Shown piece by piece: positions 1 through 64,000 of a stretch of 64,000 nt of DNA. The DNA is taken from NCBI GenBank assembly GCA_009785595.1, contig WQVZ01000001.1:149-64148 (forward strand). The letters run 5' to 3'. Positions within the stretch are counted from its first letter, which is position 1. Each line of letters begins with the position of its first letter. The position numbers were made by a program, and so were the translations under genes. Below the pieces are notes generated by a model. The model was not told where the DNA came from, did not search any database, and was given only the letters and a program-made list of their open reading frames with translations. The stretch comes from Defluviitaleaceae bacterium (GTDB taxonomy: Bacteria > Bacillota > Clostridia > Lachnospirales > WRAX01).

Positions 1-445
1 GGCCTTGGTCTATCATGGCCAGCATTTCTTCCTGCGTTGCCCATTTCACCGCCTGCACGTCCTCTTTGGGCATTTTTATGGCGGTTATGTCCACATCAGC
101 CGTCACCACAAAATAATCAATAAAGGCCCCTTCGTTTGTCATGGAGAAATTAGGCCGTTGGCCGGTAAAGTCCATTTGTATGCCCAGCTCTTCGCAAAGC
201 TCGCGACCAGCGGCTACGGCGGATGTTTCGCCGGATTCAACCAGCCCGCCCGCCGTCATTGTCCATTTGCCCGGTGCCCATCTAAGGTGCCCGGCCCGCT
301 GTTGTATCAGCATCTGCCCCGCGGTGTTAAAAATAAGCACCATGGCCACCGTGGCATACTCCCCGGCGGCCTGCTCTTCACCACGGGTGCGTGTTCTGCC
401 TGTTTTTATGCGGTTGCTGTCGTATATATCCCAAATTTCTGTCAT
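1..445 (-). CDS. NUDIX hydrolase, paralog 1 (3' end runs off the window start)
   Basis: Absent from the ORF track because it is open at the window edge. My reverse-strand translation from ATG 445-443 reads MTEIWDIYDSNRIKTGRTRTRGEEQA... and contains the Nudix box GGLVESGETSAVAAGRELCEELGI. GAGGAG lies 7 nt upstream of the ATG. It is collinear with the neighbouring paralog. Confidence 0.75.
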   Translation of the reverse strand, partial: MTEIWDIYDSNRIKTGRTRTRGEEQAAGEYATVAMVLIFNTAGQMLIQQRAGHLRWAPGKWTMTAGGLVESGETSAVAAGRELCEELGIQMDFTGQRPNFSMTNEGAFIDYFVVTADVDITAIKMPKEDVQAVKWATQEEMLAMIDQG

Positions 446-449
446 ATCT

Positions 450-977
450 TTACTCCTCGTCATATTTCAGCGTACTGCGCCTCTCAATAAGGTCAAAGCA
501 CAGGTGTATGGTGCCGTCACGTATAGGCACAAAGCTGCCGTTGGCCATCATATCAAATATCTCGTCTTTTGTGGCCCATTTTACTTGGGCTACTTCTTCA
601 TTGGGTACATTAAGGGCGGCAATATCCACATCTTGGCGCAACAGATAAAAATCGCAAAAAGCGCTGTCGGTATTTATGGTAAAATGCGGGGTGGTGTGGG
701 TAAAATCTGCCGCAATGCCCGTCTCTTCGTAAAGTTCCCTCGCGGCGGCCTGCTGGCTGGTGTCGCCGGATGTGGCCGCCCCGCCCGCTGTAATATCCCA
801 TTTGCCCGCCCAGCCTATTTTGTCGTGCTGGCGTTGCTGTATCAGCATTTGCCCCGCGGTGTTAAACACAGCAACAAAAACCACCAGATGAAACGCCCCA
901 GCGGGTAGTTTTTCGCCTCGCACATGGGTTTCGCCCGTTTTTGCGCGGTTTTTGTCGTATATATCCCAAATTTCCAT
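450..977 (-). CDS. NUDIX hydrolase, paralog 2
   Basis: 175 aa. Nudix box GGAATSGDTSQQAAARELYEETGI (REUXEEXGU present). GGAGG lies 7 nt upstream of the ATG. The stop is only 4 nt before the start of paralog 1. Confidence 0.85.
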   Translation of the reverse strand: MEIWDIYDKNRAKTGETHVRGEKLPAGAFHLVVFVAVFNTAGQMLIQQRQHDKIGWAGKWDITAGGAATSGDTSQQAAARELYEETGIAADFTHTTPHFTINTDSAFCDFYLLRQDVDIAALNVPNEEVAQVKWATKDEIFDMMANGSFVPIRDGTIHLCFDLIERRSTLKYDEE

Positions 978-1064
978 GCCTAGCCCTCCTGTTTACGAGA
1001 TTATAACAAATGGGGCCAAAAATTGCAATAAGTTTACATTTGTACTAAACTTTGCGGAAAACCC

Positions 1065-1092
1065 TTTACATTTCTAATTTTTCGGGTAAAAT
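1065..1092 (+). promoter_or_regulatory. candidate sigma-A promoter for metK
   Basis: TTTACA (1065-1070), 16-nt spacer, TAAAAT (1087-1092). An alternative is TTGCAA 1023-1028 with a 17-nt spacer and TAAACT. Confidence 0.4.
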
Positions 1093-1143
1093 AGATAGTG
1101 CGCAAATTTTGCGCATATTTCCTGCGCAACCAAGGAGGCACCC

Positions 1144-2319
1144 ATGAAAAAACTTTTTACTTCCGAATCTGTCACACGGGGCCATCCCGATAAAATGTGC
1201 GACCAAATATCCGACGCCGTGCTGGACGCTATTTTGGCCCAAGACCCTACGGCGCGTGTGGCTTGCGAGACCATGGCCACCACGGGGCTGGTTTTTGTTT
1301 CTGGCGAAATTACAACCAATTGTTATGTTGATGTGGAAAACATCGTGCGCCAAACAGTGGGCGATATTGGCTATACCCGGGCAAAATACGGTTTTGACTG
1401 CGATTCTTGCGCTGTTATACTATCCATACACGGCCAGTCACAGGACATTGCCCAGGGAGTGGATGTGGCTCTGGAGGCCAAGGCAGATATAAATGGCCAG
1501 GCAGCCATTGGTGCCGGTGACCAAGGTATGATGTTTGGTTATGCCACAGACGAAACCCCGGCTTTTATGCCCTTGCCCATATATCTTTCTCACGAGATTG
1601 TTCGTACACTGGACGAGGCACGCCAATCTGGCCTGTTGCCATATTTGCGACCCGATGGCAAGTCCCAAGTGACTGTGGAATACGATGGCAACACCCCAAA
1701 ACGTGTGCACGCCGTCGTTGTATCGGCACAACATTCTCCTGATGTAGAACACGCCACCATCGAGACCGATATTATTGAAAAAATAGTGCGCTGTGCCATA
1801 CCCGCCCATCTTATGGATGATGCAACGGAATTTTACATAAACCCCACCGGACGCTTCGTAACAGGCGGCCCAAAGGGTGATGTGGGCCTTACCGGGCGCA
1901 AAATTATTGTGGATACCTATGGCGGCTTTGCTCGCCACGGTGGCGGCGCTTTTTCCGGTAAGGACCCCACAAAAGTAGACCGCTCCGCCGCATATGCCGC
2001 CCGCTGGGTGGCAAAAAATATTGTGGCAGCTGGGCTGGCAAAGACCTGCGAAATACAGCTGGCCTACGCCATCGGTGTGGCAAAGCCTGTCAGCGTGGCT
2101 GTAAACACCTTTGGCACAGGCACCATGCCCGATGAAGCTATTTTGGCACTTATCGACGCTAATTTCGACCTTTCAGTCGGTGGCATCATCAGAGATTTAG
2201 ATTTGCGACGCCCTATTTATAAACAAACCGCCGCCTATGGGCATTTTGGCCGCACAGATGTGGATTTGCCATGGGAACAACTTAACAAAGTGGAGGCTTT
2301 GAAGAATGGAAAACCTTAA
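1144..2319 (+). CDS. metK: S-adenosylmethionine synthetase
   Basis: 391 aa. N-terminus [31 protein letters not shown] and the [19 protein letters not shown] segment are typical of MetK. AAGGAGG lies upstream of the ATG. Confidence 0.97.
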
Positions 2320-2728
2320 AGAAACGGTGTTTTACAAGATAATTCATGGCCAGCTGCCCGCATACAAAATATACGAAGACGATGACTTTTTGGTTATCAT
2401 GGACCGCTATCCCAACAACCTGGGCCACTGTCTTATACTACCAAAAATCCCTGCCCGGGATATTTTCGATCTTAACGACAATTGCGCCGCTAGGCTGTAT
2501 CCCCTGGCAAAAAAGATAGCAAGTGCCGTGATGGACGCCACCGGATGCGATGGGATAAATATCATACAAAACAACAGCAAGGCCGCAGGGCAGGTTATAT
2601 TTTACTTTCATCTGCACATTGTACCTCGCTATCACGAAGATGACATGCGCATAGTCTCCCACCAAAAGGACTTTGCGACAGAAAAATTCGAGGATATGGC
2701 GGAAAAACTGAAGAGGGGGCTGCAATAA
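2306..2728 (+). CDS. HIT (histidine triad) family protein
   Basis: 140 aa. Histidine-triad motif HLHIVPR. The start overlaps the metK end by 14 nt, and GGAGG lies 9 nt upstream. Confidence 0.9.
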
Positions 2729-2729
2729 T

Positions 2730-3761
2730 ATGAACAAATCTTTGTTTAAGAAATATATAGCAATTGTGACCTGCCTTATCGGCTCCTTTGCCATAATAGG
2801 CCTGTCGGCGGTTATGGCACACAATTTCACATTGGCTGGACAGACAGGACCGCCAGCTACACAAATCCCAATAAACGGCAATGGTGGCCAAGCCAACCAA
2901 GCAACAGGGCAGGACAATCCGCCGGATGAGCCTGAAGCGCAAGCACTGGATGACCTTAATATATTGGTGTTGGGCCTAGACGACGATAATTTGCCTGATG
3001 TTATTATGATTGTCATGTACGATGGCGAAAACCACGAAATTGACGTAGTTTCTGTGCCTCGTGATACTCAAGTTGTCATGACGCAAACCGAGCGTGACAT
3101 GATGGCCGAAATTGGTAGACGGTTTCCCAGTCATGGTGTAGTGAAAATTAACGAATTGCATGCCCATGCCGGGCGGACCAATGGATACCGCTTGGTCAGT
3201 CACCACTTGGAAAATATGCTGGACATAGAGATTGACTACTATGTAATTATTGAATTAGACGCATTTAAGTACATCGTGGATGCTGTGGGCGGTATATATG
3301 TAGACGTGCCGCCAGGGTTCCGCTATACTGTTACTGGAGGAGCAATTAGAATCGACTTGCCCCCCGGCCGCCAGCGTTTGGATGGCAATATGGCAGAGCA
3401 ATTTGTGCGCAGAAGAAATACGCTTCATGGAGATCTTGACCGTATACGCAATCAGCAGATATTTATGCGTGAATTTTTCACCCAAGTGCTGGGTAGTGAG
3501 GATTTAATGAGTCGTCTACCTGCCTTGGCATCTTCATTTATTACCCATGTGCGTACAGATTTTGGCATATTGAGTGCCCTACGCTATGTAGGTATGGCCG
3601 ATGCCTTAAACCTCGACAGTATCGAATTTCATACATTGCCAGGACATGCCGGCACAGCACTAAACCCTGTAGGTCGTGAGTACAGTTGGTTTTTTGTAGA
3701 TGTAGAGGGATCCAGAGAGCTCATAAGAGAAATTAAAGCCGACAACGCTGCAAATCAATAA
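2730..3761 (+). CDS. LytR-CpsA-Psr (LCP) family cell-envelope protein
   Basis: 343 aa. N-terminal TM segment followed by LNILVLGLDDD...VIMIVMYD...VVSVPRDT and QFVRRR, which is characteristic of the LCP family. Confidence 0.88.
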   Translation: MNKSLFKKYIAIVTCLIGSFAIIGLSAVMAHNFTLAGQTGPPATQIPINGNGGQANQATGQDNPPDEPEAQALDDLNILVLGLDDDNLPDVIMIVMYDGENHEIDVVSVPRDTQVVMTQTERDMMAEIGRRFPSHGVVKINELHAHAGRTNGYRLVSHHLENMLDIEIDYYVIIELDAFKYIVDAVGGIYVDVPPGFRYTVTGGAIRIDLPPGRQRLDGNMAEQFVRRRNTLHGDLDRIRNQQIFMREFFTQVLGSEDLMSRLPALASSFITHVRTDFGILSALRYVGMADALNLDSIEFHTLPGHAGTALNPVGREYSWFFVDVEGSRELIREIKADNAANQ

Positions 3762-3772
3762 ATTTTTATCTA

Positions 3773-3937
3773 CCCTCCCACCAACCCGGCCCCATGACAG
3801 CAAAGCTGTCATGGGGCCGGGTTGGTGGGAGGGCCAGGGGGCCACTTGGGGGCCACCGCGGGCGAAGCCCGCGGTGGCCCCCAAGTGGCCCCCTGGCCCC
3901 AGATTTTTGATGGCCTTCGGCCATCAAAAATCTGGGG
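3773..3937. repeat. triple perfect-palindrome module 1
   Basis: H1 3773-3801/3805-3833 (29 bp, loop AAA). H2 3834-3863/3867-3896 (30 bp, loop GAA, centre GCGAAGC). H3 3897-3915/3919-3937 (19 bp, loop TTC). The hairpins abut with 0 nt between them and have no mismatches (checked by hand). The module lies between convergent genes. Confidence 0.95.
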
Positions 3938-4424
3938 CTTTTAAAAACTTGGTGTGCTTGAGTGCATATCCGGCGATAAGACCTACAAGCACACCAGTAA
4001 GTACTCCGGCTATAATCAGCACAGGAGCATAATAAAACAGGCCCGCGTTTTGCACAATAAGAGCAGCCACTACAATCTGTCCTATATTGTGAAAAACCCC
4101 ACCCCAAACACTTACACCAACCACACCAAAGATTTTCACCCTTTTGGCCAAAACCATGGCAGCATAACTTAAAATACCACCGGACAGACTGTAAGCTACG
4201 CTAAAAGGGGAACCAAAAAGCAACCCTATTGCTACTATGCGCAAGACAGATATGCCAAGAGCCGCTTTGGATCCCATGGCATAAAGGGCCATAACAACTA
4301 TAACATTAGCCAAGCCCAGCTTCACCCCGGGAACAGGTATAGGCATAGGGAAAAGTCTTTCTATATAGGCGGCCACCATAGCCAGCCCGCCCAATATGCC
4401 AAAATATGCTATCTTTTTTGCCAT
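3924..4424 (-). CDS. Gx transporter family membrane protein
   Basis: ORF-track 3924..4466 trimmed to ATG 4424, which has GGGAGAG upstream; the longer start lies inside palindrome module 2. The protein is multi-TM and Gly-rich and resembles the Gx transporter family usually paired with NusG_II proteins. The last codons and the stop lie in the right arm of module 1 hairpin 3. Confidence 0.72.
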   Translation of the reverse strand: MAKKIAYFGILGGLAMVAAYIERLFPMPIPVPGVKLGLANVIVVMALYAMGSKAALGISVLRIVAIGLLFGSPFSVAYSLSGGILSYAAMVLAKRVKIFGVVGVSVWGGVFHNIGQIVVAALIVQNAGLFYYAPVLIIAGVLTGVLVGLIAGYALKHTKFLKAPDF

Positions 4425-4460
4425 CGCGCTCTCCCATTGTTCCACTCTTTTTGTTGATTG

Positions 4461-4631
4461 CCTCAAGGCCGGTTCTACTGTTTCGCGAAGCGAAACAGTA
4501 GAACCGGCCTTGAGGCCTTAGCCCAACCAGAGTGCGCTTTGCGCACTCTGGTTGGGCTAAGGCCTCCCCCTCTCCTCCAGTCATCCCACACCCCCTTTGG
4601 GGGTGTGGGATGACTGGAGGAGAGGGGGAGG
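4461..4631. repeat. triple perfect-palindrome module 2
   Basis: H1 4461-4486/4490-4515 (26 bp, loop GAA, centre GCGAAGC). H2 4516-4537/4541-4562 (22 bp, loop TTT). H3 4563-4595/4599-4631 (33 bp, loop TTT). The hairpins abut and have no mismatches. The module sits between two co-oriented minus-strand genes. Confidence 0.95.
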
Positions 4632-4650
4632 CAAAATTTATATTGCTATA

Positions 4651-5007
4651 TCACGTGCCATTGCGTAATTCCACAATAACGCGGTTTGGCAGGCATGTTA
4701 TGGTTTGCCAAATATTTGAAATCGGCCCCATCCTTATACAATATTGGTCAGGGCAGTCTGCATAAACCATACGCACCCTGCCGCCGCTTATCATTATCTC
4801 ATTATGACCGCGCTCTGTTTTAATACGAAAAATCTCCCCGTCATTTCGCCTGATGTCCACAGCCAAAACCTCCACACCATCTACATGCACCGCCACAACA
4901 GACCCCTCACGTCCGCCTACAATAAGAAAAATAAAAATCAGAGATATGGCCAATAATATGAGTAGCACAATAAGTACCACATCTGCCCGCTTCAAAATCT
5001 CCGCCAC
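4651..5007 (-). CDS. NusG domain II-containing membrane-anchored protein
   Basis: 118 aa with a GTG start. N-terminal TM helix followed by ...CPDQYCIRMGPISNIWQTITCLPNRV, the Cys pattern of NusG_II (former DUF1312) proteins. Confidence 0.75.
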   Translation of the reverse strand: MAEILKRADVVLIVLLILLAISLIFIFLIVGGREGSVVAVHVDGVEVLAVDIRRNDGEIFRIKTERGHNEIMISGGRVRMVYADCPDQYCIRMGPISNIWQTITCLPNRVIVELRNGT

Positions 5008-5071
5008 TGTCGTATTTCCCCCAAGTTTTCATAAACTGATTATACCATACCACAACCCAAGGAGCTTTTCC

Positions 5072-5911
5072 ATGAAAAAATTTGGCCGCTTTCTGTATGC
5101 CCTATACGGTAAAATCAACGAAAATGAGATTTTGCCCCTGGCCACCCAACTTACCTATCGCCTGGTTTTCTCACTGTTCCCATTCATCATCTTTCTAATA
5201 TCCTTGGTAGGTTTTTTTGAAATAGACCCGGAATTTCTATTGGATGAAGTTTCCGGCCTTTTCCCTGCGCAAATAGCCCAGGTGATAAACGATGTTATAT
5301 ATGACGTGGTAGACACCCGCAACCCCAGCATAATGTCCACCAGCTTACTTTTTTATATTTTCACCGTGGCCAGCGGCTTTCGTGCTGTCATGCGAGGCAT
5401 ACACAAGGCCTATGATCAAGAAGACACCCGTAATGCCGTTGTGCGCTGGCTTTACTGTACCTTGCTGGTTATAGCTCTGGCTCTGGCTATTGTCTCTTCC
5501 TTGTTGGTTATCATTTTCGGCGACACCATCTACAGCCTTATTGACCGTTATTTCCACTTCAACGGCTTTTTTGTGGTAATCTTCGGCTTTACCGGGGTGT
5601 TAATAACCATAACCATAATGCTGGCTGTAATTATCCTCATTTATCGCCTATCTTACTCCAAAAAGCAGACCATAATATCCCTGCTGCCGGGTGCTATGTT
5701 TACCCTGGCCGTCTGGGCCATATCCTCTTCGGCCTTTAATTTCTGGGTCAATAACTTCTCGCGCCATTCCCTTATATACGGCTCTATCGCCAGCATTTTC
5801 ATTACCATGCTGTGGCTTAATATCATATCTGCCACAATTTTAATAGGGGCGCAGACCAATGCGTTACTAAGCGTTCATTCGGGCGACCGAGGACGGTCAC
5901 CCCTACAATGA
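5072..5911 (+). CDS. YihY/BrkB family membrane protein
   Basis: ORF-track 4853..5911 trimmed to ATG 5072, which is preceded by AAGGAG. Multi-TM with LTYRLVFSLFPFIIFLISL. The last ~10 codons are encoded by a REP-like hairpin (5881-5908). Confidence 0.8.
   Translation: MKKFGRFLYALYGKINENEILPLATQLTYRLVFSLFPFIIFLISLVGFFEIDPEFLLDEVSGLFPAQIAQVINDVIYDVVDTRNPSIMSTSLLFYIFTVASGFRAVMRGIHKAYDQEDTRNAVVRWLYCTLLVIALALAIVSSLLVIIFGDTIYSLIDRYFHFNGFFVVIFGFTGVLITITIMLAVIILIYRLSYSKKQTIISLLPGAMFTLAVWAISSSAFNFWVNNFSRHSLIYGSIASIFITMLWLNIISATILIGAQTNALLSVHSGDRGRSPLQ
5881..5908 (-). repeat. REP-like hairpin, family copy A1
   Basis: The minus strand reads TTGTAGGGGTGACCGTCCTCGGTCGCCC: an 8-bp stem with one mismatch and a 6-nt loop. 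It overlaps the 3' ends of the convergent yihY-like and comF-like genes. Confidence 0.8.
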
Positions 5912-6571
5912 CGCGACGGCAAAGACGATAAGGCTTACGGACTTTGCCCCGCTGGCTTTCAGCACCCCGACACATTCCGCTACCGTGGCCCCTGTGGTCA
6001 AAATATCATCCACCAGCACCACATCCCTACCCTCCACACAAAAGCCGTCTTTAAGGGCAAAAGCCCCCGCCACATTGGCGGCACGCTGGTGGGGATTAAG
6101 CTCAAACTGTTTTGCCGTGTCCCTTGTGCGCACCATGCCATCATAGGCAGGTAGAGCCATAGGGCCAGAAAGCTCCGCCGCCAGCAAGGCTGCCTGGTTA
6201 AAGCCTCTTTCCTTTATGCGTTTTGAATGCAATGGCACCGGCAGCAAAAAATCCGCATCGATTTTGCCAAAACGGCCAAAAATCAAACCAGCCATAGGGC
6301 GGGCCAGCACCCGCTTGCCTTCGTATTTATACCGAAAAACCGCATGGCGCACCGCCTCGGAATAATCACAAGCGGCGTAAATGCGGCAACCACCTTCGGG
6401 GGCTTTTGTCTCAACACGAGCAGCCATCTCGCAGTCAGCGCACGTAATTTCGGTGGGATTATCCAAAACTTTTCGGCAAAACAGACACTTGTTGGGAAAT
6501 ACCGCCCCATATACCATTTGAAGTGCCACCATTCCGGCGGTTTTTTTAAGCAAGAATTTATCATTCATCAC
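5903..6571 (-). CDS. comFC: ComF family protein (phosphoribosyltransferase domain)
   Basis: 222 aa. N-terminal CxxC...CxxC and C-terminal PRTase motif VVLVDDILTTGAT. The start overlaps the recD2 stop (ATGA). Confidence 0.85.
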   Translation of the reverse strand: MMNDKFLLKKTAGMVALQMVYGAVFPNKCLFCRKVLDNPTEITCADCEMAARVETKAPEGGCRIYAACDYSEAVRHAVFRYKYEGKRVLARPMAGLIFGRFGKIDADFLLPVPLHSKRIKERGFNQAALLAAELSGPMALPAYDGMVRTRDTAKQFELNPHQRAANVAGAFALKDGFCVEGRDVVLVDDILTTGATVAECVGVLKASGAKSVSLIVFAVASL

Positions 6572-8859
6572 ACATCACCATACATCTGCCGGTGTAGCCG
6601 CTCGATACGATATTTTAAGGCGGAATACCTCACACTTTCCCTCACATTGTCCACCATGCGGCGCAATGTACCCGCCACGCCCACAATAACCACCAGCTTT
6701 TTTGCCCGGGTTATAGCAGTGTATAATAAATTGCGGTTTAGCAACATGGGCGGTCCGCTGTGTATGGGCAAAACCACAATGTCATATTCCGATCCCTGGG
6801 ATTTGTGTATGGTTATAGCATATGCCAGCACCAACTCGTCCAGCTGGCTGGTTTCATAATCCACCAGCCTGTCGTCATCAAAGCGCACCTGCACAGCACC
6901 GGCGGTGTCGATGTGGGTTATTATCCCCTCGTCGCCGTTAAACATGCCGCAACCCTCTTCTGCCAAATTCCCCCTATCGTCCATAATACGCCACTGTATG
7001 TTGTAGTTATTTTTTATCTGCATCACTTTGTCTCCCTGGCGAAAAACAAAGCTGCCCATCTGCTTTTCCCCTTTGGCAAATGACGGCGGGTTAAGGGCCT
7101 CTTGCAGCAATATATTAAGATTTGCCACGCCCGCGGCAGACTTTCGCTGGGGCGTAAGCACCTGTATGTCCCGCATAACATCTACCGGCATAAACTTTGG
7201 CAGGCGGCTTGCGGCCAAATCTGCCACGGTGGCCACTGCGCGGTTTATGTCGTGTTCTTGTATAAAGAAAAAGTCCGAATCCTTTTCGTTAAGCATGGGG
7301 TAATCGCCACGATTAACACGATGGGCATTCATAACAATGGCACTTTCGGCACTTTGGCGAAAAATCTCATCCAAATACACCACCCGCACTTTGCCGCTTT
7401 CTATTACATCCCGCAACACATTACCCGCCCCCACCGACGGCAACTGGTTTACATCACCCACCAATATCAGCCGTGTGCCGCGTTTTATACTTTTTAACAG
7501 GCGGAACATCAGCATCACATCCACCATGGAGCTTTCGTCCACAATAACACAGTCCTCTTGTATCATCATGTCGTCGGGCAATTCTTCTTTAGACAGCGGC
7601 CTGTTGCTATCTGTCGTATGGATACCCAAAAGACGATGGATGGTAGACGCAGACATACCCGTGGTCTCGCTCATGCGCTTGGCCGCCCGCCCTGTTGGGG
7701 CGCACAACACAATACGCTGGCCCATTTTGCGCATAATGCGTATGATGGTATTTATGGTAGTTGTTTTGCCCGTACCCGGCCCGCCGGTTATTACCAACAC
7801 GCCATTGGTCAGGGCCTCTTGCACGGCGGTTTTTTGCAGGCGCGCTAGGGTTATGCCGGCTTCGCGCTCGGCTTCGGCTACGTCAGCTTCTACATCGCCT
7901 TGGTCGGTTAGGGCGGTGTTAAGCTCCAAAAGCTTCTTGGCAATATAAATTTCGCCATGGTAGTAGGCAGTAAGGTATATCACAATTTCGGTGTCGTCGT
8001 CAGAAGCCGGGCGATCAGGAACAATCGCCCCTACAATTTTATCCTGCTTGATATCTCCCGCCACTTGCATTTGCAACAGCTGGTTTTCTACCTCTGCCAT
8101 CTCCAAGGCAAGCAACCCCTGTGCTTTCTCCAAAAGCTGTGCCTTTGGCAAATACGTGTGCCCATCACCCAAAGCATCCGACAACACATACTTTACCCCC
8201 GCCCAAATGCGATTAGGTGAAAAATGAGGTATACCCGCCTTGACGGCAATAGCATCTGCAATTTTAAAACCTATGCCAAAAATATCCTCTGCCAGCACAT
8301 ATGGGTTGGTTTTTACCACGTCTATGGCGTGTATGCCATACCGCTTGCAAATTTTATCACTTTGGCCCACGGTAAGCCCCAGACCCTGCAAATACATCAT
8401 GGTATTGCGCTGGGCGGATTTTTCTATAAATTCCTTGCCAATATCCCGCGCCAGCTTCATGGTTATGCCTTTTATCTCTGACAGCCGCTCCGGCTCGTTT
8501 TCTATCACATCAAATGCCGCCAGGCCAAATTTGTCCACAATAAGCTTGGCCCGCTTGGCCCCAACGCCCTTAATAGCACCGCTGGCCAGGTATTTTTCCA
8601 TGCCGGACACGGTTTTGGGCATAATGCGCTCTATTGCCTGCACCTTAAACTGCTGGCCGTAGGTGGGGTGTACAACAAAAAGGCCCGTCAGCCTAACGTC
8701 CTCTCCCTCGTTAACCAGCGTGCCCGCCGTGCAGGTAATTTCCTGCGTTCCATCGCCCTCGTCCAACTCTCGGTTTATCACAAAAACAGAAAAGCCCGTC
8801 GCGTCGCTTTGGTATATTATGTTTTCCACATTACCTTCAATGGTTTCGATTTGCTCCAT
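6568..8859 (-). CDS. recD2: RecD2-type SF1B ATP-dependent DNA helicase
   Basis: 763 aa. Walker A ITGGPGTGKTT, LILVGDVNQLPSVGAG and C-terminal AITIHKSQGSE. Confidence 0.92.
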   Translation of the reverse strand: MEQIETIEGNVENIIYQSDATGFSVFVINRELDEGDGTQEITCTAGTLVNEGEDVRLTGLFVVHPTYGQQFKVQAIERIMPKTVSGMEKYLASGAIKGVGAKRAKLIVDKFGLAAFDVIENEPERLSEIKGITMKLARDIGKEFIEKSAQRNTMMYLQGLGLTVGQSDKICKRYGIHAIDVVKTNPYVLAEDIFGIGFKIADAIAVKAGIPHFSPNRIWAGVKYVLSDALGDGHTYLPKAQLLEKAQGLLALEMAEVENQLLQMQVAGDIKQDKIVGAIVPDRPASDDDTEIVIYLTAYYHGEIYIAKKLLELNTALTDQGDVEADVAEAEREAGITLARLQKTAVQEALTNGVLVITGGPGTGKTTTINTIIRIMRKMGQRIVLCAPTGRAAKRMSETTGMSASTIHRLLGIHTTDSNRPLSKEELPDDMMIQEDCVIVDESSMVDVMLMFRLLKSIKRGTRLILVGDVNQLPSVGAGNVLRDVIESGKVRVVYLDEIFRQSAESAIVMNAHRVNRGDYPMLNEKDSDFFFIQEHDINRAVATVADLAASRLPKFMPVDVMRDIQVLTPQRKSAAGVANLNILLQEALNPPSFAKGEKQMGSFVFRQGDKVMQIKNNYNIQWRIMDDRGNLAEEGCGMFNGDEGIITHIDTAGAVQVRFDDDRLVDYETSQLDELVLAYAITIHKSQGSEYDIVVLPIHSGPPMLLNRNLLYTAITRAKKLVVIVGVAGTLRRMVDNVRESVRYSALKYRIERLHRQMYGDV

Positions 8860-8871
8860 AGTCAGTCCTTA

Positions 8872-8898
8872 TTGTAGAGGCGATCGTCCCGGTCGCCC
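8872..8898 (+). repeat. REP-like hairpin, family copy A2
   Basis: TTGTAGAGGCGATCGTCCCGGTCGCCC: a 7-bp stem including one G:T pair. It lies between the methyltransferase stop and the recD2 start and is antisense to local transcription. Confidence 0.7.
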
Positions 8899-9669
8899 TC
8901 ATAGTTTCCGTGCCTTAAAACAAACCGACAGCGGCAGCATCCTGGCCTTTTTGGACATATAGTTGTCGTCATCCAACGCCTTCATTGTTTCGTCATCGGT
9001 TTGCTCCACCATTTGCTCCATCACAAAGCCCGCCTTGGCCAGGGCATTGATATATGTGGATATTTTGCGGTTGCATAGCAATACTTCCGTACCATCAATG
9101 GGCAATTTAAACCAGCTTTCGTCAAAATAACTTTTGCCAAAAGCCATCACGTCGTTTTCTATCACAATTTTCCGTTCCTCACACGACCATGCCGCACAAT
9201 AATTAAGCGTATGGTGCCAGCTAAATATAAACACACCGTCTTTTTTCAGATAGGACACTATTTTGTTAAAGGTGCCTTGCAGGTCTGTTGTCCAGCCAAT
9301 GCCGTATATGGAATATACATAGTCAAAATAATCGGTGGGTATGTCTGCATCCGCTTCCATGGGCGCGCATATAAATTTTGCCGTGTGGCCATGTTCTTGC
9401 AGATATGCCCGGGCTAATTCTATCTGACTATTGGAAATATCCAACCCCCATAATTCCCCGGCACCTCTATCAGCGTGATATTTTAGCGAATGGCCGCTGC
9501 CGCAGCAAATCTCCAACAATTTTTTGTCGAAAACATCGCCAAACAAGCCCAGGTCATCTTCTGTTGGGAATTTCATGCCGTATATTGGTAATGCTGTCCT
9601 TCTGTCAAGCCAAGCATCTGCATGGGTATCCCAATATGTCTTGTTTGTTTTTAATATATTTTTGTCCAC
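8899..9669 (-). CDS. class I SAM-dependent methyltransferase
   Basis: 256 aa with a GTG start. SAM-binding motif I LLEICCGSGHS. Confidence 0.8.
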   Translation of the reverse strand: MDKNILKTNKTYWDTHADAWLDRRTALPIYGMKFPTEDDLGLFGDVFDKKLLEICCGSGHSLKYHADRGAGELWGLDISNSQIELARAYLQEHGHTAKFICAPMEADADIPTDYFDYVYSIYGIGWTTDLQGTFNKIVSYLKKDGVFIFSWHHTLNYCAAWSCEERKIVIENDVMAFGKSYFDESWFKLPIDGTEVLLCNRKISTYINALAKAGFVMEQMVEQTDDETMKALDDDNYMSKKARMLPLSVCFKARKL

Positions 9670-9675
9670 AAATTA

Positions 9676-10674
9676 TCACCGCTTTTTCTTATCCGTACCC
9701 ATAAATTCCACATACCTGCCGGTGCCAAGCGCCACACAGCTTGCGGCAGACTCCGCAATAACGGCATCAATGCCGATTGTATGCTTAATCAGCTTATCCA
9801 GTCCGTAAAGTAGGGCGCTACCACCGGTCATCACCAAACCTCTGTCGGCAATGTCGCTGGCCAGCTCCGGCGGGGTTTTTTCCAGCACAGAATGTATTGT
9901 CTCCATAATGGCCGCCACAGGTTCTTTAAGGGCTTCCAACATATCGTCAGAACTTACGCTTATGGTGCGGGGCAGGCCCGTCACCAGGTTGCGCCCTCTT
10001 ATCTCCATGCGGGCGTCCCCTTGACGTTTAAATGCCGCCCCCACGTTTATTTTCAGTTCCTCAGCCGTGCGCTCACCTATAAGCAAATTATGCCGCTTGC
10101 GCATAAATCTTATAATAGCTTCGTCAAAATCATCACCGGCTGTTTTGATGGAAGCATTAACAACACAGCCTCCCAGAGATATTACGGCCACATCCGTGGT
10201 GCCACCGCCCATGTCTACTATCATAGAACCTCTGGGTCTTGAAATATCAATGCCGGCACCTATAGCGGCAGCTATGGTTTCTTCGATGATGAAAACCTGC
10301 CGCGCGCCGGCAGATTTTGCGGCATCTTCCACGGCCCGCTTTTCAACTTCCGTCACGCTGGTAGGCACACAAACAGAAACCCGCGGCTTGCGCATTGTGC
10401 CTATGCGCCTGCTGGCTTTTTTAATGAAATATTTAAGCATTTGCTCGGTAATTTCGTAATCAGAAATAACCCCATGCCTCAACGGCCGCACGGCCACTAT
10501 ATTACCCGGTGTGCGCCCCAGCATTTTGCGGGCATCATGCCCCACGGCAATAATGCTGCTGTTGGTTTTGTCCACAGCAACAACAGACGGCTCTTCCAGC
10601 ACAATGCCCTTGCCTTTTATATACACCAGTGTATTGGCTGTACCCAGGTCAATGCCCATATCTTCAGAAAACAT
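9676..10674 (-). CDS. mreB: rod shape-determining protein MreB/Mbl
   Basis: 332 aa. GIDLGTANTLVY... actin-like ATPase signature. AGGAG lies upstream. Confidence 0.93.
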   Translation of the reverse strand: MFSEDMGIDLGTANTLVYIKGKGIVLEEPSVVAVDKTNSSIIAVGHDARKMLGRTPGNIVAVRPLRHGVISDYEITEQMLKYFIKKASRRIGTMRKPRVSVCVPTSVTEVEKRAVEDAAKSAGARQVFIIEETIAAAIGAGIDISRPRGSMIVDMGGGTTDVAVISLGGCVVNASIKTAGDDFDEAIIRFMRKRHNLLIGERTAEELKINVGAAFKRQGDARMEIRGRNLVTGLPRTISVSSDDMLEALKEPVAAIMETIHSVLEKTPPELASDIADRGLVMTGGSALLYGLDKLIKHTIGIDAVIAESAASCVALGTGRYVEFMGTDKKKR

Positions 10675-10772
10675 GCAAAATTCTCCTTATGCGGGACGTT
10701 TATACCTCAATTATACAGTATGTCGGAAAAAAATGAAAGATGTTTTTTGCAACGGCGTTCCGGCCTTCGTCG

Positions 10773-10791
10773 GGGCGACCTGTGGTTGCCC
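10773..10791 (-). repeat. REP-like hairpin, diverged copy
   Basis: GGGCGACC tgt GGTTGCCC: an 8-bp stem with one G:T pair and a 3-nt loop. On the minus strand it begins 3 nt after the aroA stop. Confidence 0.55.
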
Positions 10792-10794
10792 GGT

Positions 10795-12027
10795 TTATCC
10801 CAGTCCCTCCAACACCCCAAAAAACCCCGGAAAACTAACACCAACACAGCCCGCATCTTGTATAACACTATGACCCCGGGCCATCAACGCCGCCACAGCC
10901 AGCGCCATGGCCACCCTATGGTCTTTATGGCTATCAACAGCCGCGCCGTACAAGGGATGCCCCCCATGTATAATCATACCATCCTGTCTGGCCTCTATCT
11001 TAGCTCCCATCTTGCCTAGTTCTCCCGTCATGGCCGCTATGCGGTTGCTTTCCTTTACGGCTAATTCTCCCGCATCTTGTATGATGGTCGCGCCTTCGGC
11101 AAAAAGTGCCGCCACCGCAAAAATCGGCACTTCGTCAATCATACGTGGAACAACATCCCCCGCTACAACCACGCCTTTAAGCACCGATTTTTTCACAAAA
11201 ATATCTCCAACTTCCTCGCCGCACACCACCCTGTGGTTTTTTACCTCAATATGTGCCCCCATACGCCCCAAAGCATCCAAAAGCCCTGTGCGCGTGGGGT
11301 TTACACCCACATTTTCTATGGTCAATCCATCCTCTGCCATCAACACCCCGGCCACAATAAAAAACGCCGCCGAAGAAAAATCACCAGGCACAATAATCTC
11401 CCGCCCTTGCAGATTTCTCCCGCCCATATATTCCATCATAATCTCCGTATGGTTGCGGGTCAGGCCGTATCCCGGCTCCTCTATCCTGGTCTCGCCCTTG
11501 GCATACAGTCCCGCCAGCATTATAGCCGACTTCACCTGGGCACTGTTTATAGGCATTTTGTAATGTATGCCCTGCAATTGTACCCCCGTAATACGTATGG
11601 GCGCAAAATTTCCCTCAATTTTCGCCCCCATTTGCGTCAGGGGCATAACAACCCTGTCCATAGGCCGCCGGCGTATGGACTCGTCCCCATCCAGCACAGA
11701 ATCAAACCGCTGCCCCGCTAACAATCCTGTCAGCAACCTAAGGGTGGTGCCGGAATTCCCCACATCCAGCACACCCTGTGGCGGTCTCATGCTTCGCAAT
11801 CCACGGCCCGTTATACGGGCCGTATTACCATGTATATTAACATCCACACCTAGTTGCCCCAGACAACGGGCGGTGGCCAAACAATCTTCCCCGGGCAAAA
11901 ATCCGGCAATATTCGTCTCGCCCCAGGCAATTGCACCCAAAATAAGTGCCCTATGGGATATAGACTTATCCCCCGGCACCCTGATGCGCCCACCTATGGT
12001 CTTTTTCGGTAAAATTTTCACATTCAT
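10795..12027 (-). CDS. aroA: 3-phosphoshikimate 1-carboxyvinyltransferase (EPSP synthase)
   Basis: ORF-track 10795..12120 trimmed to MNVKILPKK... at 12027, the usual distance before the conserved PGDKSISHRALILGA. There is no SD, and a TGcTATAAT box ends 6 nt upstream (see the promoter feature). Confidence 0.92.
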   Translation of the reverse strand: MNVKILPKKTIGGRIRVPGDKSISHRALILGAIAWGETNIAGFLPGEDCLATARCLGQLGVDVNIHGNTARITGRGLRSMRPPQGVLDVGNSGTTLRLLTGLLAGQRFDSVLDGDESIRRRPMDRVVMPLTQMGAKIEGNFAPIRITGVQLQGIHYKMPINSAQVKSAIMLAGLYAKGETRIEEPGYGLTRNHTEIMMEYMGGRNLQGREIIVPGDFSSAAFFIVAGVLMAEDGLTIENVGVNPTRTGLLDALGRMGAHIEVKNHRVVCGEEVGDIFVKKSVLKGVVVAGDVVPRMIDEVPIFAVAALFAEGATIIQDAGELAVKESNRIAAMTGELGKMGAKIEARQDGMIIHGGHPLYGAAVDSHKDHRVAMALAVAALMARGHSVIQDAGCVGVSFPGFFGVLEGLG

Positions 12028-12033
12028 AGATAT

Positions 12034-12062
12034 ATTATAGCACCGGCGCAGAAAAAACTCAA
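12034..12062 (-). promoter_or_regulatory. promoter of aroA (probable leaderless mRNA)
   Basis: The minus strand reads TTGAGT (12062-12057), a 17-nt spacer, then TGcTATAAT (-10 at 12039-12034). The ATG begins 7 nt after the -10 box. Confidence 0.5.
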
Positions 12063-12071
12063 TAAAGCTCT

Positions 12072-12099
12072 TTGCAAAGCTGACAAAGTGTGCTAAAAT
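12072..12099 (+). promoter_or_regulatory. candidate promoter of the EF-G paralog
   Basis: TTGCAA (12072-12077), 16-nt spacer, TGcTAAAAT (-10 at 12094-12099). It is divergent from the aroA promoter. Confidence 0.45.
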
Positions 12100-12142
12100 A
12101 TAAAGTAATGTATACAACACAAGAATTTTAGGAGGTAGAACG

Positions 12143-14209
12143 ATGAAGGCTTATGCACCGGATGCCATTAGAAACGTAGCAATTTTGGGCCACACAGGGG
12201 CCGGAAAAACCACAATTGCCGAAGCCGCACTCAACATCTGCGGCATTACCAGCCGTTTTGGCAAGGTAGACGAAGGCAACACCGTAAGCGACTACGACCC
12301 CGAGGAAATTAAAAGAAAAATTTCTATAAGCGCATCGCTCATTCCTATAGAATGGAAAAGCAGCAAAATCAACTTTATAGACACACCGGGCTTTTTTGAT
12401 TTTGCCGGCGAAGTGCGTCAGGCTCTTGCCGTGGCAGATTTAGCACTTATCGTTATCAATGCCAAAAGCGGCATAGAAGTTGGCACAGAAAAAGCGTGGG
12501 ATTATGCCACCGAAGCCGGCCTGCCAAAAATGATATTCATTAACAACATGGATGACGAAAACGTAGACTTTGACGCCCTTATCACCTCCCTCAACGAAAA
12601 ATTCGGCAAAAGCATCGCCCCAATACAGGCCCCCATCAAAGAAGGTGGCAAATTTGTGGGTTATGCCAATGCTCTTAAACGCGAAGGCCGCAAATACGGC
12701 GCTAAAGGCGTGGAGGCTTGCCCTATCCCTGCTGACCTTAATGACGAAGTAGAGCATCTCCACGACATGATAAAAGAAGCCGTGGCAGAAACCGACGAAA
12801 ACCTGATGGAAAAATTCTTTGACGGCGAAGATTTTACCGTGGAAGAAATGCAAAACGGCCTTAAAGCCGGCCTGGTGGATGCTTCTGTTACCCCTGTTGT
12901 TGTTGGTGCTGCCCTGCACTCCATGGGCGTTGGTGTTTTGATGGATTATTTGGTGGACCTTTGCCCATCCGCTTCCGTACACAAACCCTTGCCCGCCAAA
13001 GATGCCAAAACCGAAGAAGCCGCGCAATTACCCTGTAAAGAAGACGGCCCATTTGTGGCATTTGTTTTTAAAACCATCGCCGACAGCTTTGGTCGCCAGT
13101 CCGTCTTCCGCGTAATCTCCGGCACCCTTAAAAAAGAAACCCCCCTTTACAATGCCAGCAAAGACAGCACAGAAAAAATAGCCCAGCTTTTTGTCCTGCG
13201 CGGCAAAGAACAAATTGCCGTAAACGAGCTTAAAGCCGGCGATATTGGCGCCATACCAAAGCTGGCCAACACCAGCACATCTGACACCCTATGCACCAAA
13301 GAAAAACCATATATCATCCAAGAAATCAACTTCCCGCAACCCCTGTACTCCATGGGCATCGTCCCTAAAAACAAAGGCGACGAGGATAAAATATCCCAAG
13401 GCATTGCAAAATTCCTTGAAGAAGACAAAACCATTAAATTCCAGGTAAACAGCGAAACCAAACAAAGCGTAATATCCGGCCTGGGCGACGGCCACCTGGA
13501 CGTGCTTGTAAACAAAATGAAAACCCGCAATAAAGTGGAAGTAGAGCTTACCCCGCTGGTTGTACCTTATCGCGAAATGATAAAAGGCAAATCTGACGTG
13601 CAAGGCCGCCACAAAAAGCAATCCGGCGGCTCCGGCCAGTTTGGTGACGTTAAAATGAAATTCGAGCCCTCCGGCGACCTCACCCAACCCTATGTTTTCG
13701 AGCAGCAAATCTTCGGCGGCTCCGTACCGCGCAACTTCTGGCCTGCCGTCGAAAAAGGTATTCGCGAAAGCTGCAAAACCGGCCCGCTGGCAGGATACCC
13801 CGTGGTTGGTCTTAAAGCCATACTTTACGATGGCTCTTACCATGCCGTAGACTCTAACGAGCTGTCCTTTAACCTGGCGGCCCAGCTGGCCTTTAAAGAT
13901 GGCTTTATGAAAGCAAAACCCGTTATTCTGGAACCCATCATGAAAGTAGAAATATATGTGCCTGACGAATACACCGGCGACATTATGGGCGACATCTCCA
14001 AACGTGGCGGCCGCGTGCTGGGTATGACCAAAACCGGTGCCAGACAACAAATATCCGCCCAGGTGCCACATTCTAAAATGACGTCATACTCCATTGACCT
14101 GCGCTCCATAACCCAGGGCCGCGGTGACTATACCATGGAATTTGACCAATACGAAGAGGCCCCCGCCGAAGAAGCCGCAAGAGTAATAGAAGCCCGCAAA
14201 AAAGAATAA
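12143..14209 (+). CDS. elongation factor G family GTPase (EF-G paralog, outside the str operon)
   Basis: 688 aa. G1 AILGHTGAGKTT and G3 DTPGFFDF, with EF-G domain order through the C-terminus. AGGAGG lies upstream. Confidence 0.9.
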   Translation: MKAYAPDAIRNVAILGHTGAGKTTIAEAALNICGITSRFGKVDEGNTVSDYDPEEIKRKISISASLIPIEWKSSKINFIDTPGFFDFAGEVRQALAVADLALIVINAKSGIEVGTEKAWDYATEAGLPKMIFINNMDDENVDFDALITSLNEKFGKSIAPIQAPIKEGGKFVGYANALKREGRKYGAKGVEACPIPADLNDEVEHLHDMIKEAVAETDENLMEKFFDGEDFTVEEMQNGLKAGLVDASVTPVVVGAALHSMGVGVLMDYLVDLCPSASVHKPLPAKDAKTEEAAQLPCKEDGPFVAFVFKTIADSFGRQSVFRVISGTLKKETPLYNASKDSTEKIAQLFVLRGKEQIAVNELKAGDIGAIPKLANTSTSDTLCTKEKPYIIQEINFPQPLYSMGIVPKNKGDEDKISQGIAKFLEEDKTIKFQVNSETKQSVISGLGDGHLDVLVNKMKTRNKVEVELTPLVVPYREMIKGKSDVQGRHKKQSGGSGQFGDVKMKFEPSGDLTQPYVFEQQIFGGSVPRNFWPAVEKGIRESCKTGPLAGYPVVGLKAILYDGSYHAVDSNELSFNLAAQLAFKDGFMKAKPVILEPIMKVEIYVPDEYTGDIMGDISKRGGRVLGMTKTGARQQISAQVPHSKMTSYSIDLRSITQGRGDYTMEFDQYEEAPAEEAARVIEARKKE

Positions 14210-14272
14210 TAAAAAACAACATTATCAGGCGGCCTATATGGGTCGCCTGTTTCATAAAAGGAGGAATCCCCC

Positions 14273-14593
14273 ATGGAATTACTATTAATCACCACCATCC
14301 CCATATTTTTACTGCTTGTGGCCATTGGCATAACCTTAATCCGCGGCAAAGGCGGCTGGCTGCTTGCCGGCTGGAACACCATGAGCCCAGAAAAGCGTGC
14401 AAAATACAACCAAAAGAGCCTTTTCCGCTTTGCAGGCTGCCTGATAATCCTCTCCGGCGTCTTTGTCGTCATAACAATGGTGGTGGCATATTTCGAAAAC
14501 CATACCGCAGCCATCGCATCAATCATAACCTTCATGGTGGTGCTTGTGGCCGGCGTTATATATGCCAATACCAGCAAGCGTTTTCGGGTGTAA
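14273..14593 (+). CDS. small membrane protein (DUF3784-like)
   Basis: 106 aa with three predicted TM segments. GWNTMSPEKRAKYN resembles the DUF3784 signature. AAGGAGG lies upstream. Confidence 0.6.
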   Translation: MELLLITTIPIFLLLVAIGITLIRGKGGWLLAGWNTMSPEKRAKYNQKSLFRFAGCLIILSGVFVVITMVVAYFENHTAAIASIITFMVVLVAGVIYANTSKRFRV

Positions 14594-14637
14594 CAACTGG
14601 CGCACAGTGTGCGGCCTTATATTCTTCATTGCACACA

Positions 14638-14667
14638 AAAAGCCGAGGCCACAAAGCCCCGGCTTTT
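14638..14667. terminator. bidirectional intrinsic terminator candidate
   Basis: AAAAGCCG ... CGGCTTTT: an 8-bp stem flanked by an A-run and a T-run, between convergent genes. Confidence 0.5.
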
Positions 14668-14683
14668 ATATGTTCAAAATATG

Positions 14684-15814
14684 CTACGACAGCGGATGTT
14701 CAGTAAATCTAAAAGCCAGATATGCGGTAAAAGGCACATCATCAGGAGCCTCGGAACCAGGCGCAGCCATAATGTGCACAAATTCGCCCACTTCTTCCGG
14801 GGTAAGCTGCACTGTAAAGCTGGCACCCGGAGCCACTGTGACCACTACAGGGTCTGGGCCATCGGCAAGCACAAAAAGATCGAGATAATAATCACTGGTG
14901 TTAACCAGGAAGATATTTAGGCGCGCGCCTTCAATTTCGCTAAACAGCATCACCATGGCATATAGTGCCTCAATGTCCATGGCAAAACGTTCTTCAAGAT
15001 TGTATTCGTCAATTTCAAAAGTCTCGATGAAGATAAGGTCAAGCGCGGTGCTAACAGCCGTAAGTGCGCCAAGCATCTCCACAATATCATCCATATGCTC
15101 CATCATCACTTCGGCCATAAACCCACCAATAAGCTCGCCCAGCAGCTCGAAACGCTCGTTGGTGTCCAGAGCCAGCAGTTCTTCCACGGTTCCTTCGCCA
15201 AAGAAGTAATCCATTTCGGCAAACAGGCTGTATTCAAATTCTTCACTTGCCAGATCGCTCATTATTTCTTCGACAAGCTCTTCAATGGTCAGACCGTCTT
15301 CAAGAGCAGCTTCCACAATAGACCCTATCAAAAGCTGCATAAACCAGCCGTCCATTATGTCCAACATAATTTCTTCGGTCAAAAGTTCTGTTATCTCAGC
15401 CATAACAGGTATTTCGGCCAAAATACCCAAAACGCGCTCCGCCGAAACAGCCGGAAGGCCATCAAGCTCCATGCCCATCTCTTCAAAAAGACCGGCAAAT
15501 AACTCCTGCACCCACTCCATTTGTTGGGCCATAGACATGTCTTCCAGGTCGGCTATCATTTCCGCAAGCTCTTCGTCAAGATCTTCCAGCAGCAAGGCTT
15601 CCAGCTCTTCCATGGTTTCCACGCCATGCATTTCCAATAACATTTGGTTCATGGCTTCTTCAAGCTCTGTTGCTCCATCGGCAAAACCCGCATCCATGGC
15701 CAAGGCAAAGCGTTCTTGAGGCGACACGCCGTCATAATCCACCGGCACGGACAAAGTCACCAAAGACCCCATTAAAAGAACCACCAGCAAAAATTGCAGC
15801 ATTCTGTCCATCAT
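14684..15814 (-). CDS. hypothetical secreted hyper-acidic, lysine-free protein
   Basis: ORF-track 14684..15865 trimmed to ATG 15814, with GGAGG 11 nt upstream. Signal-peptide-like MMDRMLQFLLVVLLMGSLVTLSVPV. By my count it has 84 D/E, 7 R and 0 K in 376 aa. No family recognised. Confidence 0.6.
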   Translation of the reverse strand: MMDRMLQFLLVVLLMGSLVTLSVPVDYDGVSPQERFALAMDAGFADGATELEEAMNQMLLEMHGVETMEELEALLLEDLDEELAEMIADLEDMSMAQQMEWVQELFAGLFEEMGMELDGLPAVSAERVLGILAEIPVMAEITELLTEEIMLDIMDGWFMQLLIGSIVEAALEDGLTIEELVEEIMSDLASEEFEYSLFAEMDYFFGEGTVEELLALDTNERFELLGELIGGFMAEVMMEHMDDIVEMLGALTAVSTALDLIFIETFEIDEYNLEERFAMDIEALYAMVMLFSEIEGARLNIFLVNTSDYYLDLFVLADGPDPVVVTVAPGASFTVQLTPEEVGEFVHIMAAPGSEAPDDVPFTAYLAFRFTEHPLS

Positions 15815-15873
15815 AATATGTATTACCTCCGATAAGTGTATTTGTTGCATTACACATAATATCACATGCGCAA

Positions 15874-15900
15874 CAAAAAAGCAAGCCCGGCGGGCCTGCT
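15874..15900 (-). terminator. intrinsic terminator after the yabE-like gene
   Basis: The minus strand reads AGCAGGCCC gcc GGGCTTGCT: a 9-bp stem with one mismatch and a 3-nt loop, followed by TTTTTT. Confidence 0.55.
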
Positions 15901-15922
15901 TTCGTTATCACAATGCAACATT

Positions 15923-16966
15923 TTAATCCAAAATCCAAACCCGTATATGCTGGCGGCCAAACTGCAAGGCCTCGGCCCGGGTGTCAAAAAACAGGTCAAT
16001 TTTGTTGCCGCGTATGGCACCACCCCTGTCACCGGCCACGGCAAAGCCATAACCTTCTATATACAGGCGGGTGTGAAAAGGTATCACATTGGTATCCACC
16101 GCCACAACACCCACCTGGGCCTGCATACCGCTGGCGGTTATGCCAAACCATGGGTCGCCGGGGCGGCGGCCGGTACATTCGAAGCTAAGGGTATATGCCG
16201 TGGCTTCCATTATAAGCGTACGGGCATAGCTAAACATCTCGCCGCAAGCAGATGTGGCGTGGTTTGGCGGTATGGCTGTGCCAACATGCATTATGGTGCT
16301 TACCGGCACCGCCAAAACCTCTTCGTGCACCTGGGTGCGGCTGCTTTCCCGGCCGCCAATATGCACTATTTCTGTTGTAATCAAATGTCTGCCCGGCGTG
16401 CCTTCGCGATAAAGCTCCGTCTCGCCCAAATATACCTGATCACTGTCTACATATTCCCGACCATACGGGGTTTCGTGTACATCCTGCACAGACATACGCC
16501 TTACAGACCTTACATCCACAATATCTCCCGCAGAAATCCGTCTGTGCCAACCTGCGCTGTCAAATACAAATTCCGATTCGGTATATCTGCTAAATTCATT
16601 AACAAACACAGATAAAATATTGCCTGGCCTGGCGCGGAAGGGTATAAGCTCTTCACTGCCATCTATCCGTACATAGGCGGGTATAGAGCGGGTAATGCGT
16701 ATGTTCATGCCCTGGGTTATCATATTATCAATGCTCGGGGTTATAATATCTCTGTCATACAGAGTGATACCCATGTTTTCCAAAAGCTCCGCAATGGTGT
16801 CCGCGGCGGTTGGCAGCGATATCACGCCATCTCCATCCCTTATTGTTACATCGTGCATTAGCCCTTCATTTGTTTCGCGGGTTGTACCCTCATACGCATT
16901 AACTGTGGTAATTAGCAGCGCAAGCACTATCACCAAACCAGCCATCGCATGATAAAATTTCTTCAT
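15923..16966 (-). CDS. yabE: YabE-like cell-wall protein (DUF348/G5/3D domains)
   Basis: 347 aa. N-terminal anchor and C-terminal 3D-domain pattern ATAYT...GITASG...VAVD...RLYIEGYG...GDRGGAIRGNKIDLF. Conserved metG-tatD-yabE synteny. Confidence 0.8.
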   Translation of the reverse strand: MKKFYHAMAGLVIVLALLITTVNAYEGTTRETNEGLMHDVTIRDGDGVISLPTAADTIAELLENMGITLYDRDIITPSIDNMITQGMNIRITRSIPAYVRIDGSEELIPFRARPGNILSVFVNEFSRYTESEFVFDSAGWHRRISAGDIVDVRSVRRMSVQDVHETPYGREYVDSDQVYLGETELYREGTPGRHLITTEIVHIGGRESSRTQVHEEVLAVPVSTIMHVGTAIPPNHATSACGEMFSYARTLIMEATAYTLSFECTGRRPGDPWFGITASGMQAQVGVVAVDTNVIPFHTRLYIEGYGFAVAGDRGGAIRGNKIDLFFDTRAEALQFGRQHIRVWILD

Positions 16967-17107
16967 TGATATAAGTCCTCCTTAAAAATTCACAGCCAAG
17001 ATGTGTCAACACACCCTGTTCAAATTTTTGTAACATTTGCCTTTAAATTATTGGCGTTATTTTCCGGTTTTAAACGCAGGGGCCACAAAACCCTTGCATT
17101 TGTGTTA

Positions 17108-17144
17108 AAAAAATAAAGAACATGCTGTTGATGGCATACTCTTT
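17108..17144 (-). terminator. intrinsic terminator downstream of tatD
   Basis: Minus-strand RNA reads AAAGAGUAUGC-caucaaca-GCAUGUUCUUU: 11 bp including two G:U pairs, followed by AUUUUUUU. Confidence 0.6.
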
Positions 17145-17234
17145 ATTAACAACTATTTCATATCTTAACACATTCGTAACAAAATGTCAACCCTTTTGGG
17201 CAAATCTGTTTTGTACATGGTAAAATGTGCATGA

Positions 17235-18008
17235 TTATAATATCCCGAACAGTTTTTTTGCATTGCTTTTGGTTGTGTGCGCCACATCGCGGCCGGAAGT
17301 TCCTACAATTTCACCAATTTTTTCCGCAATATGGCTCAAATTTTGTGAATTATTACGGTGGCCACGGTTGGGTTCCGGGGCAAGATATGGGCAATCTGTC
17401 TCAAGCACCAGGTGTTCCAGGGGTGTGTTTTCTACTACTTCGCGCAATTTTCCCGCGTTTTTATATGTTACCACGCCGCCAATGCCTATGTAAAAACCCA
17501 TGTCCACATATTTTTTGGCCATATCGGCCGTGCCCGAAAAACAATGCAACACTCCGCCCACCTTTTCGCCTATGCGTCCCTGGCACAGTATTTCATATAC
17601 ATCGTCATCCGCTTCGCGGCAATGCACCAACACCGGCAATCCAGCACTTTCGGCTACTTTTAGTTGCTCAACAAACCGCTTGCGTTGTACATCTTTGGGC
17701 GCATAATCGTAATGATAGTCCAGCCCAATCTCCCCAATGGCCACCACTTTGGGCTCTTTTGCCAGTTCTTCCAATATGGCCGCGTCCCCGTCTTTCATTT
17801 CATGGGCATTATGGGGATGAAAACCCACAGCAGCATATATATAGTTGTATTTTTTAGCTAGATCTATACAAGCTCGGCTGGCTTTTATGTTGATGCCAGC
17901 GTTAATTAAGCTGCTAATGCCAAACTCCGGCAAAGCCGTGCCAAGCAAGTAGTCTCTGTCTTGGTCGTACTGTTTAAAGTCATAATGACAATGGGTGTCA
18001 AAATACAC
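17235..18008 (-). CDS. tatD: TatD family metal-dependent hydrolase
   Basis: 257 aa with a GTG start and GGAGG upstream. YFDTHCHYDF N-terminal His motif and ...LVLETDCPYLAP. Confidence 0.92.
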   Translation of the reverse strand: MYFDTHCHYDFKQYDQDRDYLLGTALPEFGISSLINAGINIKASRACIDLAKKYNYIYAAVGFHPHNAHEMKDGDAAILEELAKEPKVVAIGEIGLDYHYDYAPKDVQRKRFVEQLKVAESAGLPVLVHCREADDDVYEILCQGRIGEKVGGVLHCFSGTADMAKKYVDMGFYIGIGGVVTYKNAGKLREVVENTPLEHLVLETDCPYLAPEPNRGHRNNSQNLSHIAEKIGEIVGTSGRDVAHTTKSNAKKLFGIL

Positions 18009-18051
18009 TAAATTACCTCCAAAAGCCTGTCTATATACAGGTTGTTAAGCC

Positions 18052-18075
18052 GAGCGGCAAAATACCACCCCTACA
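18052..18075 (-). repeat. REP-like hairpin, degenerate copy B4
   Basis: The plus strand reads GAGCGGCAAAATACCACCCCTACA, a 21/24 match to the 37717 and 46079 copies. All three differences are G-to-A. It lies between the metG stop and the tatD start. Confidence 0.65.
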
Positions 18076-18077
18076 AT

Positions 18078-27734: not shown

Positions 27735-29048
27735 ATGTCAGACAACACCCAAACACCCGCCGTTTTGGAGCATATCGAAGAAAATTTAGTCAAAATTACC
27801 CTTACCATTTCGCCCCAGCGCTTTGAAGAGGGCCTACACCACGCCTATTTAAAAAATAGAAACCAAATAGCCTTGCCCGGCTTTAGAAAAGGCCGCGCAC
27901 CACGTAAAATGATAGAAATGCAATTTGGCCGTGAGATTTTTCACGAAGACGCTCTGGACTTTGTTTTTCCCGATGCATACGATGCCGCTATTACAGAGCA
28001 TGACCTGGACGTTGTGTCTGCACCCCAAGTAGACTTTGAAGAAAAAGACGGCGGAGCCATTATATTTGCGGAGGTACACACCCGCCCGCAGCCCGATATT
28101 GAGGATTACACCGGCATAACATATACAAAAACCGATATAGAAGTAACCGACGAAGAAATTGACACGGAAATTGACAGAGACAGACAAAAAAACGCCAGAG
28201 TAACCACCGTAACAGACCGTGCCGTGCAAGACAGCGACATTGCCGTTATCGACTTTGAAGGTTTTATTGACGACGTGGCCTTTAACGGCGGCAAAGGCGA
28301 AAAATTTGAGCTAGCAATAGGCTCAAAATCCTTCATAGATGGTTTTGAAGAGCAAATTATCGGCAAAAATATCAATGACGAATTTGATGTAAGTGTTTCC
28401 TTCCCCACGGAATATCATGCCGAGGAGCTGGCCGGCAAACCAGCTGTCTTTAAGGTAAAAATTCACGAAATTAAGCACAAAGAGCTGCCCGTGGCCGATG
28501 ACGAATTTGCCCAGGAAGTATCAGAATTTAATACCCTGGCGGAATATAAAGCCGACATAAAGGAAAAAATAACCAAGCAAAAAACAATGGCGGCTGACAG
28601 AGAAATAGAAAATCAATTGGTAAAGGGCCTGTGCGACAGGATAACCGTCAACATACCCAAGCCCATGATAGATAACGAAACAGACCGTCTGCTACGTGAA
28701 TTTGCTAACAGAATCCAATCTCAGGGCATGGATTTTGGCAAATATATGGAAATGACAGGCATGGACGTGACCAATTTGCGTAATATGTATCAAGAGCAGG
28801 CCAATATTAATGTAACAAGCCGCCTGGCCATTGATGCCGTGGTGCGCAAAGAAGTCGTAGAGATAAGCGACGAAGAATATAGCGCAGAAATTGACCGCCT
28901 GGCCAAAATGTATAGCATCCAGCGTGAAAAACTGGAGGAATCCATAGGCGTGGACGAAGCCGCGGCCCTTAGACTGGACATAAAGGCCCGCAAAGCTCTT
29001 GATATGGTAAAAGCGGCGGCGGTTGCCGTTGCAGAAGAAGCGAAATAA
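27735..29048 (+). CDS. tig: trigger factor
   Basis: 437 aa. N-terminal ribosome-binding GFRKGRAPRKMIE and a central FKBP-type PPIase region. tig-clpP-clpX synteny. Confidence 0.95.
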   Translation: MSDNTQTPAVLEHIEENLVKITLTISPQRFEEGLHHAYLKNRNQIALPGFRKGRAPRKMIEMQFGREIFHEDALDFVFPDAYDAAITEHDLDVVSAPQVDFEEKDGGAIIFAEVHTRPQPDIEDYTGITYTKTDIEVTDEEIDTEIDRDRQKNARVTTVTDRAVQDSDIAVIDFEGFIDDVAFNGGKGEKFELAIGSKSFIDGFEEQIIGKNINDEFDVSVSFPTEYHAEELAGKPAVFKVKIHEIKHKELPVADDEFAQEVSEFNTLAEYKADIKEKITKQKTMAADREIENQLVKGLCDRITVNIPKPMIDNETDRLLREFANRIQSQGMDFGKYMEMTGMDVTNLRNMYQEQANINVTSRLAIDAVVRKEVVEISDEEYSAEIDRLAKMYSIQREKLEESIGVDEAAALRLDIKARKALDMVKAAAVAVAEEAK

Positions 29049-29060
29049 GGGAGGTTTGAT

Positions 29061-29675
29061 ATGGATAACTTCGATTATAAAAACAGAGTGGATATGGCCC
29101 TGGTGCCTATGGTTGTGGAGCAATCAAACCGGGGCGAGCGTGCCTACGACATATATTCCCGCCTGCTAAAAGACGGCATAATCTTTTTAGGCGATCCTGT
29201 TATGGACGTCACCGCCAATTTGGTGGTGGCCCAGATGTTGTTTTTGGCGGCAGAATATCCCGACCGAGACATTAGCTTCTACATCAACAGCCCCGGCGGC
29301 TCTGTGTCTGCCGGCATGGCTATTTATGATACCATGCAGTTTATAAAACCCGATGTTTCCACCATTTGCGTGGGCATGGCGGCGTCTATGGGGGCGTTTT
29401 TGCTGGCGGGCGGCACAAAGGGCAAGCGTTTTGCTCTGCCCAATGCAGAAATTATGATACACCAGCCATCCGGCGGTGCCCGCGGCCAGGCTTCCGATAT
29501 ACAGATCCATGCCGAACACATCTTAAAAACCAAAGAAAAACTGAACAAAATGCTGGCAGAGGCAACAGGCCAGCCCTATAAAAAAATTGTGCAAGACTCT
29601 GACCGAGACAACTTTATGTCTGCCGAGGAGGCCAAGGCCTACGGTCTGATAGACGAAATTATTACCAAAATATAA
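29061..29675 (+). CDS. clpP: ATP-dependent Clp protease proteolytic subunit
   Basis: 204 aa. [27 protein letters not shown], catalytic Ser in [11 protein letters not shown] and His in IMIHQP. GGGAGG lies upstream. Confidence 0.96.
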
Positions 29676-30127
29676 TGCTGATAAAAAGGCATTTTTTTGC
29701 AGCAGTTGTTGTGTTGTTTATTTTTGCGGCCTGCACAACAGCATCGGATATTTATATTGAGCCTGACCCAATACCAACCTCGGCACCACCAAACACTGTA
29801 TTTAACGGACCCATAGAGGCATTTGCCGCCGGAAGAGAAGCCAGCTTTATATTGCGTCCCGACGGCACTTTATGGGCCTGGGGCTGGAATAGCTACGGAC
29901 AAGTCGGAAATGGACAGGTTGATTATTTACAAACGGATTCAGGCCACATGACCAACCCAAATCCCACAATGATAATGGAAAATGTTGCCCATGTCTCGGC
30001 AGGAGATGGGCACGTGCTGGCTATGACAACAGACGGCCGCCTTTGGGCCTGGGGAAACAACAATAGCGGCCAGCTTGGAGACGGCACGCAAGATAATAGG
30101 TTTTTTCCAGTTCTGATTGTCGAATAA
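29675..30127 (+). CDS. small RCC1-repeat lipoprotein
   Basis: 150 aa. Signal peptide with a lipobox-like FAAC. Two RCC1-type repeats ([15 protein letters not shown] and [15 protein letters not shown]). The ATG overlaps the clpP TAA (TAATG). Confidence 0.7.
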
Positions 30128-30155
30128 AACGATTGCAATATTAAGGAGGATTTAC

Positions 30156-31433
30156 GTGTCAAAAGACAAGGATGACGAAAGACAGGTGTTTTGCAGTTTT
30201 TGCGGCAAGCCCAGGGAAAACAACCGGCGCTTTGTGGCCGGCCCCGGCGGCGTGTTTATTTGCAACGAATGTATTGACCTGTGCAATGATATATTTTATG
30301 ACAGCCCCACGGAATATGAGCCCGAAGGGGACGAGGACTACAAAATATACAAACCCAAGGAGATTTGCGCCTATTTGGACCAATACGTAATAGGCCAATA
30401 CGCGGCTAAAAAAGCTCTGTCCGTGGCGGTTTATAACCACTATAAGCGCATTGTAAAACGAGAGCAGGAAGAAAACGCCGGGGTAGAGCTGCAAAAAAGC
30501 AATGTGCTGCTGCTGGGCCCAACGGGCGTGGGCAAAACCTTTTTGGCTCAAACCCTGGCCCGCTTGCTTGATGTACCCTTTGCCGTGGCCGACGCCACCA
30601 GTCTCACAGAGGCCGGATACGTGGGCGAAGATGTAGAAAATATCCTGCTGCGATTGATACAAGCCGCCGATGGTGATGTACACCGGGCAGAACGGGGCAT
30701 CATATATATCGACGAAATTGACAAAATAGCCAGAAAGTCCGAAAACCCCTCTATTACCCGAGATGTTAGCGGTGAAGGGGTACAGCAGGCCCTGCTTAAA
30801 ATTTTGGAAGGCACGGTGGCATCCGTACCACCTCAGGGTGGCCGCAAGCATCCCCACCAGGAATTTATACAGATGGACACCACCAACATCCTCTTCATCT
30901 GTGGCGGTGCTTTTGACGGCATTGACAAAATCATCGAACAACGTCTTAACAAAAAAATCATAGGCTTTGGGGCAGAATTTCGCGACAAAAACGACAAGGC
31001 CACAGATGCACTGTTAAGCCAAGTAATCACCAAAGATTTGCAGAAATTCGGCCTTATCCCGGAGATTATCGGTCGTCTGCCCATAATTGTGTCTTTGGAT
31101 TCTCTGGACGAGCAAGCCCTAATATCTATCCTTACAGAGCCTAAAAACGCCCTTATCAAACAGTATCAGCATCTGTTCTCTTTAGATGATGTGGTGCTGG
31201 AATTTGACGAAGAAGCCATTGCTACCTCTGCCAAATTAGCCATCGAAAGAAAAATGGGCGTGCGGGGTCTGCGCTCTGTTATAGAGGCCTTTATGATAGA
31301 TATTATGTACGAAATACCCTCTGTAGAAAATATCGAAAAGGTGGTTGTAACCCAAGACACTGTGGAAAGAACCGCCCCGGCAAAAATCATATACAAGGCA
31401 AAAGAGGACGAAACACCCAAAGAAGCATCTTAA
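30156..31433 (+). CDS. clpX: ATP-dependent Clp protease ATP-binding subunit ClpX
   Basis: Start set to GTG 30156, 6 nt after AAGGAGG. Zinc finger CSFCGK...CNEC and Walker A GPTGVGKT. Confidence 0.96.
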
Positions 31434-31449
31434 TAACATCATATACCAA

Positions 31450-31483
31450 TTGCAGGGGCGACCGTCCTCGGTCGCCCGTTTTT
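31450..31483 (+). terminator. clpX intrinsic terminator, formed by REP-like copy A4
   Basis: TTGCAGGGGCGACCGTCCTCGGTCGCCC: a perfect 8-bp stem and a 6-nt loop, followed by GTTTTT. Confidence 0.7.
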
Positions 31484-31501
31484 ACTTAGGGAGGGGACAA
31501 T

Positions 31502-33148
31502 ATGAAAGAAAATACACCAAGCAGTTTTATACACCATGCTATTTCAGAAGACCTTGGAGACAACACCAACCGGCTTATAACCAGATTTCCTCCCGAGCCC
31601 GCCGGATATCTCCATATAGGCCACGCAAAGGCTATTTGCATAAATTTTGGCCTGGCCGAACATTATGGCGGCCTTTGCAACCTGCGCTTTGACGAGACCG
31701 ACCCAACCAAAAAAGACATGGAGTACTACGTAGAATCCATCAAAGACACCATACGTTGGCTGGGCTTTCAATGGAACGAGCTTTGCTATGCTTCCAATTA
31801 CTTTGAGCAATTTTATGAATATGCAGTGCTGCTGATTAAAAAAGGTGTGGCCTATGTTTGTGACCTTTCTGCCGAGGAAACGCGTCAATATCGCGGCACC
31901 TTAAACGAGCCCGGCAAAAACAGCCCGTATCGCAACAGAAACATAGACGAAAATCTGGATTTATTCGAAAAAATGAAAGCCGGAGAGTTCCCCGATGGTG
32001 CGCGAACCCTTAGGGCAAAAATAGATATGGCCAGCCCAAACATAAACATGCGTGACCCTATAATATACCGCATAATTCACGCTCCTCATTACAATACCGG
32101 TGACAAGTGGTGCGTATATCCAACATACGACTATGCCCATCCCCTGGAAGACGCCATCGAGGGTGTGACCCATTCCCTATGCGGTGTGGAATTTGAAGAC
32201 CACCGCCCGCTGTATGACTGGTTTGTAAACCAAATTGGTTTTGACCCCGCGCCGCGTCAAATAGAATTTGCCGAGCTGCATCTTTCCAACACTGTTTTAG
32301 GCAAGCGTCACATCCGTAAGCTCATTGAAGACGGAATTGCAGACGGATGGGACGACCCGCGGCTTATGACTCTGCCAGGTTTGCGCCGCCGGGGCTATAC
32401 CCCAACGGCTATACGTGATTTTATCGAGCGCATTGGCCTTAGCAAGGCACAAAGCACTGTTGATATTGGTTTTCTGGAGCACTGCCTGCGGGAGGACATA
32501 AGTCTGTCCTCCAAGGTTGTAATGGCTGTGCTGGATCCCATCAAGCTAATTATCACAAATTATCCCGAAAGCCAAACAGAAATGGTAGAAATGCCTAATA
32601 ATCCCAAAAATCTCGACCTAGGCACGCGGCAAATGCCCTTCTCCCGTGAAGTTTATATCGAGCGCAGTGACTTTGAAGAAATCGCGCCGCCAAAATATCA
32701 CAGGCTCTATCCCGGCAACGAAGTGCGACTTGCGGGAGCATATTTTGTGACATGTACGGATTTTGTAAAAGATGAGTCCGGGCGGATTGTGGAGGTTCAT
32801 GCTACATATGACCCGGCTACAAAAAGCGGTTCCGGCTTTAGCGAGCGTAAAGTAAAAGGCACCATACATTGGGTAAGTTGTGCCCAGGCCGTCAAAATCC
32901 GCTGTAATTTATATGATTATCTGTTTTTTGACGACGATACCCAGGAATCTGGCTTTCGCTTCAATGAAAATTCTCTTGTGGTAGCAGAAAATGCCGTGGC
33001 CGAGCCATCTATAATAAATGCCGGGCAAGAAGACCGCTTCCAGTTTATGCGCAATGCATATTTTTGCCTGGACAGCAAAACGTCATCTCCGAACAACCCG
33101 GTATTTAACCGCATCGTAGAAATAAAAAGCTCTTATAAGCCAACATAA
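31502..33148 (+). CDS. glnS: glutamine--tRNA ligase
   Basis: 548 aa. Class I HIGH motif (YLHIGHAKA), with the GlnRS catalytic and anticodon-binding regions collinear. GGGAGGGG lies upstream. Confidence 0.95.
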   Translation: MKENTPSSFIHHAISEDLGDNTNRLITRFPPEPAGYLHIGHAKAICINFGLAEHYGGLCNLRFDETDPTKKDMEYYVESIKDTIRWLGFQWNELCYASNYFEQFYEYAVLLIKKGVAYVCDLSAEETRQYRGTLNEPGKNSPYRNRNIDENLDLFEKMKAGEFPDGARTLRAKIDMASPNINMRDPIIYRIIHAPHYNTGDKWCVYPTYDYAHPLEDAIEGVTHSLCGVEFEDHRPLYDWFVNQIGFDPAPRQIEFAELHLSNTVLGKRHIRKLIEDGIADGWDDPRLMTLPGLRRRGYTPTAIRDFIERIGLSKAQSTVDIGFLEHCLREDISLSSKVVMAVLDPIKLIITNYPESQTEMVEMPNNPKNLDLGTRQMPFSREVYIERSDFEEIAPPKYHRLYPGNEVRLAGAYFVTCTDFVKDESGRIVEVHATYDPATKSGSGFSERKVKGTIHWVSCAQAVKIRCNLYDYLFFDDDTQESGFRFNENSLVVAENAVAEPSIINAGQEDRFQFMRNAYFCLDSKTSSPNNPVFNRIVEIKSSYKPT

Positions 33149-33154
33149 ACATCC

Positions 33155-33178
33155 ACCGGCCGAATAGGCCGGTTTTTT
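33155..33178 (+). terminator. glnS intrinsic terminator
   Basis: ACCGGCC gaata GGCCGGT followed by TTTTT. Confidence 0.8.
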
Positions 33179-33230
33179 ATTTGGATAAAATCTTGCCCAT
33201 TAGAACAGACTATTTTATAACTTTATAAGT

Positions 33231-33414
33231 GGCCCACACTCCACTCCCACCCACCCATTTGGCGGCAAAGCCGCCAAATGGGTGGGTGGGAGTGGAGTGT
33301 GGGCCTGGGGCCGGAGCCCTGGGAGCCGCTGGGGCGCGTAGCGCCCCAGCGGCTCCCAGGGCTCCGGCCCCAGGCCCCGTGGAGAGCAAGCCTACGGCTT
33401 GCTCTCCACGGGGC
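33231..33414. repeat. triple perfect-palindrome module 4
   Basis: H1 33231-33266/33270-33305 (36 bp, loop AAA). H2 33306-33337/33341-33372 (32 bp, loop GTA, centre GCGTAGC). H3 33374-33392/33396-33414 (19 bp, loop TAC). No mismatches. There is one unpaired g between H2 and H3. Confidence 0.95.
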
Positions 33415-33440
33415 ACATCATATAGAAATGTGGTGCCTTT

Positions 33441-34157
33441 ATGATTACGAAAACATTGTTGTGTGCTTGTCTGCTTCTCATTCCCGCCACCTTAGAATAT
33501 ATAAAAGAAGCCCCGATTATCGCCGAAATTACGGAAAGTTGTAAAATATACAGCGACAAAGACCGTAATTTTCCCATTGGCGACCTTGCTGCAGGTTGCC
33601 ACGCAGAGATTTTAGAAGATTTTTCTGCAGAGGTGTATAAAATTAATGCTAGTGGTGCATTGGGTTGGGTTGAAGCCGAATTTTTGAACATTCCTCCTGA
33701 TAGCCCAACGGACAAAAGTATCTTAACAATGGAGCAATTGGAGGATTTTGTCGCAAAAAGCAGCTACACAAGCAAAACAGACTTTCTTATTTTAACAGAC
33801 ATAGGCCGCCAAAAAACCCATATCTTCAAGGCATCCGACCCAGGCTGGTCTTTATTAAAAACCTTCGATTGCTCTACCGGCACAAACACTTCGCCCACCA
33901 CCCGGGGCATCTTTACCATATCCGAACGAGGCCTGTGGTTTTATTCCCAACGCCTATCCTCCGGCGCAAAATATTGGATGCGTTTTAATGGCCAGTATCT
34001 CTTCCATTCCATCCCCATGGACTCAAACAAAAACATCATCCCCGGCGAAGATATTGTGGGCGAAAAACGCTCCAGCGGCTGCGTACGTCTAATGCCTAAT
34101 GACGCAAAGTGGTTGTACGAAAATATCCCGGACGGATCCACCGTTGTCATTATATAG
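33441..34157 (+). CDS. L,D-transpeptidase (YkuD domain) with N-terminal SH3-like region
   Basis: 238 aa. Signal peptide and catalytic motif FHSIP...SSGCVRL. Confidence 0.85.
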   Translation: MITKTLLCACLLLIPATLEYIKEAPIIAEITESCKIYSDKDRNFPIGDLAAGCHAEILEDFSAEVYKINASGALGWVEAEFLNIPPDSPTDKSILTMEQLEDFVAKSSYTSKTDFLILTDIGRQKTHIFKASDPGWSLLKTFDCSTGTNTSPTTRGIFTISERGLWFYSQRLSSGAKYWMRFNGQYLFHSIPMDSNKNIIPGEDIVGEKRSSGCVRLMPNDAKWLYENIPDGSTVVII

Positions 34158-34220
34158 GGACGCACCATTCCTACTCCCTTAGAATAAACTGGTCTACAGT
34201 CTTTATTTTGAAGGGATGTC

Positions 34221-35045
34221 ATGATATTGCTTGGAAACAATTTTTTTAATAGAGCCGGCCGCAATAACTACAATTATCAACACCACGGCCAATTTCAACA
34301 AGGCCCTCAAGGTGGATGCAACGGACAAAATTGCTGTGGCAGACAGGGCACATCCCGCGGAATGCCGCCAAATTATCCGCAACAGCCCAATAATCCGCAA
34401 TTTGGCAATTTTGGCGGATGGGGCAGACAACAACAGCCAAATATGCCAATGCCATCACAAAACATGCCGCCTATGATGCAACCACCCCAAGGTGCTCCCC
34501 GCGGAAATATGCAAAACCCACATATGCCGCCCACGCATATGCCTGCCACCAATGACCCCAATGTGCGTTTCGAACCTGTGCCGCCGGAATTGCTGCCACC
34601 AGGCAAGCAATCCATAGGGCAGCCTGACCTTGGTGCGCCTTCAGGCCAAGGTCCTATAGGCGGACTGGCCGCCCAATTATCCACCCTTACCCAAGGCGAA
34701 AGCAACAGCATAGCGTATTACGAAAAATTGGTGGGCGTACCGGGCATTTCGGAAAGGGATAAAGGGCTTGTTTTGGAATTGGTCGAAAATAAAAAACGCC
34801 AAATACACAGTGTTACAGGGTTGTACAGAGATATGGCCAGGGCGGATTGGACGGCCCAAGATATGCAGGTGGAGACTGCGGCAAATTTTAGAGCCGGCCT
34901 TTCCTATGCATTGCTTCAAGAGTCCAGACTGCTACGTGAGGCTTCCGGCATACACGCCAACTTAACCGACGGCCCTCAACGCAGAGTGATGGACATAGCA
35001 CTACATCATAAAATTGCGGATATAGCCCATTTGATGGCAATATAG
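34221..35045 (+). CDS. hypothetical protein with Q/P/N/M-rich low-complexity N-terminal half
   Basis: 274 aa. Residues ~10-130 are dominated by Q, P, N, G and M (PQQPNNPQFGNFGGWGRQQQPNMPMPSQNMPPMMQPPQG). The C-terminal ~130 aa look helical. No family recognised with confidence. Confidence 0.55.
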   Translation: MILLGNNFFNRAGRNNYNYQHHGQFQQGPQGGCNGQNCCGRQGTSRGMPPNYPQQPNNPQFGNFGGWGRQQQPNMPMPSQNMPPMMQPPQGAPRGNMQNPHMPPTHMPATNDPNVRFEPVPPELLPPGKQSIGQPDLGAPSGQGPIGGLAAQLSTLTQGESNSIAYYEKLVGVPGISERDKGLVLELVENKKRQIHSVTGLYRDMARADWTAQDMQVETAANFRAGLSYALLQESRLLREASGIHANLTDGPQRRVMDIALHHKIADIAHLMAI

Positions 35046-35054
35046 ACACAAAAA

Positions 35055-35075
35055 GAGCGGCCCGCGTGGCCGCCC
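35055..35075. terminator. bidirectional terminator candidate
   Basis: GCGGCC cgcgt GGCCGC flanked by AAAAA on the left, which gives a T-run for the minus-strand gene. It lies between convergent genes. Confidence 0.5.
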
Positions 35076-35082
35076 TTGCATT

Positions 35083-35928
35083 TTATCCCTGTTTTCGCGC
35101 ATTAAACTCCTCTGCCAACAATCCATAAAGGTGCTCATCCCAATAGCGCCCCTTATGAAACACCTGCTGACGCCTTGTTCCCTCCAATTTAAAGCCTAAT
35201 TTCACAAATACAGGCTGATAAATCGTGTCGTTTTCGATAAAGCCTGTATGACAGTTGTTAAGCCGTCGCTCATCGAAAGCATATTCAAGCATCAATTTCG
35301 CCCCTGCAATGGCGTAGCGTTCATCATCAGCGTAAACGTACATACCAAATGTGCCGTGCCGTTCGTCAACACCGTGGAGATTGCCGCCGCCTACATACTC
35401 TCCTGCGTGAGATTCAAAGATAAAAATGATATGCTCATCGCTGTTCCAGTTTGCTTTGATGTAGTTTTCCCAATTTTCTTTCCTTGTTTCTTCGTCCCAC
35501 GGCAATTCTTGTTCGTAATCCGTAAAAAACCTATCTTCGCTGAAGTAGAGGTTATGGTAATTATGTCTCCAGTCCTCGGGCTTTGCTCGGCGCACCCGCA
35601 CCAAGTCGTTTTGCCAAAAATACTTGCTATAATCAATTCCCTCCGACTTCATTGCGTCATCCCCTTTTTTGTAGACAATTTTTTTCACCGCGTCTTCCGA
35701 AATAAAGTATTCTTCGCTTAGGCTTTCCAGATTAACCCCGCGTGAAAACTGATTTCGGATATCCGAATTTCGCTGAAAATATAATGTCCTGGCACCCGTA
35801 CCCATACCCCAGGATTCTCGCTTAATCTTTGGAATATACAGCATTTTGCCCTGGGCGTATTTTTGCAGCTCTTTCAGCAACTGCGGTGGCAATAATTCTG
35901 ATGCGTTACGGTATTTCATGGGCATCAA
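35083..35928 (-). CDS. fusion of a CD3324/Mor-like HTH N-terminal domain with a GNAT N-acetyltransferase
   Basis: 281 aa. The N-terminal ~90 aa (ELLPPQLLKELQKYAQGKMLYIPK...) resemble small CD3324-family regulators. The C-terminal half has a RimJ/RimL-like GNAT pattern. Confidence 0.65.
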   Translation of the reverse strand: MMPMKYRNASELLPPQLLKELQKYAQGKMLYIPKIKRESWGMGTGARTLYFQRNSDIRNQFSRGVNLESLSEEYFISEDAVKKIVYKKGDDAMKSEGIDYSKYFWQNDLVRVRRAKPEDWRHNYHNLYFSEDRFFTDYEQELPWDEETRKENWENYIKANWNSDEHIIFIFESHAGEYVGGGNLHGVDERHGTFGMYVYADDERYAIAGAKLMLEYAFDERRLNNCHTGFIENDTIYQPVFVKLGFKLEGTRRQQVFHKGRYWDEHLYGLLAEEFNARKQG

Positions 35929-35992
35929 TCCTCATGTCGGTGATACTATCACGATAGTCGCAAGCTATTAAAAGCACAAGGGAAAGAATTAT

Positions 35993-36826
35993 TTATAAAA
36001 AATTTTGTTGTAGCACAAACTTCTCAATAACCTCGGCCACGGCACCATTGGAGCAATCTCTAGCCGTAACATAATCCGCAACCTCTTTAGCAGCATCCAC
36101 GGCATTGGCAACAGCAACACCTAGGCCAGCCTGCTTTATCATACTTATGTCGTTGTAATTATCTCCTATGGCAATGACTTCCGCGGGGTTTATGCCCAGC
36201 TTTTGGCACAGCCACATAATGCCATCGCCCTTGCTGCGCCCCTTTGGCCCTGCCTCCAACAGATATTCTGCCGAAAAACATATGCCAACATCACGGCCAA
36301 AGGCGTCTTCCAGCTCTTTTTCAAAGGTCTTTAAAGTGCTATTTTCTCCTATAAAAATTATCTTGGCAATGGACTCCAACTCCCGGGCCGCGGACACAAT
36401 ATCCGTTGTCTCCAGCCAGTCTACATTGGATATGCGCTGATATTTATGGGCATACACCGCGTTTTTTTCAAACAAAACCCGCTCGCCATCCAGATATATC
36501 ACAATCTCCATATCCAGGGCCGCGGCCTTGTACAGCTTTACAATTTCCACGGCTACATCCTTGGGCAAATCGTCTTTTCGCACAACAACGCCGTCATAGG
36601 GGTCGTAAATAATGCCGCCGTTAAAGCCGATGATATAACTGCCCCGGGTGATGATGCCAAGCTCCTGGGCAAAAACCCTTAAGCTTTTGTAAGAACGCCC
36701 GGAGCACAGGGTAAATATAATACCCGCATCCCTGGCCTTGGTTATGGCGTCTTTATCTATTTGGGACAGTGTAAAGCTGTCGTCCAACAGCGTGCCGTCC
36801 ATGTCACATGCAATTAATTTATACAT
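35993..36826 (-). CDS. Cof-type HAD-IIB family hydrolase
   Basis: ORF-track 35993..37018 trimmed to MYKLIACDMDGTLLDD at 36826; the upstream extension runs antisense through the TPP riboswitch. HAD motifs DMDGTLL and GDNYNDISM. Confidence 0.88.
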   Translation of the reverse strand: MYKLIACDMDGTLLDDSFTLSQIDKDAITKARDAGIIFTLCSGRSYKSLRVFAQELGIITRGSYIIGFNGGIIYDPYDGVVVRKDDLPKDVAVEIVKLYKAAALDMEIVIYLDGERVLFEKNAVYAHKYQRISNVDWLETTDIVSAARELESIAKIIFIGENSTLKTFEKELEDAFGRDVGICFSAEYLLEAGPKGRSKGDGIMWLCQKLGINPAEVIAIGDNYNDISMIKQAGLGVAVANAVDAAKEVADYVTARDCSNGAVAEVIEKFVLQQNFL

Positions 36827-36842
36827 TTTTTCACACTCGCTA

Positions 36843-36871
36843 TTGACAAAGTTATAAAACCGGGTTATTAT
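36843..36871 (+). promoter_or_regulatory. promoter of the TPP riboswitch-thiT unit
   Basis: TTGACA (36843-36848), 17-nt spacer, TATTAT (36866-36871). Confidence 0.55.
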
Positions 36872-36892
36872 GGTCTTAACAAAAAATATTAG

Positions 36893-37034
36893 TTTGGCTA
36901 GGGGTGCTTTTTGTGTGGTTTGCAAAGGGCTGAGATAATACCCTTTAACTTGATCCGGATAATGCCGGCGAAAGGAAGTTACAGCTAGGTAGTTTTTCTC
37001 TGCCGCCCTCCTTGCCATTCAATTAAAAAGGAGG
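36893..37034 (+). promoter_or_regulatory. TPP (THI-box) riboswitch with SD-sequestering expression platform
   Basis: GGGGTGC ... GGGCTGAGATAATACCC ... ACTTGATCCGGATAATGCCGGCGAAAGGAAG matches the conserved TPP aptamer core. Downstream, CCTCCTT (37007-37013) can pair with the SD AAGGAGG (37028-37034). Confidence 0.88.
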
Positions 37035-37041
37035 ATTTTTT

Positions 37042-37710
37042 ATGGCTTTTTTTGAGCAATTTGCCAGCCTGATCAACACAGACCTAGGCAGATTTATCAC
37101 CTTGTTGATTGCGGCACTGTTGTTTATTGTTGTTGTGGGCCGTTTTTTCAAAAAGGCTAAGTTTACAACCGCCACATTGGCCTATGTGGGCTTGGCACTA
37201 GCCATCGCCTTTGTGTTATCTTATTTTAGGCTGTATCAGTTCCCCTGGGGCGGCTCTGTTACATTTATGAGCATGTTTTTTGTCGTGTTGATAGGTCTGT
37301 GGTTTGGCCCAACTGTCGGCCTGGTGTCGGCTTTTGCTTATGGTTTGCTACAATTAGCCCAAAACCCCATGATATTCTATCCCTTACAGCTTATTTTAGA
37401 TTACCCCTTGGCCTTTGGTGCCTTGGGTCTGGCGGGCTTTTTCCGCAAAATGAAAGGCGGTATGTACATAGGTTTTGTTGTGGCCGTTTTCGGTCGTTGG
37501 GTTTTCCACACCTTATCGGGATATTTCTTTTTCTCCCAATGGGCATGGGAAGGTTGGAACGCACTGCCGTACGCCATGGCCTATAACGCCATTTATCTTG
37601 GCGCAGAAATGATACTCACATTGGTTATCATATCCATTCCCGTCATGCGTCATGCTTTGGATCATGTAAAAAATCGTGTGGTAACGGCCGGGGCCGCCAC
37701 AGCAAGGTAG
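37042..37710 (+). CDS. thiT: thiamine transporter ThiT (ECF S component / YuaJ family)
   Basis: 222 aa with six predicted TM segments. It lies directly behind the TPP riboswitch, and its sequence pattern is consistent with the ThiT family. Confidence 0.8.
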   Translation: MAFFEQFASLINTDLGRFITLLIAALLFIVVVGRFFKKAKFTTATLAYVGLALAIAFVLSYFRLYQFPWGGSVTFMSMFFVVLIGLWFGPTVGLVSAFAYGLLQLAQNPMIFYPLQLILDYPLAFGALGLAGFFRKMKGGMYIGFVVAVFGRWVFHTLSGYFFFSQWAWEGWNALPYAMAYNAIYLGAEMILTLVIISIPVMRHALDHVKNRVVTAGAATAR

Positions 37711-37740
37711 TAAAACGGGCGGCAAAATGCCGCCCCTACA
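37711..37740 (-). terminator. parB terminator formed by REP-like copy B1
   Basis: The minus strand reads TGTAGGGGCGGCATTTTGCCGCCC: a 7-bp stem and a 5-nt loop, followed by GTTTTA. 25 nt are identical to the copy at 46078-46102. Confidence 0.6.
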
Positions 37741-37775
37741 GAAATTGCGAAACCTGGGGTAGCTTCTTGCTGCCC

Positions 37776-38660
37776 CTACTTTTTTGACTTTTTCACAATA
37801 TCTATAATACGGTTAAGATCTTCTGCAGAAAAATAATTTATCTCTATTTTTCCGCCGCCGCCGGTTTTGTTGTCGCGTATATTTACCCGTGTGCCAAGAA
37901 TGCCGCGCAAATCCATTTGAAAGCTCGTGTATTTTTCTTTGCTTTCGGCAGCAAGCTTTGGCTTTTCTTCTTCCGGCACCTGGCCATCGGCCAGTTTTTT
38001 TGCAAGCTCTTCGGCCGTGCGCACACTAAGGCCCTCTTCCACAATCTTTGCGGCCAGCAGGGTTTGGGCCTCTTGGTCGTCAACAGACAGCAGGGTTTTT
38101 GCGTGACCCATAGAAAGCTCGCCATTTATGATAAAGTCCTGCACCGGGGCTTGCAACCGCAAAAGTCTGATGCAGTTGGTAATATGGCTTCTGCTTTTGC
38201 CCACTTTTTTCGCAATTTCCTCTTGGGTCAAAGAAAATTCTTCGTTAAGCTTTTTGTAGCAATTGGCTTCTTCTATAGGGTTAAGGTCTTCCCGCTGGAT
38301 ATTCTCTATTAGGGCAATTTCCAAAACCTCTATGCCAGAATACTCCCGCACAATCACGGGTATTTTTCCCAGCCCCAGGTGCTGCGCCGCTCGCCATCTG
38401 CGCTCGCCCGCCACAATTACATAATTATCTCCAAATTGTGTCACAATGATGGGCTGTATTATGCCAAATTCTTTTACGGACTCCGCCAGTTCCTCTATGT
38501 GGCTACGGTCAAAGCGTTTTCTGGGTTGGTCGGGATTAGGGTTAATTTTCCCAATTTCCACTTCCAAAACCCCGCCGCTCACCGGTTCGTCATTGGCCTC
38601 GTTATAAGCTATCAATGCGTCAAGGCCTTTGCCCAGGCCTTTTCCTAAGCCTTTTTTCAT
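37776..38660 (-). CDS. parB: chromosome partitioning protein ParB/Spo0J
   Basis: 294 aa. GLGKGLDALI, IIQPIIV and GERRWRAA motifs. Confidence 0.93.
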   Translation of the reverse strand: MKKGLGKGLGKGLDALIAYNEANDEPVSGGVLEVEIGKINPNPDQPRKRFDRSHIEELAESVKEFGIIQPIIVTQFGDNYVIVAGERRWRAAQHLGLGKIPVIVREYSGIEVLEIALIENIQREDLNPIEEANCYKKLNEEFSLTQEEIAKKVGKSRSHITNCIRLLRLQAPVQDFIINGELSMGHAKTLLSVDDQEAQTLLAAKIVEEGLSVRTAEELAKKLADGQVPEEEKPKLAAESKEKYTSFQMDLRGILGTRVNIRDNKTGGGGKIEINYFSAEDLNRIIDIVKKSKK

Positions 38661-38682
38661 GGATATTACCCCCTATTGTTTT

Positions 38683-39450
38683 TTATATCTGCCTTTTCGC
38701 AATAACTTCATGAGCCAAGGCCACATACGCCTCGCAACCCTTAGATTTAGGGTCGTACATGGTTATGGGAAGTCCATGACTGGGTGCCTCACCAAGCCTA
38801 ACATTCCGCGGTATGATGCTTCTGTACACGCTGTCCTCCAGATGAGATTTTACTTCTTCTACCACCTGGGCGGACAGATTTGTGCGAGAATCGTACATAG
38901 TAAAAACCACGCCCTCCAGCTCCAGCCGCTTGTTAAGCCGCTTTTTCACCAATTCTATGGTATACATCAGCTGGCTTAGCCCCTCCAGGGCAAAGTATTC
39001 GCATTGTATGGGCACCAGTATCGAATCCGATGCCGTAAGAGCATTAACCGTAAGCAGGTTAAGGGACGGCGGGCAGTCTATCAAAATATAATCGTAAATG
39101 TACTTCATGTCCACCAATATGCGTTTTAATATGTACTCTCTGTCAGTAAAATTTATCAGCTCTATCTCTGCTCCGGCAAGCTCCACAACAGCTGGCATAA
39201 GGCTTAAATTTTCCACAATGGTAGGTATAATAACCTCATCGGCCCTTTTGGTGCCCAAAAGCAAATCGTATACCGATGCCGCCGTGGCGCGCTTGTCCAC
39301 CCCAAGGCCGCTTGTGGTGTTGGCTTGGGGGTCGGTGTCAATAACCAGCACCTTTTTGCCCTCCAAGGCAAGGCAAGCCGCCAGGTTTATGGTGGTTGTG
39401 GTTTTGCCCACACCACCTTTTTGGTTTGCTACAGAAATAATCCTTCCCAT
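38683..39450 (-). CDS. soj: chromosome partitioning ATPase ParA/Soj
   Basis: 255 aa. Deviant Walker A NQKGGVGKTTTTINLA. Confidence 0.95.
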   Translation of the reverse strand: MGRIISVANQKGGVGKTTTTINLAACLALEGKKVLVIDTDPQANTTSGLGVDKRATAASVYDLLLGTKRADEVIIPTIVENLSLMPAVVELAGAEIELINFTDREYILKRILVDMKYIYDYILIDCPPSLNLLTVNALTASDSILVPIQCEYFALEGLSQLMYTIELVKKRLNKRLELEGVVFTMYDSRTNLSAQVVEEVKSHLEDSVYRSIIPRNVRLGEAPSHGLPITMYDPKSKGCEAYVALAHEVIAKRQI

Positions 39451-39714
39451 GAAATACCTACTTTCTCATACTAGACTTGTTCCAAAACCCATGTTGAAGC
39501 AATTTTTCCGAACCTTACGCTTTTGCCTTGCAAAAGCACTGGATTTATGCGTCACACCCACAGGGTACAGGATGCGTAGCAAATTTTGCGCGGCGAAGGT
39601 CCATTACGCCTATAACGCAACCAAGTGAAGGACTGATTGTGCTTTGCGCAATCATATTGTGTGAAACAGGTTTTGGAAAAGGTCTACTGTCCTGTGCATT
39701 GTTTCCATTTTAGC

Positions 39715-39774
39715 ACAAAAAAACAGATTCTGCAAATTTATTGTTCCACGTGGAACATATATGCAGAATCTGTT
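39715..39774 (-). terminator. compound terminator-like hairpin enclosing parS
   Basis: 13-bp arms AACAGATTCTGCA (39722-39734) and TGCAGAATCTGTT (39762-39774) enclose the parS palindrome. The minus strand continues with a T-run (39721-39717). The structure starts 17 nt after the stop of the 39791..40357 gene. Confidence 0.5.
39742..39757. other. parS: parS centromere-like site
   Basis: TGTTCCACGTGGAACA is a perfect 16-bp palindrome matching the Firmicutes parS consensus TGTTNCACGTGAAACA. It lies ~290 bp upstream of soj-parB. Confidence 0.85.
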
Positions 39775-39790
39775 GAATTATCAGACATAA

Positions 39791-40357
39791 TTATTTGTTG
39801 CTGTCTTCTTGGTTGCCGCCACCCCTGCGCTTGCCTATAATTCCCCGGAAATAACATACAGCCACAATGCCCAAAACCAACCAGGCATACCAAGGCAAGG
39901 CCGAAACAATATTAATAGCCAAAGACACAACCACAATAACTATCAGCACCGCCAGCAAGCTTTTGTTTTTGCCCAGCGGGCCTATGTTAGGAATAACATC
40001 CTTTACCTCTTTGCCCATGATGATGTCACGCCTTATGCCAAAGGCCTCAAAAAAGGACACGGCATAAAGGGCAGCTATGGAAAATCCGGTAAAAATGGCC
40101 ACTGGGGCAAAAATGGGTATAACCATAACCTTAAAGAAAATTACAAGGGCCAAGGCCGAAATGTAAAACAGGCCTCTGCGTATCAATCCCAGGTAAATAT
40201 GGCCAAGCCCCGGCAAAACCGACAGGATAAAAATCCAAAACCTGCTGGGACGCCGCGCAGGCGGTGGGTATGCATAATGGGGATGCGGCGGCGCAGATGG
40301 TGCCGCGCCGTCCAGCCTAATATCTTTTTTATAGTCGTCGTTTCCGTTATAGCTCAT
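39791..40357 (-). CDS. hypothetical membrane protein with proline-rich N-terminus
   Basis: ORF-track start trimmed to MSYNGNDDYKK at 40357, with AGGAG 8 nt upstream. Four predicted TM segments. No family recognised. Confidence 0.55.
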   Translation of the reverse strand: MSYNGNDDYKKDIRLDGAAPSAPPHPHYAYPPPARRPSRFWIFILSVLPGLGHIYLGLIRRGLFYISALALVIFFKVMVIPIFAPVAIFTGFSIAALYAVSFFEAFGIRRDIIMGKEVKDVIPNIGPLGKNKSLLAVLIVIVVVSLAINIVSALPWYAWLVLGIVAVCYFRGIIGKRRGGGNQEDSNK

Positions 40358-40465
40358 AAAATCCGCTCCTTTGGGCATTCGTTTTGCATTTCTTATACCC
40401 AAATACGCAAAGGTTTTCAAAAAGTTTGTTGGCCGGTTAATTTTTTATTTTGTATATCCCAAGGC

Positions 40466-42163
40466 CTACATCACATCCGGTGCCTTTATGCCCAGCAAGC
40501 CCAGCGCAACCGCAATGACATCTTTTGTGCATTTGGTCAGCATCAGCCGGGCCTTTTGCACATCCTCATCCGCCCGCAAAATGGGGTTGTCGTGATAAAA
40601 TTTATTATATGCCCGGGCCACCTGCATAACGTAGCGGGATATTATGAAGGGTTCGTATTTTGCGGCGGCTTCGGCCACTTTTTCCGAAAAGATATGCAGG
40701 GTTTTTATCAGCTCAAATTCCTCGCCGGTGGCTAATTTGGCTGGGTCGGCATCGGCATAGTCCATTTGGGCTTTGTTTAGCACAGAACTACAGCGGGCGT
40801 GGGTATATTGCACATAGGGGCTGGTTTCGCCGTCAAAAGCAAAAATTCTGTCCCAAGAAAACACTGTGTCCTTGATGCGGGTGTTATACAGTGCGCTAAA
40901 CACAATTGCTCCTGTGCCAACCTGTTCGGCTACGGTCTCTTTGTCTGCCAGGCCGGGGTTTTTCTCGCTTATTATGCCCAAAACCTTTTCGGCGGCCTGG
41001 TCAAACAAATCTGCCAGAATAAGGGTGTTGCCTTTGCGGGAGGAAAGGTTGTCCCCTTCAAAGCTAAGCAATCCATAAGGCACATGAACCATATCGTTTT
41101 CCCACGGGTATCCCATCAGCCCAATAACCTTAAAAAATTGCGCAAAATGAAGGCTTTGCCGCATGTCTGTTACATATAGAGACTTATGAAAGTCATACAT
41201 TTGCTTGCGGTCAAAAGCGGCGGCAATATCCCGCGTGGGGTACAACGTGCCGCCATCCGAGCGCAAAATAAGGCATGGCGGCATCTTGTATTCCTCAAGG
41301 TCAACAATCATCGCGCCTTCGCTTTCTTTCAACAACCCTTTGTCCCGTATTTCATCAACAACCGCACCCATTTTGTCGTTGTAATAACTTTCTCCGCGAT
41401 AGGAATCAAATGGTATATTCAGCCGCTTGTACATCTTTTCGTATTCTGTTATGGATATTTCCTTAAACCACTCCCATAGACGCAGGGCTTCTTCGTCACC
41501 TTTTTGCATACGCAGCATCCAGGCCCGTGCATCGGCTTCCAATTGTGGATTTGCTTCAACCTCCACATGGAATTTTACATAAAGCCGTTCCAGTTCTTCA
41601 ACGCCGCCCTGTACCACGTCTTCCTCTTTGCCCCAGGATTTAAACGCCACAATGAGCTTGCCAAATTGTGTGCCCCAGTCACCAAGATAGTTTATGCCCA
41701 CAACATTATAGCCCAAATGATTGTTAATTCTATTTAGTGCCGCACCAATAACCGTGGAGTATAAGTGGCCGATGTGCATACGCTTGGCAATGTTTGGTGA
41801 AGAATAGTCCATAACAATTGTTTTGCCGGCACCAATGTCAGAACTGCCATATTTATCGCCCTTGGCGGTTATCTCTGAAAGAACCGCCTTGGCGAAAGCA
41901 GCGCGCTTTACAAAAAAATTAAGGTATGGGCCGGCAATGTCGGTTTTCTCAAGAAATTCTGGCATATCAGGCTCTATTTTTGATGCTATGTCTTTTGCGA
42001 TAACAGGCGGGGCTTGCCGTAGCTCTTTGGCCAGCTTAAAGCATGAAAAAGCAAAATCGCCCATGGTTGGATCCGGCGGGATTTTTAGGGCATCTGCCAC
42101 CTCTTGTACGTCCGCATTTATGGCCGCGCTTATTAGCTTTGCTATCTCCATTTTAAAATCCAT
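40466..42163 (-). CDS. argS: arginine--tRNA ligase
   Basis: 565 aa. Class I motif SPNIAKRMHIGHL and a C-terminal DALR-type anticodon-binding region ending ...GIKAPDVM. GGAGG lies upstream. Confidence 0.95.
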   Translation of the reverse strand: MDFKMEIAKLISAAINADVQEVADALKIPPDPTMGDFAFSCFKLAKELRQAPPVIAKDIASKIEPDMPEFLEKTDIAGPYLNFFVKRAAFAKAVLSEITAKGDKYGSSDIGAGKTIVMDYSSPNIAKRMHIGHLYSTVIGAALNRINNHLGYNVVGINYLGDWGTQFGKLIVAFKSWGKEEDVVQGGVEELERLYVKFHVEVEANPQLEADARAWMLRMQKGDEEALRLWEWFKEISITEYEKMYKRLNIPFDSYRGESYYNDKMGAVVDEIRDKGLLKESEGAMIVDLEEYKMPPCLILRSDGGTLYPTRDIAAAFDRKQMYDFHKSLYVTDMRQSLHFAQFFKVIGLMGYPWENDMVHVPYGLLSFEGDNLSSRKGNTLILADLFDQAAEKVLGIISEKNPGLADKETVAEQVGTGAIVFSALYNTRIKDTVFSWDRIFAFDGETSPYVQYTHARCSSVLNKAQMDYADADPAKLATGEEFELIKTLHIFSEKVAEAAAKYEPFIISRYVMQVARAYNKFYHDNPILRADEDVQKARLMLTKCTKDVIAVALGLLGIKAPDVM

Positions 42164-42182
42164 ATTTAAATACCTCCGGCTT

Positions 42183-42208
42183 ATAAAACGGGCGGCATAT
42201 CGCCGCCC
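42183..42208 (-). terminator. REP-like copy B3 / terminator-like hairpin directly upstream of argS
   Basis: The minus strand reads GGGCGGC gatat GCCGCCC followed by GTTTTAT. It starts 3 nt after the stop of the upstream gene and ends ~10 nt before the argS SD. Confidence 0.5.
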
Positions 42209-42211
42209 TCG

Positions 42212-42763
42212 CTATCTTTCATCGTCAATACGAATTTCTTTTCTGTTGTGGTACAGCTCCTCCAGCACATTGCGGTAAAAATTCTCAACATCCCGGGCTT
42301 TGTTAACTTGGTCTTCCAATGTAGTTTTAAGCAGGTCGTCCATATCACGAAAGATACCGTCAACATATTGGGCGGCAGAAAATTTAAATTCACTGGTTTC
42401 TTTGTTGGCGTTTTCTACAATTTCTTTTGCCGTCATTTTGGCTTGCGTGGTAATTTCGTGGGCACTTACCATCTCATTAGCCTGAGCTTCAGCGGCTTTA
42501 ATAATCATCTCCGCCCTGCTGCGGGCTTCGCTAAGGTGGCTGTCTTTGTCGTGCAGCACCCGCTTTGCCTGGTTTATTTCGGAAGGCAGCCCTTTTCGCA
42601 TTTCATACATAATGGCCCTAGCTTCGTCAATTAAACCAAACAGGGCTTCTTTTTCTATACTTATCTTGGCAGAAAAGGGCACCGAGCGGGCCGTGTCAAT
42701 CACTTCATCCATCTTTGCCAACAGATCTTCAATTCTGTCAATATGCGACGTAATAAGTTCCAT
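42212..42763 (-). CDS. hypothetical coiled-coil protein
   Basis: 183 aa. Charged, heptad-like helical sequence. GGGAGG lies upstream. Function not recognised. Confidence 0.6.
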   Translation of the reverse strand: MELITSHIDRIEDLLAKMDEVIDTARSVPFSAKISIEKEALFGLIDEARAIMYEMRKGLPSEINQAKRVLHDKDSHLSEARSRAEMIIKAAEAQANEMVSAHEITTQAKMTAKEIVENANKETSEFKFSAAQYVDGIFRDMDDLLKTTLEDQVNKARDVENFYRNVLEELYHNRKEIRIDDER

Positions 42764-42792
42764 TATAAAGTACGCCTCCCTAACATTCGTAT

Positions 42793-43296
42793 TTATATAA
42801 CCGGGCCAGCACAGCTCGCCCCTACTATTTTCTTCATCAATCTGACCCTTACGGCGGCAGGCACCATATAATCCACATTACCGCCCAAAATAGCCACTTC
42901 TTTCACGATAGAGGATGAAAGATAGGAATATTGGGGGCTGGTTGATATAAACAGGGTTTCAATGCTGTCGTTAAGGCTTCTGTTTGTTTGAGCCATTTGA
43001 AATTCATATTCAAAGTCCGTAACAGCCCGCAAGCCCCGTATAACGGCATTTGCTCCGGCGGCGGCGGCAAAATCCACCAGCAAACCGGAAAAAGCGGCAA
43101 ATTCTATGTTTTTAATATGGCCGCAGGTTTCTTCAAGTATAGCCAGGCGGTCGTCCACACTAAACATGGCAGGTGTTTTTGATGAATTATTAAGCACCGC
43201 CACAATCAATTTATCCGCAATTTTTGATGCTCGCGTTATTATGTCCAAATGTCCATTGGTTAAGGGGTCAAAACTGCCCGGGTATACAGCTGTCAT
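42793..43296 (-). CDS. coaD: phosphopantetheine adenylyltransferase
   Basis: 167 aa. AVYPGSFDPLTNGHLDII signature. Confidence 0.93.
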   Translation of the reverse strand: MTAVYPGSFDPLTNGHLDIITRASKIADKLIVAVLNNSSKTPAMFSVDDRLAILEETCGHIKNIEFAAFSGLLVDFAAAAGANAVIRGLRAVTDFEYEFQMAQTNRSLNDSIETLFISTSPQYSYLSSSIVKEVAILGGNVDYMVPAAVRVRLMKKIVGASCAGPVI

Positions 43297-43304
43297 ATGC
43301 TCTC

Positions 43305-43874
43305 CTATTCGTCATCCCGGACTATACCCGGGATATCCATAAAAACCAGCCGTGTGCCAGAATATTCTTTTTCCTTGAACACCGTCAGCCCACCAAGCCG
43401 TGGCACGGCCTCGTGTTTACTCATCTCCAGGATAATATAACCGTCACGGGCCAAAATATCCTTATGTACAATGGCTTGCAGCACATTATCGACAAAATCC
43501 CCGAAATACGGCGGATCCAAAAATATTATGCCAAATTTTTGGCCCTGGGCGGCAAGCTTTTCAATAGCATTGGTTGCGTCCGCTTTAATAACCACAGCCT
43601 TGTCTTTAAGCCTGGTTTTTTCCAAATTACGCTGCACCAAGGCCACGCATTTTTGTGATGCATCCACAAATGTGGCAGAATTTGCTCCACGACTAAGGGC
43701 TTCTATGCCCACAGCCCCGGAACCTGCAAACAGATCTAAAAAATCAACACCATACACATCATCCCGAATAATATTGAAGATATTTTCTTTAACAAAATCG
43801 GAAGTGGGGCGGGTTGCATCGCCCCGGGGAGAAAAAAGCACAGTACCCCTTGCAGAACCGGCGATAACGCGCAT
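43305..43874 (-). CDS. rsmD: 16S rRNA (guanine966-N2)-methyltransferase RsmD
   Basis: ORF-track start trimmed to MRVIAGSARG at 43874, with GGGAGGG upstream. FAGSGAVGIEALSRGA and IIFLDPPY motifs. Confidence 0.9.
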   Translation of the reverse strand: MRVIAGSARGTVLFSPRGDATRPTSDFVKENIFNIIRDDVYGVDFLDLFAGSGAVGIEALSRGANSATFVDASQKCVALVQRNLEKTRLKDKAVVIKADATNAIEKLAAQGQKFGIIFLDPPYFGDFVDNVLQAIVHKDILARDGYIILEMSKHEAVPRLGGLTVFKEKEYSGTRLVFMDIPGIVRDDE

Positions 43875-44001
43875 ACTTTTGCCCTCCCTTGGCATTTTAT
43901 CTATTATACCCAATATCTGTCGAAATGTAAATAATTAAAGGGAAACTTTTTTTGAAAATTTTCGCAACGGCTTTCGTATGGGTGGCATTTTGCCGCCTGG
44001 T

Positions 44002-46059
44002 TTACAAACCTATGCCGCCGCCAAACCTTCCCAAAATCTGCGCTATCCGGTCTTTCAGCCCTCGGTGTTCTGTTTTTAACAGCTGTGGATCCCCCTCAAA
44101 AACCTTTAAAACAGCACCTTTCGCTTCCTCCAGCGCCACCATATCTTTATACAAATTAGCCAGACGCATTTGCGGTACACCGTGCTGCATGGTGCCAAAA
44201 AATTCCCCCGGGCCACGCAATTCCAAGTCCAGCTCCGACAGCACAAAGCCGTCGTTCGTATCTGCCATGGCCTCCATGCGCTTTTTAGTCACGGCATTAT
44301 CAGCATCCGTCACCAGGATACAATAAGATTTTTTATCAGAACGCCCCACCCGGCCCCGCAGTTGGTGCAGTTGCGATAGGCCAAAGCGCTCGGCATTTTC
44401 AATCAAAATAACCGTGGCATTGGGCACATTTATACCCACTTCTATCACCGTGGTGGATACCAGAATTTTGGTGTCACCCGCGGCAAAAGACGCCATTATG
44501 CGGTTTTTTTCCTCGGGTTTCATGCGGCCATGCAAAATCTCCAAGGATATATCCGCAAAAACCCCATTTCTAAGCTGTTCCGCGAACTTTGTCACAGAAT
44601 TTATATCTTCAAAACCCTCGGCCTCGCTTTCCTCCACCAGTGGGCAAATAATATACGCCTGACGGCCTTTTTCTATCTCGCCAAACATAAACCTAAAAAT
44701 TCTCTGGTGATAAGAGCTGGCCACGGCATAGGTGTCAATTTTTTGCCGCCCCGGAGGCAGCTGGTTTATGGTAGAAATATCCATATCTCCATACAGCACC
44801 ATGGCCAAGCTGCGGGGTATGGGTGTGGCCGTCATCACCAGCACATGGGGGTGGTTGCCTTTTTCGTTAAGTCGCCCCCGCTGGCGCACCCCAAAGCGAT
44901 GCTGCTCGTCTGTGATAACCAGACCCAGGTTGGCAAATTCTACGCTGCTTTGTATCAAGGCATGTGTGCCAATAATTATGTCAATTTCACCGTTTTTCAG
45001 CCGGCGGCGCACATCTGTTTTGTCCTTGGCTTTTAGCGAGCCCACAAGCAACTCGCACCTTACACCCAGCGGCCCAAAAATCTCTGCAAAAGAGATATGG
45101 TGCTGGGTTGCCAGTGTTTCTGTAGGGGCCATCAATGCGGCTTGGGTGCCGTTTTTTACCGCCAAAAAGCACATTATCATGGCCACGGCAGTTTTGCCGC
45201 TGCCCACATCCCCCTGTATCAGCCGGTTTGCCGCATACCCCGATGACAAATCCACCGATATCTCTCCCACAACCTTTTGCTGGTCGGGCGTAAGCTGATA
45301 CGGCAGGGCGGCTAGAATTTCCGCGGCGTCAAGATGCTCAAAAACACAGCCGCGGGCCTGTCTAAAGTATCCTTTGGCCCACATTAACGCCCCTTGCATT
45401 AAAAAAAGCTCCTCGAAAACAAGGCGGCGGCGCGCGGTGTAATATGCCTGGCTGTTTTCGGGGAAGTGTATGTTTTTTACTGCAAAATCTCTGCAACACA
45501 GGCCATGGGCCTCCAAAATATTAGGCGGCAAAAAATCGTCAATTCCCTCTGTCAATCCATCCAGTGCCTGGCTCATAAGCCCCCGCAGCACCTTCTGCGA
45601 AACCCCGGCAGTCAAAGAATATATAGGCACAATGCGCCCGGCAGACAGGGCCGCATCGGACACACTCTCCCATTCCGGGTTTTCTATGGTCAGCCGCCCC
45701 ATCTTGCGCACAACTCTACCAGATATAAAATATTCCGTGCCTTTTTGGAAATTGCGCCCCATGTACGGCTGATTAAACCACGTCAAATCCACATATCCCG
45801 CGCCGTCCCCAAAGGTCATTTTGGTGATGTTTATGCGGCCCTTGTTCAGCGTCTGCGGTGGACCAGCCAAAACAGCTGCAATAGTGGCCATTTGTCCATC
45901 TTGCAGCTGATCTATTTTATATATACGACTGCGGTCCAAATAGTCCCGGGGAAAGTATTCCACCAGGTCGCCAATGGTATGTATATCCATTTTTGCCAGC
46001 AGTGCGGCGCGCTGTCCACCCACGTTTTTAAGGGTTTGTATGTTGTCGGTTAATTGCAT
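44002..46059 (-). CDS. recG: ATP-dependent DNA helicase RecG
   Basis: 685 aa. Wedge/OB N-terminal region, Walker A GDVGSGKT and DEQHRFG. Confidence 0.95.
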   Translation of the reverse strand: MQLTDNIQTLKNVGGQRAALLAKMDIHTIGDLVEYFPRDYLDRSRIYKIDQLQDGQMATIAAVLAGPPQTLNKGRINITKMTFGDGAGYVDLTWFNQPYMGRNFQKGTEYFISGRVVRKMGRLTIENPEWESVSDAALSAGRIVPIYSLTAGVSQKVLRGLMSQALDGLTEGIDDFLPPNILEAHGLCCRDFAVKNIHFPENSQAYYTARRRLVFEELFLMQGALMWAKGYFRQARGCVFEHLDAAEILAALPYQLTPDQQKVVGEISVDLSSGYAANRLIQGDVGSGKTAVAMIMCFLAVKNGTQAALMAPTETLATQHHISFAEIFGPLGVRCELLVGSLKAKDKTDVRRRLKNGEIDIIIGTHALIQSSVEFANLGLVITDEQHRFGVRQRGRLNEKGNHPHVLVMTATPIPRSLAMVLYGDMDISTINQLPPGRQKIDTYAVASSYHQRIFRFMFGEIEKGRQAYIICPLVEESEAEGFEDINSVTKFAEQLRNGVFADISLEILHGRMKPEEKNRIMASFAAGDTKILVSTTVIEVGINVPNATVILIENAERFGLSQLHQLRGRVGRSDKKSYCILVTDADNAVTKKRMEAMADTNDGFVLSELDLELRGPGEFFGTMQHGVPQMRLANLYKDMVALEEAKGAVLKVFEGDPQLLKTEHRGLKDRIAQILGRFGGGIGL

Positions 46060-46077
46060 TTGCCATCACACTCTAAT

Positions 46078-46102
46078 CGGGCGGCAAAATGCCGCCCCTA
46101 CA
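46078..46102 (-). repeat. REP-like hairpin, copy B2
   Basis: The plus strand reads CGGGCGGCAAAATGCCGCCCCTACA, 25/25 identical to 37716-37740. It lies between the DAK2 gene and recG. Confidence 0.85.
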
Positions 46103-46159
46103 CATAATTCGTCATCCCGGACTTGATCCGGGATCCTGTTGCGAGTTTATCTCCCAACC

Positions 46160-47824
46160 TTACTCTGCTGATAAGATATAATAATAAACCGCCTGGCCGC
46201 CGTATGCTATTTCAAATTCGCAGCCGCCGTAATTTTGCACCACAAAGGCTTCTATCTCTGCATTGGCATCCTCGTTGCCTTTGGCTTCTTCACCAATATA
46301 CACCGTCAGCACATCGGGTTCGCTCGCCATCATTTCGGTAACAAGCTTTTTGGCGGTTACGTCCATTTTCTCATGGGTGCACACAATCTTGCCGTTTAAT
46401 ATGCCGATGTAATCCCCTTCGCGCACCTCTTGCCCATCCATGGTGGTGTCACGCACCGCATATGTTACCTGGCCTGTGGCCACCGTATCAAGGGCTTCTG
46501 TCATGGCCTGGGCATTTTCATCCAGGTCGCCTTCGGGCATGTAATTTATAAGGGCAGAAATACCCTGGGGCATAGATTTTGACCCCACTACAGCCACATT
46601 TATGCCCTCGCAAAGATACACCGCTTGCTGGGCTGCCAGCACGATATTTTTGTTATTTGGTAGCACAATTACGTTTTTGGCATTTATCTGTTTTATGCCC
46701 CGGGCAATGTCCTCGGCAGATGGATTCATGGTTTGGCCGCCTTCTATAACATAATCCGCGCCCAGCCCTATAAAAATCTCTCTAAAGCCTTCGCCGGAGG
46801 ACACCGCAACAATACCAAGCTCTTTTTCCTCCACGGCTTGGGCCGCGATGGGGCTTTCTTGGGTAATTTCCTGGTGTTGCGACCGCATGTTGTCAATCTT
46901 TATATTATCCAACGGTCCTATAAGCATGGCTTTTTCCATAACAGCACCGGGATGGTCTGTGTGTATATGCACCTTTACGATCTCATCATCAGCCACCAAG
47001 GCGATGGAGTCTCCCATGGTTTCTAGGTATGCTTTAAACCTTGTCTCTGCCGCCCCGCCAAAGTTTTGGGCGGTAATGAAAAATTCGGTGCAATAACCAA
47101 AGGTGATGTCTTCAGGATTAATAGCCCCAAGGGTAGAAAAATCTGCGGTCACTTCTTGCGATTGAGCAGCATTGGCGTCAACCCGCGGATTTTCTGCGTG
47201 CATACCTTCTATGGCGCCCTGCAAAAAACACAGCAGCCCTTCACCGCCAGAATCCACCACACCGGCTTGCTTAAGCACCGGCAGCATATCCGGGGTTTTT
47301 TGCAACACCACATTGCCTTCGGTAAGTATGTCGTTAAGAAAAGTTTCTATATCTCTGGTTTTTGCGGCATTGGCTTCGGCATATTCCCCCATGCATCGTG
47401 CCACAGTAAGCATTGTGCCCTCCTGCGGACGCATAACGGCCTTGTATGCTGTTATTGATGCACCAACAAAGCCCTGGGCTATGTCAACACATCCCGCCGT
47501 CTTTTTGCCGTCTAAGGCCTTAGAAAAACCCCGAAATAACTGAGAAAATATAACGCCGGAATTACCCCGGCCGCCACGCAGTGCACCAGATGCCGCCGCC
47601 TTGGATACATCAAAAATATCGTCGGTGTCCAGTTTTTCTACCTCGCGGGCAGCGGCCAAAACCGTAAGGGACATGTTTGTACCTGTGTCGCCATCCGGCA
47701 CGGGGTACACATTAAGGGCATCTATGCGCACTTTGTTGGCCGTCAGTTTGTTGGCCCCGGCAATTATCATGGCGCGCAAAGTTCTGCCGTCTATCTTGGT
47801 AATACGCTGCTCGTTAGCCATCAA
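46160..47824 (-). CDS. yloV: DAK2 domain fusion protein YloV
   Basis: 554 aa. N-terminal DAK2 domain (PDGDTGTNM). Conserved yloU-yloV-recG order. Confidence 0.9.
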   Translation of the reverse strand: MMANEQRITKIDGRTLRAMIIAGANKLTANKVRIDALNVYPVPDGDTGTNMSLTVLAAAREVEKLDTDDIFDVSKAAASGALRGGRGNSGVIFSQLFRGFSKALDGKKTAGCVDIAQGFVGASITAYKAVMRPQEGTMLTVARCMGEYAEANAAKTRDIETFLNDILTEGNVVLQKTPDMLPVLKQAGVVDSGGEGLLCFLQGAIEGMHAENPRVDANAAQSQEVTADFSTLGAINPEDITFGYCTEFFITAQNFGGAAETRFKAYLETMGDSIALVADDEIVKVHIHTDHPGAVMEKAMLIGPLDNIKIDNMRSQHQEITQESPIAAQAVEEKELGIVAVSSGEGFREIFIGLGADYVIEGGQTMNPSAEDIARGIKQINAKNVIVLPNNKNIVLAAQQAVYLCEGINVAVVGSKSMPQGISALINYMPEGDLDENAQAMTEALDTVATGQVTYAVRDTTMDGQEVREGDYIGILNGKIVCTHEKMDVTAKKLVTEMMASEPDVLTVYIGEEAKGNEDANAEIEAFVVQNYGGCEFEIAYGGQAVYYYILSAE

Positions 47825-48170
47825 CCCGCATCCCCTCTACAAAAACATTAACACGGCCAATGGCAAGGCCGCAGCTTTCTTCCACCCTATACTTCACCGT
47901 GCTCATGATAGATTCGCAGATAGCAGTGATATTTGTGCCATATTCAACAATAACATGCAGGTCAATATTTATGCTTTTTTCATTTGCGGCCAGTTTTACG
48001 CCTTTGGTTAGGCTTTCAATTTTTAACAGATGCACAATGCCGTCCTTTACACTTTTGGCGGCCATGCCCACAATGCCATAGCACCCAATGGCGGCCATGC
48101 CGGCTATGCGCGCCACAACTTCGTTTTCTATGCGTATAATGCCGTGTGTCGTCTTAATTTTGCAAGACAT
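47814..48170 (-). CDS. yloU: Asp23/Gls24 family envelope stress protein (YloU)
   Basis: ORF-track 47814..48482 trimmed to ATG 48170, 7 nt after GGAGG. IENEVVARIAGMAA...VNVFVEGMRV is typical of Asp23. Confidence 0.88.
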   Translation of the reverse strand: MSCKIKTTHGIIRIENEVVARIAGMAAIGCYGIVGMAAKSVKDGIVHLLKIESLTKGVKLAANEKSINIDLHVIVEYGTNITAICESIMSTVKYRVEESCGLAIGRVNVFVEGMRVDG

Positions 48171-48372
48171 ATCCATTCCTCCCTGTTGCTTAGTTTTTTC
48201 AAAAATTATTGTACCATTATTTTCCGCAGAAAGCAAGGCACGATGAAAAATTTCGGGCAGCCCGTTGTTTTTTGCGCCGTCAAATATTTTTTCTGTACAA
48301 CTCCCCAAAAATTTTGTATAATATTGTTGCAGCTGACCGGTTGCATTGCTCCACGAAAGGACGGAATAGCTT

Positions 48373-49863
48373 TTGACCATGTTTGGGCAGATAATTACCC
48401 TGCTTATGCAGTTCGCCCCATTTATCAATATTTTCTTCGCCGCCGTGGTTATTTTTTCAGAGCGGCGCAACCCCGCCGTCACCTGGGCCTGGCTTATGGT
48501 GGTGCTTTTGATACCCTATATTGGCTTTATTTTATATTTGCTTGTGGGCATAGAAGGCCGCAAGTACCGTACATTTGCCAGCAAGGCCCGCCAAAACCAG
48601 CAAATGCTGCAAGAGGTAGAAAATAAAGACTTTGACGGCCTGGCTTTCGCACGCAACCCCGCCAGAGAAGAAAATATGGCAGCTTTTAAGAAAATGCTGT
48701 CATCCCGCCATATTGCAGACCTTTTGCACCTTAATTTTGCCAGCGGCGGCGGGTATCTTACCCAAAATGATGATGTGGAGTTACTGCTGGATGGCGACAC
48801 CAAGTTTTCCCGCCTGCTTGAGGACATAAAAAACGCCAAAAGCTTTATACACATACAGTACTATATTTTTAGGGGCGATGCCACGGGCCGCAAAATAGTG
48901 GCAGCTTTGGCAGAAAAAGCCCGCCAGGGCGTAGAGGTAAAGCTGCTGATAGACGGCTGCGGCAATTTCCCCATTGCCTATCGTAATTTTAAGTCCCTTA
49001 TAGCCGCCGGCGGCCAACTGGGTGTGTTTTTACCACCACGGTTTTTTCGTATGAATTTTCAAAACCACCGCAAAATATGTGTAATAGACGGTGATGTGGG
49101 TTACATTGGCGGCTTTAATGTAGGGGACGAATATATGGGCCACGTAAAGCGCTTTGGCACCTGGCGAGACATGCACATACGTATCCGAGGCGATGCCGCA
49201 AAGGAAATGGGCCTGCATTTTATAATGGACTGGAATTTTGCCGTGCCCAAGCAAAAAATAGAGATGGACGAGAAATATTTTCCGCTTGTACCAAAAACAG
49301 ATTATGCTAAAAACGGTCATCTTATACAAATAGTTTCCAGCGGTCCCGATACCAAATGGCCCAATGTATACAATGGCATATCTAAAATGATAAACGAAGC
49401 CAACGAAACCATATACATCCAAACCCCGTACTTTGTCCCGGACGAAAATATCTTCGAATCCCTCAAGATAGCGGCCCTGTCCGGCATAGATGTGCGCATT
49501 GTAATACCCGGCAACCCAGACCATTTTTTTGTAAAATGGTGCTCTATGTCATATCTTGGTGACCTTTTACAGGCCGGGGTAAAATGCTATGAATATACCG
49601 AAGGTTTTATACATTCCAAGCTCATCATCATCGACGACTTTGCCACATCCATAGGCACCACCAATATGGACATACGCAGCTTTAAGCTTAATTTCGAGAT
49701 AAACGCCTTTATATACGACCAACACCTTACCCGGCAGTTTAAAGAGCAGTTTAATTACGACCTGGCCGACAGCCGGGAAATTACCATAGAAGAATACGAA
49801 AACCGCAGCATGACGCAAAAAGCAAAGGAGGCATTTAGCCGTTTGCTTTCGCCGTTGTTGTAA
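48373..49863 (+). CDS. cls: cardiolipin synthase
   Basis: 496 aa. Two N-terminal TM segments and two HKD motifs (HRKICVIDG and HSKLIIIDD). Confidence 0.92.
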   Translation: MTMFGQIITLLMQFAPFINIFFAAVVIFSERRNPAVTWAWLMVVLLIPYIGFILYLLVGIEGRKYRTFASKARQNQQMLQEVENKDFDGLAFARNPAREENMAAFKKMLSSRHIADLLHLNFASGGGYLTQNDDVELLLDGDTKFSRLLEDIKNAKSFIHIQYYIFRGDATGRKIVAALAEKARQGVEVKLLIDGCGNFPIAYRNFKSLIAAGGQLGVFLPPRFFRMNFQNHRKICVIDGDVGYIGGFNVGDEYMGHVKRFGTWRDMHIRIRGDAAKEMGLHFIMDWNFAVPKQKIEMDEKYFPLVPKTDYAKNGHLIQIVSSGPDTKWPNVYNGISKMINEANETIYIQTPYFVPDENIFESLKIAALSGIDVRIVIPGNPDHFFVKWCSMSYLGDLLQAGVKCYEYTEGFIHSKLIIIDDFATSIGTTNMDIRSFKLNFEINAFIYDQHLTRQFKEQFNYDLADSREITIEEYENRSMTQKAKEAFSRLLSPLL

Positions 49864-49933
49864 CATTAATATAATTGGACACACGCCGCTCAATGGTGTA
49901 AAATATATCGAATAACGAAAACCTGGAGGAATT

Positions 49934-50434
49934 ATGGCTATTTATGAAAAATGGGTGCAAGGCGCCTACGACAACCAGGGCAATGTGGTTAAAAAAATGT
50001 GGGACACATATCTGCCCCTGGAGCAAAAAATTTACGAAAACATGCTGGCCGCAAAAGACCCTGTTATATCCGGCACCGTGGCCCAGCTAGCCGAAAAACA
50101 CGGCATGACCGCCGAATTTATAGCAGGCTTTTTGGATGGTATTTCCGGCGCCATTGATATTGAAATTGATATGGAAACCCTGGCGGAAGACACCCAAGTA
50201 GACGCCAAGGTGGATTTTGAAGCCCTGTATAAGCAAATGGTAGAGCTTAAAGCCGACCATTTGGCCAATCTGCCCCAGTGGGACAATGTGTACACCCCGG
50301 AAGAGCGCCAGCGTATGTATAAGGAACAAAAAGCCTCCGGCACTGTGGTGCGCGAAGGGGCAAAGGTAGGCCGCAACGACCCTTGCCCCTGCGACAGCGG
50401 CAAAAAATATAAAAAGTGCTGTGGTGCGGCATGA
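49934..50434 (+). CDS. SEC-C metal-binding motif protein
   Basis: 166 aa. C-terminal [24 protein letters not shown] lies upstream. Confidence 0.75.
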
Positions 50435-51414
50435 GAACCGTCCTAAAACATAGCAGCACCCCTGATGCTATAGAACAAGCCGCCCGTATTATAAAGGACG
50501 GCGGCCTTGTGGCTTTTCCCACCGAAACTGTATACGGCTTGGGGGGCAATGCCCTATGTTCCGCCGCTTGCGCCAAAATATATGCCGCAAAGGGGCGCCC
50601 GTCGGATAATCCCCTAATTTCTCATATTTCTGATGCGGCCCAGCTGGCAGAGCTTGTCAGTCATGTGCCAGCAAAGGCGCAAAAGCTGATAGATGCCTTT
50701 TGGCCGGGACCGCTTACTATAATTTTTCCGTGCAAAAACACGCCTGGGCAAACCATCGGCATACGTATGCCTCAAAACCCCGTGGCCTTAGCACTTATCA
50801 CCCATGCCGGTGTACCCATAGCCGCCCCATCTGCTAACATTTCCGGGCGGCCAAGCCCCACAACAGCCGCCCATGTTTTGACCGACCTAGATGGTAAGGT
50901 GGATATGATTTTAGATGGTGGCATGTGCCAGCACGGGCTGGAATCTACCGTAATTGACTGCACTGTGGAGCCGCCAACCATTTTGCGGCCGGGCTCCGTC
51001 ACCAAAGAGATGATTGAGGCCCACATAGGGCCGGTTAATGTGACAACAGAAGCCGGGGCCGATGAAGCACCAAAAGCCCCCGGCATGAAATATAAACATT
51101 ATGCACCACAGGCCGTGCTTACTGTGGTAAGGGGCCGGGCGGAGGACGTGCGTACGGCCATAACACGACTGGCCAAAGACTCAACCGCCAAAAGTGTGGG
51201 CATTATGGCCACGTCCTCATACGAAGGCTTTACCACACTGCTGATGGGCAATACCACGGAGGAAATAGCTGCCGGTTTGTTTGCCCTGTTGCGCAAATGT
51301 GACGAAATGGGGCTGGCTGAGGTTTTTGTAGAAGGTGTGGACGAGGCCGGTCTGGGCGCAGCCATTATGAACCGACTGGAGAAAGCGGCGGCATATAATA
51401 TTGTGGAGGTGTGA
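50431..51414 (+). CDS. tsaC: L-threonylcarbamoyladenylate synthase (Sua5/YwlC/TsaC)
   Basis: Start set to ATG 50431, overlapping the preceding stop. [15 protein letters not shown] and [11 protein letters not shown] motifs, plus a C-terminal Sua5 domain. Confidence 0.9.
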
Positions 51415-51420
51415 CGCAAG

Positions 51421-51843
51421 GTGCAAAAAGTGCTTTTTGTTTGCACGGGCAATACCTGCCGCAGCCCCATGGCAGCGGCCATTGCCAATGATGCTTTTAA
51501 AGACCGTGGCATGGCTTTTTGGGCGACATCCTGTGGGGTTTTTGCTGTGGATGGAACCACAGCATCACCCCACGCGTTAATTACAATGTCTGACCGCGGC
51601 CTTGATATCTCTGCCCACAAAGCCAAAATGGTACAGACCGAAGAAGTATCGGCAGCGTATATTATTCTTGCCATGACACGTGGCCATAAAGACCACCTGA
51701 CAGCCCTTTTCCCGGAACATAAGGACAAAATACATGTTATGAATGTGGACGACCCTTTTGGCGGCTCTCGGAAGCTGTATGAAGCCTGTGCGGACCAAAT
51801 GAAGCAGTATATTGAAGCGTTTAACTGGGAGGAATACATATGA
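51421..51843 (+). CDS. ywlE: low-molecular-weight protein arginine/tyrosine phosphatase
   Basis: 140 aa with a GTG start. CX5R motif VCTGNTCRS. Synteny with sua5 and rpiB. Confidence 0.88.
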   Translation: MQKVLFVCTGNTCRSPMAAAIANDAFKDRGMAFWATSCGVFAVDGTTASPHALITMSDRGLDISAHKAKMVQTEEVSAAYIILAMTRGHKDHLTALFPEHKDKIHVMNVDDPFGGSRKLYEACADQMKQYIEAFNWEEYI

Positions 51844-52277
51844 TTGCCTTGGGATGCGACGGCGCAGGCTATGACCTTATGCAGACCGTAAAAGCCCACC
51901 TGGATAAAAGAAATACACCCTATATGTGCTTTGGCGCGGAAAGCAACGGTCCCAGCGATTTTCCCCTGTTTGCCCAACATGTGGCGGCGGCGGTGCTGGA
52001 CGGCCGATGCGACAAAGGCATAGTAATATGCGGCACGGGCATTGGTATTTCCATTGCCGCCAACCGCTTTGGTAGTATACGTTGCGCACTGTGTCACGAC
52101 GTATTTTCCGCAAAAGCCACACGAGAGCATAACAATTCCAATATGCTGGCAATGGGCGGACGGGTTATCGGCCCCGGCCTTGCTTGCGAAATTGTGGACG
52201 CTTGGCTGGATACGCAGTTTTCCCACGCAGAGCGCCACCAACGCCGCATTGATATGATTGAGGTGACAAATGCTTAA
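51840..52277 (+). CDS. rpiB: ribose-5-phosphate isomerase B
   Basis: 145 aa. IALGCDGAGYDL...ICGTGIGISIAANR. Confidence 0.93.
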   Translation: MIALGCDGAGYDLMQTVKAHLDKRNTPYMCFGAESNGPSDFPLFAQHVAAAVLDGRCDKGIVICGTGIGISIAANRFGSIRCALCHDVFSAKATREHNNSNMLAMGGRVIGPGLACEIVDAWLDTQFSHAERHQRRIDMIEVTNA

Positions 52278-53346
52278 CGACTATATAGAACACTATTGGC
52301 TGCTGTACGTCATCATTTTCGGCGTCGGTTTCGGCATTGCCCTGTTTTTGACGCCCTGGTCCAGGGTGATAAGCATCGCCCTTGGGGCCGTGGCAAAGCC
52401 ATCCCCACGTGGTATGCACAAAAAACCCATACCGCGCATGGGCGGCCTGGCTATTGTACTGGGCTTTATGGCCGCTATGGTTGTTGCCCTGTTTTTTATG
52501 GAAGAACTGCGCACCCTGCAATTTGCCGGCTTCATCGTGGGCGGCATAATCATCGTCGGTCTGGGTATGTTAGATGATATTTACGAGCTTAAAGCCGGCA
52601 TAAAATTTGCCGTACAAATTGTAGCGGCCCTGGTTGTGGTTTTTACCGACACCCGTATCATCTTTGTGGGTTGGCCCCTTCAGGAAGTTTTTACTACATT
52701 TTCCATACCCATCACCATTTTGTGGATCGTGGGCATCATCAACGCACTTAACCTTATTGATGGCGTAGACGGCCTAGCAGCAGGCGTGACGTCTATTGCG
52801 GCACTGTTTCTCACCGTATTATGCATCATGACAGGCAGCCCCCTGGCTGTGGTGTTTGCGGCGGCTCTGGCCGGATCCTGCCTGGGCTTTTTGCCTCGCA
52901 ACTTTAGCCCGGCGGATGTGATAATGGGAGACACCGGCTCTACTTTCCTGGGTTATGTGCTTGCAGTATCCAGTATTATCGGCGTATACAAAAGCTATGC
53001 CGCGCTGTCGGTGGTTATTGTGGTCTTTGCCTTGGCCCTGCCCATACTGGACACAGTTTTTGTGTCCATACGCCGGGTGTTAAGCGGCAAAGCCCCATGG
53101 CGGCCGGATAGGGGCCATTTGCACCACAAACTTATAGACAGAGGCTATTCTCAAAAACAAACAGTGGTAATACTGTATATTGTCAGCATAATTGCCGGTG
53201 GCATCGCCATACTTATTGCCGTACAAGACATTCGTGCCGTCATTATTGGCCTGGTGCTTATGCTGGTGCTGTTTTCCATAATTTATGCCTATAGAAAGAG
53301 GGTGGGCGACCGTGACAAATCAGGTAAATCAGACGAATCAGAATAA
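52270..53346 (+). CDS. glycosyltransferase family 4 (MraY/WecA/TagO-like undecaprenyl-phosphate sugar-phosphate transferase)
   Basis: 358 aa with ~10 TM segments. MLDDIYELK, NLIDGVDGLA and MGDTGS motifs. Confidence 0.88.
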   Translation: MLNDYIEHYWLLYVIIFGVGFGIALFLTPWSRVISIALGAVAKPSPRGMHKKPIPRMGGLAIVLGFMAAMVVALFFMEELRTLQFAGFIVGGIIIVGLGMLDDIYELKAGIKFAVQIVAALVVVFTDTRIIFVGWPLQEVFTTFSIPITILWIVGIINALNLIDGVDGLAAGVTSIAALFLTVLCIMTGSPLAVVFAAALAGSCLGFLPRNFSPADVIMGDTGSTFLGYVLAVSSIIGVYKSYAALSVVIVVFALALPILDTVFVSIRRVLSGKAPWRPDRGHLHHKLIDRGYSQKQTVVILYIVSIIAGGIAILIAVQDIRAVIIGLVLMLVLFSIIYAYRKRVGDRDKSGKSDESE

Positions 53347-54088
53347 ATTCAACCTAAACTTCCGCGTGGGTCTAAACAGTCTGCTGCCAGACAACACCAT
53401 GGCCCTGCCCGGACTGATGGACTATGTGCAAGAAGTCAGTTATTTTCACACGCATTCCATAGACGGCTTGTTTGAATATTACGACCGCATGAACCTTGTA
53501 TGGGTGCTTACCCACTGGCATGTGGAGGTGGCCCGCCAACCCCGTGTGGGCGAGCATATAAACATATCCACATGGCCGGTACAGTTTAAAGGATATTTTG
53601 GCGAACGGGGCTTTGCGGCCACGGATAGTGCTGGCGAAACCATATTGCGCGCCAATTCCAATTGGCTTATGCTGGACCGAAATGTCTTAAAGCCTGCACG
53701 AGCATCAGAAGAACTTATTGCAAAATACGGCCCACCGTACCCTTTTCCAATAGAGAAAAACTTCGCCCTGCCTAAGCCGGACGGCTTTGCGACACTATCC
53801 ACCCACAAATACACTCCCACACGTAGGGATATCGACACCAATAACCATGTAAATAATGTAAGATATCTGGAATGGGTTTGCTGCCACATCCCCGATGATA
53901 TATATCACAACTACCGGGCACAATCCCTAAAGGTGGCCTATAAAAAAGAAACCCTGCTGGGAGATGATCTGGAAATTAAGCTGATGCGGCGGGATTGCGG
54001 CCATGATGGCATAGAAATTTTGGCCATTATCGAGAAAAATGGCCAAACTGCCACGGAAGTTTATACCAAATGGCAGAGCATACAATAA
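53312..54088 (+). CDS. acyl-ACP thioesterase
   Basis: Double hot-dog pattern (LVWVLTHWHVEV...TNNHVNNVRYLEW). The start is uncertain: GTG 53312 behind GAGGGTGGG, or ATG 53285. It overlaps the preceding gene. Confidence 0.8.
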   Translation: MTNQVNQTNQNKFNLNFRVGLNSLLPDNTMALPGLMDYVQEVSYFHTHSIDGLFEYYDRMNLVWVLTHWHVEVARQPRVGEHINISTWPVQFKGYFGERGFAATDSAGETILRANSNWLMLDRNVLKPARASEELIAKYGPPYPFPIEKNFALPKPDGFATLSTHKYTPTRRDIDTNNHVNNVRYLEWVCCHIPDDIYHNYRAQSLKVAYKKETLLGDDLEIKLMRRDCGHDGIEILAIIEKNGQTATEVYTKWQSIQ

Positions 54089-54104
54089 ATATACTATTAA
54101 TCCA

Positions 54105-54136
54105 CGGGGCGCGCACTATGCGCCCCGATATTTTTT
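54105..54136 (+). terminator. intrinsic terminator
   Basis: CGGGGCGC gcactat GCGCCCCG followed by ATATTTTTT. Confidence 0.7.
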
Positions 54137-54214
54137 ACGACAAAACAAATTTGTTGTAATCCCCACAGTTTTTTGGTAAAATAAACACTGATTACTCAAC
54201 ACGAGAGGACAAAT

Positions 54215-56014
54215 ATGCAAAACATACGTAATTTTTCGATAATTGCCCATATTGACCACGGCAAGTCTACCCTGGCGGATAGGCTTATACAAAATTCCGG
54301 CCTGCTGACAGAGCGTGAAATGCAGGACCAAGTGCTGGACAATATGGATTTGGAGCGGGAGAGGGGCATAACCATTAAGGCCCAGGCGGTGCGACTGATA
54401 TATAGGGCCAAAGACGGGCAGGAGTACGTCCTTAACCTTATAGACACTCCCGGCCATGTAGATTTTAATTATGAGGTAAGCCGGTCGCTGGCCGCCTGCG
54501 AAGGGGCCATACTGGTGGTGGATGCCGCCCAGGGGGTGGAAGCCCAAACTCTGGCCAATGTGTATTTGGCCATTGACGAGGGACTGGAAATCGTACCCGT
54601 AATCAATAAAATAGATCTGCCTGCCGCCGACCCACCGCGAGTTATTAAGCAAATAGAGGACATCATTGGCATTGTGGCCAGTGATGCACCCCTTATATCC
54701 GCAAAAACCGGCGTGGGCATAGAGGATGTTTTTGAAAAAATAATCAAAGACGTACCTCCCCCCAGCGGTGATGCAAACGGCACCCTACGGGCACTTATTT
54801 TTGACAGTCTTTTTGATTCGTACAAGGGCGTTATTGTTTTTGTACGGGTTTTTGACGGCGTGCTTAAAAAAGGCGAAAAAATACGCTTTGTGGGCAGTGC
54901 CAAGGACTATGAAGTGGTGGAAGTGGGTATGTTTGCCCCGGGTAATTTTATACCCACAGACCAATTGACCACCGGCGAAGTTGGGTACTTTACCGCATCA
55001 ATTAAAAATGTTGCGGACACACTGCCGGGGGACACCGTTACCACGACGCATAACCCTACCGACAGACCCTTTCCGGGATATAAAAAAGCCACACCTATGG
55101 TGTTTTCGTCTATTTTTCCGGCTGACCGTTCACGATATACAGACTTGCGGGATGCCCTGGATAAATTGGTACTTAACGATGCATCACTCTTCTTCGAGCC
55201 CGTAACATCCGTGGCCTTGGGTTTTGGTTTTAACTGCGGCTTTTTGGGGCTTTTGCATCTGGAAATTATCCAAGAACGGCTGGAGCGTGAATATAATCTG
55301 GACTTGGTTTGCACAGCACCTTCGGTTGTTTACAAAATATACACCACAGATGGCCAGAACAAGGAGATCTCTAATCCCGCGGATTTTCCCGACCCTACAT
55401 TGATAGTGAAAATGGAGGAGCCCATTGTAAAGGCAGAAATTATACTGCCCAGCGGCTATATCGGGGCCATAATGGAAATTTGCCAGGGGCGCCGGGGCGT
55501 TTTCGTGTCTATGGATTATATCGAGGCCGACCGGGCCCGCCTGATATACGAAATGCCCCTTAATGAGATTATCTACGACTTTTTTGACGCCCTAAAGTCC
55601 CGCAGCCAGGGTTATGCCTCTTTTGATTATGAGCTGACAGGCTACAAAGAAAGCGCATTGGTGAAGCTGGACACATATATTAACAGGGAGGTTGTGGATG
55701 CCCTGTCCTTTATCGTCCACAAAGACTCCGCCATAGAGCGCGGCCGCAAGATTGTAGAAAAACTTAAAAAAGAGGTGCCCCGCCACCAGTTTGAAATACC
55801 CATACAAGCCGGCGTGGGTAGCAAAATTGTGGCCCGCGAAACCGTATCAGCCCTGCGCAAGGACGTACTTTCCAGATGCTACGGCGGTGATGTCACCCGT
55901 AAAAAAAAGTTGCTGGAAAAGCAAAAAGAGGGCAAGAAGCGCATGCGGCAAATTGGCAGTGTAGAGCTGCCGCAATCGGCGTTCCTATCTGTACTAAAGC
56001 TGGATGAAGACTAA
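54215..56014 (+). CDS. lepA: translation elongation factor 4 (LepA)
   Basis: 599 aa. [11 protein letters not shown] and DTPGHVDF, with the LepA-specific C-terminal domain. Confidence 0.96.
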
Positions 56015-56026
56015 TCGCTTCGCATG

Positions 56027-56131
56027 CCACGGTTCGTTTACGAACCGTGGACACCCACGCTTTGTTTACAAAGCGTGAAGAAGTACGCTGCGTTAACGCA
56101 GCGTAAAACCCACGGAGCGTTAACGCTCCGT
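56027..56131 (+). repeat. array of four tandem short hairpins (28-29 nt period)
   Basis: u1 56027-56050 CCACGGTTCG-TTTA-CGAACCGTGG. u2 56056-56077 CACGCTTTG-TTTA-CAAAGCGTG. u3 56084-56105 TACGCTGCG-TTAA-CGCAGCGTA. u4 56112-56131 ACGGAGCG-TTAA-CGCTCCGT. Spacers are 5-6 nt. Confidence 0.9.
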
Positions 56132-56155
56132 CATCGCAGGAGTGCCCTATCACCC

Positions 56156-57274
56156 ATGATGCCGTTATCTATTTACATCCATATTCCGTTTTGCGTGACC
56201 AAGTGCGGCTATTGTGATTTTCTGTCCTTTTGCGGAAGGCTGGAGGCCCACGAACCCTATGCGGAAGCCATTATAGCCGATATCGCCGCCTGTGCCAAGG
56301 ATTTTACTGGGCATGAAGTTGTCACGGTGTTTTTCGGCGGCGGCACTCCTACGGTTTTGGCCGCTGGGCAACTGGGGCGTATTTTGGGTACCATTATGGA
56401 TAATTATACTTTGGCCGATGACGCTTCCATAACCACCGAAGCTAATCCCGACACAATAGATGACGCATACTTGACTGTACTCCGCCACGCTGGCTTTAAT
56501 CGTATAAGCTTTGGGGTGCAAAGCTTTAATGACGATTTGCTGGCAAAAATAGGCCGTATTCATAATGCTGAAAAAGCCGTCCGGGCTGTGCATTTGGCCG
56601 CTCGGGCAGGTTTTGACGATATAAATATAGACCTTATGTTTGCCCTGCCCCACCAGAGCATTTCTGATTTTGAGCAATCCGTTGATGTTGCCGTAAAATT
56701 GCCCGTCACCCATATTTCCTGCTACGCCCTGTCGGCGGAAGATGGCACGCCCTTGGCCACCAACAAAGACTTGTTGCGAGCCATGCCGGATGACACTGCC
56801 GACCGAGCCATGTATCATTTGGCCGCCCAAAAGCTGTCCGCCCATGGTTTTGAGCATTACGAAATATCCAATTGGGGCCGCCCTGGCCGCCATTGCAACC
56901 ACAACATAGGCTACTGGACACGGCGGGAATATATAGGCTTTGGCCTTGGTGCCCATTCGCTGGTGCAAGACCGCCGCTTTTGCAGAACAACCAATCTCGA
57001 AGACTATATTAAAGGCAATTTTTTCCCAATACATCTGGAGGACATAACCCACCAGGCCGCCATGGCAGAATTTGTTATACTGGGCTTGCGCCTTGTGCGG
57101 GGCATTGATGTCAATAATTTTAGGCAATGCTTCGGCCAAAACATAGAACATGTTTTTGGGCACCAATTAGAAAAATTTGTTAAAAATGGGCTGCTTGCAA
57201 TAGACAGCCCCAACATTAAACTGACAAAGCATGGGCGGGACCTGTCCAACGCAGTTTTTGCCGATTTTATATAA
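56156..57274 (+). CDS. hemW: radical SAM heme chaperone HemW (HemN-like)
   Basis: ORF-track 56024..57274 trimmed to MMPLSIYIHIPFCVTKCGYCDF at 56156; the upstream extension merely translates the hairpin array. CxxxCxxC radical-SAM motif. lepA-hemW synteny. Confidence 0.9.
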   Translation: MMPLSIYIHIPFCVTKCGYCDFLSFCGRLEAHEPYAEAIIADIAACAKDFTGHEVVTVFFGGGTPTVLAAGQLGRILGTIMDNYTLADDASITTEANPDTIDDAYLTVLRHAGFNRISFGVQSFNDDLLAKIGRIHNAEKAVRAVHLAARAGFDDINIDLMFALPHQSISDFEQSVDVAVKLPVTHISCYALSAEDGTPLATNKDLLRAMPDDTADRAMYHLAAQKLSAHGFEHYEISNWGRPGRHCNHNIGYWTRREYIGFGLGAHSLVQDRRFCRTTNLEDYIKGNFFPIHLEDITHQAAMAEFVILGLRLVRGIDVNNFRQCFGQNIEHVFGHQLEKFVKNGLLAIDSPNIKLTKHGRDLSNAVFADFI

Positions 57275-57296
57275 AACAAGCAGCGAGGTGCAAATT

Positions 57297-59027
57297 ATGG
57301 AATATATGAAGCGATATCAGACCTGGCGTGACAATGACGCCTTTGATGAGGCCACGCGGGCAGAGCTTGCCGCAATTGCCGAAAACAGTGCGGAAATCGA
57401 AGAGAGGTTCCACCAAGACTTGGAATTTGGCACAGGCGGCCTGCGGGGCGTTCTTGGTGCGGGCACAAACCGCATGAATGTATATACTGTGCGCCGGGCC
57501 AGCCAAGGCCTTGCGGACTATATTCTGGCTAATTCGCATGATGGCAGAGAGCGCGGCGTTGTGGTGGCCCACGACAGCCGCCGTTTTTCCCGTCAATTTG
57601 CCCTGGAAGCCGCCCTTGTCATGGTACAAAACGGCATACGTGCCTATATTTTTAAAGACCTGCGCCCCACACCCCAGCTTTCCTTCACCCTTCGCCGCTT
57701 GGGCTGCATTGCCGGTGTGATGATAACCGCCAGCCACAACCCGCCGGAATACAACGGATACAAGGCATATTGGACCGATGGCGGCCAGTTTGTGCCGCCC
57801 CAAGACGCCGAAGTTATTGCCTGTGTTAATAAAATTGAGGATTTAACCGGGTTAAAGGCCGCCGACGAGGTCGAGGCCATACGCTCCGGAATGCTGACAA
57901 TTTTGGACGAAAGTTTTGACGACGAATACAAACAAACCGTGCTGGCCCAAATCCTTAACCCGGGCACCATACAGGCCATGTCGGATGATTTTACCATAGT
58001 ATACACCCCCCTAAACGGCGCGGGCAATATGCCTGTGCGCTGTGCGCTAACCGATGCAGGCTTTAAGCACATACATGTGGTGACCCAACAGGAGCAACCC
58101 GACCCCAATTTTACCACCCTGTCTTATCCCAATCCCGAAGATCCGGCGGCCTTTGCCTTGGCAGCGACCCTAGCGCAAGAAAAAAACGCCGATATCATAA
58201 TCGCCACAGACCCCGATGCCGACCGCATGGGGGCCATGGTGCGGGATGCTAACGGCGAATATCAACTGCTAAGCGGCAATATTACCGGGGTGTTAATGGC
58301 AGAGTATGTAATGTCCCAACAGCAGCAAAAAGGCATACTGCCCGCCAATGCCGCCATTGTGTCCACCATTGTGTCCACCAAACTTACCCGGAAAATTGCA
58401 AAACATTACAACGCCGCATATTACGAGGTGTTGACGGGCTTTAAATTTATTGCCGAAAAAATACACCAGTGGGACACAAACGGCCAGCACACCTTTGTGT
58501 ACGGATTCGAGGAAAGCTACGGCTATCTGGCAGGCCACGCCGCACGGGATAAAGACGCCATTATAGCCTGTGTGCTTATTTGTGAAATCGCCGCCTGGTA
58601 CAAATCCCGCGGCATGAGCATTTTTGATGGCATTGATGAAATTTATCGCAAATACGGCTATTTTAAAGACAGCGTGCGCTCCGTTACCCTAAAAGGCCTT
58701 GAAGGCCTGGCAAAAATACGTGGCATTATGGCTAATTTGCGGGAGAATATCCCCGCTTCCATAGCCGGCATCGGCCTGGAGGAGTTTCGCTGCTACAAAA
58801 CCTCCACCACCCACAATCTTATCACCGGCAACACGAGCCAAATAACCCTACCAACCAGCGATGTGCTGTATTACACCCTGGCGGACGGCAGTTGGTTTTG
58901 CGTACGCCCATCGGGCACCGAACCTAAGATAAAAATATATATGGGCGTAGCGGGGGATTGCGGCAAAACAGCCCAGGCCAAGCTGGATGCCCTGTCACAC
59001 GCCGTGGCTGATTTGATAGGAGTATAA
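57297..59027 (+). CDS. phosphoglucomutase/phosphomannomutase family protein
   Basis: Start trimmed to MEYMKRYQTW at 57297, with GAGGTG upstream. Active-site loop TASHNPPEYNGYK. Confidence 0.9.
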   Translation: MEYMKRYQTWRDNDAFDEATRAELAAIAENSAEIEERFHQDLEFGTGGLRGVLGAGTNRMNVYTVRRASQGLADYILANSHDGRERGVVVAHDSRRFSRQFALEAALVMVQNGIRAYIFKDLRPTPQLSFTLRRLGCIAGVMITASHNPPEYNGYKAYWTDGGQFVPPQDAEVIACVNKIEDLTGLKAADEVEAIRSGMLTILDESFDDEYKQTVLAQILNPGTIQAMSDDFTIVYTPLNGAGNMPVRCALTDAGFKHIHVVTQQEQPDPNFTTLSYPNPEDPAAFALAATLAQEKNADIIIATDPDADRMGAMVRDANGEYQLLSGNITGVLMAEYVMSQQQQKGILPANAAIVSTIVSTKLTRKIAKHYNAAYYEVLTGFKFIAEKIHQWDTNGQHTFVYGFEESYGYLAGHAARDKDAIIACVLICEIAAWYKSRGMSIFDGIDEIYRKYGYFKDSVRSVTLKGLEGLAKIRGIMANLRENIPASIAGIGLEEFRCYKTSTTHNLITGNTSQITLPTSDVLYYTLADGSWFCVRPSGTEPKIKIYMGVAGDCGKTAQAKLDALSHAVADLIGV

Positions 59028-59029
59028 GT

Positions 59030-59725
59030 ATGATACGCAATTATGACGATTTTTTACAAAACTTGCTGTCCGCCGGTTTTTCCATGGGCGGCGGCAATGA
59101 TGATGGCATTTACGCCATTATACCATGGGGCTGGAACCAAGTGCCAACCCACGACACCCCCATAGCCTGGCACACCGGCAACCCGGACACCGACCCGTGG
59201 GAGTGGCGTATGCGGGTGCTGGATGAGCGCAATGACATTGCCTATGCCAAGGTATTTTTCAAAAAAAGCGGCTTCATTACAACCCAATGGTATCCATATT
59301 TTCTGGCAGCCCGCCGTGAGGGCAACACCTTTGCGGAAGCCTATGCCGATGGCACCATGAGCCATACCGCCAAACGCATTTATGATGTAGTGGCCAAAAG
59401 CGGCACTTTGCCGGTAGAAGCTATTAAGCAGCTGGCAGGCTTTGGCAGAGAGGACAAAGCCGCTTTTGACAGGGCGCTGACAGAGCTGCAAATGGGTTTG
59501 TTCATCACCATGTGCGGTAGCCGGCAAAAAATATCCCAAAAAGGTGAGGAGTACGGCTGGTCATCCACAGTATTTTGCACCACAGAAAGCTTTTTTGACC
59601 AAGAAATCTTCGCAAAAGCCGCAGAAATAGGCCCCACCGAAGCCCATGCAGCCATTAGAGAGCAGATTTTAAAACTAAACCCGCAAGCCCAAGATAAGAA
59701 GATAAGTAAATTTATATTAGGATGA
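59030..59725 (+). CDS. conserved hypothetical protein
   Basis: 231 aa. AGGAG lies upstream, and the gene is tightly coupled to the preceding gene by a 2-nt gap. No confident family assignment. Confidence 0.6.
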   Translation: MIRNYDDFLQNLLSAGFSMGGGNDDGIYAIIPWGWNQVPTHDTPIAWHTGNPDTDPWEWRMRVLDERNDIAYAKVFFKKSGFITTQWYPYFLAARREGNTFAEAYADGTMSHTAKRIYDVVAKSGTLPVEAIKQLAGFGREDKAAFDRALTELQMGLFITMCGSRQKISQKGEEYGWSSTVFCTTESFFDQEIFAKAAEIGPTEAHAAIREQILKLNPQAQDKKISKFILG

Positions 59726-59730
59726 CACAA

Positions 59731-59761
59731 ATACAGGGGCGGCCAACGGCCACCCCTGTAT
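59731..59761. terminator. long triloop hairpin between convergent genes
   Basis: ATACAGGGGCGGCC aac GGCCACCCCTGTAT: 14 bp with one mismatch and a 3-nt loop. Confidence 0.45.
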
Positions 59762-59813
59762 AACTATTTTGTCATCTCATTCGACACACATAGCTAAAAA
59801 TCCATATGATTCA

Positions 59814-60413
59814 TCATGTTCTGGCAAGGGTTGTTGTCGTAATTTCGCCCCAAGAATCCATAATTAAAACCAAGGTGTCACCGTTTATTTCGGCGGTCAT
59901 AACCACATTATCCCAGGGGCTGTCGCCAAATATCATGCGCAGGTCGGCTCCTTCGGCCCGCCAGGTGGCATTTTCCGTTGCGCCATCCTCAATCAAAACA
60001 AGATTGCCACCGGTCAAAAACTCGAAATAGGCATCTTCGAAATATTCCACATGCCTTTCATTTAAGCCCGGATGTGTCATTTCCACGGACACCATGCGCC
60101 ATTTGCCCAGCAATTGGGTGGTGTCAATGGGTTTACGACCTATATATACCGTGTTGGTATCATCGTCCCAGTCCACAGGAAGATCCAGGGCGTAGGCCAC
60201 ACCGCGGACGGGTAGGTATGTGCGGTCGTTGGATATAAAGGGGCGCATGTCCGGCGCAAAGTTAACAGCTCGGCCATTGACCACTATATTCACGCCATAA
60301 AGCACTTCCCGCATGGTACCGGGGTTGGCCACCACCACGGCGGCAGAAGATATTATCGTGGCCAGTACAAAACCCAGTACAAAGCCTTTCATTCTTTCTT
60401 TGGATTTTTTCAT
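59814..60413 (-). CDS. secreted protein with copper amine oxidase N-terminal-like (stalk) domain
   Basis: 199 aa. Signal/anchor sequence, then ...NIVVNGRAVNFAPDMRPFISNDRTYLPVRGVAYAL, typical of the stalk domain. GGAGGAG lies upstream. Confidence 0.65.
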   Translation of the reverse strand: MKKSKERMKGFVLGFVLATIISSAAVVVANPGTMREVLYGVNIVVNGRAVNFAPDMRPFISNDRTYLPVRGVAYALDLPVDWDDDTNTVYIGRKPIDTTQLLGKWRMVSVEMTHPGLNERHVEYFEDAYFEFLTGGNLVLIEDGATENATWRAEGADLRMIFGDSPWDNVVMTAEINGDTLVLIMDSWGEITTTTLART

Positions 60414-60543
60414 TTTTTTAACTCCTCCTTTGTCGCCCCCATTTTATCACATGCCAACCCGCAATGCAACCGCAAACACATGGCAAAAACCACGGAAAAT
60501 TTCACAAAGATTTATAAATACAGTAAAAACGAGGAGGCCTTTT

Positions 60544-62199
60544 ATGAAAATCCAAACCAAGCTTGCGGCACTAAGTCTTGCATTGACCTTTGCCACCAGC
60601 ACCATCAGCTTTCCTGTGCTTGCGGACACCACACAAGTTTCAAGAAGTTTCGAAATCGCAAATCCCTATGAAAATGTGGACTGGGATACTTTCGGACAAT
60701 TCAAAGCCGCCCACCATACCCACACCACTTTTTCGGACGGCAGCAACACCCGCAGAGACATGTTGTTGGACAAGTATGCAAAAGGCTTTGACATCGTTGC
60801 CATTACCGACCACGATACCACCACACCTGCCTGGAATTTGCCTCCCGGGCCCGGCAGCCGGAACGATAATTGGAACAACATAGGTACGGCGATTTTAGGC
60901 TCACTGGAGCTTTTAGCAACGGAAGCGGGGTTAGGCGCAGGCCATGCTCTTTCACCCGGCACATACAGAGGCATACGCCAACAAGCCAACGGAATGATTG
61001 GCATAAGCTATTCCAACGAAATCGCTGTACAGCGCGGCTTTTTAAATGAAGACGGCACTACCGTATACCGCGGCTATCACATCAATTCTTTTTGGGCAGA
61101 TGTGCCTGGCAACATTGGTAGCGGCAGGACGATGCAAGAAGTTATCCGGGCAGTTCAAGACGCCGGCGGCATCACCCATCTTAACCACCCCGGCCGTTAC
61201 ACAGGCGCGCAACATAACGCAGCGTTATCCAAAGACCCCGCCCACATAAACAGACACGTATCTTTGTTCATGGAATTTCCGTCCTTAATAGGCATGGAGA
61301 TCATTAACAAATGGGATGGCGAGTCCATAAACGACAGAATTTTGTGGGACCAAATATTAATGCAAACCATGCCGCAAGGCAGACCGGTTTGGGGCTTCTC
61401 TAACGATGACTCCCATTCGTTGTCTGGCAACGGCCATGCATGGAATGTAATGCTTATGCCCGAACTTACCGAAGCAGCCACCCGCATCTCCATGGAAACC
61501 GGCGCATTTTATGGTGTAAGCCGTGTTGACCGCGTACACGGAATTAACACTGTGATAAATGGTGTAAATGTCCCCGGCGCACCCGCTCAAACCACAAACA
61601 CTGCAACTCAACATACAGGCGGTGCGCACAATGAGATGGCTCTGGCAATGCTTGCCCAGCCCGATGCTCCAAGCATCTCAAACATCGTGGTTGGTTACAA
61701 CACCATTACCATCAGCGGCGCAGATTTTAACAGAATAGAATGGATTGCCGACGGTGTGGTTGTGTATACCGGAACCTCTATTGATGTGAGCGCAGTTGCT
61801 GGAATAAATAGCTATATCCGCGCCGAATTAATAGGCACATACGGCGTCGCGTACACTCAGCCTTTTGGGATAACGGCTCCTGCCCCTAAATTTAGTCTTA
61901 ACATCTTCAACAACGGAAACTCTAACAATGCATCTTTGGCTAATTTGGGTGTTATCCGTATGTGGGCTCAACTTGACGGCACAAATGCCTTGGCACCGTA
62001 TGCCAGCCTTGAAATAACCGCCGAATTAACCTGCGGAGCCGATGCAAAGGAGTTTGTCCGCATCAACCGCGCTTGGAACAACACATCTTATGTCAACCTA
62101 ATTGATGTACGAAAAACCCGGGATTGGCAGCAAATAAACTTTACAGCAACCCTCTTCGGCCAAACCATAAATGTGCTTCTTGTCAATGACACATTATAG
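60544..62199 (+). CDS. secreted PHP-domain phosphoesterase-like protein
   Basis: ORF-track start trimmed to MKIQTKLAALSLAL at 60544, with GAGGAGG upstream. Signal peptide and PHP His motifs (AAHHTHTTFSDGS, VAITDHD). Confidence 0.7.
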   Translation: MKIQTKLAALSLALTFATSTISFPVLADTTQVSRSFEIANPYENVDWDTFGQFKAAHHTHTTFSDGSNTRRDMLLDKYAKGFDIVAITDHDTTTPAWNLPPGPGSRNDNWNNIGTAILGSLELLATEAGLGAGHALSPGTYRGIRQQANGMIGISYSNEIAVQRGFLNEDGTTVYRGYHINSFWADVPGNIGSGRTMQEVIRAVQDAGGITHLNHPGRYTGAQHNAALSKDPAHINRHVSLFMEFPSLIGMEIINKWDGESINDRILWDQILMQTMPQGRPVWGFSNDDSHSLSGNGHAWNVMLMPELTEAATRISMETGAFYGVSRVDRVHGINTVINGVNVPGAPAQTTNTATQHTGGAHNEMALAMLAQPDAPSISNIVVGYNTITISGADFNRIEWIADGVVVYTGTSIDVSAVAGINSYIRAELIGTYGVAYTQPFGITAPAPKFSLNIFNNGNSNNASLANLGVIRMWAQLDGTNALAPYASLEITAELTCGADAKEFVRINRAWNNTSYVNLIDVRKTRDWQQINFTATLFGQTINVLLVNDTL

Positions 62200-62200
62200 C

Positions 62201-63001
62201 CTATTGTGGTTGCACGCCGTCCAGCGGTATCTGCCGCCCTGCATGGTCCAGCTTGTAATTTTCACGGTATATCAGCTCCGACACCGGCACAAAACTATAA
62301 CCCCGCCCGCGCAGCTCCGAAAGTATGCGCCGCAAGGCCACCGGTGTTTCTGCCAGGTCGTTGTGGAACAGCAATATAGACCCATTCTGTAAATTCTTGT
62401 GGTCAAGCACCGTTTTAACCATATGGTCTGCCCCCAACTTCTTCCAATCCAGGCTGTCCACATCCCATTGTATCACATAATATCCCTGACTTTCGGCAGC
62501 ACTGATGACGGTATTGTTATACTCGCCATAGGGCGGCCGATACAAATCCATATCCAGCCCCAGCAGGTTTTTTACCTTTTGGTGGGCACCTGCCACCTCT
62601 GCAACGTTTTGGTCATAGTTAAGCTGGGCCACATGGGCATGTTTGTCGCCATGGTTGGCTATGTCGTGGCCCGCTTTGTAGAACTTCACCACATCATCAG
62701 AAAATTCCTCCACCCAATATCCACATATAAAAAAAGTGGCCCGGGCATTGTGCTCCTTTAAAATCTCCAGCAAAATATCCGTATCACTGGCACCCCAGGC
62801 TGCATCAAATGTAATGGCTACCACTTTTTCTTGTGTTTCCACAGAATATATGGGTAGCTTTCTTTCGGCACCAAACACCACATTAACACTGGGCAAGGCA
62901 AAAATAAGGGCCAGTATAGCCAAAGCCGCCAGCAGCATAAATTTTGTGGCCGGTATGGGGTTAAAGCCGGGGCCGTCTTTAAAAATGTCTTTAATCTTCA
63001 T
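62201..63001 (-). CDS. polysaccharide deacetylase (NodB homology domain)
   Basis: 266 aa. TM anchor, with TFDAAWG, ATFFICGYW and HGDKHAH motifs. Confidence 0.88.
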   Translation of the reverse strand: MKIKDIFKDGPGFNPIPATKFMLLAALAILALIFALPSVNVVFGAERKLPIYSVETQEKVVAITFDAAWGASDTDILLEILKEHNARATFFICGYWVEEFSDDVVKFYKAGHDIANHGDKHAHVAQLNYDQNVAEVAGAHQKVKNLLGLDMDLYRPPYGEYNNTVISAAESQGYYVIQWDVDSLDWKKLGADHMVKTVLDHKNLQNGSILLFHNDLAETPVALRRILSELRGRGYSFVPVSELIYRENYKLDHAGRQIPLDGVQPQ

Positions 63002-63239
63002 ATCTCCACCTCGAAGTTACGACTTGTTCCATTATTATTCCGTAACATCGATATTTTATGACAGGTTTTACTTATGCGGTTCTGCGCTCTGTTGTTTCAC
63101 CCAAAACGACACCTTCCTTCTTACGCGCTCAATTGCGCCGCATGTTATATCATCTGACATAATAAATGCCAAGAGAACATACACAAATATGCACAATTTT
63201 GTGGTGCAAATGTCACCAATATTTGTGCAATATTTCCAA

Positions 63240-63268
63240 TTGTGCTTTTCATTAAAATATGCTAGTAT
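63240..63268 (+). promoter_or_regulatory. candidate promoter for the 63341 gene
   Basis: TTGTGC (63240-63245), 17-nt spacer, TGcTAGTAT (-10 at 63263-63268). Confidence 0.35.
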
Positions 63269-63340
63269 TACGATAGAAATTGTTGTAAATGAAAAAAGCA
63301 GGGTGCAGACCCTGTATCCTACCAAGGAGGTGTTTAGAAA

Positions 63341-64000
63341 GTGAAGAAATTTAAGCCGCGCAAAGCGGTGGCAATATTGACAGCACTGACTTTTATATTA
63401 TCCAGTCTTGCCATGCCTGCCGCCGTATTTGCCAACGAACCCCAGCTGAATGCTCCAGCCGGCCTGGTTTTAAACCGAGGCCATGTGGAAACCCTGGCCT
63501 TTGGCGGCCCAATAGGGCTTTCCTGGGACGAGGTTGAAGACGCGGCAACTTACACTGTGTTTGCTTTCCAAGGTGATGCAGACGAGGCTTATGCCTATGT
63601 CAGCGGTATAGATGCCCTTTATTTGGACATTAACACCGCGTTTGATGCCGACCTTACCGACGGACCATTTTGGTTCCGTGTACAGGCAGTGGCGGATGAC
63701 TTTGCCGCTTCTGACCTAAGCCCGGCCATCGGCCCGTTTTGGAACACACTACATAGTGATGAGTTTGCTGACAACCCCCAAGGCAGCTTTGCCATTTTCG
63801 AAAATCCGGACGTGCCTGTCCTGGTTATCGACACTCGCAGACCTGTAGAAAGAGAAACCCAAGGCAATGTTGTGGGTGATGTGCATGTTATCTGGCCAAA
63901 TGCTTTGGCCGTGGAGGAGGGCATTGCAACCCACGCAAGTTTCCAGGCTGGTGTACTGGCCGCATGGCAAAATTTCATAGCCAATGACCTTACAGATGCC
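63341..64000 (+). CDS. secreted protein, possibly with a rhodanese-like domain (3' end beyond the window)
   Basis: Absent from the ORF track because it is open-ended. GTG 63341 lies 9 nt after AAGGAGG. My translation reads VKKFKPRKAVAILTALTFILSSLAMPAAVFA (signal peptide) ... VLVIDTRRPVERETQGNVVGDVHVIWPN, with no stop to the window end. Confidence 0.6.
   Translation, partial: MKKFKPRKAVAILTALTFILSSLAMPAAVFANEPQLNAPAGLVLNRGHVETLAFGGPIGLSWDEVEDAATYTVFAFQGDADEAYAYVSGIDALYLDINTAFDADLTDGPFWFRVQAVADDFAASDLSPAIGPFWNTLHSDEFADNPQGSFAIFENPDVPVLVIDTRRPVERETQGNVVGDVHVIWPNALAVEEGIATHASFQAGVLAAWQNFIANDLTDA

Follow-up and report, generated by a model that had tools for sequence, protein, structure and literature searches.

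The lepA-hemW locus and its four hairpins

The window, i.e., the whole stretch of 64,000 nucleotides analysed here from contig WQVZ01000001.1 of a Defluviitaleaceae bacterium, carries on its + strand lepA (54215-56014), whose translation contains the Pfam domains GTP_EFTU, EFG_C and LepA_C and whose product is named translation elongation factor 4 (EF4) at NCBI (MCL2396487.1), and hemW (56156-57274), which encodes a radical SAM heme chaperone. The stop codon of lepA (TAA, 56012-56014) and the ATG of hemW at 56156 delimit a spacer of 141 nt, and the ribosome-free part of this spacer is filled by four tandem perfect hairpins (56027-56131) that end 24 nt upstream of the hemW ATG, as had been stated in the preliminary description of this DNA. 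The leader between the lepA stop and the first hairpin (56015-56026, + strand) measures 12 nt, roughly the distance that a ribosome terminating on that stop codon would cover, and a probable Shine-Dalgarno sequence of hemW (AGGAG, 56139-56143, + strand) lies 12 nt before the ATG. Scans of the spacer detected neither a promoter on the + strand nor a terminator with a U-tract and, because no consensus promoter or terminator separates the two genes, the array is probably part of a shared lepA-hemW transcript. The Shine-Dalgarno sequence of hemW is predicted to be mostly paired, with a partner that varies with the folding window, so that a closing helix sequestering it was discarded as unreliable. 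An in-frame ATG at 56024, from which the Logan gene caller reads through the array into hemW (416 aa), is probably spurious, considering that it has no Shine-Dalgarno sequence and that homologues begin at a shorter N-terminus. A frame of 44 codons would stay open by chance with a probability of about 0.12, and a search with the 44-aa peptide upstream of hemW gave no match.

Both the sequence and the repeat search agree with the preliminary description on stems of 10, 9, 9 and 8 bp. Unit 1 (56027-56050) reads CCACGGTTCG-TTTA-CGAACCGTGG with a perfect 10-bp stem, and unit 2 (56056-56077) reads CACGCTTTG-TTTA-CAAAGCGTG with a perfect 9-bp stem; unit 3 (56084-56105), TACGCTGCG-TTAA-CGCAGCGTA, has a perfect 9-bp stem and is a full DNA palindrome of 22 nt, while unit 4 (56112-56131), ACGGAGCG-TTAA-CGCTCCGT, has a perfect 8-bp stem and is a full DNA palindrome of 20 nt. 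The unit centres are 28, 28 and 27 nt apart, and the repeat search described the array as a four-copy direct family of 28 nt containing four inverted repeats, each of them 100% complementary. Compared with one another, the units are 61-75% identical and, as inverted repeats, 77-80% complementary. The linkers of 4-6 nt (ACACC, AAGAAG and AAAACC) are not alignable, the 3' tails of units 1 to 4 being ACACCC, AAGAAG, AAAACC and CATCGC, and the tandem-repeat finder TRF made no call at the array. The unit ends (CCACG/CGTGG, CACG/CGTG, TACG/CGTA and ACGG/CCGT in units 1 to 4) narrow the earlier statement that an outer CACG/CGTG is conserved, since the stem base shared by all units is reduced to ACG/CGT: the outermost C-G pair is confined to units 1 and 2, is replaced by T-A in unit 3 and is unpaired in unit 4. 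Altogether, three stem-base pairs, the closing G-C pair and three of the four loop positions are the same in all four units, and the alignment leaves a free core of 4 bp between the conserved base and the apex.

Folded singly as RNA, units 1 to 4 form hairpins with 4-nt loops and free energies of -16.7, -11.6, -14.3 and -13.2 kcal/mol, and DNA folding of the units gave values of -11.2 to -8.7. A region of 151 nt had fold z-scores of -8.1 (+ strand) and -5.9 (- strand), and none of the shuffled sequences folded as well. Moreover, the motif CG-N4-GTTWAC-N4-CG occurs eight times in the window, counting both strands, against 0.15 expected, and six of these eight matches belong to the four units of the array. 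The earlier observation that stem changes are mirrored in the opposite arm was borne out by the four-unit alignment, in which double-sided changes were found in 5 of 10 pairs (seven cells), without any one-sided change and with neither G·U pairs nor mismatches among 38 stem pairs. The covariation score was equalled by none of 500 shuffles, control alignments slid out of register dropped to 22-43% paired, and the chance of full complementarity at the 16 variable arm positions is about 2e-10. Given the frequency of G·U pairs that is typical of RNA stems, the probability of this result lies at about 0.02-0.14.

Distribution of the array and comparison with known elements

A covariance model built on the units (R1) was used to scan the window, with filters off, and 84 loci, and in the window and these 640 kb of loci it exceeded 24 bits only at the four units; no match was obtained in the 10 kb beyond the window (64 + 10 = 74 kb). 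Scans for perfect hairpins in the window and in the loci of relatives returned the array itself only, and one match in a relative's locus (L077) proved to be an ordinary terminator. The array is absent from all 80 Bacillota lepA loci listed (GTDB) and from five Defluviitaleaceae relatives. Loss of palindromy in orthologous spacers was not encountered, the nearest HemW relatives in the databases being 66-55% identical, with the closest at 66%. The conserved gene junction supposed in the preliminary description holds for Bacillota, where hemW directly follows lepA in 52 of the 80 loci listed (median gap of 31 nt), but not within Defluviitaleaceae, in whose genomes other genes lie between lepA and hemW or hemW is located elsewhere. 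Among the loci inspected, lepA is followed in one (L029) by a row of three hairpins unrelated to the array, and in three others (L016, L038 and L042) the spacers contain an ordinary terminator and a promoter. In a wider search, the tandem-motif pattern had five matches in JGI metagenome contigs (241 million records), all of them simple satellites without palindromy, and was absent from IMG/VR, while blastn with the array gave no match in phages and plasmids. Judged by these sequence searches, the array appears to be a lineage-specific orphan.

A possible fifth look-alike, whose membership is doubtful, lies inside aroA at 11803-11823 and reads ACGGCCCG-TTATA-CGGGCCGT. It was matched by R1 at 19.7 bits (E of about 0.012) and has both its outer CCACGG..CCGT and its inner CGTTA.ACG in common with unit 4, and the segment encodes AroA residues with no visible insertion. 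In one relative (L085) the gene compared with aroA is MurA-like and not AroA. Overall, no convincing scattered copies of a REP or MITE family were found in the 74 kb and in 640 kb of relatives.

Screening against described elements agrees with the earlier statement that none of them matches the array. At gathering thresholds, Rfam detected in the window only a TPP riboswitch located elsewhere, and at E<=10 it added a lone mir-471 match (15.8 bits against a cut-off of 80 bits) that is meaningless. The CIRCE/HrcA operator (TTAGCACTC-N9-GAGTGCTAA) was missing from the window with up to three mismatches allowed, as the preliminary description had said. A CRISPR array was rejected on account of the period of 27-28 nt, the linkers of 4-6 nt, the 61-75% identity and the lack of spacers. 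Integron attC sites are imperfect palindromes of 57-141 nt with RYYYAAC/GTTRRRY core sites and extrahelical bases; the units measure 20-24 nt and are perfect, their GTTWAC is apical and misfits GTTRRRY, and the window has no integrase. Inspection also dismissed unit 1 as a parS site or a LexA Cheo box, because the quarter-sites are misordered and the resemblance is limited to this unit. The terminator scan recognised none of the four units as a canonical Rho-independent terminator. It has been proposed that hairpin clusters located no more than 80 nt from a stop codon serve as termination units (PMC8355165). The array resembles this class, which needs no U-tract, in having at least two hairpins less than 15 nt apart at such a distance (Gupta & Pal, 2021); the class is defined statistically from inter-operon regions, whereas the operon that probably comprises lepA and hemW has the array in its interior, and the units of the array are related.

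A close resemblance is with the REP/BIME elements of Enterobacteria and Pseudomonas, such as REP325 between yjdM and yjdN, which are short extragenic palindromes clustered at regular spacing and transcribed with their operon; they are found mostly behind coding regions, where the neighbouring genes are co-oriented or convergent. REP325, a tandem cluster flanked by co-oriented genes, is a partial terminator and a stabiliser of the upstream mRNA (bioRxiv 10.64898/2026.03.23.713779). Similarly, the units described here measure 20-24 nt and stand between co-oriented genes, 12 nt past the lepA stop, in line with published REP definitions (PMC3733652). However, REPs are imperfect palindromes of 20-40 nt that share one sequence, occur in hundreds of copies and often alternate in orientation, whereas the array has perfect stems, unit-specific cores and a single occurrence in 74 kb, and it lacks the unpaired GTAG/CGTC tag, CGTC being found in unit 4 only when one flanking base is included. 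The MAEB element of Burkholderia, which occupies a 5' regulatory position, is likewise built on one short hairpin in which some positions are conserved; it is repeated 2-12 times, with regular linkers, ahead of a metabolic gene and may act as an RNA or as a DNA-protein site (PMC1950547). In MAEB, known from hundreds of instances, the linkers are conserved, some of the pairs are broken and a purine-purine position is symmetric; the array differs in being restricted to one locus, with linkers that are not conserved and no Rfam match.

Assembly variants and a proposed template-switching account

The array is present in three assemblies, namely the window, an ENA MEGAHIT contig (L001/L093) and a Logan contig (L095), and because it is reproduced in all three it is not an assembly artefact. 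The Logan contig, which was seen in two samples, belongs to the same organism and matches the window over 55918-57485 (1,568 nt) outside the array, the shared flank being identical over 1,460 nt. Its differences, 56032 G>A and 56066-67 TT>AA, both fall within the array. The former changes one arm of unit 1, where the + strand then has an A.C mismatch and the - strand a G.U pair, and the latter converts the loop of unit 2 from GTTTAC, as assembled in the window and in the ENA contig, to GTAAAC. Since TT>AA replaces the asymmetric centre of this loop by its exact reverse complement, the change amounts to a loop inversion. In all, the window and the Logan contigs differ by just four variant events in 7.8 kb, and the probability that at least two of four events fall within the 105 nt of the array is about 4e-4 to 1.4e-3. 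The ENA assembly has other SNPs in common with the Logan contigs but agrees with the window at the array, so the flipped and mismatched array may be a minority allele. No further assembly variants are on record from ORFs spanning the array or the triple-palindrome modules found elsewhere in the window.

It has been reported that perfect stems arise and persist through template-switch mutations, that these yield multi-base compensatory changes, and that the loops they invert are typically of 4 nt and partly self-complementary (PMC8794818), while template switching also homogenises the arms of inverted repeats and inverts the spacers between them (PMC8604942). The array shares with template-switch hairpins (Mönttinen & Löytynoja, 2022; quasipalindrome mutagenesis in E. 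coli; homogenised inverted repeats in yeast) the perfect stems, the one-arm intermediates, the multi-base changes free of wobble pairs (seven double-sided cells in five pairs, with no one-sided change and no G.U) and, as seen between the assembled contigs, a 4-nt, partly self-complementary loop inverted between very close sequences. Those studies dealt with single hairpins in rRNA, miRNA and coding genes, whereas here four adjacent units, each of which would be exposed to the process, stand in a non-coding spacer, and because the units are inverted repeats of one another switching between units is also possible. Minute inversions of hairpin loops in non-coding chloroplast DNA and the flip and flop forms of parvovirus terminal hairpins are further known cases, in which both orientations of a loop between perfectly inverted repeats are present in a population. 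Unlike the array, for which no replication role is suggested, these use recombination or hairpin-primed replication.

We propose that the array originated by tandem duplication of a hairpin unit of about 28 nt. During replication, the nascent strand would occasionally copy the opposite arm of the inverted repeat, so that a point mutation in one arm would be either erased or copied to the other arm and the units would diverge double-sidedly without passing a G.U or G.T stage. The arms would thus stay complementary by template switching and not by stepwise compensatory selection, asymmetric loops would invert now and then, and the array would turn into a local hot spot of variation. As template switching symmetrises the arms, the wobble-free "covariation" would not need selection at the RNA level, and a perfect mirroring of the arms ceases to be proof that an RNA fold is selected. 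The preliminary description had offered selection for hairpin structure and its templated generation as alternatives; the variants of the Logan contig and the lack of wobble pairs speak for the latter. The case for template switching is drawn from the assembled sequence of a single variant contig, and the loop flip is possibly an in vitro polymerase artefact, although k-mer assembly requires flipped 31-mers in several reads. With linkers that cannot be aligned and TRF silent, the duplication origin is weakly supported.

Weighing the explanations and their significance

The reading that we tentatively prefer, while holding it short of probable, is that the array is a duplicated, lineage-specific block of palindromes symmetrised by template switching that may affect the mRNA as REP/BIME elements do. 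In a lepA-hemW mRNA, four stem-loops would stand between ribosomes terminating on lepA and ribosomes initiating on hemW, where, by analogy with the REP/BIME elements of E. coli, they could serve as a barrier to exonucleolytic decay and as a partial, non-canonical attenuator uncoupling the levels of lepA and hemW; the hairpins have no U-tracts, a point against this reading. Besides, the one-arm mismatch found at the assembly level argues against a strong pairing constraint, and the invariance of ACG/CGT and G-TTWA-C next to diverged linkers hints at a sequence-specific constraint beyond what this reading explains. Nearly as likely as such an intercistronic block, though in itself on the unlikely side, is a neutral by-product, i.e., a functionless tandem palindrome made by slippage in a dispensable spacer, which would persist because template switching keeps it symmetric, it avoids both ribosome footprints and it does no harm. 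This is in agreement with the absence of the array from every relative and every listed lepA-hemW junction examined, with the junction being a site of gene gain and loss in Defluviitaleaceae, and with the array being the sole variable stretch in 1.5 kb, one variant with an uncorrected mismatch suggesting weak constraint; a crude rate argument also suggests that perfect arms could be upheld by template switching with no other force. A neutral origin does not readily account for stem-base pairs, a closing G-C pair and three of four loop positions that stay invariant while the linkers are unalignable, nor for the neat fit of the array into the ribosome-free interval, and stable mRNA hairpins almost inevitably alter decay or readthrough somewhat.

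Sequence-specific protein sites are a rather improbable explanation, in which a homodimer would bind four duplex operators (ACG-N4-GTTWAC-N4-CGT) or an RNA or ssDNA binder would recognise the hairpin form through the conserved stem base and the apical G-UUWA-C. The covariation had been taken earlier as an argument against a protein-binding site, and that argument is now weakened: template switching symmetrises the uncontacted positions of a quasi-palindromic operator too, so that, if it operates, the mirrored cores cease to oppose a duplex-DNA operator. The conserved base and apex flanking a free 4-bp core, the regular spacing of 27-28 nt, the position immediately upstream of hemW and the precedents of MAEB and CsrB-type tandem hairpins as multi-copy protein-binding elements (PMC1950547) would all suit such sites. 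However, the spacer and its vicinity offer no + strand promoter that an operator could control, no other regulatory region in the 74 kb carries the motif, the 28-bp period does not correspond to an integral number of helical turns, and a loop flip and a stem mismatch are tolerated at a frequency visible in assemblies; moreover, by our own count the variable block would be contiguous by chance in about 7% of cases with four units, so that the split between conserved and variable positions is weak. Less probable still would be a low-copy REP-like mobile family with a BIME-type cluster, mobilised by a tyrosine transposase (REP-associated or of IS200/IS605 type) with its gene elsewhere in the genome. 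The size of 20-24 nt, the co-oriented genes, the place downstream of a stop codon and the clustering match descriptions of REPs (PMC3733652), intragenic REPs comparable with the look-alike inside aroA (E of about 0.012) are known, and the part searched represents about 2-3% of the genome. The missing tag (CGTC arises in unit 4 only, through its flank), the finding of just this array and a doubtful single unit in 74 kb, the lack of a transposase, RAYT or integrase gene in the window and the next 10 kb, the absence of the tandem pattern from 241 million metagenome records (satellites aside) and from IMG/VR, and the placement of the aroA look-alike in AroA coding sequence, where no insertion is visible, all weigh against it.

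The least probable reading, which we consider very unlikely, is a cis-antisense RNA started by a promoter within hemW, whose transcript would cross the hemW start and Shine-Dalgarno sequence and end, or be stabilised, at the hairpins; the lepA transcript would run into the same hairpins from the opposite side. An uncertain candidate for this promoter (56270-56298, - strand; TTGGCA-17-TATAAT, 11/12) points towards the array and is one of just three sigma-70 matches of at least 11/12 in 64 kb, the other two being at credible promoters (one before the TPP riboswitch and one intergenic), but chance alone would give about 0.85 such matches in the window. Being perfect palindromes, the units fold just as well on the - strand (z of -5.9), where GGGUUUU follows unit 4; this U-run is short, GGG separates it from the stem, and the terminator scan gave no call. 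Finally, the unit-1 variant forms a G.U pair on the - strand, although a single transition is equally likely to be a wobble on either strand.

The window also contains four long triple-palindrome modules, which are odder than the array and most deserving of follow-up. Within a module the hairpins share a stem-base clamp (GCCTC/GAGGC, TGCC/GGCA and GGSCC, compared with ACG in the array), and the array and the modules have in common a G-C-closed apex, a short A/T loop, a core unique to each hairpin and exclusively Watson-Crick pairing. It is conceivable, if rather doubtful, that this shared architecture reflects one lineage-specific process generating or maintaining palindromes at gene boundaries, for which the candidates would be template switching at an unusually high rate, the loss of nucleases that destroy palindromes, or an unknown enzyme dependent on hairpins. 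If true, it would represent an undescribed "hairpin punctuation" of a bacterial chromosome, of which the short array would be a fast-evolving miniature form.

The regulatory weight of the array is small, as it occupies one locus in one uncultured genome and is not conserved. Its significance lies instead in a caution, since perfect covariation among repeated hairpins is usually taken as proof of a selected RNA structure. As a natural example, the Logan contig displays the alternative under way, with an inverted loop and an uncorrected change in one arm within the sole 105 nt that vary in a stretch of 1.5 kb. Should read-level data agree, the array would be a compact bacterial case of template switching both diversifying and symmetrising hairpins and, if this is true, covariation-based pipelines for RNA discovery must discount wobble-free covariation within arrays.

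Structure and genomic setting of the array

The 141-nt spacer between the lepA stop codon (TAA, 56012-56014) and the hemW start codon (ATG, 56156) contains four perfect hairpin-forming palindromes, U1 (56027-56050, CCACGGTTCG-TTTA-CGAACCGTGG), U2 (56056-56077, CACGCTTTG-TTTA-CAAAGCGTG), U3 (56084-56105, TACGCTGCG-TTAA-CGCAGCGTA) and U4 (56112-56131, ACGGAGCG-TTAA-CGCTCCGT). The repeat search recovered them both as a four-copy direct family spaced by 28, 28 and 27 nt and as four inverted repeats with 100% complementarity. Each unit alone folds at -11.6 to -16.7 kcal/mol as RNA and at -8.7 to -11.2 kcal/mol as DNA, and the array region has a fold z-score of -8.1 (+ strand) and -5.9 (- strand). 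When aligned, U1-U4 all share the stem-base ACG/CGT, the closing G-C pair and three of the four loop positions; five pairs (seven cells) differ on both sides, none on one side only, and there are no G.U pairs. The covariation score of the array was not reached by any shuffle and collapsed in slid controls, and complementarity of its 16 variable arm positions is expected by chance with P ~2e-10. These results bear out the preliminary description, which reported four perfect hairpins at this location with mirrored inner-stem changes, in all particulars but one: of the outer CACG/CGTG described as conserved, the outermost C-G pair is found in U1 and U2 only.

The window comes from the MAG of an uncultured "Defluviitaleaceae bacterium", where it is part of an 87-kb contig. 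The array is flanked by LepA (MCL2396487.1) and HemW (MCL2396488.1) within a housekeeping neighborhood, and no transposase, integrase or HUH enzyme genes were found in the window or the next 10 kb. Since the spacer has neither a + strand sigma-70-like promoter nor a hairpin-plus-U-tract terminator, lepA and hemW are probably co-transcribed. U1 begins 12 nt past the lepA stop codon, and U4 ends 7 nt ahead of AGGAG (56139-56143) and, as previously described, 24 nt ahead of the hemW ATG. Considering these distances and general footprint sizes, the array would fill exactly the interval uncovered by a terminating or initiating ribosome. A closing helix sequestering the hemW Shine-Dalgarno sequence appeared in one fold, changed with the folding window and was not relied on.

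Distribution and likeness to known elements

Against Rfam the array had no match, either at gathering thresholds or with E up to 10, in agreement with the initial view that no described element matches it. A covariance model built from U1-U4 and run on the window with filters off exceeded 24 bits for these units only. The next-best match (19.7 bits, E ~0.012) is a perfect 9-bp hairpin (11803-11823, ACGGCCCG-TTATA-CGGGCCGT, with CC in front) inside aroA (- strand, 10795-12120), which has CCACGG..CCGT and CGTTA.ACG in common with U4, codes for normal AroA residues (..NTARITGRG..) and could have arisen by chance or by template switching, or be a lone member of the family. On 640 kb of other loci the model found nothing but one ordinary terminator, so that this search, proposed in the preliminary description, yielded no convincing copies beyond U1-U4 in the window or in relatives' loci. 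A two-unit motif pattern had five matches in 241 million JGI metagenome records, all plain satellites without palindromy, and neither the motif pattern in IMG/VR nor blastn against phages and plasmids gave any match.

The comparison of lepA-hemW spacers, also proposed, gave a similar picture. Among the matches listed, hemW lies directly 3' of lepA in 52 of 80 Bacillota loci (median gap 31 nt), and an array-like element is present at none of the 80. The closest HemW homologue among 5.8 billion proteins is just 66% identical, and in five family relatives, all without hairpin arrays, lepA and hemW are separated by other genes or hemW lies elsewhere; the junction is thus as common in the listed Bacillota as its description as conserved implied, but is not conserved in this bacterium's own family. 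Given the lack of matches in the Rfam, covariance, metagenome, IMG/VR, phage and plasmid, lepA-locus and relative searches, the array appears to be a lineage-specific orphan. Of the 80 loci listed, just one other, in a Fusicatenibacter MAG (L029, 4863-4967), has a multi-hairpin region 3' of lepA: three perfect, unrelated hairpins stand in tandem just past the gene, ~41-45 nt apart, with stems of 10, 10 and 8 bp and loops of 3 nt (GGA, GAA and AAC), and a convergent GtrA-like gene comes next.

With regard to known systems, the size and location of the array fit REP/BIME elements, but it has no GTAG/CGTC tag (definitions in PMC3733652), a high copy number is unsupported, and its stems are perfect with unit-specific cores; it would work like a REP/BIME and is not a member. 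Like MAEB (PMC1950547), it is a short hairpin in tandem ahead of a metabolic gene, but no model matches it and its linkers are not conserved. A canonical terminator was rejected, there being no U-tract terminator in the spacer, as were CRISPR, attC and, as already noted from the sequence, CIRCE. Overall, the array is real, and as an orphan it adds a new example to a known kind, that of clustered extragenic palindromes.

Other palindromes and elements of the genome

Four intergenic modules (3773-3938, 4460-4632, 26305-26525 and 33231-33414) are each built from three long perfect palindromes that abut one another; their stems measure 19-50 bp and their 3-nt loops are mostly AAA, TTT, GAA or TTC and G-C-closed. 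In the window the stems are free of mismatches and G.T pairs, each of the 12 sequences is unique, and their GC content is 62-73% vs 36-43% in the flanks. Because neighboring palindromes overlap by 3-5 nt and share a terminal clamp within a module (e.g. GCCTC/GAGGC), they could alternatively fold into a perfect four-way junction. The modules are absent in relatives and present in the ENA contig, and in Logan contigs as far as covered (these break inside arms). At 26406, which falls in the 50-bp stem of the third module's middle palindrome, the window has T, giving a perfect stem, and the ENA contig has G, giving one G.A mismatch; either a one-arm intermediate or a homopolymer error in assembly may account for this. 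Modules and array are alike in design (common clamp, conserved apex, free core). The modules are much harder to explain, and it seems improbable that a single shared process generates or maintains the palindromes of both.

A further unusually long perfect palindrome of this genome (CACAAATACCGGGCGGCC-A-GGCCGCCCGGTATTTGTG, 19-bp stem, 1-nt loop) lies ~4 kb past the 3' end of the window on the same contig, flanked by genes for a histidine kinase and an HTH protein (6239-6277 of L093, the ENA MEGAHIT contig with the array). An identical 19-nt terminator-like hairpin, GGGCGGCAAAATGCCGCCC or its complement, occurs at gene ends in four copies in ~74 kb (37717-37735 and 46079-46097; L093 2355-2373 and 6987-7005) and might be a small REP-like family in its own right. 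Besides, a perfect 16-bp palindrome, TGTTCCACGTGGAACA (39742-39757), adjoins parA and parB (37776-39450) and resembles a parS site, which would place the window near the replication origin. An ordinary TPP riboswitch (36890-36993; Rfam RF00059, 66.8 bits) lies between a consensus promoter (36843-36871) and a Thia_YuaJ thiamine transporter gene.

Proposed template switching in the array and its possible effects

The 90% cluster of HemW includes a 416-aa Logan gene call running through the array. The corresponding contig of the same organism (L095, SRR10512955), recovered in two samples, differs from window 55918-57485 at three bases only, all within the array. One is a one-arm change in U1 (56032 G>A), leaving A.C when read on the + strand and G.U when read on the - strand; the others (56066-56067 TT>AA) turn the U2 loop from GTTTAC into GTAAAC, the exact reverse complement of its asymmetric center. 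Only four variant events separate the window from the Logan contigs in all 7.8 kb compared, and two fall inside the 105-nt array (P ~4e-4 to 1.4e-3). Because the ENA contig has the window's array yet other SNPs in common with the Logan contigs, both array forms may coexist in one population. Tight clusters of 5-6 differences from the ENA contig also occur at 55396-55411 (lepA) and 34988-35009, with 3-nt spacing at synonymous third-codon positions in surroundings ~99.9% identical, which points to recombination over short tracts or to strains assembled together.

Replication template switching has been documented to flip loops bounded by perfect inverted repeats and to homogenize their arms (PMC8794818, PMC8604942). 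Mönttinen and Löytynoja described events that make perfect stems in one step, yield multi-base compensatory changes and invert loops, typically of 4 nt and partly self-complementary (PMC8794818), and in yeast the same process homogenizes inverted-repeat arms and inverts spacers (PMC8604942). The array resembles such hairpins in its wobble-free double-sided differences between units, in the one-arm intermediate of U1 and in the loop flip of U2. By a crude estimate, one flip in two flippable loops, while 105 nt expects ~0.03-0.05 substitutions, points to switching being far commoner than new arm mutations. Switching that inverts loops and homogenizes arms at such a frequency would hold the stems perfect at equilibrium, without any selection on pairing. 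The "compensatory" pattern is thus most likely due mainly to a DNA-level templated process. Of the two origins offered in the preliminary description, selection for hairpins or their templated generation, the flip, the one-arm variant and the wobble-free changes favor the latter, and the pattern is no proof of a functional RNA fold. Nor does covariation argue against a protein-binding site, as had been claimed, since a duplex site is compatible with arms mirrored by a templated process.

As for its effect, the array most likely behaves, by analogy, as a REP/BIME-like intercistronic hairpin block, which would act as a decay barrier and partially attenuate transcription, uncoupling lepA from hemW levels. 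In function, the nearest precedent is REP325 of E. coli, where clustered tandem REPs between two genes of like orientation form a partial terminator and stabilize the upstream message (bioRxiv 10.64898/2026.03.23.713779); it has also been proposed that closely spaced hairpin clusters <=80 nt from stop codons serve as termination units and do not need a U-tract (PMC8355165). Nearly as probable is a neutral by-product without function, because the array is missing from all relatives and a mismatch is tolerated. Less probable is an array of protein sites, which the conserved stem base and apex with a free core would fit, but there is no promoter there to control and no other sites were found in 74 kb. 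A low-copy REP-like mobile family is likewise a lesser candidate, since the tag is missing and no transposase is in view, although the search covered just ~3% of the genome. The array could also be, with similarly low probability, the 3' structure of an antisense RNA from a near-consensus candidate sigma-70 promoter inside hemW (TTGGCA-17-TATAAT, 56298-56270, - strand), which points toward the hemW start and the array. Only two further sites in the 64-kb window match at 11/12 or better, both at credible promoters, but ~0.85 such matches are expected by chance. Whichever effect the array has, its most interesting aspect is the evidence for template switching caught in the act.
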